Source: Syntrophomonadaceae bacterium
GTDB lineage: Bacteria; Bacillota; Dethiobacteria; DTU022
Reading direction: 5' to 3'
DNA length: 64,000 nucleotides
Assembly (NCBI GenBank): GCA_007132095.1
Contig: SLPH01000015.1
Location: forward strand, 221 to 64,220
Part shown: positions 1-64,000 of the stretch, one piece after another
How positions within the stretch are numbered: the first letter of the stretch is position 1
Layout of the letters: each line of letters opens with the position of its first letter
Program-made: the position numbers and the translations under genes
Notes under the pieces: generated by a model
Seen by the model: the letters and a program-made list of their open reading frames with translations, nothing else
What the model was told of the DNA's origin: nothing
Databases searched by the model: none

Positions 1-146
1 GCTGTGTTCAGGCTGTAGAGGCTCCGGTATCTCCAGGTCAACAGTTCTATGGGGTTGCCGACCCACGCAGGGACGGCGATGCAATGGGCCCACGGACCAT
101 TACTGAGGGCCTGAAGCCTCCTTTAAGGGAAGGGTAGCTGAAAAAC

Positions 147-1412
147 TTAATTGCCTGCGACGGCCTCAATTTCGAAAAGCAAACGGTCAATTTCTGCTTC
201 AGTATTGTAGGGAGACAGGCCAATTCTGATCAACCCGCCTTTATCGGCCAGCCCCAGCCGCTCAACTAAACGCAGGGCGTAAAAGTGGCCGTTCCAGGCA
301 AAAATACCTTTTTCGCCAAGTATTTCGGTAACCCTGTCGGGAGAAATTCCTTCCACGGTAAATGAGACGGTAGATGTGCGCGGCTGTCCGGCCGGGGGAG
401 CATATACCCTGACCCCTTTTATGGCTGCAAGATGTTTAAGCAGTTTATCGGCGAGCGGCTGTTCGTATTTCTCCAGCACTTGCATGCCGGCCAGTATTTT
501 CTCCCGCCTGTCGGGGCAGTTATGCCCGCCGGGATTGCTGACGCAGCTTATGGCCCCGAAGCGGTCTCCGATATCGGCGATGAATTCAACCGCCTCCGCA
601 GCTCCGGCGATGCCTTCGTGGTTAAGCGTGCCGGTCTCTATCCGGTGCGGTATCCCATCCAACTGAACCTGCAACCTGTAAGAGGGCAGGGCGGAGAATG
701 GCTCACGTTTTCCATAGAGCACCCCGATATGGGGGCCGAAGAACTTGTAAGCGGAACAGATCAGGTAATCTACGCCAATAGCTTTAACGTCGATCGGACC
801 ATGGAGGGCGTAGTGAACGGCATCAACGACACTAATTGCCCCAGCTTCTTTCGTTAAACGGGCCATCTCGCCAACATCGCTTATCGTTCCAACGGCGTTG
901 GAAGCGTAGTTGAAGGCGGCTACCAGGGTGTTTTCGCTTAACTTTGCCTTAAAATCTTCAAGGTCGAGAGTGCAGCTTTCCGGATCAAAACGCGCCTCCC
1001 GGATAATGAAACCTTTTTCCTCTAAGGCCTGCCAGGGTCCCCGGTTTGCCTCGTGATCGATTTCAGTTATTATAATTTCGTTGCGCCTGCCCGGGAAGCG
1101 GCCAAGCGCAAGGGCAAGCTGGTAGATCAGGGTGGTGGTGTTCTGGCCAAAGGCGATTTCATCCGCTTCTGAACCGAGAAAATCGGCCAGCGCACAGCGG
1201 GCTCCGGCTATAATTTGATCGCTTTCCTGGCTGGTCTTAAAATAACCGCCGGCATTGGCATTGCAATTCGACAGGTAGCTAACCATCGCTTCGATTACTC
1301 TCTCGGGCACCTGCGTGCCGCCCGGACCGTCAAAATATGCGGCCGGGTGGCCGTTCACGGTTACTTTAAGCGCCGGAAACTGATTCCTGATATATTCCAC
1401 GTCGTATTGCAT
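147..1412 (-). CDS. Class V aminotransferase-fold PLP enzyme (cysteine desulfurase / selenocysteine lyase-like)
   Basis: 421-aa ORF. The SAYKFFGPHIG region places the PLP-lysine in a class-V fold, and the N-terminal DGPGGTQVP and overall layout are typical of the family. I cannot confirm a SufS-type active-site Cys loop. Confidence 0.7.
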   Translation of the reverse strand: MQYDVEYIRNQFPALKVTVNGHPAAYFDGPGGTQVPERVIEAMVSYLSNCNANAGGYFKTSQESDQIIAGARCALADFLGSEADEIAFGQNTTTLIYQLALALGRFPGRRNEIIITEIDHEANRGPWQALEEKGFIIREARFDPESCTLDLEDFKAKLSENTLVAAFNYASNAVGTISDVGEMARLTKEAGAISVVDAVHYALHGPIDVKAIGVDYLICSAYKFFGPHIGVLYGKREPFSALPSYRLQVQLDGIPHRIETGTLNHEGIAGAAEAVEFIADIGDRFGAISCVSNPGGHNCPDRREKILAGMQVLEKYEQPLADKLLKHLAAIKGVRVYAPPAGQPRTSTVSFTVEGISPDRVTEILGEKGIFAWNGHFYALRLVERLGLADKGGLIRIGLSPYNTEAEIDRLLFEIEAVAGN

Positions 1413-1666
1413 GTGTCAAACCTACTTTCCAAAGGATGATTATTTTGCAGTCGGTTAGCTTTATCGATAAGGCTTTTACAATGTTTCCACATCCTGGTGC
1501 TAAATCCTTTATAGCCGCAATGATCTTGTTCCGGGCACTATAAAACCGGCATTATAGCAACTGACTCCTTATTGACTCCATAGTAGATATTTTTGTAAAA
1601 TATTGATTAAAGAGAGCAAATGCTGTAATATTAGGACAACTATTAGCGTTCCGGGGAGGTTATGAA

Positions 1667-2581
1667 GTGGAAGAGGTCAGGTTTGACGGAAAAGTTGCGG
1701 TGGTTACAGGTGCGGGAGGGGGGCTGGGCAAAGCATACGCTTTGCTTTTGGCAGCCCGGGGAGCAAAAGTGGTGGTTAACGACCTGGGAGGAAGTTTCGA
1801 TGGCGAGGGCAGCGATGCTACGCCGGCCCAGGCGGTAGTTGACCAGATCAAAGCTGAAGGCGGTGAAGCGCTGGCCAACTACGATAGCGTAGCAGAGTGG
1901 GAAAGCGCCAGGGGCATCATTCAGACAGCTTTTGACAGTTACGGCAGGATTGATATTTTAATTAACAACGCCGGTATCCTGCGCGATAAAAGCCTGCTGA
2001 AAATGGAGCTGGAAGATTACCACAAAATAATGCAGGTCCACCTTGATGGAACATTTTATTGCACAAAAGCGGCTTTTGCTTACATGAAAGAGCAGTCATA
2101 CGGCAGGATAGTATCAACTGCATCGGCAGCCGGCCTTTACGGCAATTTTGGCCAGGTTAATTACGGGGCGGCGAAAATGGGCATAGTGGGGATGATGAAC
2201 TGCGTTGCCCAGGAGGGCGCCCGATACAATATTAAGGCCAATACTATTGTGCCGACGGCGGGAACGCGGCTAACTTTCACGGTCATGCCCGAAGAGATGA
2301 TTGGCAGGGTCAAACCTGAATACGTCGCTCCCCTGGTAGCCTGGATCTGTTCCGAACAATGTAACGAGACGGCTACAATGTTTAGCGCCGGCGGCGGTTA
2401 TTACAGCCGTGCAGCTATCGTGGAAGGGCAGGGGGTTGTTTTTGACCCTTCCGGTGAGATTAGCATCGAAATGATTGCCGGAAAAATGGACCAGATCCTG
2501 AGCCTGGAAAGCGCGGTTGAATACGCTTCGGCCATGGAACAGGCCGGAACAGTGCTTTCCAAAACCAATTCTGGAAGCTGA
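1667..2581 (+). CDS. Short-chain dehydrogenase, MFE-2 / 17beta-HSD4-type (3R)-hydroxyacyl-CoA dehydrogenase
   Basis: GTG start. Rossmann motif VAVVTGAGGGLGKAYALLLAARGAKVVVNDLGG, then NNAGILRD and a YxxxK context. The N-terminal layout matches the dehydrogenase domain of D-bifunctional protein. Confidence 0.75.
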   Translation: MEEVRFDGKVAVVTGAGGGLGKAYALLLAARGAKVVVNDLGGSFDGEGSDATPAQAVVDQIKAEGGEALANYDSVAEWESARGIIQTAFDSYGRIDILINNAGILRDKSLLKMELEDYHKIMQVHLDGTFYCTKAAFAYMKEQSYGRIVSTASAAGLYGNFGQVNYGAAKMGIVGMMNCVAQEGARYNIKANTIVPTAGTRLTFTVMPEEMIGRVKPEYVAPLVAWICSEQCNETATMFSAGGGYYSRAAIVEGQGVVFDPSGEISIEMIAGKMDQILSLESAVEYASAMEQAGTVLSKTNSGS

Positions 2582-2592
2582 AAAGGGGTGAC

Positions 2593-3447
2593 ATGATGCC
2601 AATAGATCCGGGTTTAGTAGGCCGCGAACTGCCTTCACTGGAATACAGTTACAACAGCAAAGATGTTATCCTCTATGCCCTGGGTATTGGGGCCGGGTCG
2701 AAACCCGTTGATTTGACCTTTCTTTACGAAGGTGATTTAAAGGTATTGCCTACCTTCGGGGTTATCCCGCCTTTTCCCGCTTTAACCGGGATCATCGGGC
2801 TGGAAGGGATGGATTTTAACCCGGCCATGCTGTTGCACGGAGAGCAGTATCTCGAGCTGTTTGGCCCTATACCGGAGCAGGGAAAGGTTAAATCATACCC
2901 GCGTATTTCCGCCATCTACGACAAAGGCAAGGGAGCGCTGGTGGAAATTGAGGTGACAACAAGAGATAGCAAGGAAAAGCCGCTCTTTTTAAATCGCTTC
3001 AGCGTCTTTATCCGCGGAGAAGGCGGTTTCGGGGGCGAAAAGGGTCCGGAACCCGGTTTTGAACCGCCTGACAGGGCTGCAGACCGGGTGGCATCCATGC
3101 CAACCCTGCCTCAGCAGGCATTGCTCTACAGGCTGAGCGGTGACTTTAACCCATTGCATGCCGATCCCCAATTTGCCGCCATGGCGGGCTTTGATATGCC
3201 GATCCTGCATGGGCTATGCACTTTCGGTTTCGCCGGACGGGCAGTTTTAGATGAGTTTTGCAACGGCGATCCGGCCCTCTTCAAGGCGATAAAGGTCCGT
3301 TTTTCCCGCCATGTTTATCCCGGTGAAACTATTGTCACTGAAATGTGGCAGGACCAACCCGACCTGGTTATCCTGCGTTCGAAAACAGTAGAAAGGGGCG
3401 AATACTGTTTGACTAACGCCGCTGTCTGGCTTAAAAGCCAATTATAA
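2593..3447 (+). CDS. MaoC-like (R)-specific enoyl-CoA hydratase (hydratase-2 domain, double hot-dog)
   Basis: 284 aa, the length of a double hot-dog. The NPLHADPQFA motif is characteristic of hydratase-2. It sits 11 nt downstream of the SDR gene. Confidence 0.75.
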   Translation: MMPIDPGLVGRELPSLEYSYNSKDVILYALGIGAGSKPVDLTFLYEGDLKVLPTFGVIPPFPALTGIIGLEGMDFNPAMLLHGEQYLELFGPIPEQGKVKSYPRISAIYDKGKGALVEIEVTTRDSKEKPLFLNRFSVFIRGEGGFGGEKGPEPGFEPPDRAADRVASMPTLPQQALLYRLSGDFNPLHADPQFAAMAGFDMPILHGLCTFGFAGRAVLDEFCNGDPALFKAIKVRFSRHVYPGETIVTEMWQDQPDLVILRSKTVERGEYCLTNAAVWLKSQL

Positions 3448-3466
3448 ATCGGAGGGGTGATAGAAT

Positions 3467-4933
3467 TTGCTGGGAATTAAATCGTACGCGGGATATATAC
3501 CCCGCTATCGCTTGAACCGGATGACAATCTTTAGCTCCATGGGTTGGCTGAACCCGGCTATAATTATGAATGCGGCCGGTGAAAAATCCGTAGCCAATTA
3601 CGACGAAGATTCTGTAACCATGGCTGCTGCGGCCGGCCAGCGCTGCCTTGAAGGGATCGGGCCGGCGCAGGTTGGTGCGCTCTATTATGCTTCGACTACT
3701 TCTCCGTTCCGGGAACGTTCGGCTGCCAATATTGTATCGGCTGCGCTTGGCATTGAGGAAAATGTTCGAAGCGCCGATTTTGGCAGCTCAGCCAAGGCGG
3801 GGACAACCGCCCTCATAAGCGCGATCGAATTTTGCGCCGCTAACCCGGATTTGTCGGCGCTTGCCGCAGCCGCAGACTGCAGAATTGGTAAAGTCGGTTC
3901 TGTCCAGGAGATGGTCTTTGGCGATGCCGGAGCGGCTGTGATGGTAGGCAGTGATGACGTCATAGCCGAGTTTGACGGCTCCTATTCGGTTTCCTGCGAC
4001 TTTGTTGATCATCTGAGGGGATCAGAGAGCAGATATGATCGGCAGTGGGAGGAACGCTGGATCCGCGATCTTGGCTACGAGCGGATCATTCCCGAAGCAA
4101 TTCAGGCTTACCTGGACAAGTATGGCAGCAGGATTGAAGATTATACGAAGATTATCTACCCCTGTTACTACGGCGCGGCCAGAAAGAACATCAACCGCAA
4201 GCTTGGACTTAACCCGGCCCAGCTGCAGGATGACCTGATGATGGAATGCGGCGACAGCGGGTCTGCTCACCCCCTGTTGCTGCTGGCCGGCGCGCTTGAA
4301 AATGCATCTTCCGGCGATAAGCTGATGGTAATTGGGTTCGGTTATGGCTGTGATATCCTCGGTTTTACGGTTACAGAAGCTATAGATCATTATAAGGATA
4401 GACTGAGAGTTTCAGATTCTATTAAAAGAGAGGCCGAATTGGATAGCTTCACCAAGTACCTGGCCTGGCGCGACATGCTCCCCGTTGAGGTGGGCTTGCG
4501 CGGCGAGGAAGATAAAATAACCCGCTGGTCCATGGTCTGGCGCAACCGGGGCGCGATCCTGGGCTTAAAAGGGACTGTTTGCCTGGCCTGCGGAACCAGG
4601 CAGTACCCGCCGCAGCGTATTTGCGTAAACCCTGACTGCGGCGCCATTGACCAGATGGAACCATTCCGCTTTGCTGATCAGGGAGGTAAAGTTGTCAGTT
4701 TCACCTCTGACATGCTGGCCGCGACCATCAATCCTCCCGCTATTTACGGCAACATCGATTTTAACGGCGGAGGGCGCTGCATGATGGACTTTACCGATTG
4801 CGCCATGGAAGATCTGGAGGTTGGAAAAGCGGTAAAATTTACATTCAGGGTTAAGTATTATGACCGGCGGCGGGATACTACTTTCTACTTTTGGAAAGCG
4901 GTCCCGGCAGAGGAGGTGCCTGTAAATGGCTGA
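3467..4933 (+). CDS. HMG-CoA synthase / FabH-like condensing-enzyme fold fused to a C-terminal DUF35 zinc-ribbon + OB-fold domain
   Basis: TTG start after GGAGGGG. The N-terminal ~350 aa look thiolase/HMGCS-like. The C-terminus has a CLACGTRQYPPQRICVNPDCG zinc ribbon followed by a beta-rich OB-fold-like tail, which matches DUF35. The gene overlaps the next thiolase gene by 8 nt. Confidence 0.65.
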   Translation: MLGIKSYAGYIPRYRLNRMTIFSSMGWLNPAIIMNAAGEKSVANYDEDSVTMAAAAGQRCLEGIGPAQVGALYYASTTSPFRERSAANIVSAALGIEENVRSADFGSSAKAGTTALISAIEFCAANPDLSALAAAADCRIGKVGSVQEMVFGDAGAAVMVGSDDVIAEFDGSYSVSCDFVDHLRGSESRYDRQWEERWIRDLGYERIIPEAIQAYLDKYGSRIEDYTKIIYPCYYGAARKNINRKLGLNPAQLQDDLMMECGDSGSAHPLLLLAGALENASSGDKLMVIGFGYGCDILGFTVTEAIDHYKDRLRVSDSIKREAELDSFTKYLAWRDMLPVEVGLRGEEDKITRWSMVWRNRGAILGLKGTVCLACGTRQYPPQRICVNPDCGAIDQMEPFRFADQGGKVVSFTSDMLAATINPPAIYGNIDFNGGGRCMMDFTDCAMEDLEVGKAVKFTFRVKYYDRRRDTTFYFWKAVPAEEVPVNG

Positions 4934-6131
4934 TGGAATCAGGGATAAAGTGGCAATCCTTGGTATGGGTTGTTCCAGGTTTGGCGAGCGCTGGGAGGAC
5001 GATTCTTCCGATCTGATTATCGAAGCCTTCAGGGAATGCCTTGAAGATGCCGGAATTGAGAAAAACGAGGTTCAGGCGGCCTGGATCGGCAATCATATCG
5101 ATCAGGTTAATATTGGCAAAGGCGGGTGCTACCTGGGCAGCACGCTTCATCTTCCCTTTATTCCTATCACCAGGGTGGAAAATTTCTGCGCTTCAGGGAC
5201 AGAAGCTTTTCGCGGAGCTTGCTATGCCGTAGCTTCCGGAGCCTATGACATTGTTCTGGCCGCCGGCGTGGAAAAGCTGAAGGATGTGGGCTATGGCGGC
5301 CTGCCCGATGATCCAATTTTTGGCCAGCTCTACAGGCTGCTTGGTCCCAATGCGACCGCTCCGGGTCTTTTTGCCCAGCTGGCTACCGCTTATTCGGCCC
5401 GTTACGGTGTCCCGATGGAAAAGATTAAGCAGGCTCTTACGCATATTTCCTGGAAAAGCCACCAGAACGGGGCTATGAATCCGCGTGCCCACCTGCGAAA
5501 GGAAATCAGCGAAACCCAGATTGCCGATTCTCCTTTTGTCGCTTATCCCCTGGGCCTTTTTGACTGCTGCGGAGTCAGCGACGGGGCGGCCATGGCCATT
5601 GTAACAACCCCGGAAATTGCATCCCGGCTGAAACCGGGTCAGGACCAGGTTCGGGTCAAAGCTCTGCAGATTGCCGTTAGCTCCGGCGAAGAGCTGATCT
5701 ATAACCGCTGGGACGGAAGTAGTTTTATGACCACGCAGCATGCTGCCAGGAGGGCATATGCAGAAGCGGGGATCAGTAACCCCCGCGAAGAAATTGGCAT
5801 GATGGAAGTGCATGATTGCTTCTCAATTACGGAAATGGTTACCATGGAAGACCTGCAGGTATCGCCTCCCGGCCAGGCTCCGGATGACATTCTGGGCGGG
5901 TTCTTTGATCTTGACGGCCAGATACCGTGCCAGCCTGACGGCGGCCTTAAATGTTTTGGTCATCCCATCGGCGCTTCGGGCCTGCGCATGATCTTCGAGG
6001 TCTATAACCAGCTGCTCAGGCGCTGGCCGGAGGAAAGGCTGGTAAAAGAACCTAAGCTTGGCTTAACCCACAACCTGGGCGGGGTCCCTTCGCAAAATGT
6101 ATGCAGTATCGGAATCTTTGGTTTAAACTAA
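4926..6131 (+). CDS. SCP-x type (nonspecific lipid-transfer protein-like) thiolase
   Basis: N-terminus VAILGMGCSRFGERW is typical of SCPx/DitF-type thiolases, and a [11 protein letters not shown] motif lies near the C-terminus. 401 aa. Confidence 0.75.
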   Translation: MADGIRDKVAILGMGCSRFGERWEDDSSDLIIEAFRECLEDAGIEKNEVQAAWIGNHIDQVNIGKGGCYLGSTLHLPFIPITRVENFCASGTEAFRGACYAVASGAYDIVLAAGVEKLKDVGYGGLPDDPIFGQLYRLLGPNATAPGLFAQLATAYSARYGVPMEKIKQALTHISWKSHQNGAMNPRAHLRKEISETQIADSPFVAYPLGLFDCCGVSDGAAMAIVTTPEIASRLKPGQDQVRVKALQIAVSSGEELIYNRWDGSSFMTTQHAARRAYAEAGISNPREEIGMMEVHDCFSITEMVTMEDLQVSPPGQAPDDILGGFFDLDGQIPCQPDGGLKCFGHPIGASGLRMIFEVYNQLLRRWPEERLVKEPKLGLTHNLGGVPSQNVCSIGIFGLN

Positions 6132-6158
6132 ACCGGGCGGAAAGAGAATATGATCCAT

Positions 6159-6200
6159 GCGGGCCGGGAGAACGGTTACCCGGCCCGCTATATTTGTGAT
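6159..6200 (+). terminator. Rho-independent terminator after the thiolase gene
   Basis: Perfect 10-bp stem gcgggccggg / cccggcccgc with a 10-nt loop, then a T-rich tail (tatatttgtgat). Confidence 0.5.
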
Positions 6201-6383
6201 CTAAATTTCTTTTCTTATATCTTCCGGAGGAAAATGCGCCCTGTTAAGCGAATAATGTTTAATCAACCAAAGAAGATACTTCAGGCCTTGCAGTCATCAT
6301 AGATACCCCAATTTACGGGAAACCAGGTTTAATCGCCTGGTAAACCCCGCATTATGGGTAGTTATGTTTAAGGAGGGGAAATA

Positions 6384-7403
6384 GTGGGGAACACTTATCA
6401 ACCGGTGGAGCGTGCCGTATCTTATCAACCCGCCGGAGAAGGCAAAATATTTACCGATCCCGACGCAGATAAGGCCAGGGAATATTTTTATCACGAAAAG
6501 CCCCGTAAAATGGTGTCCAAAGAGACATCGGTAAAAGAAGCGGTATCAGCGCTGGTGAAAGATGGCGATTATATCGGGGTGGGCGGTTTTGGGGCAAACC
6601 GGATCCCCACAGCAATACTGCATGAAATTGTGCGTCAAAACAAAAAAAACCTGGGCCTGGCCGGACATACGGCAACCCATGACTTTCAGATCCTGGTAGC
6701 AGGCAACTGCATCAATCGTTGTGACATTGCCTATATCGTCGGGTTGGAAGCACGCGGGTTGTCGAAAATGGCCCGCCGGGCTGTCGAAAGCGGAGCGATA
6801 GAGATAACGGAGTGGACTAATGCCGCTCTCGCCTGGAGGTATAAGGCAGCTTCCATGGGGGTCTCCTTTTTGCCGGTCCGCTGCATGCTGGGAACGGACA
6901 CGGCTAAATACAGCGCTGCCGTGAAGATGGAGTGCCCTTTCACCGGATCGGTTTATCTTGCTGTTCCCGCCCTTTACCCTGATCTAGCCATAATTCATGT
7001 CCACCGGGCTGACGTTTACGGCAACTGCCAGATTGACGGGATTATGGTTTCCGATTACGATTTAGCCAGAGCTGCCAAGCGCCTGATTGTGACCACGGAG
7101 CGCTTTGTGCCAAACGAAGTTATCAGGAGAGAACCGGCCCGCACTGCTATTCCCTACTATCTTGTCGATGCCGTAATAGAGGTGCCTTTTGGAAGCTATC
7201 CGGGCAACATGGCTTATGAATACTACAGCGACGAAGAACACCTGCGCCAGTGGCTCGATGCAGACGGCGACGATGAAAAATTGAAGGATTTCCTGGAAAA
7301 GCATCTGTATGGGGTTCCTGATTTTGAAGCCTACCTGCAGACAGTGGGCGGTTTGAAAAAACTGCAAAAATTGCGCTCTCTAGAAAACCTGGTCGAGAAA
7401 TAA
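6384..7403 (+). CDS. gctA: CoA-transferase subunit A (glutaconate / 3-oxoacid CoA-transferase family I)
   Basis: GTG start 7 nt after AAGGAGGGG. GVGGFGANRIPTAILHEIVRQ is typical of GctA/AtoD-like alpha subunits. A B subunit follows. Confidence 0.7.
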   Translation: MGNTYQPVERAVSYQPAGEGKIFTDPDADKAREYFYHEKPRKMVSKETSVKEAVSALVKDGDYIGVGGFGANRIPTAILHEIVRQNKKNLGLAGHTATHDFQILVAGNCINRCDIAYIVGLEARGLSKMARRAVESGAIEITEWTNAALAWRYKAASMGVSFLPVRCMLGTDTAKYSAAVKMECPFTGSVYLAVPALYPDLAIIHVHRADVYGNCQIDGIMVSDYDLARAAKRLIVTTERFVPNEVIRREPARTAIPYYLVDAVIEVPFGSYPGNMAYEYYSDEEHLRQWLDADGDDEKLKDFLEKHLYGVPDFEAYLQTVGGLKKLQKLRSLENLVEK

Positions 7404-7469
7404 AAGAGCCGGATCAGCATTCTCCCGGCATATTTATTTGTCTGGCCTGATAGGAATGGGGTTTATATT

Positions 7470-8252
7470 GTGAGCAGCTACAACAAAATGGAGCTGATGA
7501 TCTGTCTCGCTTCCCGCTACCTTGAAGACGACAGCATCGTTGTGGTCGGAACAGGTGCTCCCTGCGCGGCGGCGATGCTGGCCCAAAAAATGTATTCTCC
7601 CCGGCTGATGATTATGTTCGAGGCGGGAGGTATAGGGCCGCTGCTGCCTTCAATGCCCATATCGGTTGGCGACTCGCGCACTTTCTACCGCGGTCTGGGC
7701 GCCAGCAGCATGCCCGAAATTATGGAAACCTGCCAGCGCGGCCTGGTCGACTACACTTTTTTAGGCGGGGCGCAGATCGATATGTATGGTAATATTAATT
7801 CGACTATGGTCGGAACTGATCACGCCCGCCCAAAAGTTCGCTTTCCAGGCAGCGGAGGGGCAAATGATCTGGCCTCCTTCTGCTGGAAAACGATGATGAT
7901 CACGCCGCAGGATAAGCGGCGTTTCACCGAAAAAATCGATTTTGTCACATCGCCGGGCTACCTTGACGGGCCCGGCGCCCGGGAAGCGGCAGGATTGCCG
8001 CCTGGCACCGGGCCGTATAAAGTTATAACCGACCTTTGCGTGATCGGATTTGATGGCGAGAGCAAGAGAATGAAGGTGGAAAATATTCACCCCGGGCTTG
8101 ATCGGGAAGTTATTGCTGAAAACACGGGGTTCGAACTGCTGTGGTCTGAAAACCTGGTTCAGAGTGAGCCCCCTACAGCTGCAGAACTGCAGTGCCTGAG
8201 GGAGGAAGTAGATCCATACCGCTATATTATCGGCCGCAGCGGTCCCGGTTAA
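7470..8252 (+). CDS. gctB: CoA-transferase subunit B
   Basis: 260 aa. The Gly-rich [12 protein letters not shown] segment is typical of the beta subunit. It sits directly after subunit A. Confidence 0.7.
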
Positions 8253-8295
8253 ACTTATACACCTGTATGCAACCTTAAAAAATGGAGGGATGTTG

Positions 8296-9477
8296 ATGAT
8301 AAAAGAAGCAGTAATCCTCAGCGCTGTCCGGACTGCCGTTGGCACCTATGGCGGGTCTTTAAAAGAGGTGAACGCGGCTGAACTGGGAGCCTTGACTATT
8401 AAAGAATCCCTGCAGCGGGCCGATATTGATCCGGCGATGGTTGATGAAGTGATGATGGGCTGTGTCCTGCAGGGAGGGGTAGGGCAGAACATAGCCAGGC
8501 AGGCGGCCTTAAAAGCGGGTTTGCCGGTGGAGGTCCCCTGCACTACGGTGAACAAGGTTTGCGGCTCCGGGTTAAAATGCATCACTGCCGCAGCTACCGA
8601 AATTATGGCCGGTGAAGCTGACCTGATTGTTGCCGGCGGGATGGAAAATATGAGCGCTTCACCTTACCTGCTTCAAAAAGCGCGCTGGGGGATGCGCATG
8701 GGCGATACCCCTGTTGTCGATATGATGATCAAAGATGGTCTCTGGTGTGCTTTCAACAACTATCACATGGGTATTACAGCAGAGAACCTGGCCGACCAGT
8801 TTGGTATTGGCAGGGAAGAACAGGATCTTTTTGCTTTCGAAAGCCAGGAAAAAGCGCGCAGGGCAATTGAAACCGGGCGTTTTGAAGACGAAATAGTCCC
8901 GGTAGAGATACCGCAGCGTAAAGGAGATCCACTTTATTTTAAAGTTGATGAACACCCTCGTTCAACGACGATGGAATCCCTGGGAGGGCTAAAACCTGCT
9001 TTTAAAAAAGATGGAACTGTTACTGCGGGAAACGCTTCCGGAATAAACGATAGCGCGGCTGCCCTGGTGGTAGCGAGCGCGGAAAAAGCAGAAGAGCTGG
9101 GTTTAAAACCCCTCTGCACCATCCGCAGCTTTGCCTCAGCCGGTGTTGATCCTTCCATCATGGGAACGGGCCCGATCCCTGCATCGCGCAAGGCGCTGAA
9201 AAAAGCGGGATGGTCTATTGGAGATCTTGATCTGGTTGAAGCGAACGAAGCTTTTGCTGTCCAGGCCCTGACTGTCATGAAAGAGCTGGGTCTTGATCCG
9301 GAAAAAACGAATGTAAACGGGGGAGCAATAGCGCTGGGGCACCCGATAGGGGCCAGTGGGGCCCGCATATTTGTCTCCCTGGTGCACGAAATGATCAAGC
9401 GCGGGGCCGGTAAAGGCCTGGCCACGCTTTGTATCGGCGGGGGGATGGGTATAGCCTGCGCCGTGGAAAGGGCATAG
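8296..9477 (+). CDS. Acetyl-CoA C-acetyltransferase (thiolase II)
   Basis: Canonical thiolase motifs: VCGSGLK with the active-site Cys, [18 protein letters not shown], and [10 protein letters not shown] chose the ATG 6 nt after GGAGGG rather than the SD-adjacent ATG at 8290. Confidence 0.85.
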
Positions 9478-9498
9478 TAAAGAAGGAGGTTGCATGCA

Positions 9499-10431
9499 AT
9501 GGCCGTTAACATGAAGGGCAAAGATATAATTTCCATTCATGATCTCAGCCGGGAAGAAGTAGATCAGATCCTTGGTACCGCTGGAATCCTGAAAATGAAG
9601 CAAAAACTGGGCGAGATATATCATCCTTTAAAGGGGAAAAGCCTCGGTATGATTTTCCAGAAATCGTCAACCCGGACCAGGGTTTCCTTTGAGGTGGGGA
9701 TGTGGCAGCTGGGCGGCTATGCGTTATTTCTCAGCGCCGCCGATTTGCAGCTAAAACGCGGCGAAACTATAGCAGACACGGCCAGGAACCTGAGTCGCTA
9801 TCTGGACGGGATCATGATTCGCACTTACGACCATGAAGATGTGGTCCAGATGGCCAAATACAGCTCGGTTCCGGTAATTAACGGTCTGACTGATCTGCTC
9901 CACCCGTGCCAGGTACTGGCCGACCTTTTTACGATCCTGGAAAAGAAAAGAAAGCTGGAAGGCTTGAAACTGGCCTATATCGGCGATGGCAACAATATGG
10001 CTCATTCGCTTATGTTCGGAGGGGCTAAGGTGGGGATGCATGTGGTGATCTGCGCCCCTTCGGGATTCGAACCTGACCCTGAAATCACCAGGCTTTCCAG
10101 GCTTGATGCTGCCAGGACAGGTTCAACAATCACGATCCAGGATGATCCCAGGGCTGCCGTTGAAACTGCAGACATTATTTATACCGATGTCTGGACCAGC
10201 ATGGGTATGGAAGAGGAATACGAACAGCGTCTGAAAAGCTTTTCACGCTACCAGGTCAATAGCGAACTATTAGAAAAAGCGAAAGAAGATGCCCTCGTTA
10301 TGCACTGCCTGCCTGCTCACCGGGGCGAAGAGATTACCGACGAAGTGATAGAAGGCCATCGCTCCATCGTATTTGACCAGGCTGAAAACCGCCTGCACGT
10401 TCAGAAAGCAATAATGGCGCTGATCATGTAA
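9499..10431 (+). CDS. argF: Ornithine carbamoyltransferase
   Basis: All four OTCase motifs are present: STRTR, HPCQ, DVWTSMG and HCLPAHRGEE. I chose the ATG 9 nt after GGAGG. The stop lies 15 nt before the giant downstream gene. Confidence 0.8.
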   Translation: MAVNMKGKDIISIHDLSREEVDQILGTAGILKMKQKLGEIYHPLKGKSLGMIFQKSSTRTRVSFEVGMWQLGGYALFLSAADLQLKRGETIADTARNLSRYLDGIMIRTYDHEDVVQMAKYSSVPVINGLTDLLHPCQVLADLFTILEKKRKLEGLKLAYIGDGNNMAHSLMFGGAKVGMHVVICAPSGFEPDPEITRLSRLDAARTGSTITIQDDPRAAVETADIIYTDVWTSMGMEEEYEQRLKSFSRYQVNSELLEKAKEDALVMHCLPAHRGEEITDEVIEGHRSIVFDQAENRLHVQKAIMALIM

Positions 10432-10446
10432 TAGTGGGAGGTTTTT

Positions 10447-13400
10447 ATGGGAACTGTAGAACAGGACAGATCGGATCTACCTGCAATAGGGCTTGACATA
10501 GGTGTATTTTCATCAAAGGGAGTACTGATAAAAGACGGGAGAATTGATTATATAACCGTTCCTACAGCCGGGCGCCCGGCTGAGGCTGCCTGGGGCTGTT
10601 TAAGCGCCCTGCTCGGTAAAGAGCTTAGCGGCAAAGCCCGTATTGGTATAATGGGCCAGAACGGAAAACTTGTTGCCGGCATTATCGGGCTGCAGCCGGT
10701 CCTCGAAATAGAAGCATTGCAGACCGGGCTGGAAAGCCTGCAAATCGGGGCTGAGTATGTAATATCGCTTGGCCATGAGAATATGCATTACCTTGAGCTG
10801 GATGAAAAGGGACGGATTAAATTTTTTAACCGTAATGGCCAGTGCGCCGCCGGTAGCGGATCGTTTTGGTACCAGCAGGCGACCCGCATGGGCTATAATG
10901 ATCGCCAGCTCGCTGAAATTGCGGCCGAAGCGGAAACGGCAGTTCCTATTTCCGGGCGCTGCGCTGTTTTCGCCAAGTCGGACATGACTCACGCAATCAA
11001 CGAAGGCGCCACCCAAAGCGCTGTCTCAGCCGGTATGGCTGCCGCCCTGGTGGAAACGGTAATTACCGGGGTGGCTTTAAACAGGATGCAGGGGCCGGCC
11101 ACGCTTGCCCTCAGCGGCGGCGTGGCAAATAATAAAGCGGTGACCAAGTATCTCAGGGCCTTTGCCGAAAAAAATGGGATTAAAGTAATTATTCCAGACA
11201 AACATGAATATATAAACGCTGTTGGAGCCGCATTAAAGGGGACGCCGATTGATTTAGGCACCCTGAACGAGAACGTGCTGAAAACCCCAAAGTTTAAAAC
11301 CGACCAGCCCCTGCCTCCGCTGGATCCGGGGCTGGTCCACTACCTGGAAAATGATCAGGCAAGCCCTGAATTTGATTTAAGCCGGGTTTACCTTGGAGTT
11401 GACTGCGGATCGGTCTCAACCAAGTGCGTTTTGCTCGATCAGCAGGGCGAAAAAATTGGAGGGATTTACCTTCCCACAACCGGCCGTCCCGCCCTGCAGG
11501 TTTTGCAGCTAATTCGTCACGTTGCCGATCGCTATGGGAAAATGCTCGAAGGTTCGCCTATTACGGTCTGCACTACCGGTTCAGGCCGCTTTCTGTCCCA
11601 AAAGATTCTGAACGCCGAGTATGCTGTTGATGAAATAACCTGCCAGGCCGAAGGATTGAAATACCTCTTTCCTGATGAACAGGCCCTGGCAATTATTGAA
11701 ATCGGCGGAGAAGATTCAAAGTTTGTCCAACTTAAGGAAGGTATTTTATACGACTACAACATGAACCCGGTTTGCGCGGCCGGAACGGGAACGTTTTTGG
11801 AAAACCTGGCCGAACTGCTTGGCGTCAAGATCGACGGCGAGTTCTCCCAGAAGGCCTTTCAGGCAGAGTATGCGGTAGACCTCGGCGATATCTGCACACT
11901 TATATCCCAATCGATCCTGGCTTCCGCATCAGCCAGGGGCCTGCCGCTGAACGAACAGCTGGCCAGCCTTGCTTATTCATCGGCCCAAAACTATCTCAGT
12001 AAAACAGTTGATAAGCGGCCCCTGGAAGGAAAGATTGTTTTTGCCGGGGCTACGGCAAAAAACAGCGCCCTTGCTGCAGCTTTGGCTACGATCTGCGAAA
12101 ATGAGATCACCGTGTCTGCCGAACCGGAACTGACAGGAGCGCTGGGTTGTGCCCTGATGGCCAGGCAGCTATACCGGAAAGGGAAAAAAGGATTATACTC
12201 ATTCCGCAACCTTTCTGATATAAGGAAGTTTACCACCGATAAGCGGCCCTGCAAGGCCGATTGCATTCATGAACATAACTGTATTCTTAACATAATAACT
12301 TTTGCTGACGGAAACAGATTCATTTACGGCGATCGCTGCGGACGTTTTTCGGGCCTGGAAAGACGCAGCGACCATTACGAGCTGCCGGATTACTGCGCTG
12401 AACGCAATGGACTCCTGGCCGGATATGAAAATGAAAAGAAAGAGACGGGTCCGCTGGTCTGCATGGCCCGCAGCGGTCTCTACTATGAATACTTTCCTTT
12501 CTGGTCGGCTTTTTTCAACAAGCTGGGCTGCAGGGTCTCCCTTTCAAAGTATTCTACCGCCGAAACCCTGGAAAAAGGCAAGGTCAGCCTTGATTCAGAG
12601 ATGTGTTACCCTATGAAGGTTATAGTCGGCCATTATGCAGAGCTGCTTGAGGGCGACTGCGATTATATTTTTATACCCGAAGTTGTGGATATGGAAGCCC
12701 TGCCCTGGACCGATCTTTGGCCTCGCTCCTTTGTCTGTCCGCTGCTGCAAACCCTGCGCGGAACAGTGGTCAACTCCCTGGATATTGATGAAAATAGAAT
12801 TCTCTATGCCCAGTTAAATTACCGGGCCGGCCCCAGGGTGATCCGGGATCAGCTTAAGCCCCTTGCATTCGAAATACTTGGTCCCGATTACAGCGAAGCC
12901 AGATTTGAACAGGCCCTGGATAGCGCTTACAGCGCCTTAAATGAATTCCGCGGCGAGCTTGTCGTAGCCGCTGAAAGAGCCCTGGAAAGCCTGGCCGGCA
13001 ATACCGATAACGGAGCTGTTGTCTTCCTGGGGAGAAGCTATACGCTTTACGACGACTACATAGCCAAGAAATCGATGCACTATGCCAGGGAAAGCGGGCT
13101 CTTTTCGCTGCCCCACGAATATCTCTTTTACTATATGTCGGCCTGGATGAAAGGGGAAATTAAATCGGCCTTTCTTGATCGCTACAGGCAGGAATTTAAA
13201 GATTACCTTGAACGGCATATCGAGATCATGGAAAATATCTACCCGGCCCAGCTGCAAAGAATGCTTTCTGTGGTCCTGCTGGTTAACTTTCTTAACCTGA
13301 AAAACGGCGAAACCGGTTTACCCCGCCTCAACCTGATCTTTCTCGATCCGTTCAAATGCGGGCCTAATGCCATGATGCGCCACTACTTAAGCGGCCTTTG

Positions 13401-14790
13401 CAGCTACCTCCGCTTAACGATAGACGAGCATACTGCCGCCGCCGGGATGATAACCCGGCTTGAGGCTTTCAAAAATACCTGTCTCTCTAACACCAGCGTC
13501 AGGCAGATAGAGATGCATTCATCGAAAACATGCTCGGTTACCGATGAAAACTGGAACAAGATCCTGATCCCTGAGCCGACCAGGCACGCTGCTATATTTG
13601 CTGCGCTGTTCAGGAGCGCCGGCGTTGAGGCGGAGGTTATTCCCCGCAGCAAAACCGGCGACCTTTCTTTAGCCCGAAAATATGTAAACGGCGAGGAATG
13701 TCTTCCATTCCTGCAAAACCTGCAGGATTTCCTGGCGTACCTGAAAAGCGAGGTTGTAAGCGAAGAGAGCAGGCCGGTTTTCTTCCAGGGATGGGCCTGC
13801 GGCCCCTGTCGGTACGGTCTATATGCACCCACCCAGGCTTTGGCCATTAACAGGGCGGGATTTGGCGAGATGAGGGTCTGTGCGATTAAGTTTAGCGACG
13901 TTGCAAAGAGGTTTGGATATGGGTTTGTCCTCGGCTTTTACAGCGCGGTTTTAACGATGGATATTCTCTATAAACTGCTGCATCGCGTCCGGCCTTATGA
14001 AACGAAAAAAGGCGAAGCAGACCAGGTTTTTGAGCGATATACCAACAGGCTTATCGAAGAGGCGGAAAAATTCCGCTTCCGGTTAGCGGCTTTCCCGGGA
14101 GGCCGCTACAGGAAACCTTTTGAGACGCTTATTGGTGAAGCGGCAGAAGAATTCGCCAGGATCGAGCGAAAAAGCGGAGTCAAGCCGAGGATTCTCTTAA
14201 ACGGCGAATTCTACGTGCGCCTCGACGATCGTTGTAACCAATCTGTGATCGATAAAATTGAGGCAGCGGGAGGAGAAGTCTCACTGGCCCCTGCGACCGA
14301 GTTATTCGCCTACACTATACACATTGATTACCTTGAAGCCATCCATTCGTTCAGGATCAACCGCAGGCCGGGCGATTATTTCAAGCGCATTTTCTATAAG
14401 CAGCTGATCAAGGTTGCCCATCGCGATGAAGCCGCTTTACACAAAGCTGCAGGACCTTTGCTGAGGGGACTTGAAGAACCTTCACCCGAAGAGATCATGC
14501 AGAGAGCGCAAAAATATGTATCGCCCCACTATGGCGGTGAACCGCCGATGACCATAGGCAGGGCAGCTGCTTTTGCCAGGAGGGGGAAGGCTGCAGGAGC
14601 AATTTTTGTCGCCCCCTTTACCTGCATGCCGGCCTCTGTCGTTGAAGCCCAGCAGGGAAGCCTCCAGGAGGAGCTCGGTATACCTATGGTAACAGTTTAT
14701 TACGATGGTAAAGAGAACAGCAACCGTGACGAGCTGGTCGAAGGGCTGGTTTTCCAGGCCCGTCAGCGTATCGGGGCCGGAAAAGCTTAA
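10447..14790 (+). CDS. Giant fusion of two BadF/BadG/BcrA/BcrD-type (HgdC-like) acyl-CoA dehydratase activase ATPase domains with a long C-terminal region I think matches DUF2229 (distantly HgdA/B-like)
   Basis: 1447 aa. The N-terminal ~600 aa hold two actin-fold ATPase repeats (IGLDIGVFSSKG..., VYLGVDCGSVSTKC...). The remaining ~850 aa carry Cys motifs CPLLQTLRG, FKCGPNAMMRHY, GWACGPCRYG and FTCMPASVV. The name DUF2229 is from memory and unverified. Confidence 0.7.
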   Translation: MGTVEQDRSDLPAIGLDIGVFSSKGVLIKDGRIDYITVPTAGRPAEAAWGCLSALLGKELSGKARIGIMGQNGKLVAGIIGLQPVLEIEALQTGLESLQIGAEYVISLGHENMHYLELDEKGRIKFFNRNGQCAAGSGSFWYQQATRMGYNDRQLAEIAAEAETAVPISGRCAVFAKSDMTHAINEGATQSAVSAGMAAALVETVITGVALNRMQGPATLALSGGVANNKAVTKYLRAFAEKNGIKVIIPDKHEYINAVGAALKGTPIDLGTLNENVLKTPKFKTDQPLPPLDPGLVHYLENDQASPEFDLSRVYLGVDCGSVSTKCVLLDQQGEKIGGIYLPTTGRPALQVLQLIRHVADRYGKMLEGSPITVCTTGSGRFLSQKILNAEYAVDEITCQAEGLKYLFPDEQALAIIEIGGEDSKFVQLKEGILYDYNMNPVCAAGTGTFLENLAELLGVKIDGEFSQKAFQAEYAVDLGDICTLISQSILASASARGLPLNEQLASLAYSSAQNYLSKTVDKRPLEGKIVFAGATAKNSALAAALATICENEITVSAEPELTGALGCALMARQLYRKGKKGLYSFRNLSDIRKFTTDKRPCKADCIHEHNCILNIITFADGNRFIYGDRCGRFSGLERRSDHYELPDYCAERNGLLAGYENEKKETGPLVCMARSGLYYEYFPFWSAFFNKLGCRVSLSKYSTAETLEKGKVSLDSEMCYPMKVIVGHYAELLEGDCDYIFIPEVVDMEALPWTDLWPRSFVCPLLQTLRGTVVNSLDIDENRILYAQLNYRAGPRVIRDQLKPLAFEILGPDYSEARFEQALDSAYSALNEFRGELVVAAERALESLAGNTDNGAVVFLGRSYTLYDDYIAKKSMHYARESGLFSLPHEYLFYYMSAWMKGEIKSAFLDRYRQEFKDYLERHIEIMENIYPAQLQRMLSVVLLVNFLNLKNGETGLPRLNLIFLDPFKCGPNAMMRHYLSGLCSYLRLTIDEHTAAAGMITRLEAFKNTCLSNTSVRQIEMHSSKTCSVTDENWNKILIPEPTRHAAIFAALFRSAGVEAEVIPRSKTGDLSLARKYVNGEECLPFLQNLQDFLAYLKSEVVSEESRPVFFQGWACGPCRYGLYAPTQALAINRAGFGEMRVCAIKFSDVAKRFGYGFVLGFYSAVLTMDILYKLLHRVRPYETKKGEADQVFERYTNRLIEEAEKFRFRLAAFPGGRYRKPFETLIGEAAEEFARIERKSGVKPRILLNGEFYVRLDDRCNQSVIDKIEAAGGEVSLAPATELFAYTIHIDYLEAIHSFRINRRPGDYFKRIFYKQLIKVAHRDEAALHKAAGPLLRGLEEPSPEEIMQRAQKYVSPHYGGEPPMTIGRAAAFARRGKAAGAIFVAPFTCMPASVVEAQQGSLQEELGIPMVTVYYDGKENSNRDELVEGLVFQARQRIGAGKA

Positions 14791-14835
14791 AATAAGTCTC
14801 CTGACTGCTAATTTCCCAGGATCCGGGTGGGCGGA

Positions 14836-15186
14836 TTATTCCTGCTGATCGAACTCGAGGTGGACGATTTCAGACGCCTTCAGCTTCAGGGTTTTCCCGC
14901 GATCGGTGCGGATAGTGATTTGGCCTGTTGCCGGATCGCAGCGCAGCGGCAGACCCCGGTAACAGCAGCGGCTGTAGCTGTCCATGGTATCTATTTTGAG
15001 AGACTGCCCGGTTTGCAGGGCCTGTTCAAGCAGGCGCTGCATTTCTTCGCGCCGCTGTTCGTCGAGCTGCGGCCTGCGCAGCTCTTCTTCGCGGATCAGT
15101 TCTTCACAGTGCCGCTCGAGGTTGGTGCGGTGTTCGGGCAGCATCATTTTGCTGCAGGAAAACTGCTGGTCTATCTTTCTGATCAT
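14836..15186 (-). CDS. yolD: YolD-like protein (accessory partner of Y-family polymerases)
   Basis: 116-aa ORF that overlaps the stop of the upstream Y-family polymerase gene by 4 nt. This is the classic Bacillus uvrX-yolD / yqjW-yqzH arrangement. Confidence 0.7.
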   Translation of the reverse strand: MIRKIDQQFSCSKMMLPEHRTNLERHCEELIREEELRRPQLDEQRREEMQRLLEQALQTGQSLKIDTMDSYSRCCYRGLPLRCDPATGQITIRTDRGKTLKLKASEIVHLEFDQQE

Positions 15187-16415
15187 GCATCGTGGCCTCC
15201 AATCTTGCCTGCACGCTGAAAAAGCTGGCTTCCGGGAGCCAGCGAAGAGGCCCGGAAAAGACTTGTTTTGCCGAACCGTTCGCGCACAACGTCGGCGGCG
15301 CCGGTCAGGGCCTCTTCGCGCCTGGCGCGATCGGAGAAGGCGAAGCTTAGCTGGTGGAAAACGCTCAGGCCGGTCAGGCTGATTCCCACCGCTCTCAATG
15401 GCCGGGCATCCCAGTGTTCCCGAAAAAGCTGCTGCACCGTCGGGTAAACGGCGAGGGCGGCTGCGGCCGGCCGGGGAAGCTTTTTCTGGCGCGAAAACCC
15501 GGTGGGGAAGTCGAAGTCGGCTCCCCGGCAGTAGAGGTGGACCGTGGAGGCGATCTTTCCCTGCTTGCGGACCCTGTAACAGACCTCTTCGGTCATCTCC
15601 AGCAGAACGAGCTCTATCTCTTCCCGGCGCCGGTAATCGCGCGGCAGGGTTGCCGTATGGCCCACGCCTTTCTGCTCTTCAGCTGCGCCTGGGTTGATCG
15701 TGGAGTAATCGATGCCGCGGGCATTGAGCCAGAGTACTTCTCCGCTGACTCCCCAGCGGCGGCGCATCATCTCGCGGGGCAGGCCGGCGAGATGACCGAT
15801 AGTTCTTACGCCGATGCGGTGAAAATTGCGCCGCATCCGGTGCCCTACACCGAATAGATCTTCGATTGGCAGGGGCCAGACCAGCCCGGAATAGGTTTCA
15901 CTGTTCAGCGAGAAGAAACCGTTTTTGTTTTTTTTGGCAAAGCGATCGCAGGCCATCTTGGCCTGAAGGGGATTTTCGCCCATCCCAATCCGGCAGCGGA
16001 TGCCGGTTTGAACCATAATTTCTGCGATCATAGCCGCTGCCGCCTCCCGGGGAGGTCCGAGCAGTTTTTCGGAACCGGTCAGATCGAGAAACTGTTCGTC
16101 GATTGAATACGGCAGGACGCGATCGCTGTATTTCTCCAGGATGGAGGTTATCTTCAGGGAATAATCAATATAGGCCTGCATGCGCGGGTGGACAAAATGG
16201 ACCCAGGGGCACATCCGTTTTGCCTCCCAGGCCGGCTGCCCCGTTTTGATCCCGAAAGCTTTCGCCTCGCGGCTGGCGGCAAGGATAATCCCGTGCCGCA
16301 GGGCCGGATCGCCGCAGACAGCAACGGGTTTGCCGCGCAGGGCCGGGTTAAGAGAAGTTTCGACGCTGGCGTAAAAAGATTCCATATCAGCCAGCAGAAT
16401 AGTTTTTTTATCCAT
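15183..16415 (-). CDS. Y-family DNA polymerase (DinB / UvrX-like translesion polymerase)
   Basis: N-terminus ILLADMESFYASVE carries the Y-family catalytic DxD/E context. About 410 aa. A Cheo-type LexA box lies upstream. I chose the start MDKKTIL, 7 nt after AGGTGA. Confidence 0.8.
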   Translation of the reverse strand: MDKKTILLADMESFYASVETSLNPALRGKPVAVCGDPALRHGIILAASREAKAFGIKTGQPAWEAKRMCPWVHFVHPRMQAYIDYSLKITSILEKYSDRVLPYSIDEQFLDLTGSEKLLGPPREAAAAMIAEIMVQTGIRCRIGMGENPLQAKMACDRFAKKNKNGFFSLNSETYSGLVWPLPIEDLFGVGHRMRRNFHRIGVRTIGHLAGLPREMMRRRWGVSGEVLWLNARGIDYSTINPGAAEEQKGVGHTATLPRDYRRREEIELVLLEMTEEVCYRVRKQGKIASTVHLYCRGADFDFPTGFSRQKKLPRPAAAALAVYPTVQQLFREHWDARPLRAVGISLTGLSVFHQLSFAFSDRARREEALTGAADVVRERFGKTSLFRASSLAPGSQLFQRAGKIGGHDA

Positions 16416-16435
16416 GGTGCCGATCACCTGCCATA

Positions 16436-16449
16436 CGAACTGATGTTTG
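16436..16449. promoter_or_regulatory. Cheo-type LexA (SOS) box upstream of the polY-yolD operon
   Basis: cgaactgatgtttg matches the Firmicutes consensus CGAAC-N4-GTTCG with one mismatch. It lies 21 nt upstream of the polymerase start. Confidence 0.45.
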
Positions 16450-16575
16450 CCAGACCATTATACGCCGCCCGGGCAGAAAAGTAAAGGGCCAAATTGCAGC
16501 GGTAAAAAGGAGGCCCTGACAGGATTCGACGGGGTGGTGTAGAATAGGTTTAGCATTTAAAGGAGGAAGCTGAAG

Positions 16576-17763
16576 ATGCAGAAACCGTTATCCGGAATTA
16601 AAGTAGTCGATCTTAGCCGTTTTATTGCCGGCCCTTACTGCACCATGAAACTGGGGGACATGGGGGCAGAGGTGATCAAAATTGAAACACCCGGTAAAGG
16701 CGACGACTCGCGCGCCCTTGGCCCCCCGTTCATCAATGGCGAGTCGGCCTACTACCTTTCGTTTAACCGCAACAAGAAAAGCCTTACCCTGAACTTACGT
16801 GAAGCTGAAGCAAAAGAAATCCTGATTAAACTGATCCGGGAAGCCGATATCCTGGTAGAAAATTTCCGGATCGGGGTTACGGCCAAAATGGGCCTGACTT
16901 ATGAAGACGTTAAGAAAATAAAAGAGGATATCATTTACTGTTCTATTACCGGGTACGGTCATAACAGCCCTTACCGGGAAAAGCCAAGTTTTGATGTAAT
17001 GATCCAGGGTGAAGCGGGGCTGATGAGTATTACCGGGTTTCCCGATGGTCCGCCGCAAAGGGTGGGCATAGCCATTGCCGATATAATGGGCGGATTCCAC
17101 GCTGTCGAAGGCATCCTGCTGGCCCTGCTCGTTCATGGCAGAACCGGAAAGGGCCAGTTTGTCGATGTTTCGCTGATGGATTCAATCATCGCTATTCTAA
17201 CTTACCAGGCCGGGCACTTTCTGGCCACAGGCGAAGCCCCGGAGCGTGTCGGCAACCGTCACCCCATGATAACCCCTTACGAAAGCTTTGAAACCGCTGA
17301 CGGCTACGTTATTTTTGCCGTCGGAAACCAGCGCCTCTGGGAGAGTTTTATCTCCAGGCTGGGCCGGGAAGACCTGGGCCTGGATTCGCGTTTTGCCGAC
17401 ATGCAGGGAAGAAACAGCCATCCGGCGGATTTGAAAGAAATCCTCGAAGATATCACCCGTCAGAAGACTACGGAAGAATGGGTAGAGATCATGGAAGGGG
17501 CCGGTGTGCCCTGCGGCAGGATTCGCACCCTGGACCAGGTGCTAACCGATCCCCATGTCGATGCCAGGGAGATGGTGCTTGAGAAAGAACATCCCCTGGC
17601 CGGAAAGATCAAACTGACGGGAGTACCGACCAAACTCTCCCTGACGCCGGGAGAAGTTATGGCTGCGCCGCCAACCCTGGGCCAGCATAATGAGGAGATC
17701 CTGCTGAAGCTTGGTTACGAGAAAAAGGAGATCGCCAGGCTGACTGAAGGAAGCATTATTTAA
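16576..17763 (+). CDS. Family III CoA-transferase (CaiB/BaiF / alpha-methylacyl-CoA racemase superfamily)
   Basis: N-terminus LSGIKVVDLSRFIAGPYCTMKLGDMGAEVIKIE is diagnostic of the CaiB/BaiF family. Confidence 0.8.
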   Translation: MQKPLSGIKVVDLSRFIAGPYCTMKLGDMGAEVIKIETPGKGDDSRALGPPFINGESAYYLSFNRNKKSLTLNLREAEAKEILIKLIREADILVENFRIGVTAKMGLTYEDVKKIKEDIIYCSITGYGHNSPYREKPSFDVMIQGEAGLMSITGFPDGPPQRVGIAIADIMGGFHAVEGILLALLVHGRTGKGQFVDVSLMDSIIAILTYQAGHFLATGEAPERVGNRHPMITPYESFETADGYVIFAVGNQRLWESFISRLGREDLGLDSRFADMQGRNSHPADLKEILEDITRQKTTEEWVEIMEGAGVPCGRIRTLDQVLTDPHVDAREMVLEKEHPLAGKIKLTGVPTKLSLTPGEVMAAPPTLGQHNEEILLKLGYEKKEIARLTEGSII

Positions 17764-17839
17764 GCGTTTTAAGCCTGCTGCTTACAAATAATGAACCTGC
17801 CGCTTAAATGCGCCAACGGCAGGAAAAGGGGTTATTCGG

Positions 17840-18793
17840 GTGAGAATTGTCGCAGCGCTGGGCGGAAATGCGCTTTTAAAGTCTGGCCAGAAAGGAACGG
17901 CCGAAGAGCAATACGCCAACATTGAAACGGCCTGCCGGCAGCTGGTCCGGATTGCAGCTGAACATGAACTGGTTATTACCCACGGCAACGGGCCCCAGGT
18001 AGGAAGAATCAATTTGCAAAATGAAGCGGCCCGGGAAGAAACCCCCACGCTGCCGCTTGATATTTGCGGAGCTATGTCGCAGGGTCAGATCGGTTACATG
18101 CTCCAGCAGGGGCTCAGCAAAGAGCTGTCCAGGCAGGGCCTGGAACTGGATCCGGTTACGGTTGTGACCAGGATTCTGGTTTGCAAAGATGACCCAACCC
18201 TGGTCAGCCCCGGCAAGCCGATCGGATCCTATTTCAGCCGGAAAGAGGCGGAAGCCCGGGCCAGGGACCTGGGGGAAAAATGGATTGAAGATAAAACCAG
18301 GGGCGGCTGGCGCAAAGTGGTGGCATCGCCCAGGCCGGTATGGATTGTTGAAGAAAGGGCGATCAAGACCCTGCTCGAAAACCGGTTCCTCGTGATTGCC
18401 CTGGGCGGGGGAGGAATTCCAGTGCTGGGAAGCGAACAGGGAGGTTACCAGGGCGTTGAAGCGGTAGTAGACAAAGATCTGGCCGGGGGTATCCTTGCCG
18501 ATGCGGTGGGAGCGACCATCTTTCTCATTCTCACCGATGTGCCCGCAGTCTATCTTGATTACGGTAAGCCGACGCAGCGCCCCTTAGGAACAGTCAGCCT
18601 GGACGAGATGGTCAGCTATTCCAGGGAAGGTCACTTTGCAGCCGGAAGCATGGGACCCAAGGTTGAAGCGGCTGTTAAGTTTGCCCGCGAAAGAGGGCAT
18701 AAAACGATAATTACTTCGCTGGAACTGGCCCTGGAAGCGATTGAAGGCAGGGCCGGAACCTGCCTGGCAGCAAGCGGCTGCGGCGAGGCATAA
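17840..18793 (+). CDS. arcC: Carbamate kinase (YqeA/ArcC-like)
   Basis: MRIVAALGGNALL ... VITHGNGPQVG is canonical for carbamate kinase. 317 aa. It sits directly upstream of YqeB/YqeC, as in yqeA-yqeB-yqeC loci. Confidence 0.8.
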   Translation: MRIVAALGGNALLKSGQKGTAEEQYANIETACRQLVRIAAEHELVITHGNGPQVGRINLQNEAAREETPTLPLDICGAMSQGQIGYMLQQGLSKELSRQGLELDPVTVVTRILVCKDDPTLVSPGKPIGSYFSRKEAEARARDLGEKWIEDKTRGGWRKVVASPRPVWIVEERAIKTLLENRFLVIALGGGGIPVLGSEQGGYQGVEAVVDKDLAGGILADAVGATIFLILTDVPAVYLDYGKPTQRPLGTVSLDEMVSYSREGHFAAGSMGPKVEAAVKFARERGHKTIITSLELALEAIEGRAGTCLAASGCGEA

Positions 18794-18841
18794 GGAATAT
18801 TTACAAGTAAGATGACATGAAGAAGCTGAAAGGAGCAGGCC

Positions 18842-19669
18842 ATGAACACTGCGCTGCCCGGGCCGGTTTTGATCAAAGGCGCCGGCGACCTGGCCTCAGG
18901 GGTCGCACACCGTCTTTACCGGGCCGGCTTTGATATAATTATGCTTGAGCTGCCCCAGCCCCTGGTTGTCAGGCGGACGGCATCCTTTGCCGAAGCGGTA
19001 TTCAGGGGCGAAACCGTCCTGGAAGAGGTGAAGGCAAGGTTTTGCCCGACAGCGGAGAGCGCTGACCGAATTCTGCAGCGAAAAGAGATCCCTGTTATTG
19101 TTGACCCGGCGGGGCAGTCACGATTGCGCTTTAATCCGCCGGTCCTTATAGACGCTATTATGGCGAAGCGGAATACAGGCACTGCTCTTAGCGATGCTCC
19201 CCTTGTTATAGGTCTTGGGCCCGGTTTCTCAGCGGGAAGCGATGTTCACGTTGTTGTTGAAACAATGCGGGGCCACAACCTGGGCCGGGTCATTTATGAA
19301 GGAGAGGCTGAAGCTAATACTGACCTACCCGGCGAAGTTGGCGGAAAAGATCTGGAAAGGCTGCTGAGATCTCCCGGGGAAGGCAGATTTGAGCCGCTCT
19401 GTTCAATCGGCGATCTTGTGGAAAAGGGGCAGTTAGTGGCAAAAGTGGGCGCCGGTGAAATCATTGCCGCAACGGGGGGATTGATCAGGGGTCTTCTCTA
19501 TCCCGGGATCCTGGTAAAGCCCGGCATGAAAGTGGGCGATATTGACCCTCGCGGCAGTTCTGTTGACTGGAGAACCATATCCGATAAAGCAAGATCGATT
19601 GGCGGCGGCGTATTAGAGGCTGTAATGCACCATTTCTTTTTCCGGGAGATTGACAGGGAGGGGTCATAA
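18842..19669 (+). CDS. Selenium-dependent molybdenum hydroxylase system protein, YqeB family (short form)
   Basis: 275 aa with an N-terminal Rossmann-like IKGAGDLASGVAHRLYRAGF. The size and N-terminal motif fit the YqeB family as I recall it. Context: flanked by carbamate kinase and YqeC. Confidence 0.55.
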   Translation: MNTALPGPVLIKGAGDLASGVAHRLYRAGFDIIMLELPQPLVVRRTASFAEAVFRGETVLEEVKARFCPTAESADRILQRKEIPVIVDPAGQSRLRFNPPVLIDAIMAKRNTGTALSDAPLVIGLGPGFSAGSDVHVVVETMRGHNLGRVIYEGEAEANTDLPGEVGGKDLERLLRSPGEGRFEPLCSIGDLVEKGQLVAKVGAGEIIAATGGLIRGLLYPGILVKPGMKVGDIDPRGSSVDWRTISDKARSIGGGVLEAVMHHFFFREIDREGS

Positions 19670-21048
19670 TGAGAACCATGTCCCTGGCAGCCTGTCTAGA
19701 CCTGAAGAGAAACAGGGTCGTTTCCTTTTACGGCGCCGGGGGGAAAACCACCCTTATGCACCGCCTCGCTTCTGAACTGGCGGCGCTTGGTAAAAGAGTG
19801 CTGGTTACGACAACAACCAGGATCTACCCCCATCCGGCCCACAGGATAGTTTTCGCAAATAATGCAGGGCAGGTACGGGACATGCTGCAGGCGGGGCTTG
19901 CCAAAGAGCGCATCTGTATTGCCGCTGCCGGCATAGATGAAGGTAAGCTTATCGGTTTTGAGCCTCGCCTGATTGACGAACTGAAAGAACTGGACGACTT
20001 TTTTATTCTCGTCGAAGCAGATGGTTCGAAAGGTAAATCGCTCAAAGGTTTTGCCTTTCACGAACCGGTTATTCCGGCTTCATCCGATTTGATTGTTCCG
20101 CTGGCAGGGCTTGACGCCCTGGGCGGAACCCATGATCACGAAACAGTCCACCGCCTCCCGGAGCTGCTGGCCCTCACCGGGGCCAAAGAGGGAGAGATGA
20201 TCGGGGAAAGGCATATTGCCTCATATTTTAACCACGCTGTACGTCTGGGTTCCGCCCAGGCGCCTGGAGCGGCAATTATTCCGGCTTTAAACAAGAGCGA
20301 TCTTCTAACTAACCCGGCTTTTGCAACCTGGACCATTTCCTCCTTACTGACAGATGTAAAAATGATTAAATCGGTGATCGCTGTCCGGGTGGCAGGGGAA
20401 ATGCCGGTAAAAGCAATCTTTCCTTTTATAGGCGCGGGACCGGAAATTAAAATAACCGCGGTTATACTCGCCGCAGGAAGGGCCGCCAGGATGGGTAGAG
20501 ATAAACTCTCTCTTCAATTCGGAGAAAAAACAATCCTCGAACAGACCCTGGATAATGTAAGGTCAGGCGGAATAGAAGATATTGTTATAGTGATTCAGCC
20601 GGGCAGCCACTGGCCGGCAAAAATCAATTATGCCGGGGTCAGGTTTACCGAAAACCCGGATTATCATACCGGGCAGGCCAGTTCGGTCAAAGCCGCATTA
20701 AATGCGCTTGATCCGTATACACAGGCGGCCATGTTCGTTCTGGCTGACCAGCCGATGGTCGAGCCGGACATATACCGGCAGCTCGCAGGCAGCTACCGGG
20801 GCGCTCTCAAGCCCGTTACCTGCCCGGTTTTTAACGGCGCCAGGGGCAACCCGGCCATATTCGACCGTATTCTGTGGCCGGAACTGGCTCTGCTGAGCGG
20901 TGACACCGGGGGAAGGGCCATTATAAGCGAGCTTCCGGGCGCAATGATCGATCCTGTGCCGGTACGGTCTCCTTCGGTGCTTCAAGACATAGACACCGGC
21001 GAAGACTATAAACAACACCTTTCCGGCAGCAATAACCGGAAAACATAA
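19669..21048 (+). CDS. Fusion: YqeC-type P-loop accessory protein (N-term) + MocA/MobA-like molybdenum cofactor cytidylyl/nucleotidyl-transferase (C-term)
   Basis: N-terminal P-loop SFYGAGGKTTLMHRLA and a TTTTRIYP segment are YqeC-like. The C-terminal half carries ITAVILAAGRAARMGRDKL, the MobA/MocA glycine-rich NTP-transferase motif. The start overlaps the YqeB stop. Confidence 0.6.
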   Translation: MRTMSLAACLDLKRNRVVSFYGAGGKTTLMHRLASELAALGKRVLVTTTTRIYPHPAHRIVFANNAGQVRDMLQAGLAKERICIAAAGIDEGKLIGFEPRLIDELKELDDFFILVEADGSKGKSLKGFAFHEPVIPASSDLIVPLAGLDALGGTHDHETVHRLPELLALTGAKEGEMIGERHIASYFNHAVRLGSAQAPGAAIIPALNKSDLLTNPAFATWTISSLLTDVKMIKSVIAVRVAGEMPVKAIFPFIGAGPEIKITAVILAAGRAARMGRDKLSLQFGEKTILEQTLDNVRSGGIEDIVIVIQPGSHWPAKINYAGVRFTENPDYHTGQASSVKAALNALDPYTQAAMFVLADQPMVEPDIYRQLAGSYRGALKPVTCPVFNGARGNPAIFDRILWPELALLSGDTGGRAIISELPGAMIDPVPVRSPSVLQDIDTGEDYKQHLSGSNNRKT

Positions 21049-21186
21049 TTTTGTTTTAACCAAGTAGAGCAAATTCTGCCTTTGCCATTTTGCAATTCTA
21101 CACTGCATTATCTAGAACAGGATACTTTGTTCAGCCTGCCCGCTATAATGCGGATTGCATAAGCCGTTATCATCTTAATTATAAGG

Positions 21187-21750
21187 ATGGTCGGGAGTTT
21201 GTTTAAAAGCCTGGCTCGATTTTGGGCAACAGATCTGCGTTACCGGTGGAGTAAGATCCGGCACCGCGGTTCGCTGCTCAGTACTAACGTCCGGGAGGAT
21301 CTCTACCCGGAAACCGTTCCTGCCCTTAAAGAGACAGCAGTGGAGCTTCATAAAAACTTCGTTTACGTGCGTGACGGTTTTTTAAGGCTTTACGACAGCA
21401 TCGATACTCCGGCCAACTGCTGGAACCGCGCCTTTAATCCCGGCCCGCTGAAAGACGATTGCGACGGGTTCCATTCAGCGCTCTACTGGGCATCAGGGAA
21501 GCACTTTGAGTGTTATCTCGTAACAATTGTCTCGACCGATCTAGTAAATAGCCACACCTCTCTCTGGCTGCCCGGTGTGGGGATTATCGATTATACCCGC
21601 CTCTATGAAGGCAGCAACCTTGATCAACTGGTCGCAAAACTCCAAAAACGCCGCAAAATCCCGGGCATAATCCTGATCGAACTTTCAGATTGGAACGGAG
21701 TGAAATGGTCCAGTCATAAAACTTATCCCGGTTGGTGTAATATTAACTGA
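21187..21750 (+). CDS. Hypothetical protein, possibly a transglutaminase-like Cys-His-Asp fold
   Basis: 187 aa. DDCDGFHSALYW resembles the TGase-like C-x-x-[FY]-x-[SA] motif, with a later His (NSHTSLW) and Asp (IIDY). Assignment is tentative. Confidence 0.4.
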   Translation: MVGSLFKSLARFWATDLRYRWSKIRHRGSLLSTNVREDLYPETVPALKETAVELHKNFVYVRDGFLRLYDSIDTPANCWNRAFNPGPLKDDCDGFHSALYWASGKHFECYLVTIVSTDLVNSHTSLWLPGVGIIDYTRLYEGSNLDQLVAKLQKRRKIPGIILIELSDWNGVKWSSHKTYPGWCNIN

Positions 21751-21860
21751 GCATCTAGCCTTATTATATGAGCCTTGTGACCATATGGTATAATATAAGA
21801 ACAAGACTGAGTTTCATCAAGCCTTGAATAGTTATTTTTGCGAAAGAGAGGAGAAGAGCT

Positions 21861-22040
21861 ATGGTTAAAGATTACTCATGGCCCGATATATCTGATACTG
21901 CTTCAATCGCAAAAATTATTACCGTGGTGGCAATAACGGCAATTGCATACTTTGTTGTATCAAGCGGAGAGGGCCCGCCGATTACTTACGAGGTTGACCT
22001 CCCCGTGTTGTTTTTTCCGGGCTCCTGGTCGCTTCCATGA
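21861..22040 (+). CDS. Small hypothetical membrane protein (59 aa)
   Basis: ATG 8 nt after GAGAGGAGAAGAG. One hydrophobic helix (IAKIITVVAITAIAYFVV). Below the 60-aa cutoff of the ORF track. Confidence 0.3.
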   Translation: MVKDYSWPDISDTASIAKIITVVAITAIAYFVVSSGEGPPITYEVDLPVLFFPGSWSLP

Positions 22041-22179
22041 TCTTTATTCCCCGGTAAAAATCTAAATTTAAGTATTTGGCAAAATAAATCCTATCGGTAA
22101 ATTTACAGTTACAGAAGGCATAGTAAAAATCAAAAAAGGTTTCGAAGACTTTATTGTCCCCGAAACCTCTTTGTCTTTC

Positions 22180-22255
22180 TGGTGAGCCATCTAGGATTCG
22201 AACCTAGGACACCCTGATTAAAAGTCAGGTGCTCTACCAACTGAGCTAATGGCCC
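22180..22255 (-). tRNA. tRNA-Lys (anticodon TTT)
   Basis: The reverse complement folds as a cloverleaf: GGGCCAT acceptor, CTTTTAA anticodon loop, GGTTCGAATCC T-arm, encoded CCA. Confidence 0.9.
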
Positions 22256-22256
22256 A

Positions 22257-22345
22257 TGGTGGTGGAGAGGACTGGATTCGAACCAGTGAAGGCGCTGCCA
22301 GCAGATTTACAGTCTGCCCCCTTTGGCCAACTTGGGTACCTCTCC
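22257..22345 (-). tRNA. tRNA-Tyr (anticodon GTA)
   Basis: Reverse complement: GGAGAGG acceptor, CTGTAAA anticodon loop, long variable arm, GGTTCGAATCC T-arm, CCA. Confidence 0.85.
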
Positions 22346-22356
22346 ATGTCTATCTG

Positions 22357-22431
22357 TGGAGCCGACGAAGGGACTCGAACCCCCAACCTGCTGATTACAA
22401 ATCAGCTGCTCTTCCGTTGAGCTACGTCGGC
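22357..22431 (-). tRNA. tRNA-Thr (anticodon TGT)
   Basis: Reverse complement: GCCGACG acceptor, TTTGTAA anticodon loop, GGTTCGAGTCC T-arm, CCA. Confidence 0.9.
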
Positions 22432-22563
22432 CAATCGTTGCCTCTTAGAGCATAATTAGTATAGCTCATTTTAAAATCGGCGTCAACACCAACCGGAAGG
22501 ATTTTTCCTTAATTTCAGCGAAGTGTTATCCGGACAGATCCTATTTGAAAGAGAGGCTGCAAA

Positions 22564-23358
22564 ATGTCAGGACTGAAAGTGGCAATAATCGGGGGCACTG
22601 GTGTCTATAATCAATCGCTCTTAGAGGACGAAAAAGAGATTACTGTTGATACAAGATTCGGCAGGGTGACAATGAAAGAGGGCCGTTATTTTGACCGGAC
22701 GGTCTATTTCCTGCCCCGCCACGGCGGAGGGCATTCTGTTCCGCCACATATGGTAAACTACCGGGCCAACATCACAGCTTTAAGAAAAATAGGGGTGGAT
22801 GCCGTTATTTCCACTGCTGCCGTTGGTACCCTGCGCAGCGATATGCCTCCTGGCGGCAGGATCCTGATCGATCAATTTATCGACTTTACCAGGAACAGGC
22901 ACCTTACCTTTTTTGACGGCAGCGACGGATTGGTTGTCCATACAGATTTTAGCGAGCCATACTGTCCTGAAGTGCGCAGCGCCGCGCTGCGGGCAGCGGC
23001 CGGGTTGGACCAGAAGCTGGTCGACGGGGGCTGCTATGCCTGTTGTGAAGGACCGCGTTTTGAAACACCGGCAGAAATTAAGATGCTTAAAACCCTGGGC
23101 GCAGATCTGGTTGGGATGACTAACGTGCCCGAAGTTACCCTGGCTCGCGAGGCCGGGCTCTGCTATGCTACGATCTGCCTGGCCACTAACTACGCCGCCG
23201 GCATATCGGAAACGGCGTTAACCCACGAAGAAGTCCTTGAGGAAATGGAGCGGGGCAAGCCTGAATTAGACCGGCTCCTGGCCGCGGTGGCGAAAGAAAT
23301 CCTACCCGGGCAAAGCTGCAGCTGCAGCGAAGCGGGTAAATATTTTAAGGCGGATTAA
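22564..23358 (+). CDS. mtnP: S-methyl-5'-thioadenosine (or methylthioinosine) phosphorylase, MTAP/PNP family
   Basis: VAIIGGTGVY, FLPRHGGGHSVPPHMVNYRANI, C-terminal Cys pair. Typical MTAP. Confidence 0.8.
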   Translation: MSGLKVAIIGGTGVYNQSLLEDEKEITVDTRFGRVTMKEGRYFDRTVYFLPRHGGGHSVPPHMVNYRANITALRKIGVDAVISTAAVGTLRSDMPPGGRILIDQFIDFTRNRHLTFFDGSDGLVVHTDFSEPYCPEVRSAALRAAAGLDQKLVDGGCYACCEGPRFETPAEIKMLKTLGADLVGMTNVPEVTLAREAGLCYATICLATNYAAGISETALTHEEVLEEMERGKPELDRLLAAVAKEILPGQSCSCSEAGKYFKAD

Positions 23359-23362
23359 AACA

Positions 23363-24424
23363 ATGAGCGGTAAAGGTACACCGGAAACTTTATATTTTAA
23401 AGATAATATGTTACACCTTCTCGATCAGAGGTTGCTGCCCAATAAGCTCTCTTACCGTGTTTGTAAGAGCCCTGAAGAGGTCGCGGCCGCTGTCAGGGAG
23501 ATGTCAGTTCGCGGGGCGCCTGCTATTGGTGTCAGCGCAGCTTATGGTTACCTGCTTGCAGTGATTGAGGCGAAGGAAAAAGGTTTTACGGGAACAGACT
23601 TTTTCAGCCACATTGAAACCGCATTTAACACCCTGGCCGGCGCCAGGCCGACTGCCGTTAACCTGGTCTGGGCCTTGCAAAGAATGCAGGAAAAGCTGGA
23701 GCATTACCGCGATTGTTCCGCCCAAATGATTTGCCTTGAAATGAATAAGGAGGCCGACAGTATTTTTGCCGAAGATTACCGGAACAACATGCTGATCGGA
23801 AAACATGGATCCGCCCTGGTAGAAGGTAAATCGTCCTTTTTAACCCATTGCAATGCCGGAGCCCTGGCTACAGCCGGCTACGGCACCGCACTTGGTGTGA
23901 TCAGGGCTTCTCATGAAGAGGGCAAAGTGTTGAAGGTTTATGCCGATGAAACAAGACCTTTGCTTCAGGGTGCCCGCCTGACTGCTTTTGAGCTGATGGA
24001 GGAAGGAGTACCGGTAGCCCTGATTACCGACAGCTGTGCCGGGTCGCTGATGCAGCAGGGTAAGATTGACCTGGTGGTAGTCGGGGCCGATCGCATCGCC
24101 GCAAATGGTGATACAGCCAACAAGATCGGCACATACAGCCTGGCTGTTCTGGCTTCTTATCACTGGATCCCCTTTTACGTGGCAGCGCCATTGTCTACCA
24201 TTGATCTTTCGCTGGTTACGGGACAGGATATCAATATAGAAAACAGGGCTGCGGAAGAAATAACCTCTATCGGCCGGGAAAAAGTCGCTCCAGATGGCGT
24301 AGAGGCTCTAAACCCGGCCTTCGATGTCACCCCGGCCGGGCTGATTAGGGCTATCATTACCGAAAAGGGAGTTGTCCATGAACCGGATCGTGATAAAATT
24401 GAAGCTTTATTTCATAACTGGTAG
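23363..24424 (+). CDS. mtnA: Methylthioribose-1-phosphate isomerase (eIF-2B-related)
   Basis: GAPAIGVSAAYGYLLA and the 353-aa length fit MtnA. It sits directly after mtnP. Confidence 0.8.
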   Translation: MSGKGTPETLYFKDNMLHLLDQRLLPNKLSYRVCKSPEEVAAAVREMSVRGAPAIGVSAAYGYLLAVIEAKEKGFTGTDFFSHIETAFNTLAGARPTAVNLVWALQRMQEKLEHYRDCSAQMICLEMNKEADSIFAEDYRNNMLIGKHGSALVEGKSSFLTHCNAGALATAGYGTALGVIRASHEEGKVLKVYADETRPLLQGARLTAFELMEEGVPVALITDSCAGSLMQQGKIDLVVVGADRIAANGDTANKIGTYSLAVLASYHWIPFYVAAPLSTIDLSLVTGQDINIENRAAEEITSIGREKVAPDGVEALNPAFDVTPAGLIRAIITEKGVVHEPDRDKIEALFHNW

Positions 24425-24471
24425 TTTAAAGCAAATGGTTCAGGTTCAAAATAGAAGCGGAGGTTAGAGCG

Positions 24472-25779
24472 TTGTCTAAACTACTACTGCAGAATGCCCT
24501 GATCATACCACTTGATGATGACAGCGAAGATTATTACAGGGGCGATATTTTAATCCGGGGCGGCGTTATTGAAAGAATTATTCCCAGGCCGCTCGCGGGC
24601 GGGGCAGAAGATGTTAAAAATATTATCGATTGCACCAACATGGCCGTAATGCCCGGTTTTGTAAATACCCACGGCCATGCATCAATGAGCCTGATGCGCG
24701 GTTATGCCGACGATATGCCGCTGCAGAGCTGGCTTGAGGATAAAATATGGCCGCTTGAAGAATACCTGCAGAGCGATGATATCTACTGGGGGGCGCAGCT
24801 TAGTATCGCGGAAATGATTAAGGGCGGGACAACTACCTTTACGGACATGTATTTTGAGATGGACCGCGTTGCCGAGGCTGCTGCCGAAAGCGGAATCAGG
24901 GCGGTCCTGGCCCGCGGCCTGATCGGCCTCGACAGCGGAGGAGAAGAAGCTTTAAAAGACACTGCCCGTTTCATTGACGATTGGCACGGTGAAGCGGGGG
25001 GACGGATCAATATTTCACTGGGGCCGCATGCTCCTTACACCTGCCCGCCCGAATTTCTGAAAAAAGTAATTGCCCTGGCTGAAAAAAGCGGCCGCCTGGT
25101 ACAGATTCACCTTTCCGAAACGGCATTCGAAGTTCAGGAATGTCTGAAGCAATACGGGGTAAGGCCGCCGCAGCTGTTAAATGAGGCCGGGTTATTAGAG
25201 CTTCCCGTCATTGCCGCGCACTGTGTCCATCTTGATCCGGATGATATCAGCATCCTGGCCGAAAAGCGGGTCGGTGTGGCCCACAACCCGGGCAGTAATT
25301 TAAAACTGGGCAGCGGGGTTGCTCCTCTCTGTTCAATGCTTGAAGCTGGTATCAAGGTTGGACTGGGAACGGATGGGCCGGCAAGCAATAATAACCTGGA
25401 TATGGTCGAAGAGATGCGGCTGGCTTCATTACTGGCGAAAGGAATAGCGCAGGATCCAACCCTGGTTCCGGCAAAGAAGGCTCTTCAGCTGGCTACCCGA
25501 GGTGGGGCTGAGGCGCTTGGACTGACGGGTATCGGTCAGCTGCGGGAAGGCTACAGGGCTGACCTGATCGGTTTTAAGCTGGATGTGCCGCATCTTATAC
25601 CCCTGCATGATCCCCTGGCCCATTTAGCTTATGCCGCTTCTGCAGCCGATGTAGACCTGGTTATTGTCGACGGTGCCATCCTGCTTGAAAAGGGGAAGCT
25701 GGTTAGGGTTGATGAAGATAAAATAAGAGCTGAAGCGACCAGGTGCGCCTTCACGTTAATTGAAAGGAGCAAAAAATAA
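24472..25779 (+). CDS. mtaD: 5-methylthioadenosine / S-adenosylhomocysteine deaminase (amidohydrolase)
   Basis: VNTHGHASMSLMRGYADDMPLQSWL holds the metal-binding HxH, and HLSE and the rest of the amidohydrolase layout follow. 435 aa. Confidence 0.75.
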   Translation: MSKLLLQNALIIPLDDDSEDYYRGDILIRGGVIERIIPRPLAGGAEDVKNIIDCTNMAVMPGFVNTHGHASMSLMRGYADDMPLQSWLEDKIWPLEEYLQSDDIYWGAQLSIAEMIKGGTTTFTDMYFEMDRVAEAAAESGIRAVLARGLIGLDSGGEEALKDTARFIDDWHGEAGGRINISLGPHAPYTCPPEFLKKVIALAEKSGRLVQIHLSETAFEVQECLKQYGVRPPQLLNEAGLLELPVIAAHCVHLDPDDISILAEKRVGVAHNPGSNLKLGSGVAPLCSMLEAGIKVGLGTDGPASNNNLDMVEEMRLASLLAKGIAQDPTLVPAKKALQLATRGGAEALGLTGIGQLREGYRADLIGFKLDVPHLIPLHDPLAHLAYAASAADVDLVIVDGAILLEKGKLVRVDEDKIRAEATRCAFTLIERSKK

Positions 25780-26590
25780 ACTGAAAGAAAAAGAGCCAAT
25801 TCATATCCTGCTCACAAATGATGACGGTATCCATGCCGAAGGGATTCGAGTTTTAAGCCAAATCCTTCACGAGGAACATCAGGGGATTAAGCTCTCTATT
25901 GTTGCTCCCGACAGGGAACGAAGCGCAATCGGCCATGCCATTACTATGCACCGTCCCCTGAGAGTCGAGGAGGTTAGCCTGCTGCATAATTCAGGGCTAC
26001 GGGGCAGCGCCGTTAACGGGACGCCTTCCGATTGCGTTAAACTGGCGGTGGAAGCGCTGCTTGACGATCGCCCCGACCTGATCATCTCCGGCATAAACAG
26101 GGGCAGCAACCTTGGAACTGATATCCTTTATTCCGGAACCGTTTCAGCTGCGGTGGAAGGGGTTATGCACGGCATACCGTCCATGGCCGTATCCCTGACT
26201 GAAGGCGGAAAAAGCGATGACTTTGCCTATGCAGCTCGCTTTGTCGGCAAACTGGTCAGGCGCTTTTTCGCTAATGGTCTGCCCGAGGCTACCTTGCTGA
26301 ATATCAATGTCCCGCCAGGAGGGGCGAAAGTCAAGGGAGCCAGGGCAACAACCCTGGGAATCAGGCGCTATCGAAATGCTTTTGACTGCCGTGTAGATCC
26401 GCGGGGAATGCAGTATTACTGGCTGGCCGGAGATGTAGTAGAAGACGATCCTGAGGAAGAAAGCAGCGATACCAGGGCCGTTAGGGAGGGTTTTATTTCT
26501 CTGACGCCGATTTATTTCCAGCTGACCAATCATGAAGCGCTGCCGGCGCTGAAGAAGATCCTTGATTGGCCGGGTTTATTACCGCAGTAA
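25760..26590 (+). CDS. surE: 5'/3'-nucleotidase SurE
   Basis: HILLTNDDGIHAEG is the N-terminal SurE signature. The start codon is uncertain: the track start is a TTG overlapping the mtaD 3' end, with no good SD. Confidence 0.75.
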   Translation: MKGAKNKLKEKEPIHILLTNDDGIHAEGIRVLSQILHEEHQGIKLSIVAPDRERSAIGHAITMHRPLRVEEVSLLHNSGLRGSAVNGTPSDCVKLAVEALLDDRPDLIISGINRGSNLGTDILYSGTVSAAVEGVMHGIPSMAVSLTEGGKSDDFAYAARFVGKLVRRFFANGLPEATLLNINVPPGGAKVKGARATTLGIRRYRNAFDCRVDPRGMQYYWLAGDVVEDDPEEESSDTRAVREGFISLTPIYFQLTNHEALPALKKILDWPGLLPQ

Positions 26591-26617
26591 TTTTTGTTTG
26601 CAAGCGAGGTGATCCTT

Positions 26618-28048
26618 ATGCCGGAACTTGAACCCTTGAGCAATAACTGCTACCGTATCGCCCGACAGGGCAATATGAATGCCCATGTCCACGTTTACCT
26701 GAGCAGAGTGCTTTATGAAGAGTTGAGCGAAGAAAAATCCCTGGAACAGCTCATCGATGCTGCCTCTCTTCCCGGGGTAGTCAGTCCTGTTGTCGGAATG
26801 CCTGATATTCATACCGGCTTCGGTCTTCCCATCGGAGGCGTTATGGCTATGGATGCAGAGGAGGGACTGGTCTCGGCCGGAGCAGTGGGGATGGATATAA
26901 ATTGCGGAGTCCGCTTACTGAAGACCAACCTTGACAGCAGGGATTTCGACAAGCCCCTGCTGCGCCGGATTATTAAAGCTATTACCGCAAGGGTTCCCAG
27001 CGGGATTGGACACAAAAGCATCCATCACAAAGAGGTTAAAGCTAATTTCGGTAGTTTAATCGAGAAAGGAGTTCCGCATTTAATCCAAATGGGTTATGGG
27101 CGCCAGGAAGATTTAGATGCTATCGAGGACCGGGGGGTTATGGCCGATGCAGATCAAAGGGCTGTCAGTAAGGCCGCTACCGACCGGGGTCTTCAGCTTT
27201 CCACCATAGGCGGGGGAAACCACTTCATTGAACTGGGGCGGGTAGAGGAGATTTTCGATGTCGATTATGCCGCTTCCCTCGGGCTGAACGAAAAAACGGT
27301 TACCGTCTTAATTCATACCGGCAGCCGCGGTTTTGGCCATCAAATCTGCACCGATTTTATGGCTGAAATGAAAGGCATGGCTGGTAAATATGGTATTAAA
27401 CTGCCTTCAGCCGGGCTTGCTGCCGTACCGATCAAGTCGCCGGAAGGAAAGCGTTACCTGAGGGCAATGGCCTGCGCCGTTAACTTTGCTTATTGCAACC
27501 GCCAGTGGGTTACCGACGACGTGCGCAAAGCTTTTGTTTCAGCGCTTGGTGGTAAGGAAAACGATTATGACTTAGGGCTTGTATATGATGTAGCCCATAA
27601 TACAGCCCGTTTTGAAAAAATAGGCGGCCGTAAATTATTAATTCATCGTAAGGGTGCTGTCAGGGCCCTGCCGCCCCGTCATCCTGATACCCCCGCTAAG
27701 TTCAGGGAAATGGGACATCCTGTTCTGATACCGGGCAGCATGGGTTCGTCTTCCTATATAATTGTTGCAGAGCCGGAGGTAGAAAATGTATTTAACTCCG
27801 TCAACCACGGGGCCGGGAGGGTTTTATCAAGGACCGCTGCCAAAAAAACTGTTTCCGTTGAACAGCTGAAAAATCGCCTTGGCGAGGTCATGGTTTCAGG
27901 CCGCAACTACAAGGCCTACCTGGATGAAGCTCCCCAGGCTTACAAGAATATCGACGCTGTTATTGAAACATTTACCGAAATCGGATTCTGCAGAAAAATT
28001 GCCCGGCTCACACCCCTGGCCGTAATCAAGGGAGAGGGCGGAGATTAA
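26618..28048 (+). CDS. rtcB: RNA-splicing ligase RtcB
   Basis: GGGNHFIELG, NHGAGR and the metal-binding His/Cys pattern are present. I chose the ATG 7 nt after GAGGTGA over the upstream in-frame ATG at 26594. Confidence 0.85.
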   Translation: MPELEPLSNNCYRIARQGNMNAHVHVYLSRVLYEELSEEKSLEQLIDAASLPGVVSPVVGMPDIHTGFGLPIGGVMAMDAEEGLVSAGAVGMDINCGVRLLKTNLDSRDFDKPLLRRIIKAITARVPSGIGHKSIHHKEVKANFGSLIEKGVPHLIQMGYGRQEDLDAIEDRGVMADADQRAVSKAATDRGLQLSTIGGGNHFIELGRVEEIFDVDYAASLGLNEKTVTVLIHTGSRGFGHQICTDFMAEMKGMAGKYGIKLPSAGLAAVPIKSPEGKRYLRAMACAVNFAYCNRQWVTDDVRKAFVSALGGKENDYDLGLVYDVAHNTARFEKIGGRKLLIHRKGAVRALPPRHPDTPAKFREMGHPVLIPGSMGSSSYIIVAEPEVENVFNSVNHGAGRVLSRTAAKKTVSVEQLKNRLGEVMVSGRNYKAYLDEAPQAYKNIDAVIETFTEIGFCRKIARLTPLAVIKGEGGD

Positions 28049-28103
28049 GCCGTCGCAGGAATTGACAGGCGCTCAAAAATAGACTAAAATAATATCTGCG
28101 CAA

Positions 28104-28179
28104 AGGGGAGTAGCTCAACTGGCAGAGCAGCGGTCTCCAAAACCGCAGGCTGCGGGTTCAAGTCCTGTCTCCCCTGCCA
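28104..28179 (+). tRNA. tRNA-Trp (anticodon CCA)
   Basis: AGGGGAG acceptor, CTCCAAA anticodon loop, GGTTCAAGTCC T-arm, encoded CCA. Confidence 0.9.
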
Positions 28180-28190
28180 GAATAATGAAG

Positions 28191-28221
28191 GGTGCTGCCT
28201 TAGTAAGGCAGCGCCCTTTTT
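28191..28221 (+). terminator. Rho-independent terminator after tRNA-Trp
   Basis: 9-bp stem ggtgctgcc / ggcagcgcc with one G-U pair, 7-nt loop, then CTTTTT. Confidence 0.7.
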
Positions 28222-28315
28222 ACCGCCCGGATGCCTCTGATAATTGAAACAATTTAGCTTGTAACTGCAAAATAGCCCGGCACTTAGCCTGGCTTATTTA
28301 CCGAAAGGATGGCCA

Positions 28316-28906
28316 ATGAAGCAGGGCGAATTTTTTAAAGCATTGGAGAACGAGGCTTCAGTCCACCTCAGAAATAGCCCTTCGCTGGAGATGGAGGGGG
28401 CGGCTTCCTGGGTTGAGGCAACTGCCAAAATGGATGCCGATAATGCAGGTCCAGTCCCTGACAGGGCTGAAGCCGACGGTTTGCAGCCGGGTATTGGATT
28501 TCTGATGCGCGATATCTATATTCCCGCTGAAAATAACGTCAGGTCGATCTGGGTCCGTCCCGGGACCTTATTATTTAACCTCAGCCGAAGGGTTGTTAAT
28601 TTGGCTTCAGCCACCGGGTTCAGAAAACATGCCCTGACCCTGTACTTACTAACCGGCCTGGAACCGATCCTGCCCAGGGTAAATATTTGCGTCAACCTGG
28701 GCCGGGCCGACCTGCTTTACCCCAGGGTGGAAAGTGGTTCCGAACCCCGTGGTAAATTGCTGGATTTATTATGCCGGCTGCATCCTGGCGGCGGGAATAA
28801 ATTAATTATAAAAAATATTGTAAAAGCTATTGACAAATTAACCGAAGCGATCAATAATATACTTCCAGGTTCCGAGAGACTGGAAAACGAACCGGGTTTG
28901 GTCTAA
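28316..28906 (+). CDS. Hypothetical protein (196 aa)
   Basis: AAGGA SD 6 nt upstream of the ATG. I recognise no domain. It lies between tRNA-Trp and the pro leader. Confidence 0.45.
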   Translation: MKQGEFFKALENEASVHLRNSPSLEMEGAASWVEATAKMDADNAGPVPDRAEADGLQPGIGFLMRDIYIPAENNVRSIWVRPGTLLFNLSRRVVNLASATGFRKHALTLYLLTGLEPILPRVNICVNLGRADLLYPRVESGSEPRGKLLDLLCRLHPGGGNKLIIKNIVKAIDKLTEAINNILPGSERLENEPGLV

Positions 28907-28929
28907 GGGAGAACCGGAGTGGGTGAAGG

Positions 28930-29210
28930 GCTTACCGAAATCCGTGTAAGGATTATCCCTTAAGCCGAATTGCTGAAAGTGGCGGACCATGAAAAGCCTG
29001 AACAGGCTGGGAGTGGCCGAAACAATCGGCGCGGGACTAGAGTAGCGGTCTGGAGGTTGGGCAGATGCTATCCGGAGGAGGTAGCGGAAACTCAGTCGCA
29101 GATGGACGCGCGAAGAAGTTCCGGCGGTAAGTTAGAAGGCCTGTTGGAACCTGGTTTTATATTTACAGATAAACCTGCGGCGGTTGCCTGTGTGCCGGGG
29201 GTTTTTTATA
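28930..29210 (+). promoter_or_regulatory. Candidate T-box leader (proline-responsive) upstream of proC-proB-proA
   Basis: About 400 nt of non-coding leader. The only ORF in it is R/G-rich with no coding character. A small stem-loop gcua-uCCGgaggagg-uagc exposes a CCG proline codon. A T-box-like GTTGGAACCTGG (consensus GGTGGNACCGCG) sits just upstream of a terminator hairpin cctgcggc/gccggggg followed by TTTTTT. Confidence 0.35.
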
Positions 29211-29305
29211 TTAATGATAGCAGCCGAAAATACAGGCATCTATTGCATAAAACACCCGGTTCAGTTAGAATTATTCCTATAGCTTTTAAACCGGGGGTAT
29301 GAAAA

Positions 29306-30115
29306 ATGTCGGACAAAATTGGCTTAATCGGATGCGGCGCTATGGGATCTGCCCTGGCAAAGGGCATGATCAAGAACATGGGCATTACAGCTGATTCAAT
29401 TTACGTTTATGACTTGAATGTGCATCGAAAGAAGGATCTTGCAGCAGAAATTGATGCTGTCGCTGCAGACAATCTTGTCGATCTTGTTCCATACTGCCGG
29501 CATATTTTTATTGCTGTAAAACCGCAGGATATTGAAGGCCTGCTCTACTCGATGAAAGAGATGACCAGGCCGGACCAAATAGTTGCCTCCATAGCTGCCG
29601 GAATTACCATCCATTATATCGAAAGCTGCCTGCCTGCCGGAGTCAGGGTGATCAGGCTGATGCCTAACACCCCCTGCCTCCTTGGCGAAGGAACTATTGC
29701 GATCAGTACGGGCGATAATGTAAACGATGAGGAACGCAAAGAAGTGGAGCAACTCCTGCAGCCTCTTGGCTTGACGGTTCGCCTGCCGGAATACCTGATG
29801 GATGCCGCTACAGGGCTTAGCGGAACCGGTCCTGCTTATGTCTTTCTTTTTATTGAAACGATGATTGATGCCGGGGTTGCTGTTGGCATCAGGCGAGATG
29901 TCGCTTCTGAAATGGTTATCCAAAATGTAATCGGGTCTGCATTAATGCTGCGGGATAACGTGAAGCACCCGGCTGAATTGCGAAATTCAGTTACATCTCC
30001 GGCTGGAACAAGCGCTGCCGCCCTGCAGGTGCTGGAAGAAAACAGTTTCCGCAGCTGCCTGCAAAAAGCAGTGATCCAGGCTACCAGGAGGGCGGAGGAG
30101 CTTCGCCGTGGTTAA
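29306..30115 (+). CDS. proC: Pyrroline-5-carboxylate reductase
   Basis: N-terminal IGLIGCGAMGSALAKGM NADP motif. 269 aa. Confidence 0.85.
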   Translation: MSDKIGLIGCGAMGSALAKGMIKNMGITADSIYVYDLNVHRKKDLAAEIDAVAADNLVDLVPYCRHIFIAVKPQDIEGLLYSMKEMTRPDQIVASIAAGITIHYIESCLPAGVRVIRLMPNTPCLLGEGTIAISTGDNVNDEERKEVEQLLQPLGLTVRLPEYLMDAATGLSGTGPAYVFLFIETMIDAGVAVGIRRDVASEMVIQNVIGSALMLRDNVKHPAELRNSVTSPAGTSAAALQVLEENSFRSCLQKAVIQATRRAEELRRG

Positions 30116-31241
30116 TGAATTTACCAGCCTGTCTTTGCCAAACCCCTGCCGCATTGTCGTTAAAGTAGGTACCAGGTTACTTACTCACTCGACAGGCAAA
30201 TTAAACCTGGGTTATATGGAGAAGCTGGTGCGCCAGCTATCTGATCTACGTAACCGGGGACACGAGGTGATCCTGGCTACTTCCGGCTCAGTTGGAGCCG
30301 GCCGCGGCAGGCTAAATATTTCCCGAAGCCAGATTACTATTCCCGAAAAGCAGGCTATAGCCGCTGTTGGACAGGGCATACTGATCCAGATTTATGAAAA
30401 ACTCTTTTCTGAATACGGGTTGATAGTAGGACAAATTTTACTGACCCGATCTGATTTGATGAGCAGAAGGCGTTATATCAACGCCTGTAACACGGTGATA
30501 ACCCTGCTGAAGCTGGGTGTAATTCCGATCATCAATGAAAACGATACAGTTTCTGTGGAAGAGCTGAAGTTTGGCGATAACGATCGCCTATCGGCTCTTG
30601 TTGCAGGCCTTAGCGATGCCGACCTGCTGGTGATACTAACCGATGTCGACGGCCTTTATAATGCAAACCCGCGAAAAGATCCCGACGCCAAGCTAATCGC
30701 TTTTGTCGATAAGATAGATGAAAAGATCAGGTCGGGCGCAGAAGCTTCAAATGATGAACTGGCGACCGGAGGCATGATTACCAAGCTTCAGGCTGCAGAA
30801 ATTGCAACAAGTTCGGGAATACCGATGTATATAGCAAACGGGTCCGATCCCAGCGTGGTCACCAGGCTGCTCGACGGTGAGCACGCAGGTACTTATTTTC
30901 GGCCGCAGGAACACTTTTTAAGCCAGAGGAAGCGCTGGATTGCTTACGGGCAGGTAGCCAGGGGCAGGGTCATAATCGATACCGGCGCCTGCAGCGCCCT
31001 GTTATCAGGCGGCAAGAGCCTTCTGCCGGTCGGCGTGGTTGAAATTGAAGGCAAGTTTGACCAGGGAGACCTGGTTTCGGTAGTCGATCCCGACGGCAAA
31101 GAGCTTGGGCGCGGCCTCAGTAATTTCTCGTCAGAAGAGCTGTCAAGGATTAGAAGGCATGCCAGCTCGGAAATAAAAAATATTGTCGAACGCCCGGCAG
31201 CCGAAGAAGTTATACATCGCGATAACCTGGTGATTTACTGA
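30108..31241 (+). CDS. proB: Glutamate 5-kinase (with C-terminal PUA domain)
   Basis: IVVKVGTRLLT amino-acid-kinase N-terminus, then a PUA-like C-terminus (VVEIEGKFDQGDLVSV). GTG start overlapping the proC stop. Confidence 0.85.
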   Translation: MVNEFTSLSLPNPCRIVVKVGTRLLTHSTGKLNLGYMEKLVRQLSDLRNRGHEVILATSGSVGAGRGRLNISRSQITIPEKQAIAAVGQGILIQIYEKLFSEYGLIVGQILLTRSDLMSRRRYINACNTVITLLKLGVIPIINENDTVSVEELKFGDNDRLSALVAGLSDADLLVILTDVDGLYNANPRKDPDAKLIAFVDKIDEKIRSGAEASNDELATGGMITKLQAAEIATSSGIPMYIANGSDPSVVTRLLDGEHAGTYFRPQEHFLSQRKRWIAYGQVARGRVIIDTGACSALLSGGKSLLPVGVVEIEGKFDQGDLVSVVDPDGKELGRGLSNFSSEELSRIRRHASSEIKNIVERPAAEEVIHRDNLVIY

Positions 31242-31263
31242 GCTTAAAGGAGCTGTGCATATC

Positions 31264-32517
31264 ATGCATGCCGAGGTAGAGGGCAAGTGCAAGCTGGCCA
31301 AAAAGGCGGCGCCGCTGCTGGCAGCGCTAACGGCAGCTGCGAAAAATGAGGTTTTAGAAGCAATTGCAGGGGCCCTTGAAAATAGTGTTCAACCCATTAT
31401 CGAAGCGAACCGGATCGACCTTGAAAACCTGCAAAAAAAAGATCCTTATACAACCGCTTTTCACGACCGTCTCCTATTGAACAGGGAACGGATTGAAGCG
31501 ATGGCGGCGGGATTAAGAGAAATAGCCCTGTTAGACGATCCCGTTGGTGTTGTCGCAGGGATGTGGAAACGGCCTAACGGCTTACAAATTGGCCTGGTTA
31601 GCGTGCCAATTGGTGTAGTGGGTATCATTTACGAGGCCAGGCCCAATGTTACCGTTGATGCCGCCGGGCTGGCCTTGAAAGCAGGCAACGCAGTTGTTCT
31701 CAGGGGGAGCTCGGAGGCGATAAACTCAAACCGCGAGCTGGTTCGTCTTATTAACGAAGCGGTTTCGACAACTAATCTCCCGGCAGGAACGGTATCGCTG
31801 ATTACCGACACTTCACGCGAAGCGGCGGCGGATCTGATGAAAGCTGACCGTTATCTCGATCTTCTAATACCCAGGGGCGGTCCCGGGTTAATCCGCTCAG
31901 TCCTTGATAATTCAACTGTCCCGGTCATTCAGACAGGGGCCGGAAACTGCCACATATTTGTAGACAGGGAAGCTGACCTGGAAATGGCTAAAGGAATCGC
32001 AGTAAACGCCAAGGTTCAGCGGCCGGGGGTCTGTAATGCAATGGAAACCCTTCTGGTTCATGAAGGGATAGCCGATCGATTCCTGCCGGTAACTTTGGAA
32101 GCCCTGAAAGAACAGGGAGTACAGGTCAGGGGATGCGAAAAGACAGCCCGGTACAGCCCGGATGTGCTGCCGGCTGAAGAAAGCGACTGGGAAACAGAAT
32201 ACCTTGACCTGATCCTGGCGGTTAAAGTTGTCGTTTCAATAGATGAAGCAATTGACCACATTAATCGTTACAACACCGGCCATTCAGAGGCAATCATCAC
32301 AAATGACTATTTTAACTCACGCCTTTTCCTTGAACGGGTCGATGCGGCAGCCGTTTATGTTAATGCTTCGACAAGATTTACAGACGGCTCCGAATTTGGG
32401 CTGGGCGCGGAAATGGGTATAAGTACGCAAAAGCTGCATGCTCGCGGGCCGATGGGACTGGAAGCCCTGACCAGCAAAAAGTATATTATTTATGGTTCGG
32501 GGCAGATCAGAAATTAA
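31264..32517 (+). CDS. proA: Gamma-glutamyl phosphate reductase
   Basis: Aldehyde-dehydrogenase-fold ProA with the AGNCHIFVD region. I chose the ATG 11 nt after AAGGAG; an in-frame GTG at 31255 is too close to the SD. Confidence 0.85.
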   Translation: MHAEVEGKCKLAKKAAPLLAALTAAAKNEVLEAIAGALENSVQPIIEANRIDLENLQKKDPYTTAFHDRLLLNRERIEAMAAGLREIALLDDPVGVVAGMWKRPNGLQIGLVSVPIGVVGIIYEARPNVTVDAAGLALKAGNAVVLRGSSEAINSNRELVRLINEAVSTTNLPAGTVSLITDTSREAAADLMKADRYLDLLIPRGGPGLIRSVLDNSTVPVIQTGAGNCHIFVDREADLEMAKGIAVNAKVQRPGVCNAMETLLVHEGIADRFLPVTLEALKEQGVQVRGCEKTARYSPDVLPAEESDWETEYLDLILAVKVVVSIDEAIDHINRYNTGHSEAIITNDYFNSRLFLERVDAAAVYVNASTRFTDGSEFGLGAEMGISTQKLHARGPMGLEALTSKKYIIYGSGQIRN

Positions 32518-32549
32518 TCCGGCTTACATTTTCTAAAGGAGGAAATAAA

Positions 32550-33740
32550 TTGAATCGTTTTCTGAAAGCTTTAGAGTCAGATTTACCAATCCTGGTTGAT
32601 ACAACGCTTAGAGATGGCGAACAAACCGCGGGTGTTGTTTTTTCCAATCGCGAAAAACTGCGCATCTTCAAAATGCTTGACAATCTCGGCATACACCAGG
32701 TTGAAGCGGGTATCCCGGTTATGGGGGGAGATGAAAAAGCAGTTATTAAAGAAATGGTCTCCTACAACCTTGATATCAGCATAATGGCCTGGAACAGGGC
32801 AAACATTGAAGACATTAAACAATCCCTGGAATGCGGGGTTGATTCGGTGGCTATATCTATATCTACCTCTGATATCCATATCGCCCATAAACTTGGCACT
32901 TCCCGTGAATGGGTTTTGGACAACATGACCAGGGCAGTGGATTTTGCCAAAAAAGAAGGGGTCTATATTTCCGTTAACGCCGAAGATGCATCTCGCAGCG
33001 ATCAGGATTTCCTGATTGAGTTTGCCAGGCAGGCCAAACAGGCCGGGGCTGATCGTTTGCGTTTTTGCGACACTATCGGTGTATTGGAACCGTTTCGCAC
33101 CTACGACCAGATCAAGAGGCTGATCGGTGAAATTAACATGGATATTGAGATGCACACCCATAACGACTTTGGCATGGCTACAGCTAATGCCCTGGCCGGT
33201 TTGAGGGCCGGAGCGCGCTTTATTGGTGTGACCGTCAACGGTCTTGGGGAAAGGGCCGGTAACGCTGCCCTGGAAGAAGTTGCCATGGCTCTGAAACATC
33301 TGTTTGGAGTTAACCTGGGGGTAAACACGAAAGATTTCCGTAACCTCTGCGAATACGTGGCACGCGCTTCAGGCAGGCAGCTCTATCCGAATAAACCGAT
33401 CGTTGGCACGAATACCTTTGCTCACGAGTCGGGTATTCATGCAGACGGGGTACTGAAGAACCCCTTGACTTACGAGGTTTTCAGCCCTGACGATGTAGGG
33501 TTGGAAAGGCAGATCGTGATCGGGAAGCATTCCGGTTCGGCGTCGATAAAAATGAAGTTTGTCGAGTATGGCATCGATCTTTCCGATGAGGAAGCCAGGG
33601 ATCTGCTGGAAATTGTGCGGGAAGTAACCGTTGATGTAAAAAGAGCCCTGTTTGACAAAGAGCTGATCTACATCTATGAAGATTATCTATATGACAAGAA
33701 AACAGCTCCCGAGATAGCCGCCAGAAAAGAAAAAAGCTAA
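32550..33740 (+). CDS. Short-form 2-isopropylmalate / homocitrate / citramalate synthase family protein (HMGL-like TIM barrel, NifV/CimA-like)
   Basis: LVDTTLRDGEQTAG ... HTHNDFGMATANALAGL are the DRE/HxH motifs of the LeuA family. At 396 aa it lacks the LeuA regulatory domain. TTG start 7 nt after AAGGAGG. Confidence 0.7.
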   Translation: MNRFLKALESDLPILVDTTLRDGEQTAGVVFSNREKLRIFKMLDNLGIHQVEAGIPVMGGDEKAVIKEMVSYNLDISIMAWNRANIEDIKQSLECGVDSVAISISTSDIHIAHKLGTSREWVLDNMTRAVDFAKKEGVYISVNAEDASRSDQDFLIEFARQAKQAGADRLRFCDTIGVLEPFRTYDQIKRLIGEINMDIEMHTHNDFGMATANALAGLRAGARFIGVTVNGLGERAGNAALEEVAMALKHLFGVNLGVNTKDFRNLCEYVARASGRQLYPNKPIVGTNTFAHESGIHADGVLKNPLTYEVFSPDDVGLERQIVIGKHSGSASIKMKFVEYGIDLSDEEARDLLEIVREVTVDVKRALFDKELIYIYEDYLYDKKTAPEIAARKEKS

Positions 33741-33760
33741 CCGCGGGCAGGTGCAACCTG

Positions 33761-34720
33761 ATGGCAGCTGAACAACTATACTGCGTCGTCGACATAGGCG
33801 GAACAAAAATCCTGGTCATGATTATCGATCAGAACCGGAATGTTTTATTCCGGGATAAATTTAACACCCCTGAAGAGGCAACCCCTGAAGGTGTGGTAAA
33901 TTCAGTCCGGGAAAGGTTGAACTCTTTTTATCCCGATCACAATTATGATCCGGAATCCCTGAAGGGGTTAGGTATTTGTGTCGCCGCTTTTGTGAACCAC
34001 GAAAAAGGGGAGATCTACCACGCACCGAATATCTCCTGGCACAATGTGCCCCTGAAGGCGCTTTTTGAGGATAGCTTTTCCGACAGCAGGTGCTCCGTAT
34101 ACCTGGAAAACGATGCCACTGCTGCTGTTGCCGGCGAGGTTGCATTTGGGGCGGCCGGGGGACATCTGAATGTTATCTATGTAACCCTCAGCACCGGTAT
34201 AGGCGGAGGGCTATACCTGAACGGCCGGCTTTACCGGGGTTCAACAGGTTTTGCCGGAGAGGTGGGGCATACCAAACCTTTTGGGAAGGGAAGGACCTGC
34301 AGCTGCAGCGGCGAGGATTGCCTGGAAATATGGGCATCCGGGAGCGCTATCGCTGCCAGCGCCGCTATTTTGTGGCCGGAAGGATTGAAGAACAGAGAGA
34401 AACTTACTACAGCCCAGGTTTTTGAAGAAGCTGACGGCGGCAACCCTCTGGCGGCCAGGATAATTGAAGAAGCTGCTCACAAATCCGCTACCGGCCTGGC
34501 GAACCTGGTTACCCTGTTTAACCCTTCTTGCCTGGTGGTCGGCGGAGGCGTTGCCGCCAACAGGCCGGAATACCTGGAAAAAGTATTCTCCCTGGTCAGG
34601 CAGCAGGCGATTGAGCCTTCTGTGAGGGGAACAGGCCTTTTACTTGAAGCTGCCCGTTTAAAGTCTGATTCAGGAGCATGGGGCATGTACGCCCTGATGA
34701 CGGGAGAGGTGGAGGGCTAA
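33761..34720 (+). CDS. ROK-family sugar kinase (glucokinase-like)
   Basis: N-terminal VVDIGGTKI, and the ROK zinc motif GHTKPFGKGRTCSCSGEDCLE (CxCGxxGCxE). Confidence 0.75.
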   Translation: MAAEQLYCVVDIGGTKILVMIIDQNRNVLFRDKFNTPEEATPEGVVNSVRERLNSFYPDHNYDPESLKGLGICVAAFVNHEKGEIYHAPNISWHNVPLKALFEDSFSDSRCSVYLENDATAAVAGEVAFGAAGGHLNVIYVTLSTGIGGGLYLNGRLYRGSTGFAGEVGHTKPFGKGRTCSCSGEDCLEIWASGSAIAASAAILWPEGLKNREKLTTAQVFEEADGGNPLAARIIEEAAHKSATGLANLVTLFNPSCLVVGGGVAANRPEYLEKVFSLVRQQAIEPSVRGTGLLLEAARLKSDSGAWGMYALMTGEVEG

Positions 34721-34724
34721 ACCG

Positions 34725-35453
34725 ATGGAAGCCGTTGAACCGATCGAACAAATATATGAATTCATGGAAATGCTGATCCGCCGTTACGGCTCAATGGGCA
34801 TTGCTGCAGCCATGTTCGCCGAAAGCGCCGGTCTCCCGTTCGCATCGGCTGTTGTTTTACTAACTTCCGGGACTATGATTTTAGGGGGAACGGTTTCTTT
34901 CTGGTCGATCTTTTTTGCTTCAACTATTGGCATTACCCTTGGAAGTATTTTTAGTTACCTGGTAGGGTTGGCAGGAAGCTATATCGGCAAGGCTGTCTGG
35001 CTGAACCGAATCAGGAACAACCGGCCCGACGATCAAAAAAAATCAACGAACCCGGTGCTCCGGTTTTGGAAGAGATACGGCAATTTTTCTATTTTCATGG
35101 GGCAGTTTTGGGGAGTGACGCGGACCTTCATATCCTTTCCTGCAGGAGCCATGCATATGAATTTTCCGCTTTTCATTATTTACACCCTTGCAGGTGGGGC
35201 GCTATTCAGCCTGGCAATGATTGGTCTCAGCATTGCCCTTACCGGAACCATGAGCCTGACCCTAAAGGCTTTGCGATTACTGGCCGATTTTTCTCCCTGG
35301 TTACTCTTAATACCGGTTACACTGGTAATAGTATTTGTCTACATTTACCGCAGCCGGGGCTGGAAAGTTTCGTTTCCTTTTAATAATGGAGACAACAATA
35401 AAAAGGAGGCAGGAGAGGACAATAAAGATGGCAAAAAAGAGTTTCAAGCTTAA
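34725..35453 (+). CDS. DedA / TVP38-family membrane protein
   Basis: The GLPFASAVVLLTSG region and multiple transmembrane segments fit DedA. Confidence 0.75.
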   Translation: MEAVEPIEQIYEFMEMLIRRYGSMGIAAAMFAESAGLPFASAVVLLTSGTMILGGTVSFWSIFFASTIGITLGSIFSYLVGLAGSYIGKAVWLNRIRNNRPDDQKKSTNPVLRFWKRYGNFSIFMGQFWGVTRTFISFPAGAMHMNFPLFIIYTLAGGALFSLAMIGLSIALTGTMSLTLKALRLLADFSPWLLLIPVTLVIVFVYIYRSRGWKVSFPFNNGDNNKKEAGEDNKDGKKEFQA

Positions 35454-35664
35454 TGTTTACAACGAAAGGTGTAAAGAGTGCGGGATTTGTTTCGCTTTTT
35501 GCCCGAAGGATAACCTCAGGACAACCGAGGATGGTTCACCTGAATTTATTGATCCGGAGAACTGCACGGGATGCAAGCTATGTGAATACCTGTGCCCCGA
35601 TTTTGCCATTCAGGTTTTCACTGAAGATGATGAAAATGAGCTTGAAGAACCTGAAAAGGACTAA
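35428..35664 (+). CDS. 2[4Fe-4S] ferredoxin (78 aa)
   Basis: Two CxxCxxCxxxCP motifs: CKECGICFAFCP and CTGCKLCEYLCP. ATG 6 nt after GGAGAGGA. It overlaps the dedA 3' end by 26 nt in another frame. Confidence 0.55.
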   Translation: MAKKSFKLNVYNERCKECGICFAFCPKDNLRTTEDGSPEFIDPENCTGCKLCEYLCPDFAIQVFTEDDENELEEPEKD

Positions 35665-35667
35665 TTA

Positions 35668-36849
35668 TTGATGAAACCTGATTTTGATCGCATTATCGAC
35701 AGGAAAAATACCCGCTCCATGAAGTGGGACGGCATGGAGCCTTATTTCGGGGAGAACAACCTGGTTCCTCTCTGGGTCGCCGACATGGACTTTAAGTCGC
35801 CCCCGCCGGTGATAGAAGCCCTTTCGAGGCGGGCTGAACACGGGGTTTACGGTTATGCGGGCAGCTACAACGCCTATTTTGAAGCTGTGCGCGGGTGGAT
35901 GCAAAACCGCTTCGGGTGGAATCTGGAGCAGGAGTGGATCTCTCCCGCACCGGGTGTCATACCCGCTTTAATTCTGCTGATAAATGCTCTTTCCATGCCC
36001 GGAGACCGGGTTGTCGTTCAACCCCCCGTTTATCCTCCCTTTTTTGCCGCCGTCAATAACTGTGGGCGTCACCTGGTTTATAATCCGCTTATCGAGGAGC
36101 AGGGCTGTTATAGGATAGATTTTGAAGACCTTGAGCTTAAGCTGGCCTGGGAGAGGGTACGCCTGCTAATTCTATGCAGTCCCCACAACCCCGTCGGCCG
36201 GGTGTGGACTAAAGATGAACTTGAACAGGTTGTTTCCATAGCCTCCAGGCACGGCGTATTTGTTATTGCCGACGAAATTCATGCCGATCTCGTTTTTGGT
36301 CAGGCGCGGCACACCCCGCTGGCAATGATATCGGACCAGGCTGCGCAGAACTGCGCCGTTCTTACTGCGGCCAGTAAAACTTTTAACCTGGCCGGACTGC
36401 AGACATCGAACACGATCATAAAGAATGAAAAGATCAGAAACCTCTACTGGACGGCATCAAAGAACTCCGGTTTTGCCCGTCCCAATATTTTTGGTCTTGA
36501 AGCCCTGATAGCTGCCTACAATGAAGGCGAAAGCTGGCTTGAGGAGCTTTTGGTTTACCTGTCCGGAAATTATGCCCTTCTCCAAAATTATCTTGCTGAA
36601 AAAATGCCCTCGCTAAAAGCAGCCAGTCCTGAAGGAACATACCTGGCCTGGGTTGATTGCAGGGCGATCTTAAGCAGGAAAGGAAACCCCGCCCGTTTCT
36701 TCCAGGATGAAGCAGGACTTGCTTTTAACGATGGCAGTGATTATGGCCCGGGGGGCGCTGGGTTTATCCGCATAAATTTCGCCTGCCCCCGCCCGCTTTT
36801 GGAACAAGCCCTGGAAAGCATGGCTGCTGCCCTGGACAACCTTGAATAA
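35668..36849 (+). CDS. patB: PatB/MalY-type C-S lyase (cystathionine beta-lyase family, class I/II aminotransferase fold)
   Basis: N-terminus IDRKNTRSMKWDGMEPYFGENNLVPLWVADMDF is diagnostic of MalY/PatB. The PLP-lysine lies in the SKTFNLAGL region. Confidence 0.75.
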   Translation: MMKPDFDRIIDRKNTRSMKWDGMEPYFGENNLVPLWVADMDFKSPPPVIEALSRRAEHGVYGYAGSYNAYFEAVRGWMQNRFGWNLEQEWISPAPGVIPALILLINALSMPGDRVVVQPPVYPPFFAAVNNCGRHLVYNPLIEEQGCYRIDFEDLELKLAWERVRLLILCSPHNPVGRVWTKDELEQVVSIASRHGVFVIADEIHADLVFGQARHTPLAMISDQAAQNCAVLTAASKTFNLAGLQTSNTIIKNEKIRNLYWTASKNSGFARPNIFGLEALIAAYNEGESWLEELLVYLSGNYALLQNYLAEKMPSLKAASPEGTYLAWVDCRAILSRKGNPARFFQDEAGLAFNDGSDYGPGGAGFIRINFACPRPLLEQALESMAAALDNLE

Positions 36850-36876
36850 ATCCGCATCAAGAGGGGAGAAAAGAGT

Positions 36877-38244
36877 TTGAATCCTGATTTCGAGAAGCTG
36901 CTGCGCTCCGTGGGGCCTATCGGAGCAGGGAAAAGCAGTTATATCATTACCATGGGCTGCCAGATGAACGAACATGATTCGGAAGTGATCGCGGCTATCG
37001 TTCAGGGTATGGGTTTCAACGAAGCCGAAAGCGCTGAAGAAGCAGATCTGATCATTATCAATACCTGCGCGGTCCGAAAAAAGCCTGAAGATAAAGTCGC
37101 TTCGCTGCTGGGTAAATATCTGGCCCTGAAAGAAGAAAAAAAAGAGCTGCTGATTGCAGTCGGCGGCTGCATGCCTCAGCAGCCTGAAGCTGCCGCTTAC
37201 CTGAAAAAAAGATTTCATCATGTCAACCTGATATTCGGCACCCATGCCCTGCCCAGGCTCCCGGCGCTGCTGCAGCAGTGCAGCAGCGGCAGGGGAACAG
37301 TTATTGCCATTGAGGAAGATTATCCTGATCGCGAAGGGCTGCCTGCGGTGCGCCGCAGCGATTTTCAGGCCTGGCTTCCGATCAGTTATGGCTGCAACAA
37401 CTTTTGCTCTTATTGCGTGGTTCCCCATGTACGGGGAAGGGAACGAAGCAGAACGCCTGAACAGGTAAGCGGCGAATTTGCCCGCTTAAAGCAGGCCGGT
37501 TACCTTGATATCACCCTGCTCGGCCAAAATGTTAACTCTTACGGGCACGATCTGCCAGATCGATCCTCTTTCGCTCTACTGCTCCGGACTTTGAATGAAG
37601 GGGCAGGCAAAACGAGGATCCGCTTTATGACCTCTCATCCAAAGGACCTGTCACGAGAACTGGTCCAAGCAGTTGCCGACTCCCATTCTTTATGCGAGCA
37701 TTTTCACCTTCCCGTTCAGTCGGGGAGTAACCGCATCCTGAAGCTTATGAATCGCCGCTATACGCGCGAACACTACCTGGAGCTAATCTCCATGATCAAA
37801 ACGCTGGTGCCAGGAGCGTCGATCACCACCGATTTAATTGTCGGTTTTCCCGGCGAAACCGAGGAAGATTTTAAGCAATCTTTAACCCTGGTTAAGGAAG
37901 CGCGTTTCGACAACGCTTTTTCGTTTATCTACTCACCCAGGAAAAATACTGCGGCGGCCGCCTTGGACGATTCACTCTCCAGGAGTGAAAAAGAAGCAAG
38001 GCTGACCCGTCTAAACAATCTCCAGCACAAAATAAGCAAGGAGATCAATGAATCGTTAAAAGGTTCACATTTAGAGGTGCTGGTAGAAGGACGCAGTAAG
38101 AGCGATCCTGCGATGCAGACAGGGCGGACCCGTACCAATAAGCTGGTTCATTTTGAAGCCGGGGAAGACCTTGGCGGTTCTTTTGTCACCCTGGAGATCA
38201 CGGAAGCGCGGACCTGGAGCCTGATCGGGGAGGTGAGAGCGTGA
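36877..38244 (+). CDS. miaB: tRNA-i6A37 methylthiotransferase MiaB
   Basis: Three motifs: the MTTase N-terminal Cys, the radical-SAM CNNFCSYC, and a TRAM C-terminus. It precedes mutS-mutL-miaA, as in many Firmicutes. Confidence 0.85.
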   Translation: MNPDFEKLLRSVGPIGAGKSSYIITMGCQMNEHDSEVIAAIVQGMGFNEAESAEEADLIIINTCAVRKKPEDKVASLLGKYLALKEEKKELLIAVGGCMPQQPEAAAYLKKRFHHVNLIFGTHALPRLPALLQQCSSGRGTVIAIEEDYPDREGLPAVRRSDFQAWLPISYGCNNFCSYCVVPHVRGRERSRTPEQVSGEFARLKQAGYLDITLLGQNVNSYGHDLPDRSSFALLLRTLNEGAGKTRIRFMTSHPKDLSRELVQAVADSHSLCEHFHLPVQSGSNRILKLMNRRYTREHYLELISMIKTLVPGASITTDLIVGFPGETEEDFKQSLTLVKEARFDNAFSFIYSPRKNTAAAALDDSLSRSEKEARLTRLNNLQHKISKEINESLKGSHLEVLVEGRSKSDPAMQTGRTRTNKLVHFEAGEDLGGSFVTLEITEARTWSLIGEVRA

Positions 38245-40865
38245 GCAAACCGAGTCCGATGATGGAACAATACCGATCCATTAAGGAGCAGCACCCCGAT
38301 AAACTGCTCTTCTTTCAGGTGGGTGATTTCTTCGAACTATTTTATGAAGATGCCAGGATTGCCGCCCGGGAAATGGACATTGCTTTAACTTCAAGGGGGA
38401 TGGATAGGGAAGAGCCGATCCCTCTTGCCGGTGTGCCTATTCATGCTGCTGAGACCTACCTGAACAAGCTATTGGCCAGGGGCCACAAAGTTGTCATCTG
38501 CGAGCAGGTTGAGGAATCTTCCCAGGCCAGGGGCCTGGTTAAAAGAGAGATAACCCGGATTCTTACCCCGGGGACAATTACAGACCCCCGATTGCTCGAA
38601 GAAAGCCGGAACAACTACCTGGCAGCGGTGGTTGCCCTGCCCGGTAACATTGTCGGACTGGCTGCTGTTGATGTGTCGACCGGAGATTTTAAGGCAACCG
38701 AAAAGCGGGGCGATGGAGCTGCTGAAAGCATTTTCGATGAACTTAACCGTCTCGCGCCATCAGAATGTATCTGCAGTTCGGAAGATCTTTCCCGCCTGGC
38801 CGGTACGCTTTTAAATACGCCTTCCGGCTGTTCGGTAGAGCAGATTAAACGCCTTCCCGGGCCGGAGGAATCCAAAGGGTTAATCAGTTCGCAATGGGGA
38901 GATAATATCTACGATGAGCTGGAACTGCAGCGCTATACAGGGGCAGCCCTGGCTGCTTCTTCCGCCCTGCAGTACCTGCAGCAGCTGCAGCACCCCCGGG
39001 GCATGAAGCATTTTCATCCACTGGAACTCTATTTTAGCGAAAAGCAGATGATTATTGATCCGGTAACGGCAAGGAACCTCGAGTTGACCCAGTCATACCT
39101 GGAAGGCACAAAAAAAGGCAGCCTGCTGCACCTGGTCGACCACTGCGTAACCGGTATGGGTAAACGCCTGCTGAGACGATGGCTTGAACAGCCCCTGCTG
39201 GACAGGAAGGCGATTGAAGAGCGTCACGAAGCAGTAGAAGAGCTGCTGCAAAAACCGCTGCAAAGAGACGAACTAAGGCGTTTTCTGCAGCAGATCATCG
39301 ATCTTGAGCGTTTTTCAGGTCGCCTTTCCTACCGCAGTGTCAATGCGCGCGACCTGGTCCACTTAAAAAATACGCTCTCCCAGGTTGGCCCGATTAAGAC
39401 CCTGAGCTCGAGTTTTAACTCCTCGCTGCTCCAGACCCTGGGCGCTGAGCTGCCCGCTTTTAAAGAACTGATTGATTTAATAGGTGCTGCCCTGGTTGAT
39501 GAACCCCCGCCCGGCTTAAAAGAGGGGGGCCTCATTCGCACCGGCTATAACAGCGAAGTGGACAACCTTAAAAAATTAGCCGGCGATGGAAGCGACATGC
39601 TGCTTCAACTGGAGCAGAAAGAGAAAGAACGGACGGGAATTAAATCGCTCCGGGTTGGCTACAACAGAAATTTTGGCTATTATTTTGAAATTACCAGGGC
39701 TAACCTTGAACTTGTGCCGGCAGAATACCAGCGCAGGCAAACCCTGGTTAACGCCGAGCGTTTTACCATGCCAGAATTGGAGGAGATGGAAAACAGGATC
39801 ACGGGGGCCAGGGATAAACTGATCCGTCTCGAATATAGCCTTTTTGAAGAGCTGCGGGAAAGAGCTGCCGCCTATATACCGGCAATCAGCGCCGCGGCGG
39901 ACAGCCTTGCCGGTATTGACTGTCTGCAGGGGTTCGCCGAAACTGCTGATAAATACAATTACTGCCGTCCCCGGATGGCCGATAACAATCTTTTCAGTCT
40001 CAAAGAAGCCCGCCACCCGGTTGTAGAAGCGCTGACGACGGAGAAATATGTTCCCAACGATATCTTCATGGATGAGAAGAGCTATATCCTGCTGATTACC
40101 GGTCCCAACATGGCCGGTAAGAGCACCTATATTCGCAGCGCAGCCCTGGCTTCCGCCCTGGCTCAGGCCGGGTCGTTCGTCCCGGCCGGCGAGGCGCAGC
40201 TGCCTATCCTGGATCGGATCTTTGCCCGTGTCGGGGCCGGGGATGATTTAAGCCGCGGTCACAGCACTTTCATGGTGGAAATGCAGGAAACGGCAGCTAT
40301 TTTATGTGAGGCGACAGATAAAAGCCTTGTTATCCTCGACGAAATAGGACGCGGTACAAGCACTTATGACGGTATGAGTATTGCCCGCAGCGTAATTGAA
40401 TATATAGGATCCCGGTTGAAAGCAAAAACGCTTTTCTCTACCCACTATCACGAGCTGACTAACCTTGAAGGCGATATTGCAGGTATAAAAAACTACACCA
40501 TGGCGGTGAAAGAGAAAGGGAAAAAGGTTATATTTCTCAGAAAAGTAGTGCCGGGTAAGGCAGATAAAAGCTACGGTATCAACGTTGCCCGGCTGGCCGG
40601 TATCCCCCTGGAAGTCTTGATCAGGGCCGAAGAAGTGCTGGCAGAGCTGGAATTGAAAGCATCAACTGCAGGCGAACGGCAGCTCTCCCTGCTGCCCCTT
40701 GTAAGCAAACCGCTGCCCGAGAAAGTGCTGGAACTGGAAATAGCGGCGGAACTTAAAGATCTTGATTTAAACCGGACTACCCCGATGGAAGCGATCCAAA
40801 AGCTGTTCGAACTGCAAAGCAGGCTTATCGAAGGGGAAAAGGGAGAGGAAGATGGGGATGATTAA
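38241..40865 (+). CDS. mutS: DNA mismatch repair protein MutS
   Basis: N-terminal TPMMEQY mismatch-binding domain, then Walker A GPNMAGKST and the ABC ATPase core. 874 aa. Confidence 0.9.
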   Translation: MSKPSPMMEQYRSIKEQHPDKLLFFQVGDFFELFYEDARIAAREMDIALTSRGMDREEPIPLAGVPIHAAETYLNKLLARGHKVVICEQVEESSQARGLVKREITRILTPGTITDPRLLEESRNNYLAAVVALPGNIVGLAAVDVSTGDFKATEKRGDGAAESIFDELNRLAPSECICSSEDLSRLAGTLLNTPSGCSVEQIKRLPGPEESKGLISSQWGDNIYDELELQRYTGAALAASSALQYLQQLQHPRGMKHFHPLELYFSEKQMIIDPVTARNLELTQSYLEGTKKGSLLHLVDHCVTGMGKRLLRRWLEQPLLDRKAIEERHEAVEELLQKPLQRDELRRFLQQIIDLERFSGRLSYRSVNARDLVHLKNTLSQVGPIKTLSSSFNSSLLQTLGAELPAFKELIDLIGAALVDEPPPGLKEGGLIRTGYNSEVDNLKKLAGDGSDMLLQLEQKEKERTGIKSLRVGYNRNFGYYFEITRANLELVPAEYQRRQTLVNAERFTMPELEEMENRITGARDKLIRLEYSLFEELRERAAAYIPAISAAADSLAGIDCLQGFAETADKYNYCRPRMADNNLFSLKEARHPVVEALTTEKYVPNDIFMDEKSYILLITGPNMAGKSTYIRSAALASALAQAGSFVPAGEAQLPILDRIFARVGAGDDLSRGHSTFMVEMQETAAILCEATDKSLVILDEIGRGTSTYDGMSIARSVIEYIGSRLKAKTLFSTHYHELTNLEGDIAGIKNYTMAVKEKGKKVIFLRKVVPGKADKSYGINVARLAGIPLEVLIRAEEVLAELELKASTAGERQLSLLPLVSKPLPEKVLELEIAAELKDLDLNRTTPMEAIQKLFELQSRLIEGEKGEEDGDD

Positions 40866-40868
40866 CTG

Positions 40869-42650
40869 ATGGCTATCAAGATATTGCAAAAACTGGTCGC
40901 CGAACAGATTGCCGCAGGCGAGGTAATCGAAAATCCTTCTTCCGTGGTGAAAGAACTGGTGGAAAACTCGCTTGACGCCGGGGCGGACAGGATTGAAGTA
41001 AGTATAGATTCAGGCGGCAAAGAGAAGATTTCCGTCGTCGATAACGGTACCGGGATCGTTCCGGAAGAAGTTCCCCTGGCCTTTCAGCGATTTGCCACCA
41101 GTAAGCTCGGTTCTATCACTGATCTCGACCGACTCTCAACGCTTGGCTTCCGGGGAGAAGCGCTGCCCAGCATTGCCGCGGTGGCCAGGGTGACGATGGT
41201 AACGCGCAGGGCTGAAGAAATCGCCGGCACCCGGCTGGTTATTGAAGGCAGCGAGGTCAAAGAAGTCGAAAGCGCCGGTTCGGCCACCGGTACTGCCGTT
41301 ACTGTGGAAGACCTGTTTTTCAATACACCGGGCAGGGAGAAGTTTTTAAGGGCTCATTCTGTTGAAACGGGGAGAGTTACATACCTCGTCACCAACTTCG
41401 CCCTGGCGAACCCTGCTGTTGCCTTTCGGCTCAACAACGGTCCGAAGAATATTTTTCATTCGCCGGGTGACGGAAACCTGCTGCATGCCTTTGCCGCTGT
41501 CCACGGAGCGGAGATGGCGGGATCGATGATCGAGCTGAAACGGCGCGATCCGCAGAGCGGGTGCGAGGTGGAAGGTTATATTTCCTCGCCTCACACCCAC
41601 CGGTCTTCAAGAAGATGGATTACCCTGATTGTTAACGGCCGGCTGGTCAAGGATGCCATGCTGCTTAATGCTCTCGAGCGAGGTTACAGCAGTCTTTTAC
41701 CTGGCAGGCGCTATCCCCTGGCTGTGTTGAAAATAACCGTTCCCCCGGACAGTATTGATGTAAATGTTCATCCGGCAAAAACAGAAATTCGCTTTCAGCG
41801 GCCGGAAGATATCAAAGAACTGCTCTATCGGGCTGCCAGGGCGACCCTGTCCGGTGACAGGATGATGCGCAGCTGGCCGGGGCAGAAAATCGATTTATCT
41901 TCAAGCCCTGATCAATCGCTTCAGCAGAAAGTTTTACCCGGGGAAAACCTGTTTTCCGGTTCCGGAAACGCCCGGGATCTGCCTGAAATTAAGCATTATG
42001 AGGCGGGGGAGGGGGAGAGGAGGAGCGACTGTCGCACAGGAAGTTTTATTGATGCAGTGCACGAAAACACGATCGATAATCAATACCGGTTAATCGGGCA
42101 ATATCTCCAAAGTTACCTGGTCGTGCAAAAAGGCGAGAACCTGCTCCTGATCGACCAACACGCCGCTCATGAAAGTGTTGTTTATCATCAGCTGCTGGCA
42201 GATCAAGAGCGGGGAAAGAGAGGGGTACAGCTCACTCTGCCCCTCGTTCTCGAACTGCCGGCAGCCTGGGTAACGCAGCTGGAGGTTTTGCTTCCCCATT
42301 TAAAGAGCGCCGGGTTTGATTTGGAACCTCTTGGAGAAAACAGCTTTACAGTGAGGGCTGTCCCCTACGGCGACCGGGAGAGCTTTAGCGCTGAAGCAGT
42401 GTATGATCTGCTTGATGAGCTGATTAATAGTGATGATCAGGAAGCTGACCGGGGAAAACATGTCTTAAAAACCGTTGCCTGCAAGCGTGCCGTAAAAGCG
42501 AAGCAGCTTCTTTCAAGGGAAGAGATGCAGCAATTGCTGGATGATTTTGCCGCATCACCGGCAGTGCGATACTGCCCGCACGGCCGGCCGTCGGTGATCA
42601 GTTTTGAGCGCGCAAGCCTGGAAAAAAGTTTCGATCGCAAAGGACATTAA
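40869..42650 (+). CDS. mutL: DNA mismatch repair protein MutL
   Basis: GHKL ATPase N-terminus (VVKELVENSLDAGA, DNGTGI), and a C-terminal endonuclease region with a CPHGRP motif. Confidence 0.9.
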   Translation: MAIKILQKLVAEQIAAGEVIENPSSVVKELVENSLDAGADRIEVSIDSGGKEKISVVDNGTGIVPEEVPLAFQRFATSKLGSITDLDRLSTLGFRGEALPSIAAVARVTMVTRRAEEIAGTRLVIEGSEVKEVESAGSATGTAVTVEDLFFNTPGREKFLRAHSVETGRVTYLVTNFALANPAVAFRLNNGPKNIFHSPGDGNLLHAFAAVHGAEMAGSMIELKRRDPQSGCEVEGYISSPHTHRSSRRWITLIVNGRLVKDAMLLNALERGYSSLLPGRRYPLAVLKITVPPDSIDVNVHPAKTEIRFQRPEDIKELLYRAARATLSGDRMMRSWPGQKIDLSSSPDQSLQQKVLPGENLFSGSGNARDLPEIKHYEAGEGERRSDCRTGSFIDAVHENTIDNQYRLIGQYLQSYLVVQKGENLLLIDQHAAHESVVYHQLLADQERGKRGVQLTLPLVLELPAAWVTQLEVLLPHLKSAGFDLEPLGENSFTVRAVPYGDRESFSAEAVYDLLDELINSDDQEADRGKHVLKTVACKRAVKAKQLLSREEMQQLLDDFAASPAVRYCPHGRPSVISFERASLEKSFDRKGH

Positions 42651-42654
42651 GCCA

Positions 42655-43617
42655 ATGGAGAGGTTAAATGGAGACGGTCCCTTAAAGATACCGGTGCTTG
42701 TCCTGGCCGGGCCGACGGCTTCGGGGAAAACCGCGCTGGCCATGGAAGTAGCTTTGCGCCTGGGCACAGAGATAATCAGCGCCGATTCAGCCCAGGTTTA
42801 TCGGCGCCTGAATATAGGTACGGCAAAACCGACCCCCCTGGAGCAGGCCCGGGTTGCCCACCACCTGGTAGATTTGATTGAACCGGACCGGGAGTATAGT
42901 GTGGCCGAATATCAAACGGCGGCTTTTAAAATGATTACTGATTTTTATCAAAGCGGACGGATTCCCTTCATGGTGGGAGGAACAGGCCTGTATATAAAGG
43001 CTGTTCTGGACAATTACGCTTTTGGAGAAAAAGGCGGTAATGAAGAATTACGGCGGGAACTGGCTGATTTTGCAGCTTCCCGGGGCCTGCCTGCGCTTTA
43101 TCAAAAACTGCAAAAGGACGACCCCCTTGCCGCTGCGGCAATTCACCCAAACGACGAACGTCGAATTATCAGGGCCATGGAGGTTAAGATCCTTGAAGGC
43201 CGCCCTATATCGGATCAGGTCAGGCGTACAGAAGCGAGAAGCTCTCCCTATGATCCGCTATTCTTCTGCCTGAGCATGGATAGGCAGCAGTTATACGGCA
43301 GGATAGAAGAGCGGGCAGACCTGATGATTAAAGCCGGCCTGCTTGAAGAGACAAAAAAACTTTTGGGCAGCGGTTTCAAGCCCGAAGATCCCGGTTTGCA
43401 GGTAATCGGTTACCGGCAGATGGCCGCTTTTTTAACCGGCCGGTGCAGTTTTCCCGATGCCCTGGCGGATATGAAAAAGCAAACCCGTAATTACGCCAAG
43501 CGGCAGATGACCTGGTTCAAAAGGGACGGGCGTATCCGCTGGTTAAGTAAGGAAGAGCATAGTTTTAAGCAGATGGTAGAAATTATTTGCACCGCAGTGA
43601 AGGAACTTGGCTGTTAA
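42655..43617 (+). CDS. miaA: tRNA dimethylallyltransferase MiaA
   Basis: P-loop LAGPTASGKTALA, DSAQVYRRLNIGTAKP. I chose the first in-frame ATG after the mutL stop. Confidence 0.85.
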   Translation: MERLNGDGPLKIPVLVLAGPTASGKTALAMEVALRLGTEIISADSAQVYRRLNIGTAKPTPLEQARVAHHLVDLIEPDREYSVAEYQTAAFKMITDFYQSGRIPFMVGGTGLYIKAVLDNYAFGEKGGNEELRRELADFAASRGLPALYQKLQKDDPLAAAAIHPNDERRIIRAMEVKILEGRPISDQVRRTEARSSPYDPLFFCLSMDRQQLYGRIEERADLMIKAGLLEETKKLLGSGFKPEDPGLQVIGYRQMAAFLTGRCSFPDALADMKKQTRNYAKRQMTWFKRDGRIRWLSKEEHSFKQMVEIICTAVKELGC

Positions 43618-43671
43618 CGGGCGAATTATAAGACAGTTGGCACTATAGATAGAAAAGAAGGGAGCCCAATA

Positions 43672-43926
43672 ATGAAAGGCGCAATAAACCTGCAAGATGC
43701 TTTTTTAAACCAGGTCCGCAAAGAAAATATGCTAATGACTGTTTTTCTGATCAACGGCTACCAGATAAAAGGGGTTGTTCGCAGCTTTGATAATTTTACG
43801 ATCATGCTCGAGGTAGAAGGAAAACAGCAGTTAGTTTACAAGCATGCTGTTTCAACTATTATCCCGGTAAGAAACGTTAACCTGAAAAACAGCAACGAGG
43901 ACAGCAGCGGCGAGGATAACGAGTAA
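43672..43926 (+). CDS. hfq: RNA chaperone Hfq
   Basis: Sm1/Sm2 motifs ([30 protein letters not shown]). 84 aa. Confidence 0.9.
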
Positions 43927-43968
43927 GGAATAGCCAGACTGAACTTAGAGAAGATTAATCATTTAGAA

Positions 43969-43999
43969 GAGGCGCTGAAGGATAGGCGCCTCGTTTACT
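43969..43999 (+). terminator. Probable terminator after hfq
   Basis: 7-bp stem gaggcgc / gcgcctc with a 10-nt loop, followed by GTTTACT. The U-tract is weak. Confidence 0.4.
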
Positions 44000-44030
44000 A
44001 AGAACCGATGCGAAAGGGGTATAATAATTA

Positions 44031-45278
44031 TTGGCTGAAAAAGCGGTGCTTGTAGCCCTCGATCGAGACAAACCGGACAGCAGCATTGAACGCAGCATGG
44101 ATGAACTCTCTCTGCTCGCCCTGACCGCGGGTGCAGAAGTAGTTGATACCATGATCCAGAAAAGATCTGCTCCCGATGCCGCCTATTATATCGGTAAAGG
44201 GAAAGCGGAAGAACTGAAAGCAGTTGTCGACTATTTTGATGCTGAACTGGTCATATTCAATGATGAACTCTCTCCATCCCAGGTTCGCAATTTAGACCGG
44301 ATCCTGGGCGTAAAAACGATCGACAGAACCGCCTTAATCCTGGATATATTCGCCCGCCGCGCTATTTCCAGGGACGGTAAGCTGCAGGTTGAACTGGCCC
44401 AGATGCAGTACTTGCTGCCGCGCCTGATCGGCCTGGGACAGCAGTTGTCGCGTTTAGGAGGCGGTATCGGAACCAGGGGACCGGGAGAAACTCAGCTTGA
44501 AATTGACCGACGGGTAATCCGGAAGCGGATCAGTGATTTGAAAAAAGAGATCATCCAGCTTCGAAAGCACCGTCTGCAGCATCGTAAGCGCCGGGCAAAA
44601 AACCGCTGCACCGTGGTCAGCCTGGTTGGCTATACCAATGCGGGAAAATCAACCCTGCTCAATGCGCTTACCGGGGCAAACTTATATACTGAAGACAAGC
44701 TTTTTGCCACCCTTGACCCCTCGGTAAGAAGGGGCAAGGTAGACCATGAAAGGGAAGTGCTCTATACCGACACTGTAGGTTTTATCGAAGAACTGCCCCG
44801 TCAGCTGGTTACCGCTTTCAGGGCTACTTTGGAAGAAATTGCTGCTGCCGATATACTTTTACATGTTGTCGATATCAGCCATCCGCATTGGATGAAGCAG
44901 ATCAGCATTGTTCGCGAACATCTCTCGCACATTGATCCTGATTTTCACCAGCGCGAACTGATGGTTTTTAATAAAATTGATTTGCTCGAAGATGAATCCC
45001 TTGCAGCTTACCTGAAGCGGGAATTTCCCGGGGCCTGTTTTATTTCAGCCCTGGCGAAAGCTAACCTGGAAAATTTAAAAGAATCTATAATTAAGCGCAT
45101 GGACCTGGAAAAACACCGCCTGGAATTAAAACTGCCCTACAGCGAGGGCAGGTTACTGGCGGCGATAAAAGCGGAAGGTGACATATTCAGGATCGATTAC
45201 CGGGAAGATTATATCGAGGTCGACGCAGAAGTCAGTTCCAGCCTCGCGGGAAGGCTGGAAAAATATATGGCCGGTTAA
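44031..45278 (+). CDS. hflX: GTPase HflX
   Basis: HflX N-domain, then G-domain motifs GYTNAGKST and DTVGF. TTG start. Confidence 0.85.
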   Translation: MAEKAVLVALDRDKPDSSIERSMDELSLLALTAGAEVVDTMIQKRSAPDAAYYIGKGKAEELKAVVDYFDAELVIFNDELSPSQVRNLDRILGVKTIDRTALILDIFARRAISRDGKLQVELAQMQYLLPRLIGLGQQLSRLGGGIGTRGPGETQLEIDRRVIRKRISDLKKEIIQLRKHRLQHRKRRAKNRCTVVSLVGYTNAGKSTLLNALTGANLYTEDKLFATLDPSVRRGKVDHEREVLYTDTVGFIEELPRQLVTAFRATLEEIAAADILLHVVDISHPHWMKQISIVREHLSHIDPDFHQRELMVFNKIDLLEDESLAAYLKREFPGACFISALAKANLENLKESIIKRMDLEKHRLELKLPYSEGRLLAAIKAEGDIFRIDYREDYIEVDAEVSSSLAGRLEKYMAG

Positions 45279-45299
45279 GGGGATAATCCTTCCGGCAGA

Positions 45300-45911
45300 C
45301 TAATAGATGTGGCGGTAGAGTCCCGCTACCCTGCCCAGAATTTCAGCTTCTTCGGTAATGATCGGTTCGTAGGCATCGTTTTCCGGAAGCAATTTCACGG
45401 TTTTACCTTCCCGGTAAAACCGTTTCACTGTCGCCTCTTCACCCAGCAGGGCCGCTACGATATCGCCGTTTTCGGCAGACTTCTGCTGCTTCACAATCAC
45501 GTAATCGCCATCAAGAATGCCGGCCCCGATCATGCTGTCGCCGCTAACCTTTAAGACAAAGCAATCCTCCCCGGCTGTAATCTCGAGCGGGATGGGGAAA
45601 AAGCCTTCCAGGTTTTCTTCGGCTAAAATAGGGGCCCCGGCGGTAATTCTGCCGATAAGGGGGGCGTAACCGCATTTCTTGGTAGGTTGTCCGGAAGAGT
45701 CCCTGATAATTTCAATCGCCCGCGGCATTGTACGCATGCGGGATATATAGCCCTTCTTTTCCAGGGCATCAAGGTGATGGTGGACCGTTGCTGTGGATTT
45801 TATACCGAGCGCTTTACAAATTTCCCTGACAGAAGGAGGATAATTACAGCGTTCAACTTCCTTTTCTATATAATCGAGGATTTGTTTATGCTTATCGCTC
45901 AGAGGATCCAT
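45300..45911 (-). CDS. lexA: SOS repressor LexA
   Basis: N-terminal wHTH, then a C-terminal S24 peptidase with the Ala-Gly cleavage site and a Ser...Lys dyad (GDSMIGAGI ... VKQQKSAENG). 203 aa. Confidence 0.9.
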   Translation of the reverse strand: MDPLSDKHKQILDYIEKEVERCNYPPSVREICKALGIKSTATVHHHLDALEKKGYISRMRTMPRAIEIIRDSSGQPTKKCGYAPLIGRITAGAPILAEENLEGFFPIPLEITAGEDCFVLKVSGDSMIGAGILDGDYVIVKQQKSAENGDIVAALLGEEATVKRFYREGKTVKLLPENDAYEPIITEEAEILGRVAGLYRHIY

Positions 45912-46002
45912 CCTAAATCACCCTTTTCATTAAAAAGTATAAGAGAAGCAGTTTGGTGGGTCCGACGGTTCAATTAGTATATCACGAATTTTAGCCTATA
46001 TC

Positions 46003-46014
46003 AAACAATTGTTC
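46003..46014. promoter_or_regulatory. Cheo-like LexA box in the lexA promoter region
   Basis: aaacaattgttc matches GAAC-N4-GTTC with one mismatch. It lies ~90 nt upstream of the lexA start, consistent with autoregulation. Confidence 0.4.
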
Positions 46015-46019
46015 TCTAA

Positions 46020-47561
46020 TCAGGAACCATTAATCCGGACAAGCTTGTTAAGCCCGTTAAGGTAAGCCTTGACGCTGGCCTCAATGATATCAGTGCTTAC
46101 ACCCCTGCCGGTTATGGTGCGATCCTGGTAGGACATTTCAACTTTGACTTCACCGAGAGCATCGCGCCCCTGGGTAACGGCATCTATTTTATACTTATTC
46201 AGGCTGATAAAGAGACCGGTGATCTTGTTAACAGCGTTATAGGCAGCATCAATCGGCCCGGATCCGGTAGCCACTTCTTCAATCAGCGTACCGTCTTCTT
46301 TCTTCAGGCGAACAATGGCAGCCGGCACGCTCATGGTTCCGCTGATCGTCTGCAAAAAGTCAAGTTTATAGCGCGGTTCTGAAGTTGTGAGGTGATCAAG
46401 AACCAGCGCTTCAAGATCTTCCGGGTAAACCTCTTTCTTTTTATCGGCAAGTTCGACAAAATGTTTATAGATCGTTTTCAGCTGGCTGTCATCGAGCGAA
46501 AAGCCGATTTTCTTCAAGGCATCTAATACGGCATGCCGCCCCGAACGGGCCGTCAGGCACATCTTGGCCGCCTGGCCGCCTACCAGGGCGGCGTCGATTA
46601 TTTCATATGTTTCTTTTTTCTTCAGCACCCCGTCCTGGTGGATGCCGGAGGAGTGGGCAAACGCGTTTGAACCAACGACAGCTTTATTGACCGGAACCGA
46701 AATGCCGGTCAGTTTGCTGACCAGCCTGCTGGTGCGGTATATTTCCGGAAAATTAATATCCGTGTGGTAGGGGAAATGATTGCCCCGGATCCTGAGGGCG
46801 ACGGCGATCTCTTCCAGGGCAGCATTACCGGCTCTTTCCCCGATACCATTAATATTGCATTCGATCTGGCGGGCCCCGTTTTTCACCGCCTCAAGGGAAT
46901 TGGCTACGGCAAGGCCGAGATCGTTATGACAGTGAACGCTGATAACCACTTTGTCTATGCCCTTTACATTTTCCCGCAGTCTTCTAATCAGGGCCCCAAA
47001 TTCTTCAGGAACGGCATAGCCAACCGTGTCGGGAATGTTGAGTGTGGTAGCGCCGGCCTTGATTACAGCTTCAAGGAGCCTGTACAGGTATTCTTCACGC
47101 GCCCTTGTAGCGTCCTCGGGAGAGTATTCAATGTCGTCGGTAAAGCGCTTCGCATACCTGACGGCGGCAACTGCCTGTTCCATAAGCGCTTCCGGGCTCT
47201 TTTTCAGCTTGTGTTCCATATGGATATCAGACGCGGCCAGAAAAACGTGGAGACGGCTTCTTTCGGCGTCTTTAATCGCTTCCCAGGCTGCGTCTATGTC
47301 TTCCTGGACTGTGCGGGCCAATCCGCAGATAACAGGACCTTTCACTTCTCTTGCTATGGACTGAACCGCTTTTAACTCACCCGGCGAGGAAATAGGGAAC
47401 CCCGCCTCGATAACATCTACCCCGAGGCGGGCCAGCTGTCTTGCCACCTCTAATTTTTCATCGTGGTTGAGCCGTGCCCCCGGAGTTTGCTCGCCGTCGC
47501 GCAGGGTGCTGTCAAAGAGATAAATCTTTTCCGAACCTGTCTTTTCCATTGTCTTTTCCAT
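46020..47561 (-). CDS. leuA: 2-isopropylmalate synthase (long form with C-terminal regulatory domain)
   Basis: LFDSTLRDGEQTPG and HCHNDLGLAVANSLEAV, 513 aa with the LeuA dimerisation/regulatory C-terminus. The start may be the internal MEKTGSEK. Confidence 0.85.
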   Translation of the reverse strand: MEKTMEKTGSEKIYLFDSTLRDGEQTPGARLNHDEKLEVARQLARLGVDVIEAGFPISSPGELKAVQSIAREVKGPVICGLARTVQEDIDAAWEAIKDAERSRLHVFLAASDIHMEHKLKKSPEALMEQAVAAVRYAKRFTDDIEYSPEDATRAREEYLYRLLEAVIKAGATTLNIPDTVGYAVPEEFGALIRRLRENVKGIDKVVISVHCHNDLGLAVANSLEAVKNGARQIECNINGIGERAGNAALEEIAVALRIRGNHFPYHTDINFPEIYRTSRLVSKLTGISVPVNKAVVGSNAFAHSSGIHQDGVLKKKETYEIIDAALVGGQAAKMCLTARSGRHAVLDALKKIGFSLDDSQLKTIYKHFVELADKKKEVYPEDLEALVLDHLTTSEPRYKLDFLQTISGTMSVPAAIVRLKKEDGTLIEEVATGSGPIDAAYNAVNKITGLFISLNKYKIDAVTQGRDALGEVKVEMSYQDRTITGRGVSTDIIEASVKAYLNGLNKLVRINGS

Positions 47562-47607
47562 TTATAATACCCCCGTGTCGATTTTTTGGGAGTGGGGAAG
47601 AGGGCAT

Positions 47608-47880
47608 AAAAAAAACGCCTCCAAGAGACGAAAATTATGCTTTCCGTGATACCACTCTTCTTGGCAGCATGACGTCTACCGCCCACTCTTTATGATAACG
47701 GAAGTCTCCGGCCAGCCCTACTTGCGAAGTGGAAAGGTGTTGCCTTTCCTGCTTTCAGGTGGCGGCTCCCGGAGGAGTTCGCCGGCTTTTTCATACCGTT
47801 TTGCACCTGCCAACGGTTCTCTGAAAATGAATGGGCCGATTACTGGTTCCGGTCATCGCCTTTTCAATATTAAACTGATA
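47608..47880 (-). promoter_or_regulatory. Candidate T-box leader (leucine-specific) upstream of leuA
   Basis: Read on the minus strand. A stem-loop ggcg-AACUCCUCCGGGAG-ccgcc exposes a CUC leucine codon. A T-box-like AGAGUGGUAUCACGG sits immediately 5' of a terminator hairpin CGUCUC-UUG-GAGGCG followed by U8. The leader is about 315 nt. Confidence 0.45.
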
Positions 47881-47883
47881 TTT

Positions 47884-47912
47884 AGGATAACCAATAAGGC
47901 CGGTTTTGTCAA
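47884..47912 (-). promoter_or_regulatory. Putative sigma-A promoter for the leuA leader
   Basis: On the minus strand: TTGACA, 17-nt spacer, TATCCT. The -10 is weak. Confidence 0.3.
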
Positions 47913-48049
47913 TAACTTTTCTCCAAAAAAGGTTTGCCGAACAGGTAATAAATACCAAACGATCATAAAATACCGTTTAAGCTTGACTTTTTGGCAATAA
48001 TCCTTCAGAATATATATATAATTCCGCATATACCTCGCCGAACGGAGGT

Positions 48050-49012
48050 TTGTCGGTGCAAGCCCGTAAAAGCGGCCCGCCGGTTTTAAACGGTTACGAG
48101 CAAAATGCCCTGCTAAGACAGCCTAACCCCAAAGCTGCCACAGGTCTTCGTAACCTCTGCATTATAGTCCTTATGCTGAAAGCCGGTTTGCGAACCGGAG
48201 AAATTACCGAACTGCAGGCAGATTCCTTTGACTGGGATGAAAGAAAGATTTACATCAGCGAAAGTGGGGGAGCCGAGAGCAGAATTCTTCTGCTGGCTGC
48301 CGATGAAATAGATATCCTTTCAACCTGGAACGCCAAAAGACCCTTCTCAAGCCCCTATTTTCTTTGTACCCTGGCCGGGGATAAGCTGAAAGACCGCTAT
48401 ATCAGGGAAATGATCAAACGGTTGGCCAGAAAAGCCGATATTAAGAAGGATGTTCACCCGCACATGCTGCGCCATACCTTTGCAGCCGACCTGCTCAGGG
48501 AGACTGGAGATCTGACCCTTGTGCAGAAAGCGCTTGGCCATCGCGATATTTCCGCTACTCGGATATATATGAATTTGGCTCCGGAAACTAAAGGCCATTG
48601 CCCTGACGGACCCGAAGCGCATCAAAGAAGCGGGATTCCGGAACTGGAGGATCAGCAGATGCAATTCAAACTGCCCGACGAAAAATACGGTCACAAGGAC
48701 AATCGCGGCAACGACAGCCCTGCACAGGAAAAGGAAGAGGCAGATACTTTGCCGTTAAAGGAAGATCAGGACCAGCTATCCATGAGCAATAACCGGGCCG
48801 CAGCTTCTGTTAAAAAGGAAAGAGACCCAGGTGAAACAGGAGAAAGCGGTTCTATCGTAAAGGAGGCCGGAATTACGATAGAGACCCGCCGTGTGCCCAT
48901 TCCGGCGATAAAGTGCAGCAAGTGCAGTTATATTTTGCGCTTCCAGGAAAACTGCCCCCAGTGTGGCGAACCGTTTATCTCTATCCTTAAACACTGGGGG
49001 AGAAGGATTTGA
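48050..49012 (+). CDS. Tyrosine recombinase catalytic-domain protein with a low-complexity linker and C-terminal zinc ribbon; no N-terminal core-binding domain
   Basis: TTG start 8 nt after ACGGAGG. The catalytic residues are all present: R (GLRTGE), HxxR (HMLRH), H (GHRDI) and Y (RIYMN). They begin ~35 aa from the N-terminus, so the SAM-like N-domain is missing. The C-terminus is CSKCSYILRFQENCPQCGEPF. Confidence 0.6.
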   Translation: MSVQARKSGPPVLNGYEQNALLRQPNPKAATGLRNLCIIVLMLKAGLRTGEITELQADSFDWDERKIYISESGGAESRILLLAADEIDILSTWNAKRPFSSPYFLCTLAGDKLKDRYIREMIKRLARKADIKKDVHPHMLRHTFAADLLRETGDLTLVQKALGHRDISATRIYMNLAPETKGHCPDGPEAHQRSGIPELEDQQMQFKLPDEKYGHKDNRGNDSPAQEKEEADTLPLKEDQDQLSMSNNRAAASVKKERDPGETGESGSIVKEAGITIETRRVPIPAIKCSKCSYILRFQENCPQCGEPFISILKHWGRRI

Positions 49013-49308
49013 TCAGCGAAAACAGTTAAGAGAAGGAGCATTATTGGCAGCGCTGCATATTCCGATAATATATCTTATGTAAAGTAGAAGAGGGAGGCGC
49101 ACTGATCCGGCGCTTCTCTTCATGTCTCTTCATGATTTTGTATATCATACCCCTGAGCCTTCCCGTGTCTGTTTGTGCTTCAGAACCTGTGGCTTTAGAC
49201 TGTAAATAAACTGCCGGATAATGCGCCAGTTGATGGTCCGCCACCGAAAGGTTATACTAATGCCGTAACTCTTTTAAATTTTTCAACCTGAAAGGTCCGG
49301 TCTGCCAG

Positions 49309-50226
49309 ATGCTAAACAACCTTTACCATTTAACTAAACGCAAGATCTATTTTCTTACCCTGATTGTAACTTTGTTCCTTGCGCTTGGTTTTCTGTTTGC
49401 CTGCCAACCCGATAGGGCTTTAAACGATACCGGCACAGAAGTTGATAATACAGTAGAAAGCCCGCAGGACGAGCCTGACAGCACAGATGAACCAGAAGAA
49501 CCTGTCGAACCGGATCCCCCTCCTCCCTCTCCCCTACCAGTATTTGGTATATATGCCGGGGCCGGCAGCTGGCTTGAAAACGTTGAGGCAATCTCTAACT
49601 TTCTGGATCACTACGGGTATGAATGGTATCAATTCGATGCAGAAGAAGCAGCCACTTCAGAACCGGCCGATCTTTATGACGTGATCTGGTTTCCGGGCGG
49701 TTTTGCCGCTGAATATAAGCATTATATCGGGGATCATGAAAATATCCGCTCTTTTGTCCACCAGGGCGGTACCTTTATCGGTTCCTGCGCCGGCGCCTAT
49801 TACGCTTCTGCTGTATTGCGCTGGTCTGGAACTGCTTACGATTACCCCCTCTCGCTTTTCGAAGGTGAAGCGGTCGGGCCGATGTCCGGTTTGATCGGCT
49901 GGGGAAGCCAGGCCGAAATCAGCCCTGAAGCGGGCCATCCGGTTTCAGAAAACTTCCCCGAAAAGATTGAAATGTGCTATTGTGACGGCCCTTATTTTAA
50001 AGCTGATCAAAATGGGCAGGACCTGGTAGTCCTTGCCCGTTATATTGTTAATGATAAACCGGCTGTAGTTGCTGTACCTTTTGGATCAGGTAAAGCGCTG
50101 CTGCTCGGTCCTCACCCGGAATTAAGCCGCTACGATCCCTCCTCTGCCGGCTTCGACCTTGAAGGCGGGGAAGGATCCCAGTGGCCCTGGCTTCACGAGG
50201 CCATCCTCTGGCTGATTGATTGGTGA
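49309..50226 (+). CDS. Putative lipoprotein with a class-I glutamine-amidotransferase-like (BPL_N / DJ-1-like) domain
   Basis: Signal peptide with lipobox LFAC, then an acidic Pro-rich linker. The GGFAAEY ... GGTFIGSCAGAYYAS region resembles a GATase1-like nucleophile elbow. Confidence 0.45.
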   Translation: MLNNLYHLTKRKIYFLTLIVTLFLALGFLFACQPDRALNDTGTEVDNTVESPQDEPDSTDEPEEPVEPDPPPPSPLPVFGIYAGAGSWLENVEAISNFLDHYGYEWYQFDAEEAATSEPADLYDVIWFPGGFAAEYKHYIGDHENIRSFVHQGGTFIGSCAGAYYASAVLRWSGTAYDYPLSLFEGEAVGPMSGLIGWGSQAEISPEAGHPVSENFPEKIEMCYCDGPYFKADQNGQDLVVLARYIVNDKPAVVAVPFGSGKALLLGPHPELSRYDPSSAGFDLEGGEGSQWPWLHEAILWLIDW

Positions 50227-50290
50227 CTCCTGTGATATAATAAAACAGTATAAGTTAAACCAGCTCAACTAACCGAAAGGTGGATCCTAA

Positions 50291-51607
50291 ATGCGTAGAA
50301 TTACTTTCTTAATCCTGGGTCTTGTCCTTGTTGTTCTCGCTTTCTGGGGCGGGACAGCCCTGGGTGAAATGTTCCCCATATTTGAAACTGCACCGGATAC
50401 CGCAGCGGAAGAAAGCGTTGTTGAAATAGTTGATGAGCCTGAGGAAGAAGAAGAGATTTTCAATCCGGATCTGCGAACGGCCAGTTTAGTGGCTGTGGGA
50501 AACATAATGGCTCATACGCCCCAGATCGAGCAGGCCCATATTGGCGATGGCGAGTATGATTTCAGTCCCAGCTTTGAATATATCGCTCCCTATCTGCAGC
50601 CGGCTGACCTGGCGATAGCCGACCTTGAAGTTTCTCAGGCCGGGCCCGATATTTCTTTCTGGAACTACAGCGGTTACACGGGGTTTCCTCTTTTCAACGC
50701 CCCCCAGGAGCTCTCTGTTGCTCTTCGTGATGCCGGCATCGATGCTATGACCCTGGCGAACAACCATGCCATGGATCGAGGCTACGACGGCCTGCAGATA
50801 ACGATCGACCACCTGGGCAGCCTTGGGATCGAGACCTTCGGGGCTTACAAGAGCCGGGAAGAGCGCGACACTCCGACTATCGTGGATTTGAACGGCATTG
50901 AAGTCGCCCTCATCGGTTACACCTACAGTACAAACGGTATTCCTGTCCCCGACGGACATGATTATGCCGTTAATATCACCGAAGAGTTCCGTGATACCGA
51001 GCCTGTTATAAATGACATAAATCAGGCCCGGTTGGCGGGAGCCGATCTGGTGGTTGTATTCCCTCACTGGGGCGCCGAGCACACCACAGAGCCTCAGCCG
51101 GGTTACCTGCGCGACGCTGCTTATGAAATGGCGGCTGCGGGCGCCGACCTGATTATCGGCGGCCATCCGAAGTATATCCAGCCCCTGGAGTGGTTTTTCT
51201 TTGAAAATCCGGATGGCACAGAAAGAGCTTCTCTTGCCGTCTATTCGCAGGGCAACTTTATATCTAACCAGCACTATCCCCATAATCTTTCCCCCCACGT
51301 TGAATACGGCCTGCTGCTCGATTTCGAGCTAACCAAAAGCATGGATACCGGAAAGGCCTGGATCAGCGGCGTCGATTATGAAATAACCTGGGTTCACCGC
51401 GCCTGGCGGCACCGGATTTTGCCTTTGAGCGAAGTCATGACCGGGAACCCGGACACCTATAACCTCACCTCGTCAAAGGTTGATGAACTGGAAAGCTGGA
51501 GACAACGGATTATTGATGTTATTGATCTCTACGGCTACAGTGATGAGAAATCGAGGGCCATGGCCCTGGCAAACGCTCTTCTTGACGAGGCAATGAAACC
51601 ACAATAA
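50291..51607 (+). CDS. CapA / PgsA-family metallophosphatase-fold protein
   Basis: N-terminal transmembrane anchor. VAVGNIMAHTP and LANNHAMDRGYDGL are typical CapA motifs. 438 aa. Confidence 0.7.
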   Translation: MRRITFLILGLVLVVLAFWGGTALGEMFPIFETAPDTAAEESVVEIVDEPEEEEEIFNPDLRTASLVAVGNIMAHTPQIEQAHIGDGEYDFSPSFEYIAPYLQPADLAIADLEVSQAGPDISFWNYSGYTGFPLFNAPQELSVALRDAGIDAMTLANNHAMDRGYDGLQITIDHLGSLGIETFGAYKSREERDTPTIVDLNGIEVALIGYTYSTNGIPVPDGHDYAVNITEEFRDTEPVINDINQARLAGADLVVVFPHWGAEHTTEPQPGYLRDAAYEMAAAGADLIIGGHPKYIQPLEWFFFENPDGTERASLAVYSQGNFISNQHYPHNLSPHVEYGLLLDFELTKSMDTGKAWISGVDYEITWVHRAWRHRILPLSEVMTGNPDTYNLTSSKVDELESWRQRIIDVIDLYGYSDEKSRAMALANALLDEAMKPQ

Positions 51608-51620
51608 CGGGGTATGTGAT

Positions 51621-52850
51621 TTGAACATCGGTATTTTTACAGACAGCTATCGTCCTTACACCAGCGGAGTGGTAAGATCGATTGAGCTCTTTTCCCGCGA
51701 ATTTAACAGCCGTGGCCATAAAGTATATATATTCGGCCCCGATTATCCACTGCTGCCCTCTACCAAGGAAGATCGGGTATACCGCTTTGCCTCGGTGCCT
51801 GCCCCCACATTTCCTGAGTTCTCCCTGGCTATTCCCATATCTGCTCAGCTGGGGCAAACGATCAGGGAAATAGATTTGGATATTATTCATGTCCAGTCCC
51901 CATTCCTGCTGGGCAGGCTTGGAGCCAGATCTGCCAGGAAACACCGTTTACCCCTGGTCTTTACCTTTCACACTCTTTATGATCAGTACGTTCACTACTT
52001 CCCAATCGCTGAAAAAACATCGAAGCAGATTATCCAGCGTATGGGCAGGGAATTTTGCAACCGCTGCAATGCAGTTATAGCCCCTTCCCGCCTGGTAGCC
52101 GGTTACTTGCAGCGGATCGGCGTGGAAACGGAAATACATACTATCCCAACCGGAATTGACCTTGACGAATTCAAAGACTTGAACAGCTCCTGGCTGCAGG
52201 ATAATCATGGTGTTAAGCCCGAAGAAAAAGTGCTTCTCTTTGTCGGCAGGCTGGGTCAGGAAAAAAACGTCTCTTTCCTGCTGAAGTCCTTTAAAAAAAT
52301 TCTTTCCCGGCAGCCTCAAACCCGCCTGGTGCTCGTGGGTAAGGGCCCCCAGGAGGCTCGCTTGCGCAAACAGTGCAGGCAGCTCGGTATTTTAGATAAT
52401 GTAATATTTACCGGTGTTCTTCCCCGGCAGAAAATAGTTCACTGTTTTGCCAGCTCGCATATATTTACCTTCCCTTCGGTGACTGAAACCCAGGGGATTG
52501 TTATTGGCGAAGCGATGGCCACCGGCCTTCCCGTGGTTGCCATCAGGGCCTTTGGGCCGGCTGAAATGGTTAGCGACGGAGAAGACGGCTTTCTCACCGA
52601 GCCGAACCTGAACGCCTTTACCGATGCGGTTTTGAAACTTCTGGCCGATGATGAGCTCTACAAGAGCATGAGTGCCAGGGCCAAAGAAAACGTCCAGAAT
52701 ATTTCACTAAGCCGCTGCGCCGACCGGATGCTTGATCTTTACAGCGACCTGATCGACAGAAACGTAGCCGCACCCAGGCTTTGGCCCTATAAGAATACTG
52801 GAAAAGGGCCTGTAAAGACTTGGCTTGATACATTCAAGGAGGATAACTGA
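51621..52850 (+). CDS. Family 4 glycosyltransferase (GT4, GT-B fold)
   Basis: The N-terminal IGIFTDSYRPYTSGV acceptor domain and C-terminal donor domain with the GEAMATGLPVVA region and an E-x7-E-like context fit GT4. TTG start. Confidence 0.75.
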   Translation: MNIGIFTDSYRPYTSGVVRSIELFSREFNSRGHKVYIFGPDYPLLPSTKEDRVYRFASVPAPTFPEFSLAIPISAQLGQTIREIDLDIIHVQSPFLLGRLGARSARKHRLPLVFTFHTLYDQYVHYFPIAEKTSKQIIQRMGREFCNRCNAVIAPSRLVAGYLQRIGVETEIHTIPTGIDLDEFKDLNSSWLQDNHGVKPEEKVLLFVGRLGQEKNVSFLLKSFKKILSRQPQTRLVLVGKGPQEARLRKQCRQLGILDNVIFTGVLPRQKIVHCFASSHIFTFPSVTETQGIVIGEAMATGLPVVAIRAFGPAEMVSDGEDGFLTEPNLNAFTDAVLKLLADDELYKSMSARAKENVQNISLSRCADRMLDLYSDLIDRNVAAPRLWPYKNTGKGPVKTWLDTFKEDN

Positions 52851-52854
52851 GCAA

Positions 52855-53946
52855 ATGAATACGATTGAAAAAGCTTTAATGCACGGTCTTTTCGTCCACC
52901 TGCATCACAATATCGATAAGGCAATCGATTTTAGCGTATTTAAAAAGCTTAATGAAAAGGTGGCCGAAAATTCACCGGGTCGCTTGCTGGTTGGTCCCGA
53001 TGCCAATGATGACGCTGCAGTTTTCCAGCTGCCCGGCGATGATGGCCTGGTAGCGGCAAAAATGGAAAGCCACTGTTCACCCTGTGTACCCAGGCCCTAC
53101 GATAGCGCCGCCACCGGTGCCGGGGGAGCCATGCGCGATGTTGTTGCCATGGGCGCCCGCCCCCTTTTCCTGCTTGATTTTATCGGCACCCGCCCCCTGG
53201 ACCAGGAGGTTCTGGTCGGCCCCTGCGGTTTTAAGGGTGAATGCACCTGCGGCGAATGTTTAACCATGACCAGCGGCGAGCGCGTTGACCTGATTGTCAG
53301 GGGGATCAGGGATATGTGTGAAACCATGGGCGTATATGTTGTCGGAGGCGGCCTCTCCACTTCTTTTAGTGATATAGTGCCGGCTGTTGTCGCCGCTGTA
53401 ATCGGCAGGATGGTCGTTGATCAGCCTCTCACAAAACCGGCAAAAAATGAAGGCGATCGGTTAATCATTGTCGGCGAAACCGACAACGACGGAAATGATA
53501 CCTTATACAGGGCCGGTCTGGCAGATGTAATGCGCCCGGCTGTAGCCCTTTTTGATGAAGAGAAAAAGACCATGGAAGCAGCTCTCGCCGCTATTAAGAC
53601 AGGGAAAATAAACGCCTGCTCTGATCTTGGCGCTGCCGGCGTCGGCGCCGCAGTTAGCGAGTCGGTCCGCTTTGGCGGTCTCGGCGCCCTTGTAGATCTC
53701 TCCCTGGTTCCGCTTAAAAAGGCAGGGTTGAGCCCGGAAGAAATCCTGATCTGTGAAACCCAGGCCCGTATGCTCTTCCAGGTTAATCCGGGCGATGTAG
53801 ATACCGTAATCGCCGCTGTACGCGGCAAGGGTGCCCCTGTCGCAGAAATCGGGGAGATAACCGGCAGCAAAGAAGCTGTATTTATGCACGGGGAAAGTAG
53901 AATTGCCACTGTTCCGCACCAGCCGCCCCGGGAACTGTTTGAGTAA
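52855..53946 (+). CDS. AIR-synthase-related (PurM-superfamily) protein of unknown function
   Basis: GPDANDDAAVF and the GAGGAMRDVVAMGARPLFLLDFIG region show a PurM/HypE/ThiL-like fold. ATG 12 nt after AGGAGG. The gene is tightly linked to the GT4 gene. Confidence 0.65.
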   Translation: MNTIEKALMHGLFVHLHHNIDKAIDFSVFKKLNEKVAENSPGRLLVGPDANDDAAVFQLPGDDGLVAAKMESHCSPCVPRPYDSAATGAGGAMRDVVAMGARPLFLLDFIGTRPLDQEVLVGPCGFKGECTCGECLTMTSGERVDLIVRGIRDMCETMGVYVVGGGLSTSFSDIVPAVVAAVIGRMVVDQPLTKPAKNEGDRLIIVGETDNDGNDTLYRAGLADVMRPAVALFDEEKKTMEAALAAIKTGKINACSDLGAAGVGAAVSESVRFGGLGALVDLSLVPLKKAGLSPEEILICETQARMLFQVNPGDVDTVIAAVRGKGAPVAEIGEITGSKEAVFMHGESRIATVPHQPPRELFE

Positions 53947-54113
53947 CTCTTTGAAGAAACGAATCTTTACTGCCTGTTATTGTATATGCAATACTAAGCG
54001 ACCGGACTGGTGTTGAAAGCTAAAAAACTCAATGGTCAAAATTCTATATACCGGCCGGGCCGGAAACCAAACGCTTAACAGCGAGGAAAGGTCAAATGGC
54101 TGAATCGGGTTAG

Positions 54114-54998
54114 TTACAAGAGCTCACCGCCCGCAACCATGACCACCCTCCCTCCTACTTCGACCTCAATAATGCCCTCTTTCTCTTCCGCTTTCAGGAA
54201 AAGGAGCGAGGGCCTTTTAATTTCGTAACCCTGTTCGACGCGCAGATCAACTACTTCCGTCCCGAAATAACGGTTCTTGACCAGGTATGCTGCCAGGCAC
54301 CCGTTAGCGCTGCCCGTGGCCGGGTCTTCCGGAATTCCGTGATAATGATCAAACATTCGTGCGTTCAGCTGGTTCTCCCTGCTATAGCACTCAGGGCTGA
54401 AAACAAATATCGATTTAGCGTCAGTATCTTCGATTAAACTTTCATAACGCTCCATGTTAACCCGGCATGATTTTACCGCAGCAAGGTTTTTCAGCGGGAC
54501 AATGATGAAAGGAAGCCCCGTGGAAACTTCTTCAATGGGGTGGCGGTTATCTATTTGCCCCTCAGTGAGACCAAGAACAGGAGCCAGGTCCCGGGGGCTG
54601 TATTTCCTGCCGAAAACCGGCGGGATCTGCTTCATCCATAAAATGTCCGGCCTGCCGTTGAGGTATGAAAAACTGACCGGTATAGGGCCAACTCCAAGGT
54701 TCAGGGTAACCTCATCTACTTCCGATCTGATTAGCTCCTGCTGGATAATATATGCCGTGCCGAGGGTCGGATGCCCTGCAAAGGGCAGCTCTTCGTCAAG
54801 CGAGAAAATGCGGACACTGTAACCGCCCTGAATAGGCTCATCCTGCAAAATAAAGGTTGTTTCAGAGTAATTCATTTCAGCAGCTATCTTTTGCATTTCT
54901 TCGCCGGTCAGGTTGGCGGCGTTTCTAATAACGGCAAGCTGGTTACCGGCATACTTATCTTCGGCAAAAACATCAACCAGGTAGAATGGATGCGTCAT
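54114..54998 (-). CDS. PhzF-family isomerase (phenazine biosynthesis-like, DapF fold)
   Basis: N-terminal FYLVDVFAEDKYAGNQLAV and ETTF are typical PhzF motifs. I chose the start MTHPF. Confidence 0.75.
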   Translation of the reverse strand: MTHPFYLVDVFAEDKYAGNQLAVIRNAANLTGEEMQKIAAEMNYSETTFILQDEPIQGGYSVRIFSLDEELPFAGHPTLGTAYIIQQELIRSEVDEVTLNLGVGPIPVSFSYLNGRPDILWMKQIPPVFGRKYSPRDLAPVLGLTEGQIDNRHPIEEVSTGLPFIIVPLKNLAAVKSCRVNMERYESLIEDTDAKSIFVFSPECYSRENQLNARMFDHYHGIPEDPATGSANGCLAAYLVKNRYFGTEVVDLRVEQGYEIKRPSLLFLKAEEKEGIIEVEVGGRVVMVAGGELL

Positions 54999-55085
54999 TA
55001 TCAGTCCCCCCTCTTTAATAGCAGTATAATACAACTGATCCGGGGGAGTAAACCGCTTCTTGCCTTTCTTGATGCTGCAGGCTCC

Positions 55086-55114
55086 TCTTTAGCTGCGGTA
55101 CTTTGTGTTATAAT
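55086..55114 (+). promoter_or_regulatory. Putative extended -10 promoter for the small-ORF / EVE pair
   Basis: TGtTATAAT at 55106-55114, with a weak -35 (TCTTTA) 17 nt upstream. It lies 22 nt before the SD of the small ORF. Confidence 0.35.
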
Positions 55115-55135
55115 TTGATTCAGGGAGGCCTGATT

Positions 55136-55303
55136 ATGAGTAACATTGACCGGCAGATCGAGGAAGTACAGAGAAAAATTGATGATATAAAGAAGCGCTG
55201 GCCCTTCCATTCCCCCAAGGTATCCATGGTCCGGGAGCTGGAGGATTTGGAACTGGAGTTGGAGCGCTTATTGTCAATAAACCACGGGGAAGCCGGGAGG
55301 TGA
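55136..55303 (+). CDS. Small hypothetical coiled-coil protein (55 aa)
   Basis: ATG 6 nt after GGGAGG. Charged heptad-like sequence. Its TGA stop is embedded in the SD of the downstream EVE gene. Confidence 0.4.
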   Translation: MSNIDRQIEEVQRKIDDIKKRWPFHSPKVSMVRELEDLELELERLLSINHGEAGR

Positions 55304-55309
55304 GCCGAG

Positions 55310-55714
55310 ATTAAACGATGGCTCTTAAAAATTGAACCGCACGAATACAGTTTCGAAGACCTGGTCAGGGAAAAAATCGCAGTCTGGGACGGGGTCAGCG
55401 CCCCGGCGGCATTAAAAAACATGCGCGCCATGAAAAAAGGCGATCCCGTTTTCATTTACCACACCGGGACCGAAAGGGCGATCGTGGGGACCGGAACGGT
55501 GGTCGAAGAAGCCTACCCTGATCCGTTGAAGGAAGATGAGCGCTATGTTGTGGTAGAGATAGAGGCCGGCGAAGCCCTGAACAGCCCGGTTACCCTGGCT
55601 GAAATTAAATACTCCGACCTTTTCCCCGATTGGGACCTGGTCAGGATCCCCCGTCTCTCCGTGGTGCCCGTAAGCAAAAAGCAGTGGGACCAGGTTATCC
55701 GCTGGAGCCGCTAA
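55310..55714 (+). CDS. EVE (PUA-like) domain protein; non-canonical start (ATT?) or disrupted
   Basis: The conserved N-terminus WLLKIEPHEYSFEDL ... precedes the first ATG at 55421. The only start-like codon after the in-frame TGA at 55301 is ATT at 55310, 6 nt after a perfect GGAGGTGA SD. Confidence 0.55.
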   Translation: MKRWLLKIEPHEYSFEDLVREKIAVWDGVSAPAALKNMRAMKKGDPVFIYHTGTERAIVGTGTVVEEAYPDPLKEDERYVVVEIEAGEALNSPVTLAEIKYSDLFPDWDLVRIPRLSVVPVSKKQWDQVIRWSR

Positions 55715-55756
55715 AAACCTGAACGCACTGCCTTAATTTAAGCCTGTCCTGGAAAC

Positions 55757-56563
55757 TTAGTCCGGGATGCTGTTCTCACAGGGGACATCAACCTGGCACT
55801 TGCCGCAGGCACTGTACGGGTAGCTGTACTTATCCCTGATTGCTCCGGAAAATTGATCAAGCTTCTCGATCTGGCCCTTGCAGGCCGCCTTATCCATGCC
55901 CTCTTCAGATATTGCTCCCGCGGGGCAGCGATCGATACAGGCGCCGCAGCTTTTATCGATCAAGAAGGGGCAATCTTTATAATAAACCTCAGACGACCTG
56001 ATTGAAGGCGGAAAATTCAGGTCTGTAATGACGCTGCCAAAGCGCCCTGCCATCCCTTTTTCTGTAATCAGCCCCCTGCTTAAACCAAACGTTCCCAGCC
56101 CCGCCGCAAAGGCAACGTGCCGTTCGGACCAGTTGCTCAGACCTCTGTCATGATCATACGCAAAATCTGGTTCGCAAACCGGGGCAATGGCCCTGCCGCC
56201 GCTTTCTGTCAGCATCCTGACGATTAAATTACGGATCTTGTCGTTTACTTTCTCGCCCAGGAACCGGGCGTGCATCCAGTCTTCCGAAGGTTCATTGATC
56301 TTGTAGTTGGCTTTCTTTATCGCCATGGTAAAGGGCAGGAAATATGAAATTATCGTTACTGCTCCGGGCAGCCATTCGCCGGGCAGCCGAAAGACGGATC
56401 CGATAATTGCGTCATCTTTCATTTTTTCGAACAGGGGATCTGCCGCATCAACAAATCCGACCAGGGGCTGGTCATATATTTTATCCCCCGCCGGGGTCCT
56501 GTTTTCACTGTCGCTATCCAGTAAAGAAATAATGGCCTCATTCAAGCTGCTGCTCTCTAGCAT
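55757..56563 (-). CDS. Iron-sulfur protein with a 2[4Fe-4S] C-terminal region (QueG / reductive-dehalogenase-related?)
   Basis: CGACIDRCPAGAI and CGKCQVDVPC motifs. The N-terminal domain is weakly QueG/DUF1730-like. Family call is uncertain. Confidence 0.5.
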   Translation of the reverse strand: MLESSSLNEAIISLLDSDSENRTPAGDKIYDQPLVGFVDAADPLFEKMKDDAIIGSVFRLPGEWLPGAVTIISYFLPFTMAIKKANYKINEPSEDWMHARFLGEKVNDKIRNLIVRMLTESGGRAIAPVCEPDFAYDHDRGLSNWSERHVAFAAGLGTFGLSRGLITEKGMAGRFGSVITDLNFPPSIRSSEVYYKDCPFLIDKSCGACIDRCPAGAISEEGMDKAACKGQIEKLDQFSGAIRDKYSYPYSACGKCQVDVPCENSIPD

Positions 56564-56759
56564 AATATTCCCTCCAGTGTAGAAAAAGATAACCCAGGCC
56601 AAACCGGAACCTTATCCGGGGAGCTGGATTCACGGTTCAACCTAATTCTGACGCTTAATAAAGTGGTTGCAGCGTATAAGCTGGTTTAAATGAGATTGGG
56701 CAGTACAGGTTACTGAACCAGGGACAGCAGTTACGCAAATTAAGGGAAGCAATTAATAA

Positions 56760-56835
56760 TGGCTGCGGGACTAGGGATCGAACCTAGGCTTGGTGATCCA
56801 GAGTCACCCGTGCTACCGCTACACCATCCCGCAGC
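56760..56835 (-). tRNA. tRNA-Gln (anticodon CTG)
   Basis: The reverse complement folds as a cloverleaf with a CTCTGGA anticodon loop, GGTTCGATCC T-arm and CCA. It lies downstream of gltX on the same strand. Confidence 0.9.
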
Positions 56836-56932
56836 GTCTCTTAAATTATAACGGAGGGGCATCAAAAATTCAAGGCGGCCCGGAAACGGTCCCCTTTTGA
56901 GCTGATCGGTAAATGTCAGGGGACCGTGAAGA

Positions 56933-58381
56933 CTAAAACTCAGTCTCGATAAACTCTGCAGCCCTGAACAACCGTGCGGCTGTTTTTTCACGGCCCAGGA
57001 CCTCCATGATCGCAAACAGGCCGGGCCCGTCCATCCTGCCTGTCAGGGCCAGCCGCGTTGGAGCAATCAACCGCCCCTTGGAAATATCCAGCTCTTCGCA
57101 TAAATTGTTGAATTTTTCCTCGGCAGCTTCTGCGTTAAAAAGGGATAGCTTAAGAAGCGACCCCGCTGCCTGGCGCAGCAGGTCTGCAACTCCTTCTTTC
57201 TGAAAATGCTTTGCAGCGCCTTTTTGATCGTAATCGTAATCATCGCGGTAAAAATAAGTCGATACCTGGGCCAGTTCAGCCAGGGTTTTTGCCCTCTCCC
57301 GCACTGTTTCGACAACTTTTTCCAGGTAGGCCTGCTCGTTATCTTCAAGGGGTCTTGTGACCAGCTCAATGTTTTCGTAAAAGGGCAGCGCTTCGCTGAT
57401 AAGCTGATCGATCGGGTAATCACGGATGTAGTTTCCGTTCATCCAGGTCAACTTGGTTACATCGTAAATGGCCGCTGTTTTAGTCACCTTGTCAAGCGAG
57501 AACTTTGCTGCCAGTTCATCCATGGACATGATCTCTTCTTCCTCCCCGCCTGGTGACCAGCCAAGCAGGACAATGTAATTTATCAGGGCTTCCGGCAGGT
57601 AACCGCCATCCTTAAACTCCTCTACCGAGGTAGCGCCGTGCCTTTTGCTGAGTTTACTGCGATCAGGAGCCAGGATCATGGGAACATGGGCAAATATAGG
57701 CAGCTTATAACCGAGAGCCATGGCGCAGAGCTGCTGCCTTGGCGTATTGGAGAGGTGTTCTTCTGCGCGGATGACGTGGGTGATCTCCATTTTAAGATCG
57801 TCAATGATGCTGGCAAAATTATAAGTGGGCAGGCCGTTTGATTTCATGATAATAAAATCATCGAGGCCGGAGTTTTCAAAAGAGACCTCTCCCCGGACCA
57901 TATCGCTGACCACGGTTTGTCCGTTATCCGGGGTTAGCAGGCGCACAACCGGCTTCTGGCCCTCTGCCAGCAGCTTTTCGCGTTTTTCAGGGCTCAGGTT
58001 GCGGCAGGTTCCCGGGTACAAAAAGGTCCGGCCTTCTTTTTTGGCCGCCTCCCTCCCACTTTCAAGCTCTTCCGTGGTGCAGAAGCAATGATAGGCCAGT
58101 TTTCCGGAGATAAGTATTTCGGCTTCTTCCCGGTATATCTCGAGTCTTTGTGATTGGCTGTAAGGGCCTTCGTCCCAGTCCAGACCCAACCATTTCATTG
58201 AAGCCACTAGTTTATCTATGTATTGATCACGGGAGCGTTCAAGGTCGGTATCGTCAATGCGCAGTACAAATACGCCTCCCGTGCCGCGGGCGAAGAGGTA
58301 GTTGAACAGGGCAGTTCGCGCTCCGCCTATGTGCAGTTCACCTGTTGGGCTGGGGGCAAACCTTACTCTCGGTGCAGACAT
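56933..58381 (-). CDS. gltX: Glutamyl-tRNA synthetase
   Basis: The class-I HIGH motif appears as RFAPSPTGELHIGGARTALFNY, and KLSKR is KMSKS-like. 482 aa. Confidence 0.9.
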   Translation of the reverse strand: MSAPRVRFAPSPTGELHIGGARTALFNYLFARGTGGVFVLRIDDTDLERSRDQYIDKLVASMKWLGLDWDEGPYSQSQRLEIYREEAEILISGKLAYHCFCTTEELESGREAAKKEGRTFLYPGTCRNLSPEKREKLLAEGQKPVVRLLTPDNGQTVVSDMVRGEVSFENSGLDDFIIMKSNGLPTYNFASIIDDLKMEITHVIRAEEHLSNTPRQQLCAMALGYKLPIFAHVPMILAPDRSKLSKRHGATSVEEFKDGGYLPEALINYIVLLGWSPGGEEEEIMSMDELAAKFSLDKVTKTAAIYDVTKLTWMNGNYIRDYPIDQLISEALPFYENIELVTRPLEDNEQAYLEKVVETVRERAKTLAELAQVSTYFYRDDYDYDQKGAAKHFQKEGVADLLRQAAGSLLKLSLFNAEAAEEKFNNLCEELDISKGRLIAPTRLALTGRMDGPGLFAIMEVLGREKTAARLFRAAEFIETEF

Positions 58382-58514
58382 TTTATAACCTCCGCATATT
58401 TTTAGTCACAAGGCCCTGAAAGGGCTAAATTAACAGGCCCGGCTTCTCAACCGGGCCGATAACTGGCAGCAGAGCCGGGATATAAATCAGCCTCTTTCCC
58501 GGGTTTAAAGCAGT

Positions 58515-59648
58515 TTAGGTTAGAATGGAAAGCAGAATACCTGCTGCTACAGCCGAACCGATTACACCGGCAACATTCGGGCCCATGGCGTGCATGAGCA
58601 GGTAATTGTTCGGGTTTTCCTCTTTACCAACAGCCTGGGAGACCCTGGCGGCCATCGGGACCGCTGAAACTCCGGCTGAACCGATTAACGGGTTGATCCG
58701 GCCGCCGGTGAACTTATAGAGCAATTTACCCATCAGCACTCCGGTGAAAGTTCCGAAAGCAAAAGCAGCAAGGCCGAGGCCAATAATTTTCAGGGTGTCG
58801 GGGGTGAGGAAATATGCGGCAGTAGCTTTACCTCCCACGCTGATTCCAAGGAAAATAACGACAATATTATTCAGCTCATTCTGGGCGGCTTTACTCAAAC
58901 GCTCTGTAACTCCGCTCTCCCTGAGCAGGTTGCCAAGCATAAGCATCCCGAGCAGCGGGATAGCTGCCGGGAGAAGTAATCCGGTAAGGATAATGACAAT
59001 GATCGGAAAGAGAACTTTTTCCGTCTTTGAGACGGGTCGCAGCTGTTCCATCACTACCTGCCGCTCTTTTTTGGTGGTCAAAAGCTTCATAATCGGCGGT
59101 TGGATGATGGGAACCAGGGCCATGTAAGAGTAAGCGGCTATAGCGATGGAGCCGAGAAGCTCCGGCGCAAGCTGGTTGGCCAGAAAGATCGCCGTTGGCC
59201 CGTCGGCCCCCCCGATTATTCCGATTGCTCCTGCCTGCTGGGGAGAAAAGCCCATAAAAAAGGCGCCGACAAAAGTCATGAATATACCGAACTGGGCTGC
59301 CGCGCCCAACAGCAGGGTAACAGGGTTGGCAATCAGGGGTCCGAAATCTGTTAAAGCCCCGACGCCTAAAAAGATCAGCGGTGGATAAATACCATATTCC
59401 AAACCGAGGGCAAGATAATAAAGCAGGCCGCCGGCATCCTGTCCGGGGCCGGGAGCAGCCATCAGGTCGCCCAGCGGCAGGTTTACAAGTAAAATGCCGA
59501 AGCTGATCGGAACCAGCAGCAGCGGTTCATACTTCTTAACAATACCCAAATATAGCAGGAAGCAGGCAATCACGATCATGAGCACTTCCGGCGGTGTCAG
59601 GTTAAAATAACCGGTTGATTCTAAAAATTCCCAGGCTAGTTCAATCAC
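58515..59648 (-). CDS. oadB: Na+-translocating decarboxylase beta subunit (OadB/GcdB/MmdB family)
   Basis: 377-aa polytopic membrane protein. The OadB-like Gly-rich helices fit the family. Confidence 0.8.
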
Positions 59649-59689
59649 AGGTTCATCCCCTTTTTAAGTAATTTTAGTGGCGCGTCATT

Positions 59690-60112
59690 TTACGACAACA
59701 CTACCAGGGGATCGCCGCTGTTAACTGTATCGCCTTTTTTCACCATGACCTGAGAAACGGTGCCTGCCTGGGAAGCGGTAAGTTCATTTTCCATTTTCAT
59801 CGCCTCCAGGATCAATAATACATCACCGTCTTTTACGACATCACCTTCGTTGACAACAACATTTATTACTGAGCCCGGCATTGGCGCTTTTACGGTAAAC
59901 CCGGCGCCGCTCGCAGCGGGCTGGGGGCTTTCCTGTTTAGCGGGAGTTTCTGCCGGTTTAGCAGCTGCGGCAGGAGCCGGACTTGCTGCCGGTGCAGGAA
60001 CGGAAGCGGCTGCGGCAGGCTGGCTGTCGGTGGAGTTTTCGCCGCTTTCCTTCAGTTCTTCAACCTGAACTGTAAAAGGCTGTCCATCTACTGTTACTTT
60101 AAATGTTTTCAC
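59690..60112 (-). CDS. Biotin carboxyl carrier subunit of the decarboxylase (GcdC/MmdC-like)
   Basis: Ala/Pro-rich linker, then a biotinyl domain with the EAMKMENE motif. Confidence 0.8.
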   Translation of the reverse strand: MKTFKVTVDGQPFTVQVEELKESGENSTDSQPAAAASVPAPAASPAPAAAAKPAETPAKQESPQPAASGAGFTVKAPMPGSVINVVVNEGDVVKDGDVLLILEAMKMENELTASQAGTVSQVMVKKGDTVNSGDPLVVLS

Positions 60113-60497
60113 GCTGTTTATTCCTCCTAATCTGTTCTAAAACTATTCTACCGGATTGAAGGCGTTTCCGGCCATTAATAACCCAGTTGTTTGCACTCCC
60201 CCCGCCAGGCTGCTGAACAGAAATAGTTAATCTGCCCGGTGAGTAAGAAGCACCCATCCCTTCGATATAAGCGTATACTGCTCCCATTGCTGCAGCGATA
60301 ACCGCTTCCGGCGCTTTTCCCGCAGGTTCGGAAGCTACAGCAGGAGCGGTGGTTCCTTCTGATTTCGCCGGTTTTTCTTTTTTATAAAAGATGCGATTAA
60401 AAAGGATCAGAAGAAAAAAGAGGGAGATCAGTGTTACAAGGACAACAGTAAAGCCAAGAACCAGAACCTGTAATGCAAATGTTAGATCATTTCCCAT
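60099..60497 (-). CDS. Decarboxylase small membrane-anchor subunit (OadG-like)
   Basis: N-terminal transmembrane helix, then an Ala/Pro-rich segment, typical of OadG/GcdD-type subunits. It overlaps the biotin-carrier gene by 14 nt. Confidence 0.6.
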   Translation of the reverse strand: MGNDLTFALQVLVLGFTVVLVTLISLFFLLILFNRIFYKKEKPAKSEGTTAPAVASEPAGKAPEAVIAAAMGAVYAYIEGMGASYSPGRLTISVQQPGGGSANNWVINGRKRLQSGRIVLEQIRRNKQRENI

Positions 60498-60582
60498 CTA
60501 TGTAATAATCCCTCCCGGGTGAGCATATACTCAATAATAGCATTTATGAAGCGGCCTGAAAAGGGCGATTTAGCCTTTTACC

Positions 60583-61410
60583 TTAATTCATCAGTATCTT
60601 GAGCCTGTCAAGGTAAAATCCATCCACGGCTAAATGAGTAGGATATTGATGCCCGGCGCTGTTATCACCATGGTAATCCGATCCTCCTGTAACGACAAGC
60701 CCTTTTGCTTCAGCAACCTGCAGGTAAAAATGTCTCAGGGAAAAATCATGATCGGGATGAAAAACTTCAATCCCCCTGATCCCTGCTGCGACAAGTTCTC
60801 CAACCAGGGATTGACAGGCGCGGCCCGGATGGGCCAAAACAGGCACCGCTCCGCAATCGGTGAGAAGTTTAATGGTCTGAGCCAGGGTATAAGTTTCACG
60901 GGGAATGTAGGCCGGCTGCCCCTTGCCAATGAAGCTTTTAAAGGCCCGTTCAATTGAATTAACATATCCCTTGCGGTGTAACAGGCGGGCCAGGTGCAGG
61001 CGGCCGGGAGCGGCTTCTCCGCTCTCAGCAGCAATCTCTGACTCACTTACAGAAAAACCCAATCTATTTAAGGCTTTCAGCATTGCTGCCATTCGTCCTG
61101 CCCGTTTGCTGCGCAGCTTGTAAAGTGATTCTTGCAGCCGGTCTAGCTTTTTAAGCCCGTATCCTAAAATGTGTATTTCTCTCCCCTTTTCGATTACCCC
61201 GATTTCAACTCCCGCTACAACTTCGGTCTGGTGCTTTTTTCCGGCTGTGAAGGCTTCTTCCAGCCCTTCAACAGTATCATGATCGGTGAGGGCAACGGCA
61301 GAGAGCCCATATCCTGAGGCCATGCCTATCAGTTCGCCAGGTCTGAGCAGTCCATCCGAACAGCTGCTGTGCAGGTGCAAGTCAACCTTATACTTTATCG
61401 TTTTCACCAA
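60583..61410 (-). CDS. PHP-domain phosphoesterase (TrpH/YciV-like)
   Basis: VDLHLHSSCSDG and the downstream His/Asp metal ligands fit the PHP family. Confidence 0.75.
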   Translation of the reverse strand: MVKTIKYKVDLHLHSSCSDGLLRPGELIGMASGYGLSAVALTDHDTVEGLEEAFTAGKKHQTEVVAGVEIGVIEKGREIHILGYGLKKLDRLQESLYKLRSKRAGRMAAMLKALNRLGFSVSESEIAAESGEAAPGRLHLARLLHRKGYVNSIERAFKSFIGKGQPAYIPRETYTLAQTIKLLTDCGAVPVLAHPGRACQSLVGELVAAGIRGIEVFHPDHDFSLRHFYLQVAEAKGLVVTGGSDYHGDNSAGHQYPTHLAVDGFYLDRLKILMN

Positions 61411-61456
61411 CTTCTTTAATTTAATTGCTTATTACTATATAGGTTATTTGTGGAAG

Positions 61457-61506
61457 TGGATCACTTATTTCCTGGCGTTTTGCTCAAAAATGGATCACTT
61501 TTATTT
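61457..61506. repeat. Direct repeat TGGATCACTT(A/T)TATTT x2, 34 nt apart, in the PHP-gene promoter region
   Basis: tggatcacttattt at 61457 and tggatcacttttattt at 61491. This could be a regulator binding site. Confidence 0.3.
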
Positions 61507-61621
61507 AAGCGTTTATAATTTAATTGTATTTGGCCTGTTACCGCACAGTCATATTATATCAAAGAGGATAATTCTTATGGCGCAAACAGGGGCCTAAAAT
61601 AGATAAATTTCATACTGAAGC

Positions 61622-61657
61622 AAAAAAAGCGCTCCCTTTTCTAAGTTAAGAGAGCGC
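61622..61657 (-). terminator. Rho-independent terminator after spoVS
   Basis: On the minus strand: gcgctc / gagcgc stem with a 17-nt loop, followed by TTTTTTT. Confidence 0.55.
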
Positions 61658-61688
61658 CTAAGATCTTTTTATCCGGAAGAGATATTCT

Positions 61689-61949
61689 TTAACGGGGTTC
61701 AATAATTAGCTTTATAGCAGTCCTCTCTTCTCCATCAATTTCGATGTCGGTAAAAGCGGGGATACAAATTAAATCAATCCCGCCCGGCGCAACAAAGCCG
61801 CGAGCAATAGCGACCGCTTTTACCGCCTGGTTCAGGGCGCCGGCACCTATAGTCTGGATCTCTGCTCCCCCTCTTTCCCGCAGCACCCCTGCCAGAGCGC
61901 CGGCTACAGAATTGGGATTGGATTTTGCTGAAACTTTTAATACCTCCAT
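61689..61949 (-). CDS. spoVS: Stage V sporulation protein S
   Basis: 86 aa, a near-invariant SpoVS sequence (KVSAKSNPNSVAGALAGVLRE...). Confidence 0.9.
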   Translation of the reverse strand: MEVLKVSAKSNPNSVAGALAGVLRERGGAEIQTIGAGALNQAVKAVAIARGFVAPGGIDLICIPAFTDIEIDGEERTAIKLIIEPR

Positions 61950-62036
61950 TGTCGTAGGCCTCCTCTGCGGATTTAAGCTATATTTCTGCGTCTATTACAA
62001 ATATCCTGCCAGAATTATATGAAATTTATCTATTTC

Positions 62037-62819
62037 CTATTTTATTATACTATTAATTCTCTCTATTGACAGAGCCTTACCCGTCCTGACCTCAAAATCG
62101 ATGAAAACGGCATTGAAAAGCTTTCTGCCGCCTGTAATACTCAGTTCAGCCGGTAGCTGAGTCAAAAAGCGCTTCAATGGCCCTTCAGGGTCAACACCCA
62201 GGATGGAGTTATATTGGCCGGCCATCCCCACATCACTAATATAGGCTGTCCCTCCTGGCAGGATCCTTTCGTCTGCTGTTTGCACATGGGTGTGAGTGCC
62301 TATAACAGCCCCGACCCGTCCGTTTAAGTGCCAGGCCAGGGCCTGTTTTTCTGAAGTGGCTTCGGTATGAAAGTCGATTATAGTAATGTCGGCATCTTTC
62401 CCCTGCGCAGTGCAAATTTTATTTGCGCAGGAAAAAGGGCAGTCTATCGGCCGCATGAATACCCTTCCCAGGATATTGGCTATGCAGTACCTGGTACCGT
62501 TTCTTTCAATCACTATCGAGCCGCGGCCGGGTGTGCCTTCAGGGTAATTGGCCGGTCTGAGCAGCTGCTCGGAACTGTCGATAAACTGGAAGATCTCTTT
62601 CCGGTCCCAGATATGGTTCCCCCCTGTTACCAGGTCAATGCCGGCTTCAGTCAGTTCATCCAACACCTTTTCTGTGATGCCGGCTCCTCCGGCCGCATTT
62701 TCACCGTTTGCAATAACGAGATCGGGGTTGCGCCTTGCTATAAGTCCGGGAAGCACTTTATTTACAGCCTCTCTGCCAGGTTTGCCTACAATGTCGCCAA
62801 TAAAAAGTATGCTGGCCAT
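62037..62819 (-). CDS. ymdB: YmdB-type 2',3'-cyclic-nucleotide phosphodiesterase (metallophosphoesterase)
   Basis: ILFIGDIVGKPGR and GENAAGGAGIT are YmdB motifs. The gene sits between rny and spoVS, as in Bacillus. Confidence 0.85.
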   Translation of the reverse strand: MASILFIGDIVGKPGREAVNKVLPGLIARRNPDLVIANGENAAGGAGITEKVLDELTEAGIDLVTGGNHIWDRKEIFQFIDSSEQLLRPANYPEGTPGRGSIVIERNGTRYCIANILGRVFMRPIDCPFSCANKICTAQGKDADITIIDFHTEATSEKQALAWHLNGRVGAVIGTHTHVQTADERILPGGTAYISDVGMAGQYNSILGVDPEGPLKRFLTQLPAELSITGGRKLFNAVFIDFEVRTGKALSIERINSIIK

Positions 62820-62902
62820 ATTTCCTCCTAGAGAAAAGTGCCCCTCATGTTAAGAAAAGGGGCACTTAGTTAGTTATAGGGTAATAAGCTGCGAACAGGC
62901 CT

Positions 62903-64000
62903 CTACTTGGCGTAATCGACTGCCCTGGTTTCCCTGATCACAGTTACCTTAATCTGACCGGGGTATTCAAGATCACTTTCGATCTTTTTAACAATATCCC
63001 TGGCTATCTTGATTGATGAATAATCATCAATCTTGTCCGGCTTAACCATGATCCGGATCTCCCTGCCGGCATGGATGGCATAGGCTTTTTCCACGCCATC
63101 AAAAGAGTCGGCAATGTTCTCCAGTTTCTCGAGCCGCTTGATATAAGCTTCAAGGGTTTCGCGCCTGGCGCCGGGCCGGACTGCCGAAATTGCATCAGCG
63201 GCCTGAATTAAAACGGCTTCCATGGTCTGAAAATCAATATCGCCGTGGTGGGCCGCAATAGCATTGATAATACCGTTGTTTTCCTTGTATTTCTTTGCCA
63301 TTTCTGCGCCAATTACAACATGCGAGCCTTCAGTTTCGTGGTCGATCGCTTTTCCAATATCATGAAGCAGGCCTGCCCTCTTGGCAAAGTTGATATCCAG
63401 GCCCAGTTCAGCTGCCATAATTCCGGCCAGGTGGGCCACTTCAATAGAATGTTGAAGCACATTTTGTCCATAACTGGTTCTGAATTTGAGTTTGCCCAGC
63501 AGGAGGACCAGTTCGGGATGAAGGCCGTGAACACGAGCTTCAAATGTTGCCCGTTCTCCTTCTTCCTTGATCTGAGCGTCAACCTCTTTACGGGTTTTTT
63601 CTACGATCTCTTCAATTCGGGCCGGGTGTATCCGGCCGTCGCTGACTAACTTCTCCAGGGCCAGGCGGGCAACTTCCCTCCGGATCGGGTCGAATCCCGA
63701 TATGATAACGGCTTCCGGGGTATCGTCGATAATCAGATCAATTCCGGTCAGCGTTTCCAATGCCCTGATATTTCTCCCCTCCCGGCCGATAATCCGGCCC
63801 TTCATTTCATCATTAGGGAGAGAAACAACCGATACGGTTGACTCGGAGACATGATCGGCAGCGCACCTTTGGATAGCCATGGTGACTATATCGCGCGCCT
63901 TCTTGTCAGCTTCTTCTTTTGCCTTGGTCTCGATATCCTTAACCATGATCACCATTTCATGCTCAATTTCGTTTCTTACGCGCTGTAAAAGAATTTCTTT
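62903..64000 (-). CDS. rny: Ribonuclease Y, C-terminal part (KH + HD domains); N-terminus lies beyond the window end
   Basis: KH motif [13 protein letters not shown], then an HD-domain HxxD...H pattern. The ORF runs open to coordinate 64000. Confidence 0.85.

Follow-up and report, generated by a model that had tools for sequence, protein, structure and literature searches.

The four genes at 16576-21048 of the window (the whole 64-kb stretch of DNA that was analysed) probably combine accessory factors for a molybdopterin-cytosine-dinucleotide (MCD) cofactor with catabolic enzymes, and are best described as the reduced form of a PucR-type operon whose client hydroxylase is probably encoded elsewhere. 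YqeB and a YqeC::MocA fusion would be the accessory factors, serving the MCD cofactor of an XDH-family hydroxylase. Gene sets of this YqeB/YqeC/MocA type serve to mark the "selenium cofactor trait". The set described here is real, but it consists of ordinary Moco helper genes for XDH-type enzymes. Nothing in the window is categorically new, and it is the surrounding comparative data that sharpen testable hypotheses.

The four-gene unit and its products

The unit is co-directional and lies on the + strand. It is opened by a family III CoA-transferase (16576..17763; PF02515, 445 bits), correctly named by the earlier note as an adjacent gene. A carbamate kinase (CK) of 317 aa follows (17840-18793; TIGR00746, 381.3 bits against a cutoff of 358.25), then a short-form YqeB of the EF2563 (HP1) family (275 aa, 18842-19669; TIGR03309, 339.9 bits against 220) and the YqeC::MocA fusion, a single uninterrupted ORF of 459 aa (19669-21048). 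The three ORFs in 17840-21048 are present exactly as described earlier, and the profile matches to YqeB, YqeC and MobA/MocA-type families that had been proposed as a check were all obtained. A candidate sigma-70-like promoter (CTGACA-18-TAGAAT, 10 of 12 consensus positions), identified by its consensus match alone, is located 5' of the unit at 16516..16545 on the + strand. No convincing intrinsic terminator was found on this strand before 21048. A GGAGGGG ribosome-binding site precedes the start of the fusion, which overlaps the stop codon of yqeB by a single base (TAATG), and the two genes are translationally coupled. The 187-aa "TGase-like" neighbour at 21187-21750 gives zero Pfam or NCBIfam matches and was rejected as a member of the cassette, no relative of it adjoining the fusion in the compared loci.

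The match of YqeB to TIGR03309 covers profile positions 1-255 of 256 and lies above the equivalog cutoff. The protein is 51% identical to residues 271-524 of E. coli YqeB and lacks the N-terminal XdhC half of the latter; its GMKVGDIDPRG motif is invariant. In the AlphaFold model (pLDDT 90), an N-terminal Rossmann-like domain is followed by a C-terminal biotinyl/lipoyl-type barrel. The combination of a Rossmann-like domain with a predicted carrier-like domain sharpens the hypotheses that can be tested. A 2024 study of C. difficile described both YqeB and YqeC as having no predicted domain and the role of YqeC as uncertain.

The YqeC domain occupies residues 17-213 of the fusion (19717..20307, +; TIGR03172, 158.5 bits against 73.05; PF19842, 144 against 27.6) and is 39% identical to its E. 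coli counterpart. It contains a Walker A motif (G22-x-GGKT27), E116-x-x-G119 and N208-K-S-D211. The Walker A motif is invariant across 30-36 homologs, and the domain belongs to the YqeC family. Fold and motifs place it among the SIMIBI-class P-loop NTPases, together with CooC, UreG, HypB and MeaB, which deliver metallocentres. The best structural matches are SRP54/FtsY/FlhF, not G3E proteins, and identity to the SIMIBI metallocentre NTPases and SRP-type GTPases is only 11-18%. The NKxD-like motif suggests that the nucleotide may be GTP. The Asp of this motif varies, with INRFS at this place in E. coli YqeC.

The nucleotidyltransferase domain follows at residues 264-449 (20458..21015, +; PF12804, 128 bits against 27, residues 264-422) and is 28% identical to E. 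coli MocA. It contains the motifs LAAGxAxRMG, GQASS, DQP and DIDT, with L267-A-A-G270...R274-M-G conserved, and its best matches in a PDB profile search are the MocA/MobA-related structures 3d5n, 2we9 and 2waw (E from 1e-40 to 1e-43). The domain has the N-terminal nucleotide-binding signature and is closer to MocA (TIGR03310, 151.3 bits) than to MobA (TIGR02665, 38.6 bits, with all MobA models at or below this value). As the TIGR03310 score is below the equivalog cutoff of 186.45 while the general NTP_transf_3 model is passed, the domain is called MocA-like rather than a proven MocA equivalog, and its specificity for CTP is presumed.

Probable derivation from a larger catabolic operon

The closest homologs of three of the window genes belong to PucR-controlled operons of uncultured Bacillota (L001, L100/L104 and L102), with the gene order CK-AllF-AllG-XDH-YqeB-(XdhC)-YqeC::MocA. 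The complete form of such an operon would be CK-AllF-(cyclase)-AllG-XDH(FAD, FeS, Mo)-(MFS)-YqeB-(MoeA-like, XdhC)-YqeC::MocA. One 26-kb contig holds near-best homologs of the kinase (P0265, 59%), YqeB (P0135, 62%) and the fusion (P0011, 42%) in the order CK-AllF-cyclase-AllG-XDH-MFS-YqeB-MoeA-like-XdhC-fusion. PucR accompanies CK-AllF-AllG-XDH in L102 and AllF-AllG-XDH-YqeB-fusion in L001. The fused YqeC::MocA is common to these operons and the window, and the downstream neighbourhood is shared with L100 and L014, where MTAP is found 5-9 kb downstream of the fusion, as it is here. The window differs in lacking PucR, AllF, AllG, the three XDH subunits, the MFS transporter, the MoeA-like gene and XdhC, and in having the CoA-transferase upstream.

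The window thus appears to have kept the first and last genes of the operon, and the middle part, including the hydroxylase, would have been lost. This deletion scenario is built on comparisons at 40-65% identity, and the genes might also have been assembled independently. In sister soda-lake lineages, the fusion is found alone between DinB/YolD and MTA-salvage genes, with no YqeB within 10 kb. The CoA-transferase is upstream of the kinase in all near-identical assemblies and neighbours the fusion in only one of 80 other species. Its scores are below the cutoffs of all NCBIfam equivalogs, the best being succinate-glutarate CoA-transferase (362 against 750). The enzyme is catabolic and does not belong to the maturation machinery.

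The earlier observation that no hydroxylase is nearby holds across the whole 64 kb. Of the 60 ORFs of at least 150 aa, 53 were considered genes (the other seven being overlapping antisense or alternative-frame ORFs), and Pfam or NCBIfam scans of these 53 detected no XDH-family domain. In addition, phmmer searches of all window ORFs of at least 70 aa with the XDH FAD, FeS and Mo subunits, E. coli XdhA and XdhD and an XdhC probe gave no match. Hydroxylase, XdhC, selD and other Moco genes are absent from the 64-kb window, so that the XDH-family enzyme beside the accessory genes, which would define an SDMH locus, is not found within it. Three candidates for related functions were rejected. The AIRS/AIRS_C protein at 52825-53946 is PurL-like and not SelD (selD model, 48.7 bits against a cutoff of 125). 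The models for YgeW give only 68-76 bits with the protein at 9490-10431, which is an ordinary ornithine carbamoyltransferase (430-451 bits). The gene at 147-1412, which is cysteine-desulfurase-like, belongs to the VC1184 type (429 bits) and not to the E. faecalis EF2568 type (148 bits, below the cutoff of 377), and its score for the selenocysteine lyase SclA is likewise below the cutoff (79 against 525); the gene is 16 kb away from the cassette, to which no link is established.

By combining these data, it is possible to outline how the accessory proteins might act. The MocA domain, judging from its homologs, would convert Mo-MPT and CTP into MCD. YqeC would gate or drive the hand-over of the fresh MCD, with YqeB and an XdhC-type chaperone as recipients. 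The labile ligand, Se (or S), might be installed at this stage, before the cofactor is inserted into the apo-hydroxylase.

Selenium and the role of YqeC

The short-form YqeB, YqeC and a MobA-related transferase co-occur in E. faecalis as EF2563 (HP1), EF2564 (HP2) and EF2569, as they do here. This set has been described as the "third selenium utilisation trait" (Zhang 2008; Haft & Self 2008), and fusions among its members have been noted (PMC2432076). In E. faecalis, its neighbours are selD, genes for a SirA-like protein and a class-V aminotransferase, XdhC and the Mo enzyme, none of which is near the window cassette. The selenium dependence of the window cassette may be presumed from family membership alone.

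The YqeC-MocA fusion is not new; it is common and was noted previously. Fusions of MobA-related and XdhC proteins to HP1/HP2 (YqeB/YqeC) were described by Zhang et al. 2008 (PMC2432076), who made the same functional inference, and both halves of the fusion already carry names in the JGI and NCBI annotations. YqeC and MocA are fused in 73 of the 80 species loci inspected and are split but adjacent and co-directional in the other 7. The earlier suggestion that the fusion is a Rosetta-stone hint for a role of YqeC at the level of cofactor nucleotide addition is reasonable, although it had already been made. One locus (L047) has a triple YqeB::YqeC::MocA fusion. Together with YqeC::MocA and the XdhC::YqeB of E. 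coli (Haft & Self 2008, PMC2276186), it makes a network of fusions that connects all four modules. Hundreds of species have a SIMIBI-class NTPase physically joined to the putative MCD-forming enzyme, and at least one has YqeB joined to it as well. Among the 80 loci, 47 have YqeB within 10 kb of the fusion (27 of the 41 with full flanks) and 41 have an XDH Mo subunit there (25 of the 41 with full flanks).

These arrangements bear on a rather unlikely alternative, in which selenium plays no part. YqeC::MocA would then be a general module for MCD synthesis and delivery to ordinary (sulfido) XDH-family enzymes, with YqeC as a MobB-like, nucleotide-dependent adaptor. Neither YqeB nor XDH is near the fusion in 27 of the 80 loci, and the sister lineages hold the fusion alone in the same slot. 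Furthermore, the fusion partner of YqeC is a nucleotide-adding enzyme and not a selenium enzyme, and homologs of HP2 (YqeC) are present in four organisms lacking SelD (Zhang et al. 2008, PMC2432076). In C. difficile, deletion of yqeB phenocopies deletion of selD on xanthine and urate, whereas deletion of yqeC has no clear phenotype (PMC11448449). The latter result suggests that the contribution of YqeC may be auxiliary. On the other hand, the fusion in the window is translationally coupled to YqeB, YqeB family members have been reported only in selD-positive genomes (PMC2276186), and the triple fusion occurs. Where the fusion stands alone, YqeB may be located elsewhere in the genome.

In the bis-MGD branch, a Moco nucleotidyltransferase and a small SIMIBI-type P-loop NTPase are likewise paired or fused as MobA-MobB (including bifunctional proteins, NCBIfam NF011056), which can be regarded as a functional analogy to YqeC::MocA. 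The domain order in bifunctional MobA/MobB is reversed, with MobA at the N-terminus, and this branch uses a different nucleotide and serves another family of enzymes. As a tentative extension of this comparison, YqeC might be a nucleotide-gated (probably by GTP) delivery partner of MocA that is not specific for selenium, the counterpart of MobB/MobA in the MCD branch. In the Syntrophomonadaceae-like lineages of soda lakes, a single chromosomal slot could then have been reduced stepwise from the full operon to kinase, YqeB and fusion, and then to the fusion alone. The module might thus be the indispensable core, independent of YqeB, for hydroxylases encoded elsewhere.

Decay, the E. coli parallel and assembly

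A different view of the locus is that the hydroxylase was lost from the genome altogether and that the leftover accessory genes are non-functional relics on their way to being lost. The hydroxylase and AllFG genes are indeed missing at the window locus and present there in relatives, and the sister lineages have also lost YqeB and the kinase from the slot. In a relative at 74% identity (L099), which keeps CK-YqeB-fusion, the fusion is only 74% identical compared to 87-91% for its neighbours, and is thus evolving faster. Decay is nevertheless improbable. All ORFs are intact in six assemblies, every invariant motif is kept in the window genes, and the lone fusion of the sister lineages is full-length too, at 37-43% identity. 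The dN/dS values against L099 are 0.107 for the kinase, 0.107 for YqeB and 0.243 for the fusion, at dS of 0.5-0.7, which indicates purifying selection on all three genes. As the genes are maintained in this way, a client hydroxylase is probably encoded elsewhere in the genome. Purifying selection can maintain accessory genes that are located far from any hydroxylase.

The earlier note regarded kinase, YqeB and YqeC as a conserved trio, in the same order as yqeA-yqeB-yqeC of E. coli, that matures selenium-dependent hydroxylases with the kinase included. This has very little probability. The map order CK, YqeB, YqeC, MocA does equal that of E. coli K-12 (b2874-b2877; PMC2276186, Table 1), and CK-YqeB-fusion is kept in L099. 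The three accessory families and an adjacent carbamate kinase are found in the xdh/ygf purine island of E. coli as yqeB-yqeC and mocA (ygfJ). However, the strands there are + for yqeA, - for yqeB, - for yqeC and + for mocA, so that the trio is not co-directional in E. coli. In E. coli, yqeA is convergent with yqeB and not co-transcribed, whereas the window kinase is co-directional with YqeB. The E. coli mocA is a gene of its own and divergent from yqeC, whereas the two form one polypeptide here. XdhABC, XdhD, YgfK and others are within 15 kb in E. coli, compared to none in the 64 kb of the window. The parallel is weak.

Nor is the kinase specifically YqeA-like, as had been proposed. It is about as close to YqeA (42%, 216 bits) as to the other two E. 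coli paralogs, YbcF (44%, 219 bits) and YahI (42%, 201 bits), and orthology to YqeA is not indicated. Its use as a marker of the selenium trait also fails, since a carbamate kinase adjoins the fusion in only one of the 80 loci. The nearest homologs of the window kinase (65% and 59%) stand at the start of CK-AllF-AllG-XDH operons that are under PucR control and of the purine/oxalurate catabolic type. YqeA itself has been found experimentally to be the catabolic, ATP-yielding partner of YgeW, using YgeW-derived carbamoyl phosphate (bioRxiv 10.1101/2025.04.24.650524). The window kinase (carbamoyl phosphate + ADP -> ATP) acts as a partner in catabolism and is not a cofactor-maturation factor, and in annotation a carbamate kinase adjoining these genes should not be taken as one.

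That an assembly error or frameshift created a false fusion is hardly conceivable. The 459-aa, in-frame ORF and the four-gene arrangement were recovered in six independent assemblies (three NCBI MAGs, one ENA assembly and two Logan runs) that differ by 5-9 nt across 4473 nt, and all of the best 120 of 1302 database cluster matches (E <= 1e-10) are fused, as are the 73 loci mentioned above. Full-length relatives of the fusion were found in at least 584 species genomes by an alignment-based scan, a scan with the single protein as query having given no matches. In all seven split loci, the ORFs of YqeC and MocA share a frame and are interrupted by stop codons between them, with several stops in two of the loci. 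Selenocysteine at the junction was rejected, the stops being a mixture of TAA, TAG and TGA, all in the non-conserved linker. The common frame of the split loci probably reflects a ranking bias of tblastn.

Organization and spread of the YqeC::MocA fusion

The ORF listing and HMM scans place four genes on the plus strand between 16576 and 21048: a family III CoA-transferase (16576-17763), a carbamate kinase (CK, 17840-18793; TIGR00746, 381 bits against a cutoff of 358), a 275-residue YqeB (18842-19669; TIGR03309, 340 bits against 220; no match in the Pfam scan) and a 459-residue YqeC::MocA protein (19669-21048). The latter consists of a YqeC domain (residues 17-213; TIGR03172, 158 bits against 73; PF19842) and a MobA/MocA-type nucleotidyltransferase domain (residues 264-449; PF12804, 128 bits), on which the MocA model TIGR03310 scores 151 bits, under its cutoff of 186, and the MobA models at most 39 bits. 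The ATG of the fusion overlaps the yqeB stop codon (TAATG) and is preceded by a GGAGGGG site. A promoter-like site is found ahead of the unit at 16516-16545, and a scan for plus-strand terminators gave none that was convincing before 21048. From its sequence, the 16576-21048 region looks like a single operon. Within the spacer between the CoA-transferase and CK genes (17764-17839) lies a 7-bp inverted repeat (CCTGCCG...CGGCAGG), whose loop is 14 nt long and which lacks a T-run; according to the scan it is not a terminator, and it could have a regulatory role.

The fusion described in the earlier note is genuine. The same arrangement with an intact 459-residue ORF is present in three soda-lake MAGs from NCBI (GCA_003563115.1, GCA_007123165.1 and GCA_007127995.1), one ENA assembly and two Logan runs, which differ from the window by 5-9 nt over 4.5 kb, and the CK-YqeB-fusion order is kept in a 74%-identity relative. 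Both PF19842 and PF12804 occur in all 120 matches listed, out of 1302 at E <= 1e-10; these proteins are about 450 residues long (range 424-653), and both halves are already named by some annotation sources. When species-representative genomes were scanned with an alignment, at least 584 species proved to encode a full-length relative. Nearest to the window protein are those of Syntrophomonadaceae MAGs; next come Dethiobacter, Desulfatiglans, many Anaerolineae, Acidobacteriota, one cyanobacterium and one ANME-1 archaeon. The genes are fused in 73 of the best 80 loci, and yqeC and mocA are adjacent and co-directional in the other seven. Fusions of HP1 and HP2 (YqeB and YqeC) to MobA-related and XdhC proteins were described by Zhang et al. 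2008 (PMC2432076), who inferred a functional linkage, and XdhC::YqeB fusions were noted by Haft & Self 2008 (PMC2276186). The YqeC::MocA fusion is thus not unusual.

In all seven split loci (L026, L030, L031, L034, L045, L046 and L055) yqeC and mocA share a frame and are kept apart by one to three stops within the linker. The shared frame is probably a bias of the search ranking; it is also what a recent fusion or fission through loss or gain of stop codons would look like.

The fusion can be larger still. A Chloroflexota MAG (Go_Eff_bin_125, JAGNBF010000020.1; L047:8732-11062) encodes YqeB::YqeC::MocA in one 777-codon ORF (TIGR03309, 312 bits; TIGR03172, 175 bits; TIGR03310, 156 bits). Downstream of it are genes for a carbamate kinase, a YgeY-family hydrolase and a carbamoyltransferase, which echo the E. 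coli ygeW-ygeY-yqeA neighbourhood. In a Thermoflexales MAG (L083:1629-3821), YqeC::MocA carries an extra C-terminal HAD-IIA phosphatase domain (TIGR01457-like, 187 bits).

The missing hydroxylase and the origin of the arrangement

The statement that no hydroxylase of the xanthine dehydrogenase (XDH) family is encoded nearby was borne out. Neither the Pfam and NCBIfam searches on the large ORFs nor the phmmer searches using XDH subunits, E. coli XdhA and XdhD and one XdhC probe detected a gene for the XDH family, XdhC, selD, YgeW or Moco synthesis anywhere in the 64 kb. Among the best 80 loci, each from another species, 47 have YqeB and 41 an XDH Mo subunit no more than 10 kb from the fusion, and 27 have neither nearby. 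CK and the family III CoA-transferase are each found near the fusion once. An orphan location of the fusion is therefore common and the adjacency of CK rare.

The minus-strand gene at 147-1412, 16 kb from the cassette and on the opposite strand, encodes a class-V aminotransferase that resembles cysteine desulfurases and belongs to the VC1184 type (TIGR01976, 429 bits against 352); it is not of the EF2568 or SclA type found with selenium-cofactor loci. A stand-alone 373-residue AIRS/AIRS_C protein is encoded at 52825-53946, following genes for PGA_cap and a GT4 glycosyltransferase. It is not SelD and not ThiL, and its similarity is to the N-terminal half of PurL (176 bits, well short of the cutoff).

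The dN/dS values between the window and the 74%-identity relative are 0.107 for CK, 0.107 for YqeB and 0.243 for the fusion (dS 0.48-0.70), and all invariant motifs are retained. Selection maintains the three genes, and this favours a client enzyme encoded elsewhere over decay.

By combining the loci of relatives, it is possible to suggest how the arrangement arose. In L102, a CK with 65% identity to that of the window heads the operon PucR | CK-AllF-AllG-XDH(FAD, FeS, Mo). One 26-kb contig (L104 and L100) reads AllH, permease, PucR | CK-AllF-cyclase-AllG-XDH x3-MFS-YqeB-MoeA-like-XdhC-YqeC::MocA, with the MTA-salvage gene MTAP about 5 kb farther downstream; each of the three window genes has a near-best homolog on this contig. 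L001 has PucR | AllF-AllG-XDH-YqeB-fusion, and L014 has XDH-YqeB-fusion 8.6 kb upstream of MTAP-MtnA. The window genes stand upstream of the same MTAP-MtnA-amidohydrolase-SurE-RtcB block. These layouts suggest that the window keeps the first and last genes of a PucR-type CK...XDH...YqeB...fusion operon, without the middle. The operon context of its closest homologs would explain the adjacency of CK.

In sister soda-lake lineages (L004-L009, L011-L013) a lone fusion occupies the slot that YolD/DinB and the MTA-salvage genes flank, and the upstream thiolase-OTCase-1450-aa activase-YolD-DinB synteny is common to them and the window. GCA_003554395.1, SLRT01, SKMK01 and SKXC01 are examples of sister MAGs in which the fusion stands alone. 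Part of this synteny, a block of thiolase, ornithine carbamoyltransferase (OTCase) and a 1447-residue protein with two BcrAD/BadFG activase ATPase modules and DUF2229 (9490-14790; also L004-L013 and L090-L093), is tightly kept in all Syntrophomonadaceae-like relatives; it is odd to find an OTCase flanked by a thiolase and a giant acyl-CoA dehydratase activase. In the stretch that separates the cassette from the MTA-salvage genes (21187-22431), the window has a lineage-specific 187-residue ORF with no family match and a minus-strand tRNA-Thr/Tyr/Lys cluster; the sister lineages carry PfkB, AdoHcy hydrolase and amidohydrolase genes at this place. This section of the slot looks like a hot spot of rearrangement.

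Comparison with E. coli and a possible maturation pathway

The map order in E. coli K-12 is yqeA, yqeB, yqeC, mocA, and to that extent the proposed likeness to the E. coli trio holds. The genes there are not co-directional, however: yqeA is on the plus strand, yqeB and yqeC are on the minus strand with yqeC transcribed first, and mocA is on the plus strand, divergent from yqeC. E. coli YqeB is a 541-residue XdhC::EF2563 fusion, whereas the window YqeB aligns only with its C-terminal half (51% identity). The kinase is not YqeA-like in particular. The window CK is 44% identical to YbcF, 42% to YqeA and 42% to YahI, and it is therefore a generic carbamate kinase. YqeA itself is a catabolic enzyme, making ATP from YgeW-derived carbamoyl phosphate in urate degradation (bioRxiv 10.1101/2025.04.24.650524).

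The MocA half matches crystal structures of MocA/MobA-related proteins (E ~1e-40 to 1e-43) and keeps the motifs LAAGxxxRMG, GQ(A/S)SS, DQP and DIDT; it would convert Mo-MPT and CTP to molybdopterin cytosine dinucleotide (MCD). When the fusions XdhC::YqeB, YqeC::MocA and YqeB::YqeC::MocA are considered as well, an assembly line is the most economical model. What the analysis shows is folds, motifs and gene linkage, and from there we infer the individual steps: 1) MocA would make MCD; 2) YqeC would gate its transfer through NTP binding or hydrolysis; 3) YqeB and XdhC would keep the cofactor during installation of the labile Se (or S) ligand and would then insert it. The C-terminal domain of the window YqeB has a fold like the biotinyl/lipoyl carrier barrel; residues 213-237 of the protein include an invariant lysine, K230, in GMKVGDIDPRG. 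YqeB also has a conserved cysteine, Cys68.

The observation in the earlier note thus stands and its interpretation does in part; the interpretation makes too much of the novelty and of the kinase's role. The cassette is an accessory-gene set of a known, already annotated kind from an uncultured soda-lake Bacillota lineage. Its remaining interest is in the reductive series within a single slot of the chromosome and in how YqeC and YqeB are classified structurally; these could inform experimental work on the maturation pathway. Elsewhere in the window, a T-box leader on the minus strand (47621-47865, 120.7 bits) precedes a 2-isopropylmalate synthase-like gene (46020-47561), beside LexA; it is ordinary and supports the Bacillota origin.

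Follow-up and report, generated by a model that had tools for sequence, protein, structure and literature searches.

Organization of the locus

Within the window, the whole 64,000-nucleotide stretch of DNA that was analyzed, lie four co-oriented genes that encode, in order, a predicted lipoprotein with a BPL_N domain, a member of the CapA/PgsA family, a GT4 glycosyltransferase, and a PurM-superfamily protein that resembles one half of PurL and is referred to here as the PurL-half protein (Table 1). Each has many conserved homologs, and the four ORFs are therefore genes rather than chance reading frames. They are separated by 64, 13 and 4 nt, the last gap assuming ATG 52855 as the start of the fourth gene; an AAGGAGG Shine-Dalgarno sequence lies 12 nt upstream of this codon, which also serves as the start in the public annotation of the source contig. 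No terminator-like sites were found between the four genes. A preliminary description of this DNA had given the shared orientation and the spacing (5-64 nt) correctly except at the last junction, which is one base shorter. Its four domain assignments are borne out by Pfam (BPL_N, PGA_cap, GT4 domains, and AIRS plus AIRS_C), and its label of "envelope-associated, uncharacterised" still holds.

Table 1. Positions of genes and other features in and around the four-gene interval
Feature	Position	Strand	Basis
Tyrosine recombinase catalytic domain, C-terminal CxxC...CxxC tail	48050-49012	+	Phage_integrase, 113 bits (Pfam)
Gene 1, predicted lipoprotein with BPL_N domain	49309-50226	+	ORF call, Pfam
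Gene 2, CapA/PgsA-family (PGA_cap) protein	50291-51607	+	ORF call, Pfam
Gene 3, GT4 glycosyltransferase	51621-52850	+	ORF call, Pfam
Gene 4, PurL-half (PurM-superfamily) gene	52855-53946 (ORF from 52825)	+	ATG 52855, Pfam
PhzF-family gene	54114-54998	-	Gene call, Pfam
Small ORF	within 53947-56700		Gene call
EVE-domain protein	55421-55714	+	Gene call, Pfam
Fer4 protein	55757-56563	-	Gene call, Pfam
tRNA-Gln(CTG)	56760-56833	-	Rfam tRNA, 61 bits; ARAGORN

Upstream of gene 1 is a tyrosine recombinase gene, which is the left-hand neighbor in six of the nine loci compared below (39-43% identity in L081, L162, L163, L164 and L168). A phase-variable promoter operated by this recombinase was considered and rejected, as the intergenic region holds only short, weak inverted repeats, the best being 10 nt at 90%. 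A search of Rfam for a riboswitch or leader upstream of the genes returned only a leuA T-box and tRNA, and PADLOC matched none of the genes to a defense system.

Predicted products of the first three genes

The product of gene 1 matches BPL_N (PF09825), a family in the class I glutamine-amidotransferase clan, at 69.1 bits (cutoff 24.2). Its Cys-His-Glu triad is complete, with C160 in GSCAGAYYA and H269-P270-E271 in GPHPE; all of 30 homologs keep C160, H269 and P270, and at least 90% of them keep E271. The N-terminal hydrophobic segment (...LALGFLFAC) ends in LFAC, and most of these homologs carry L-x-x-C at the same site, in the manner of a lipobox. The protein is thus predicted to be an exported lipoprotein, its lipidation and topology being read from the sequence itself. 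In a fold search, its AlphaFold model (pLDDT 88) is best matched in the PDB by the glutaminase subunits HisH, Pdx2 and TrpG/PabA.

Gene 2 encodes a protein with an RR-plus-hydrophobic N-terminal signal anchor and a PGA_cap domain of calcineurin-like fold (PF09587; 206.8 bits, cutoff 27) that covers positions 2-255 of the 255-position profile; its sole relative in the PDB is the peptide epimerase MslH. Across 79 distant CapA homologs, the canonical motifs are GD.., N[QL]E, NNHAMD, HWGxE and G[HSN]HPH, whereas gene 2 and its five orthologs share the variant series GN.. (GNIM here), DLE, NNHxxD, HWGxE and GGHPK. Gene 2 therefore departs from the core motifs of canonical CapA and MslH at the first, second and last of these positions.

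The protein encoded by gene 3 contains Glyco_transf_4 (129 bits) and Glycos_transf_1 (149 bits) domains. The best of 46 glycosyltransferase models in NCBIfam is Mgs (NF049988), at 192.9 bits against a cutoff of 400, and the BshA model (TIGR03999) comes next with 139.8 bits against 273.7. In the PDB the protein is closest to BshA (5d00, E 1e-25), and JGI labels its orthologs 1,2-diacylglycerol 3-alpha-glucosyltransferase. The protein is predicted to be a cytoplasmic retaining GT4 enzyme that is nearest to alpha-monoglucosyl-diacylglycerol synthase (Mgs).

Conservation of the lipoprotein-GT4 block

The window was compared with eight related loci (L081 and L162-L168), making nine in all. These eight share the order lipoprotein-(CapA)-GT4-tRNA-Gln-gltX, with CapA retained in five and the PurL-half gene in none. 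Counting the window, a BPL_N gene lies immediately 5′ of GT4, or of CapA-GT4, and a GT4 ortholog is present, in 9/9 loci, and CapA is present in 6/9. In L165-L167, the BPL_N and GT4 genes adjoin one another (gaps of 16-72 nt) despite loss of CapA and, in L167, a different upstream neighbor. The match lists for BPL_N and GT4 have 20 contigs in common (exact coincidences) and share none with the list for the PurL-half protein; in one MAG, BPL_N-GT4 resides on one contig and the PurL-half gene on another. The conserved unit is a lipoprotein-GT4 core, with CapA as an accessory, in one Dethiobacteria-like lineage.

All nine loci occupy the same hflX-lexA...gltX region in this one lineage, and so the order of the block may be inherited synteny rather than a sign of functional coupling. 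GT4 would then have a housekeeping role as a glycolipid synthase, with unrelated jobs for the lipoprotein and the CapA-like protein. Consistent with this are the absence of CapA from three of the nine loci, the insertion of an EamA gene in L162, the stronger conservation of GT4 (58-68% identity) than of BPL_N (46-59%), and the 79 distant CapA loci, which lack both BPL_N and a close GT4. Purely positional synteny nevertheless seems rather unlikely, given that the BPL_N-GT4 adjacency survives the changes in L165-L167 and that the two genes recur together on 20 contigs. The block instead probably comprises a glycolipid synthase and two outward-facing envelope enzymes.

The fourth gene encodes a half-size relative of PurL

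Gene 4 encodes a 363-residue protein with AIRS (67.1 bits, cutoff 24) and AIRS_C (80.8 bits, cutoff 23.1) domains, which places it in the PurM superfamily. Members of this superfamily carry a DX4GAXP ATP-binding signature, and their mechanism has been described (PMC13013826). The signature is present as D95-VVAM-G100-A-R-P103; D95, G100 and P103 do not vary among 81 sequences. E71, H73 and D257 are likewise invariant, and H73 aligns with a His position occupied by Ala in T. maritima entries 2hru and 2hry. An invariant Cys4 hairpin is inserted at residues 122-135.

Kinship with ThiL or HypE, which the preliminary description had named as the outcome that would count against it, was not found: the nearest relative of the protein, and the one it groups with, is the N-terminal half of PurL (small PurL). 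The ThiL, SelD and PurM models give 27.7, 48.7 and 22.6 bits against cutoffs of 184, 125 and 236, and HypE is not among the model matches listed. In Foldseek, T. maritima PurL ranks first (E 2.5e-25, 30% identity), which confirms the PurM-superfamily fold. Membership in PurL (FGAM synthetase II) entails at least 525.75 bits against TIGR01736 and two tandem AIRS/AIRS_C units in ~600-740 residues, and gene 4 falls short of this, scoring 176.4 bits over model positions 51-351 of 718 only. Half-size PurL-like matches at 34-41% identity, considered as intermediates, proved to be truncated canonical PurLs.

The PurL-half family spans several phyla of anaerobes at 62% identity or above, with 131 invariant positions. 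Recent horizontal transfer was rejected as the source of this similarity in favor of purifying selection, given a four-fold-site identity of 0.23-0.42, saturation of dS and a GC3 that varies between 0.40 and 0.80. With such identity maintained over saturated synonymous sites and a dN/dS of ~0.04-0.1, the family is under strong constraint. Databases name its members PurL or "AIR synthase-related"; a literature search on the family, on BPL_N lipoproteins and on AIR synthase in Syntrophomonas yielded nothing relevant.

The neighborhoods of the PurL-half gene are essentially random, with no conserved partner. The 141 genes that flank it in 76 loci match 161 Pfam families, the commonest of which was seen five times, and the 25 most frequent families include neither purQ nor purS nor any other pur gene. 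In most relatives the gene follows an upstream gap of 100-500 nt, in several of them with a TATAAT-like box. One Dethiobacter MAG has four copies, which raised the possibility of a mobile element; these trace to contig duplication (99.99-100% identity over 10-17 kb) and to two paralogs with 84% DNA identity, and the idea was rejected.

Could the protein, as its database name implies, be the organism's FGAM synthetase, acting as a homodimeric "mini-PurL"? PurL is its closest family in both sequence and fold, and it retains the equivalents of the catalytic His72 and of Glu70 along with DX4GAXP. This reading is nonetheless improbable: the PurL model gives 176 bits where the cutoff is 526, other sequences stand in place of the PurL signatures, pur genes are missing from the commonest flanking families, and the family combines its invariant Cys4 insertion with an identity across phyla far tighter than that of PurL itself.

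A genome-specific segment between GT4 and tRNA-Gln

Only in this genome are GT4 and tRNA-Gln separated by ~3.9 kb, a segment with genes for the PurL-half, PhzF, EVE and ferredoxin-like proteins. The PhzF, small ORF, EVE and Fer4 genes (53947-56700) are missing from L081 and L162-L168; ARAGORN places tRNA-Gln(CTG) right after GT4 in L162-L165 and, in the window, only after Fer4. A discrete island integrated at tRNA-Gln is unsupported, as neither direct repeats flanking the segment nor a tRNA fragment turned up. The GT4 tail was discarded as a marker of the insertion junction because C-terminal tails vary in all orthologs, and for this reason the breakpoint cannot be placed. The PurL-half gene probably landed directly behind GT4, together with PhzF, EVE and Fer4, in a rearrangement-prone gap before tRNA-Gln.

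Judging by the 4-nt gap, the lack of a terminator and the strong Shine-Dalgarno sequence, GT4 and the PurL-half gene are probably expressed together here, and a local functional link between the two in this organism is possible. A stronger proposal, in which the PurL-half enzyme was recruited into the GT4 operon of this one genome and modifies the GT4 product, would accord with a junction that looks translationally coupled. We consider it very unlikely, as the arrangement occurs once, the gene arrived with unrelated PhzF, EVE and Fer4 genes in a gap next to a tRNA, and relatives at 82-85% protein identity sit in unrelated contexts.

The preliminary description had presented the four genes as an apparent, uncharacterized pathway for a surface glycoconjugate or modified polymer, its PurM-like enzyme and GT4 paired as in MSMEG_0565/sll0787. 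In none of 80 other genomes with a PurL-half gene, however, is there a relative of GT4, CapA or BPL_N within 8 kb (E<=1e-10), and none of the eight related block loci has the PurL-half gene. A lack of four-gene synteny in any other genome was the second outcome that the preliminary description had named as counting against it, and that is what these loci show. The analogy to the pairing likewise fails: gene 3 scores 79.0 bits against the MSMEG_0565 family (TIGR04047, cutoff 259.85), and gene 4 scores 35.6 bits against sll0787 (TIGR04049, cutoff 321.3) through residues 150-359 only. The neighborhood in question, Nit1C, comprises nitrilase, radical SAM, GNAT and AIR-synthase-like genes and sometimes a glycosyltransferase (PMC1199592). 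As the preliminary description had itself remarked, the other genes of such a neighborhood are absent, no nitrilase, radical-SAM or GNAT Pfam family being found within 10 kb on either side. That all four genes form one such pathway is thus highly improbable, even though they share an orientation and tight spacing, no terminator intervenes, the final junction is 4 nt long with a strong Shine-Dalgarno sequence, and a glycosyltransferase does occur in some Nit1C clusters.

A probably composite interval and its implications

The interval is likely a composite of a lineage-conserved envelope block and an unrelated PurL-half gene. The idea of a surface-glycoconjugate pathway thereby survives, with limited support, for the three-gene block and not for the PurM-like gene. 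Inferring from its family, the GT4 enzyme would be a membrane-peripheral cytoplasmic protein of the Mgs type that transfers hexose from a UDP-sugar to diacylglycerol, yielding a glycolipid that could serve as a membrane lipid or as the anchor of a polymer. Two enzymes tethered on the outer face of the membrane would then act on the envelope. Outside the cell, the BPL_N lipoprotein could presumably catalyze only the hydrolysis or transfer, via a thioester, of a gamma-glutamyl or amide-linked group, and the CapA/PgsA-like metal enzyme, with its remodeled second acid/base site, may be a phosphoesterase or an epimerase of peptides or poly-glutamate.

The PurL-half protein, although probably co-transcribed with the block here, would not be functionally tied to it. 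It is envisaged as a stand-alone enzyme that uses ATP and presumably forms a homodimer matching the pseudo-dimer of PurL. Its most likely reaction is the phosphorylation of a carbonyl or amide oxygen of its substrate (iminophosphate chemistry), and its invariant Cys4 hairpin probably holds a metal. The family may well be the founder of a PurM-superfamily branch with a new function, made up of stand-alone, probably homodimeric, ATP-dependent enzymes with a Cys4 metal (Zn or Fe-S) hairpin that would carry out an unrecognized, near-housekeeping reaction in strict anaerobes from five or more phyla.

The cluster as originally proposed matters little; it represents no new GT4/PurM pathway, and the Nit1C-type analogy should not be propagated. 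What it does contain is a candidate envelope module of alkaliphilic and anaerobic Bacillota, in which a lipoprotein with a complete glutaminase triad persistently accompanies an Mgs-like glycolipid synthase, often along with a CapA variant whose second catalytic dyad is rewired. The PurL-half family, a by-product that we judge more interesting than the cluster itself, is a well-defined orphan enzyme, strongly constrained, widespread and with clear catalytic motifs. It is also an annotation trap, in that the label "PurL" would falsely complete purine pathways in reconstructions from MAGs.

Comparison with known systems

Here, as in Nit1C, a GT4-class glycosyltransferase adjoins a PurM-superfamily protein. 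The two proteins nevertheless miss their dedicated models 3- to 9-fold in bits, and the GT4/PurL-half adjacency is unique to this genome; judged by the family models, the locus is not a Nit1C-type GT4/PurM pairing.

The BPL_N lipoprotein resembles the class I glutaminase subunits HisH, Pdx2 and TrpG in fold, with a target TM-score of 0.7-0.8, and like them has a Cys at the nucleophile elbow and an H-P-E triad. It differs from them in its predicted export and lipid anchor and in having no synthase partner, and therefore would be unable to channel ammonia to an ATP-dependent synthase. The nearer functional analogy is presumably with gamma-glutamyl hydrolases, which have the same fold.

With CapA/PgsA and MslH, the product of gene 2 shares the PGA_cap domain and the conserved NNHxxD and HWGxE motifs, and with PgsA an N-terminal membrane anchor. 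Poly-gamma-glutamate synthetase is not reconstituted, pgsB/capB and pgsC/capC being absent from the genes within 10 kb of the locus and from the syntenic loci. MslH uses an Asp11/His295 dyad, with Asn87, His88 and Asp91 in NNHxxD (PMC10406935; PDB 8GQ9). In gene 2, the sites aligned with Asp11 and His295 are Asn and Lys, and the next motif carries a compensating Asn-to-Asp change; these replacements are kept in 5/5 orthologs.

The gene 3 protein has the two-Rossmann GT4 architecture of Mgs and BshA, aligns with the Mgs model over its full length (residues 1-381) and displays a visible EX7E motif, but it lies below both cutoffs and is an equivalog of neither.

Lastly, the PurL-half protein has in common with small PurL (T. 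maritima 2HS0/2HS3) the PurM-superfamily fold, DX4GAXP, DxGAAG and, in ESH, the equivalents of Glu70 and His72. It is half as long, with one AIRS/AIRS_C unit instead of two, has no PurQ/PurS context, and scores one third of the PurL-model cutoff. Three PurL motifs are swapped (WSEHCSYK to HLHHNIDK, ESHNHPS to ESHCSP, and SESQERM to CETQARM), and the invariant Cys4 hairpin sets the PurL-half protein further apart.

Four co-oriented genes in a core chromosomal region

The four co-oriented open reading frames (ORFs) reported in the preliminary description were confirmed in position and strand, and its domain calls are all upheld by Pfam (table). The genes are 64, 13 and 4 nt apart, with nothing resembling a terminator between them. 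Judging from the sequence, the fourth gene, which encodes a 363-aa AIRS-like (PurM-like) protein referred to here as PurL-half, most likely starts at the ATG at 52855, with the GT4 stop codon 4 nt before it and a Shine-Dalgarno sequence (AAGGAGG) 12 nt before it. The same start appears in a public gene call (ENA ERZ27301263 k141_1367409, the 135,672-bp source contig).

The local gene order is miaA-hfq-hflX-lexA-leuA-recombinase-BPL_N-CapA-GT4-AIRS-PhzF(-)-EVE-Fer4(-)-tRNA-Gln(-)-gltX(-), and Na+-decarboxylase subunits, SpoVS and RNase Y lie beyond gltX. The region is core chromosome of a spore-forming member of the Bacillota, and close homologues, where their sources name them, come from Dethiobacteria or Bacillota MAGs. 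The Na+-translocating decarboxylase genes are 83-85% identical in relatives. Upstream of leuA there is a T-box leader (Rfam, 120.7 bits), and the 102-aa ORF called on the opposite strand is therefore spurious. Elsewhere in the window, a YqeC + MobA-like fusion, a carbamate-kinase-like gene and an unassigned 275-aa ORF reside side by side and bear the hallmarks of the accessory set of selenium-dependent molybdenum hydroxylases.

Features of the window, with positions and strands
Feature	Position	Strand	Description
Accessory-type gene set	17840-21048	+	YqeC + MobA-like NTP-transferase fusion (19669-21048), carbamate-kinase-like AA_kinase, 275-aa ORF
T-box leader	47621-47865	-	Upstream of leuA
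102-aa ORF	47692-48000	opposite to T-box	Spurious
Tyrosine recombinase	48050-49012	+	Catalytic domain only, without core-binding domain
ORF 1 (lipoprotein)	49309-50226	+	Pfam BPL_N, class I glutamine-amidotransferase clan
ORF 2 (CapA-like)	50291-51607	+	Pfam PGA_cap
ORF 3 (GT4)	51621-52850	+	Pfam Glyco_transf_4 plus Glycos_transf_1
ORF 4 (PurL-half)	52825/52855-53946	+	Pfam AIRS plus AIRS_C
Companions of PurL-half gene	54114-56563		PhzF-family isomerase (-), 55-aa ORF, EVE-domain protein (+), Fer4_16 protein (-)
tRNA-Gln(CTG)	56760-56833	-	Adjoins gltX
Na+-translocating decarboxylase	58515-60500	-	After gltX: beta subunit, biotin-carrier protein, gamma subunit

A block conserved without the fourth gene

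Eight related loci retain the BPL_N-GT4 part of this arrangement, one (L081) coming from a metagenome scan with CapA and seven (L162-L168) from BPL_N homologues. The order leuA-recombinase-BPL_N-CapA-GT4-gltX is found in five of the eight (L081, L162, L163, L164 and L168), with an additional EamA gene inside the block in L162. In the other three (L165-L167), GT4 directly follows BPL_N, and both CapA and the recombinase are missing; in L167 the upstream neighbour of the pair also differs. The AIRS-like, PhzF, EVE and Fer4 genes occur in none of the eight. In L162-L165, tRNA-Gln(CTG) directly follows GT4, in either orientation, which suggests repeated local rearrangement, whereas in the window it is separated from GT4 and placed only after Fer4. 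The absence of these four genes from relatives, together with the shift of the tRNA, indicates that the stretch from 52855 to ~56700 (~3.9 kb) is specific to the window genome and lies in a rearrangement-prone gap. No att-like repeats were found around it. The Fer4_16 protein bears a weak resemblance to QueG.

The separation is also apparent within a single MAG (GCA_012727685.1), in which BPL_N-GT4 (L167) and the AIRS-like gene (L031) reside on different contigs. By a rough proxy, exact matching of contig sizes, the BPL_N and GT4 lists share 20 matches and neither has any with the AIRS-like list. Because all nine block loci, including the window, belong to one lineage and one chromosomal region, the block may be either a functional unit or inherited synteny; a real BPL_N-GT4 link is favoured, since the two genes stay joined where CapA has been lost and, in L167, where a neighbour has changed.

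The tyrosine recombinase is kept at the same position in five relatives (39-43% identity) and is missing exactly where CapA is missing. It has an extended low-complexity linker, its C-terminus carries a CxxC...CxxC ribbon, and no inverted-repeat switch was found at this gene.

Genomic contexts of the PurL-half gene

The proposal that all four genes form one uncharacterised surface-glycoconjugate pathway fares differently for its parts. An uncharacterised envelope block does stand for the first three genes (two in some relatives), but it does not extend to the fourth. A co-occurrence check covered 80 genome loci encoding PurL-half relatives 66-82% identical to the window protein, together with flanks of at most 8 kb per side, and relatives of the window GT4, CapA or BPL_N (E<=1e-10) were present in none. 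When flanking ORFs were clustered, no family occurred in more than 10 loci, and the recurrent ones come from closely related genomes. The 141 immediate flanking genes carry 161 different Pfam families, led by Peptidase_M20 with five occurrences, and no purine, GT, PGA_cap or BPL_N family is among the 25 most frequent. Among the 31 close, same-strand neighbours, every family occurs at most twice. An upstream gap of 100-500 nt precedes most PurL-half relatives and contains a TATAAT-like box in several. The gene is normally monocistronic. In the window genome it is probably co-transcribed with the block, of which it is a neighbour through an accident of rearrangement; the four-gene cluster as such is ordinary.

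The suggested likeness to the MSMEG_0565/sll0787 pairing was not borne out by a search of the family models. The neighbourhood of that pairing is the Nit1C cluster, which comprises a nitrilase, a radical SAM protein, an acetyltransferase and an AIR synthase; some betaproteobacteria have a glycosyltransferase inserted into it (PMC1199592). The window GT4 scores 79.0 bits with MSMEG_0565_glyc (NCBIfam cutoff 259.85) and the AIRS-like protein 35.6 bits with AIR_rel_sll0787 (cutoff 321.3), placing both outside these families, and the remaining Nit1C genes are absent within 10 kb.

Carriers of PurL-half are labelled Syntrophomonadaceae, Dethiobacter, Limnochordia, Oscillospiraceae, Sumerlaeota, Bacteroidales/Rikenellaceae, Spirochaetaceae and Syntrophobacterales, and their habitats are soda-lake sediments, anaerobic digesters, termite guts and serpentinising springs. 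These are MAG labels, which can be wrong, although the breadth is supported by one 3.36-Mb Bacteroidales contig (JAXGLU010000001) and one of 251 kb from Sumerlaeota. A Syntrophomonadaceae carrier contig, JBMNGO010000001, spans 636 kb. Recent transfer as the source of the high identity is contradicted by synonymous sites, which are saturated in all comparisons to the window gene (four-fold-site identity 0.23-0.42, dN 0.13-0.26), and by GC3 values (0.40-0.80) that track the hosts; long-term purifying selection therefore accounts for the conservation. The two closer pairs give dN/dS values of 0.04 and 0.11. One MAG (JAGXRN01, Dethiobacter sp. CROMO_A_105) contains duplicated contigs (L042/L045 and L044/L047, 99.99-100% identical over 10-17 kb), and its four apparent copies are really two, with 84% DNA identity.

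Proteins of the envelope block

Of the three block proteins, the GT4 shows the highest conservation (orthologues 58-68% identical). Its top model is alpha-monoglucosyl-diacylglycerol synthase (193 bits over the full length, cutoff 400), with BshA next (140 bits, cutoff 274); the closest proteins of known structure are BshA and MshA, and JGI names the orthologues 1,2-diacylglycerol 3-alpha-glucosyltransferase.

In the predicted lipoprotein, a putative signal peptide ending in LFAC leads into an acidic, proline-rich linker, beyond which lies a domain modelled with good confidence (pLDDT 88). The structures that best match this domain are those of glutaminase subunits: HisH, Pdx2 and TrpG/PabA. 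The soluble part of the protein spans residues ~78-305. None of 30 homologues departs from the nucleophile-elbow Cys160 or from H269-P270, and E271 is nearly invariant. Since such a triad outside the membrane cannot supply ammonia to a synthase, we infer that the protein hydrolyses gamma-glutamyl or amide bonds or acts on them as a transferase.

The CapA-like protein is predicted to be signal-anchored. Among proteins of known structure its only relative is MslH, a Ca-dependent peptide epimerase in which His88/Asp91 and His295/Asp11 form dyads (PMC10406935). The NNHxxD motif (first dyad plus metal ligand) is kept, whereas the positions aligned with Asp11 and His295 are occupied by Asn and Lys (N71 and K294 in the window protein) in the window protein and all five orthologues (L081, L162-L164, L168). 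These six proteins read GN../DLE/GGHPK where 79 other CapA homologues read GD../N[QL]E/G[HSN]HPH, and the N[QL]E to DLE change (D111 in the window protein) is a compensating one. The motif changes and the lack of a nearby pgsB or pgsC mark it as a distinct CapA subtype rather than, as in the usual operon, a subunit of poly-gamma-glutamate synthetase. This rewired subtype is a modest lead for follow-up, as is the orphan PurL-half family.

The PurL-half family in comparison with PurL

Database entries name PurL-half 'phosphoribosylformylglycinamidine synthase' or 'AIR synthase-related protein', often PurL, and a literature search found no paper on the protein. Its top model is PurL (176 bits over positions 51-351 of 718, cutoff 526); SelD, sll0787, ThiL and PurM each score far under cutoff, and no NCBIfam model reaches its own. 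For the AlphaFold model (pLDDT 83.5), the best match is T. maritima PurL in its N-terminal half (E 2.5e-25, 30% identity), then HypE, SelD and ThiL. Among the best 150 matches in a 50%-clustered library, the sole full-length family member is P0121 (65% identity); the other family matches are short, fragmentary sequences, two of which diverge further (47-51%), and ordinary PurLs (~730 aa, ~33%) come next. Half-size matches at 34-41% proved to be truncated canonical PurLs.

The 81 family sequences share at least 62% pairwise identity, with 131 of 363 positions invariant, including E71-S-H73, D95-x4-GAxP103, C255 and D257; C300 is present in 80. C74 is Asn in eight and is thus not essential. Examination of the active-site residues showed that the ATP motif and catalytic His are retained, so that PurL-half is likely an active enzyme, predicted to use the iminophosphate-type chemistry of the PurM superfamily (PMC13013826). 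In PDB entries 2hru/2hry, the His aligned with H73 is Ala. Where PurL has WSEHCSYK, PurL-half displays HLHHNxDK, with H15, H17 and H18 invariant, and it contains an invariant C124-x5-C130-x-C132-x2-C135 hairpin that sets it apart from PurL.
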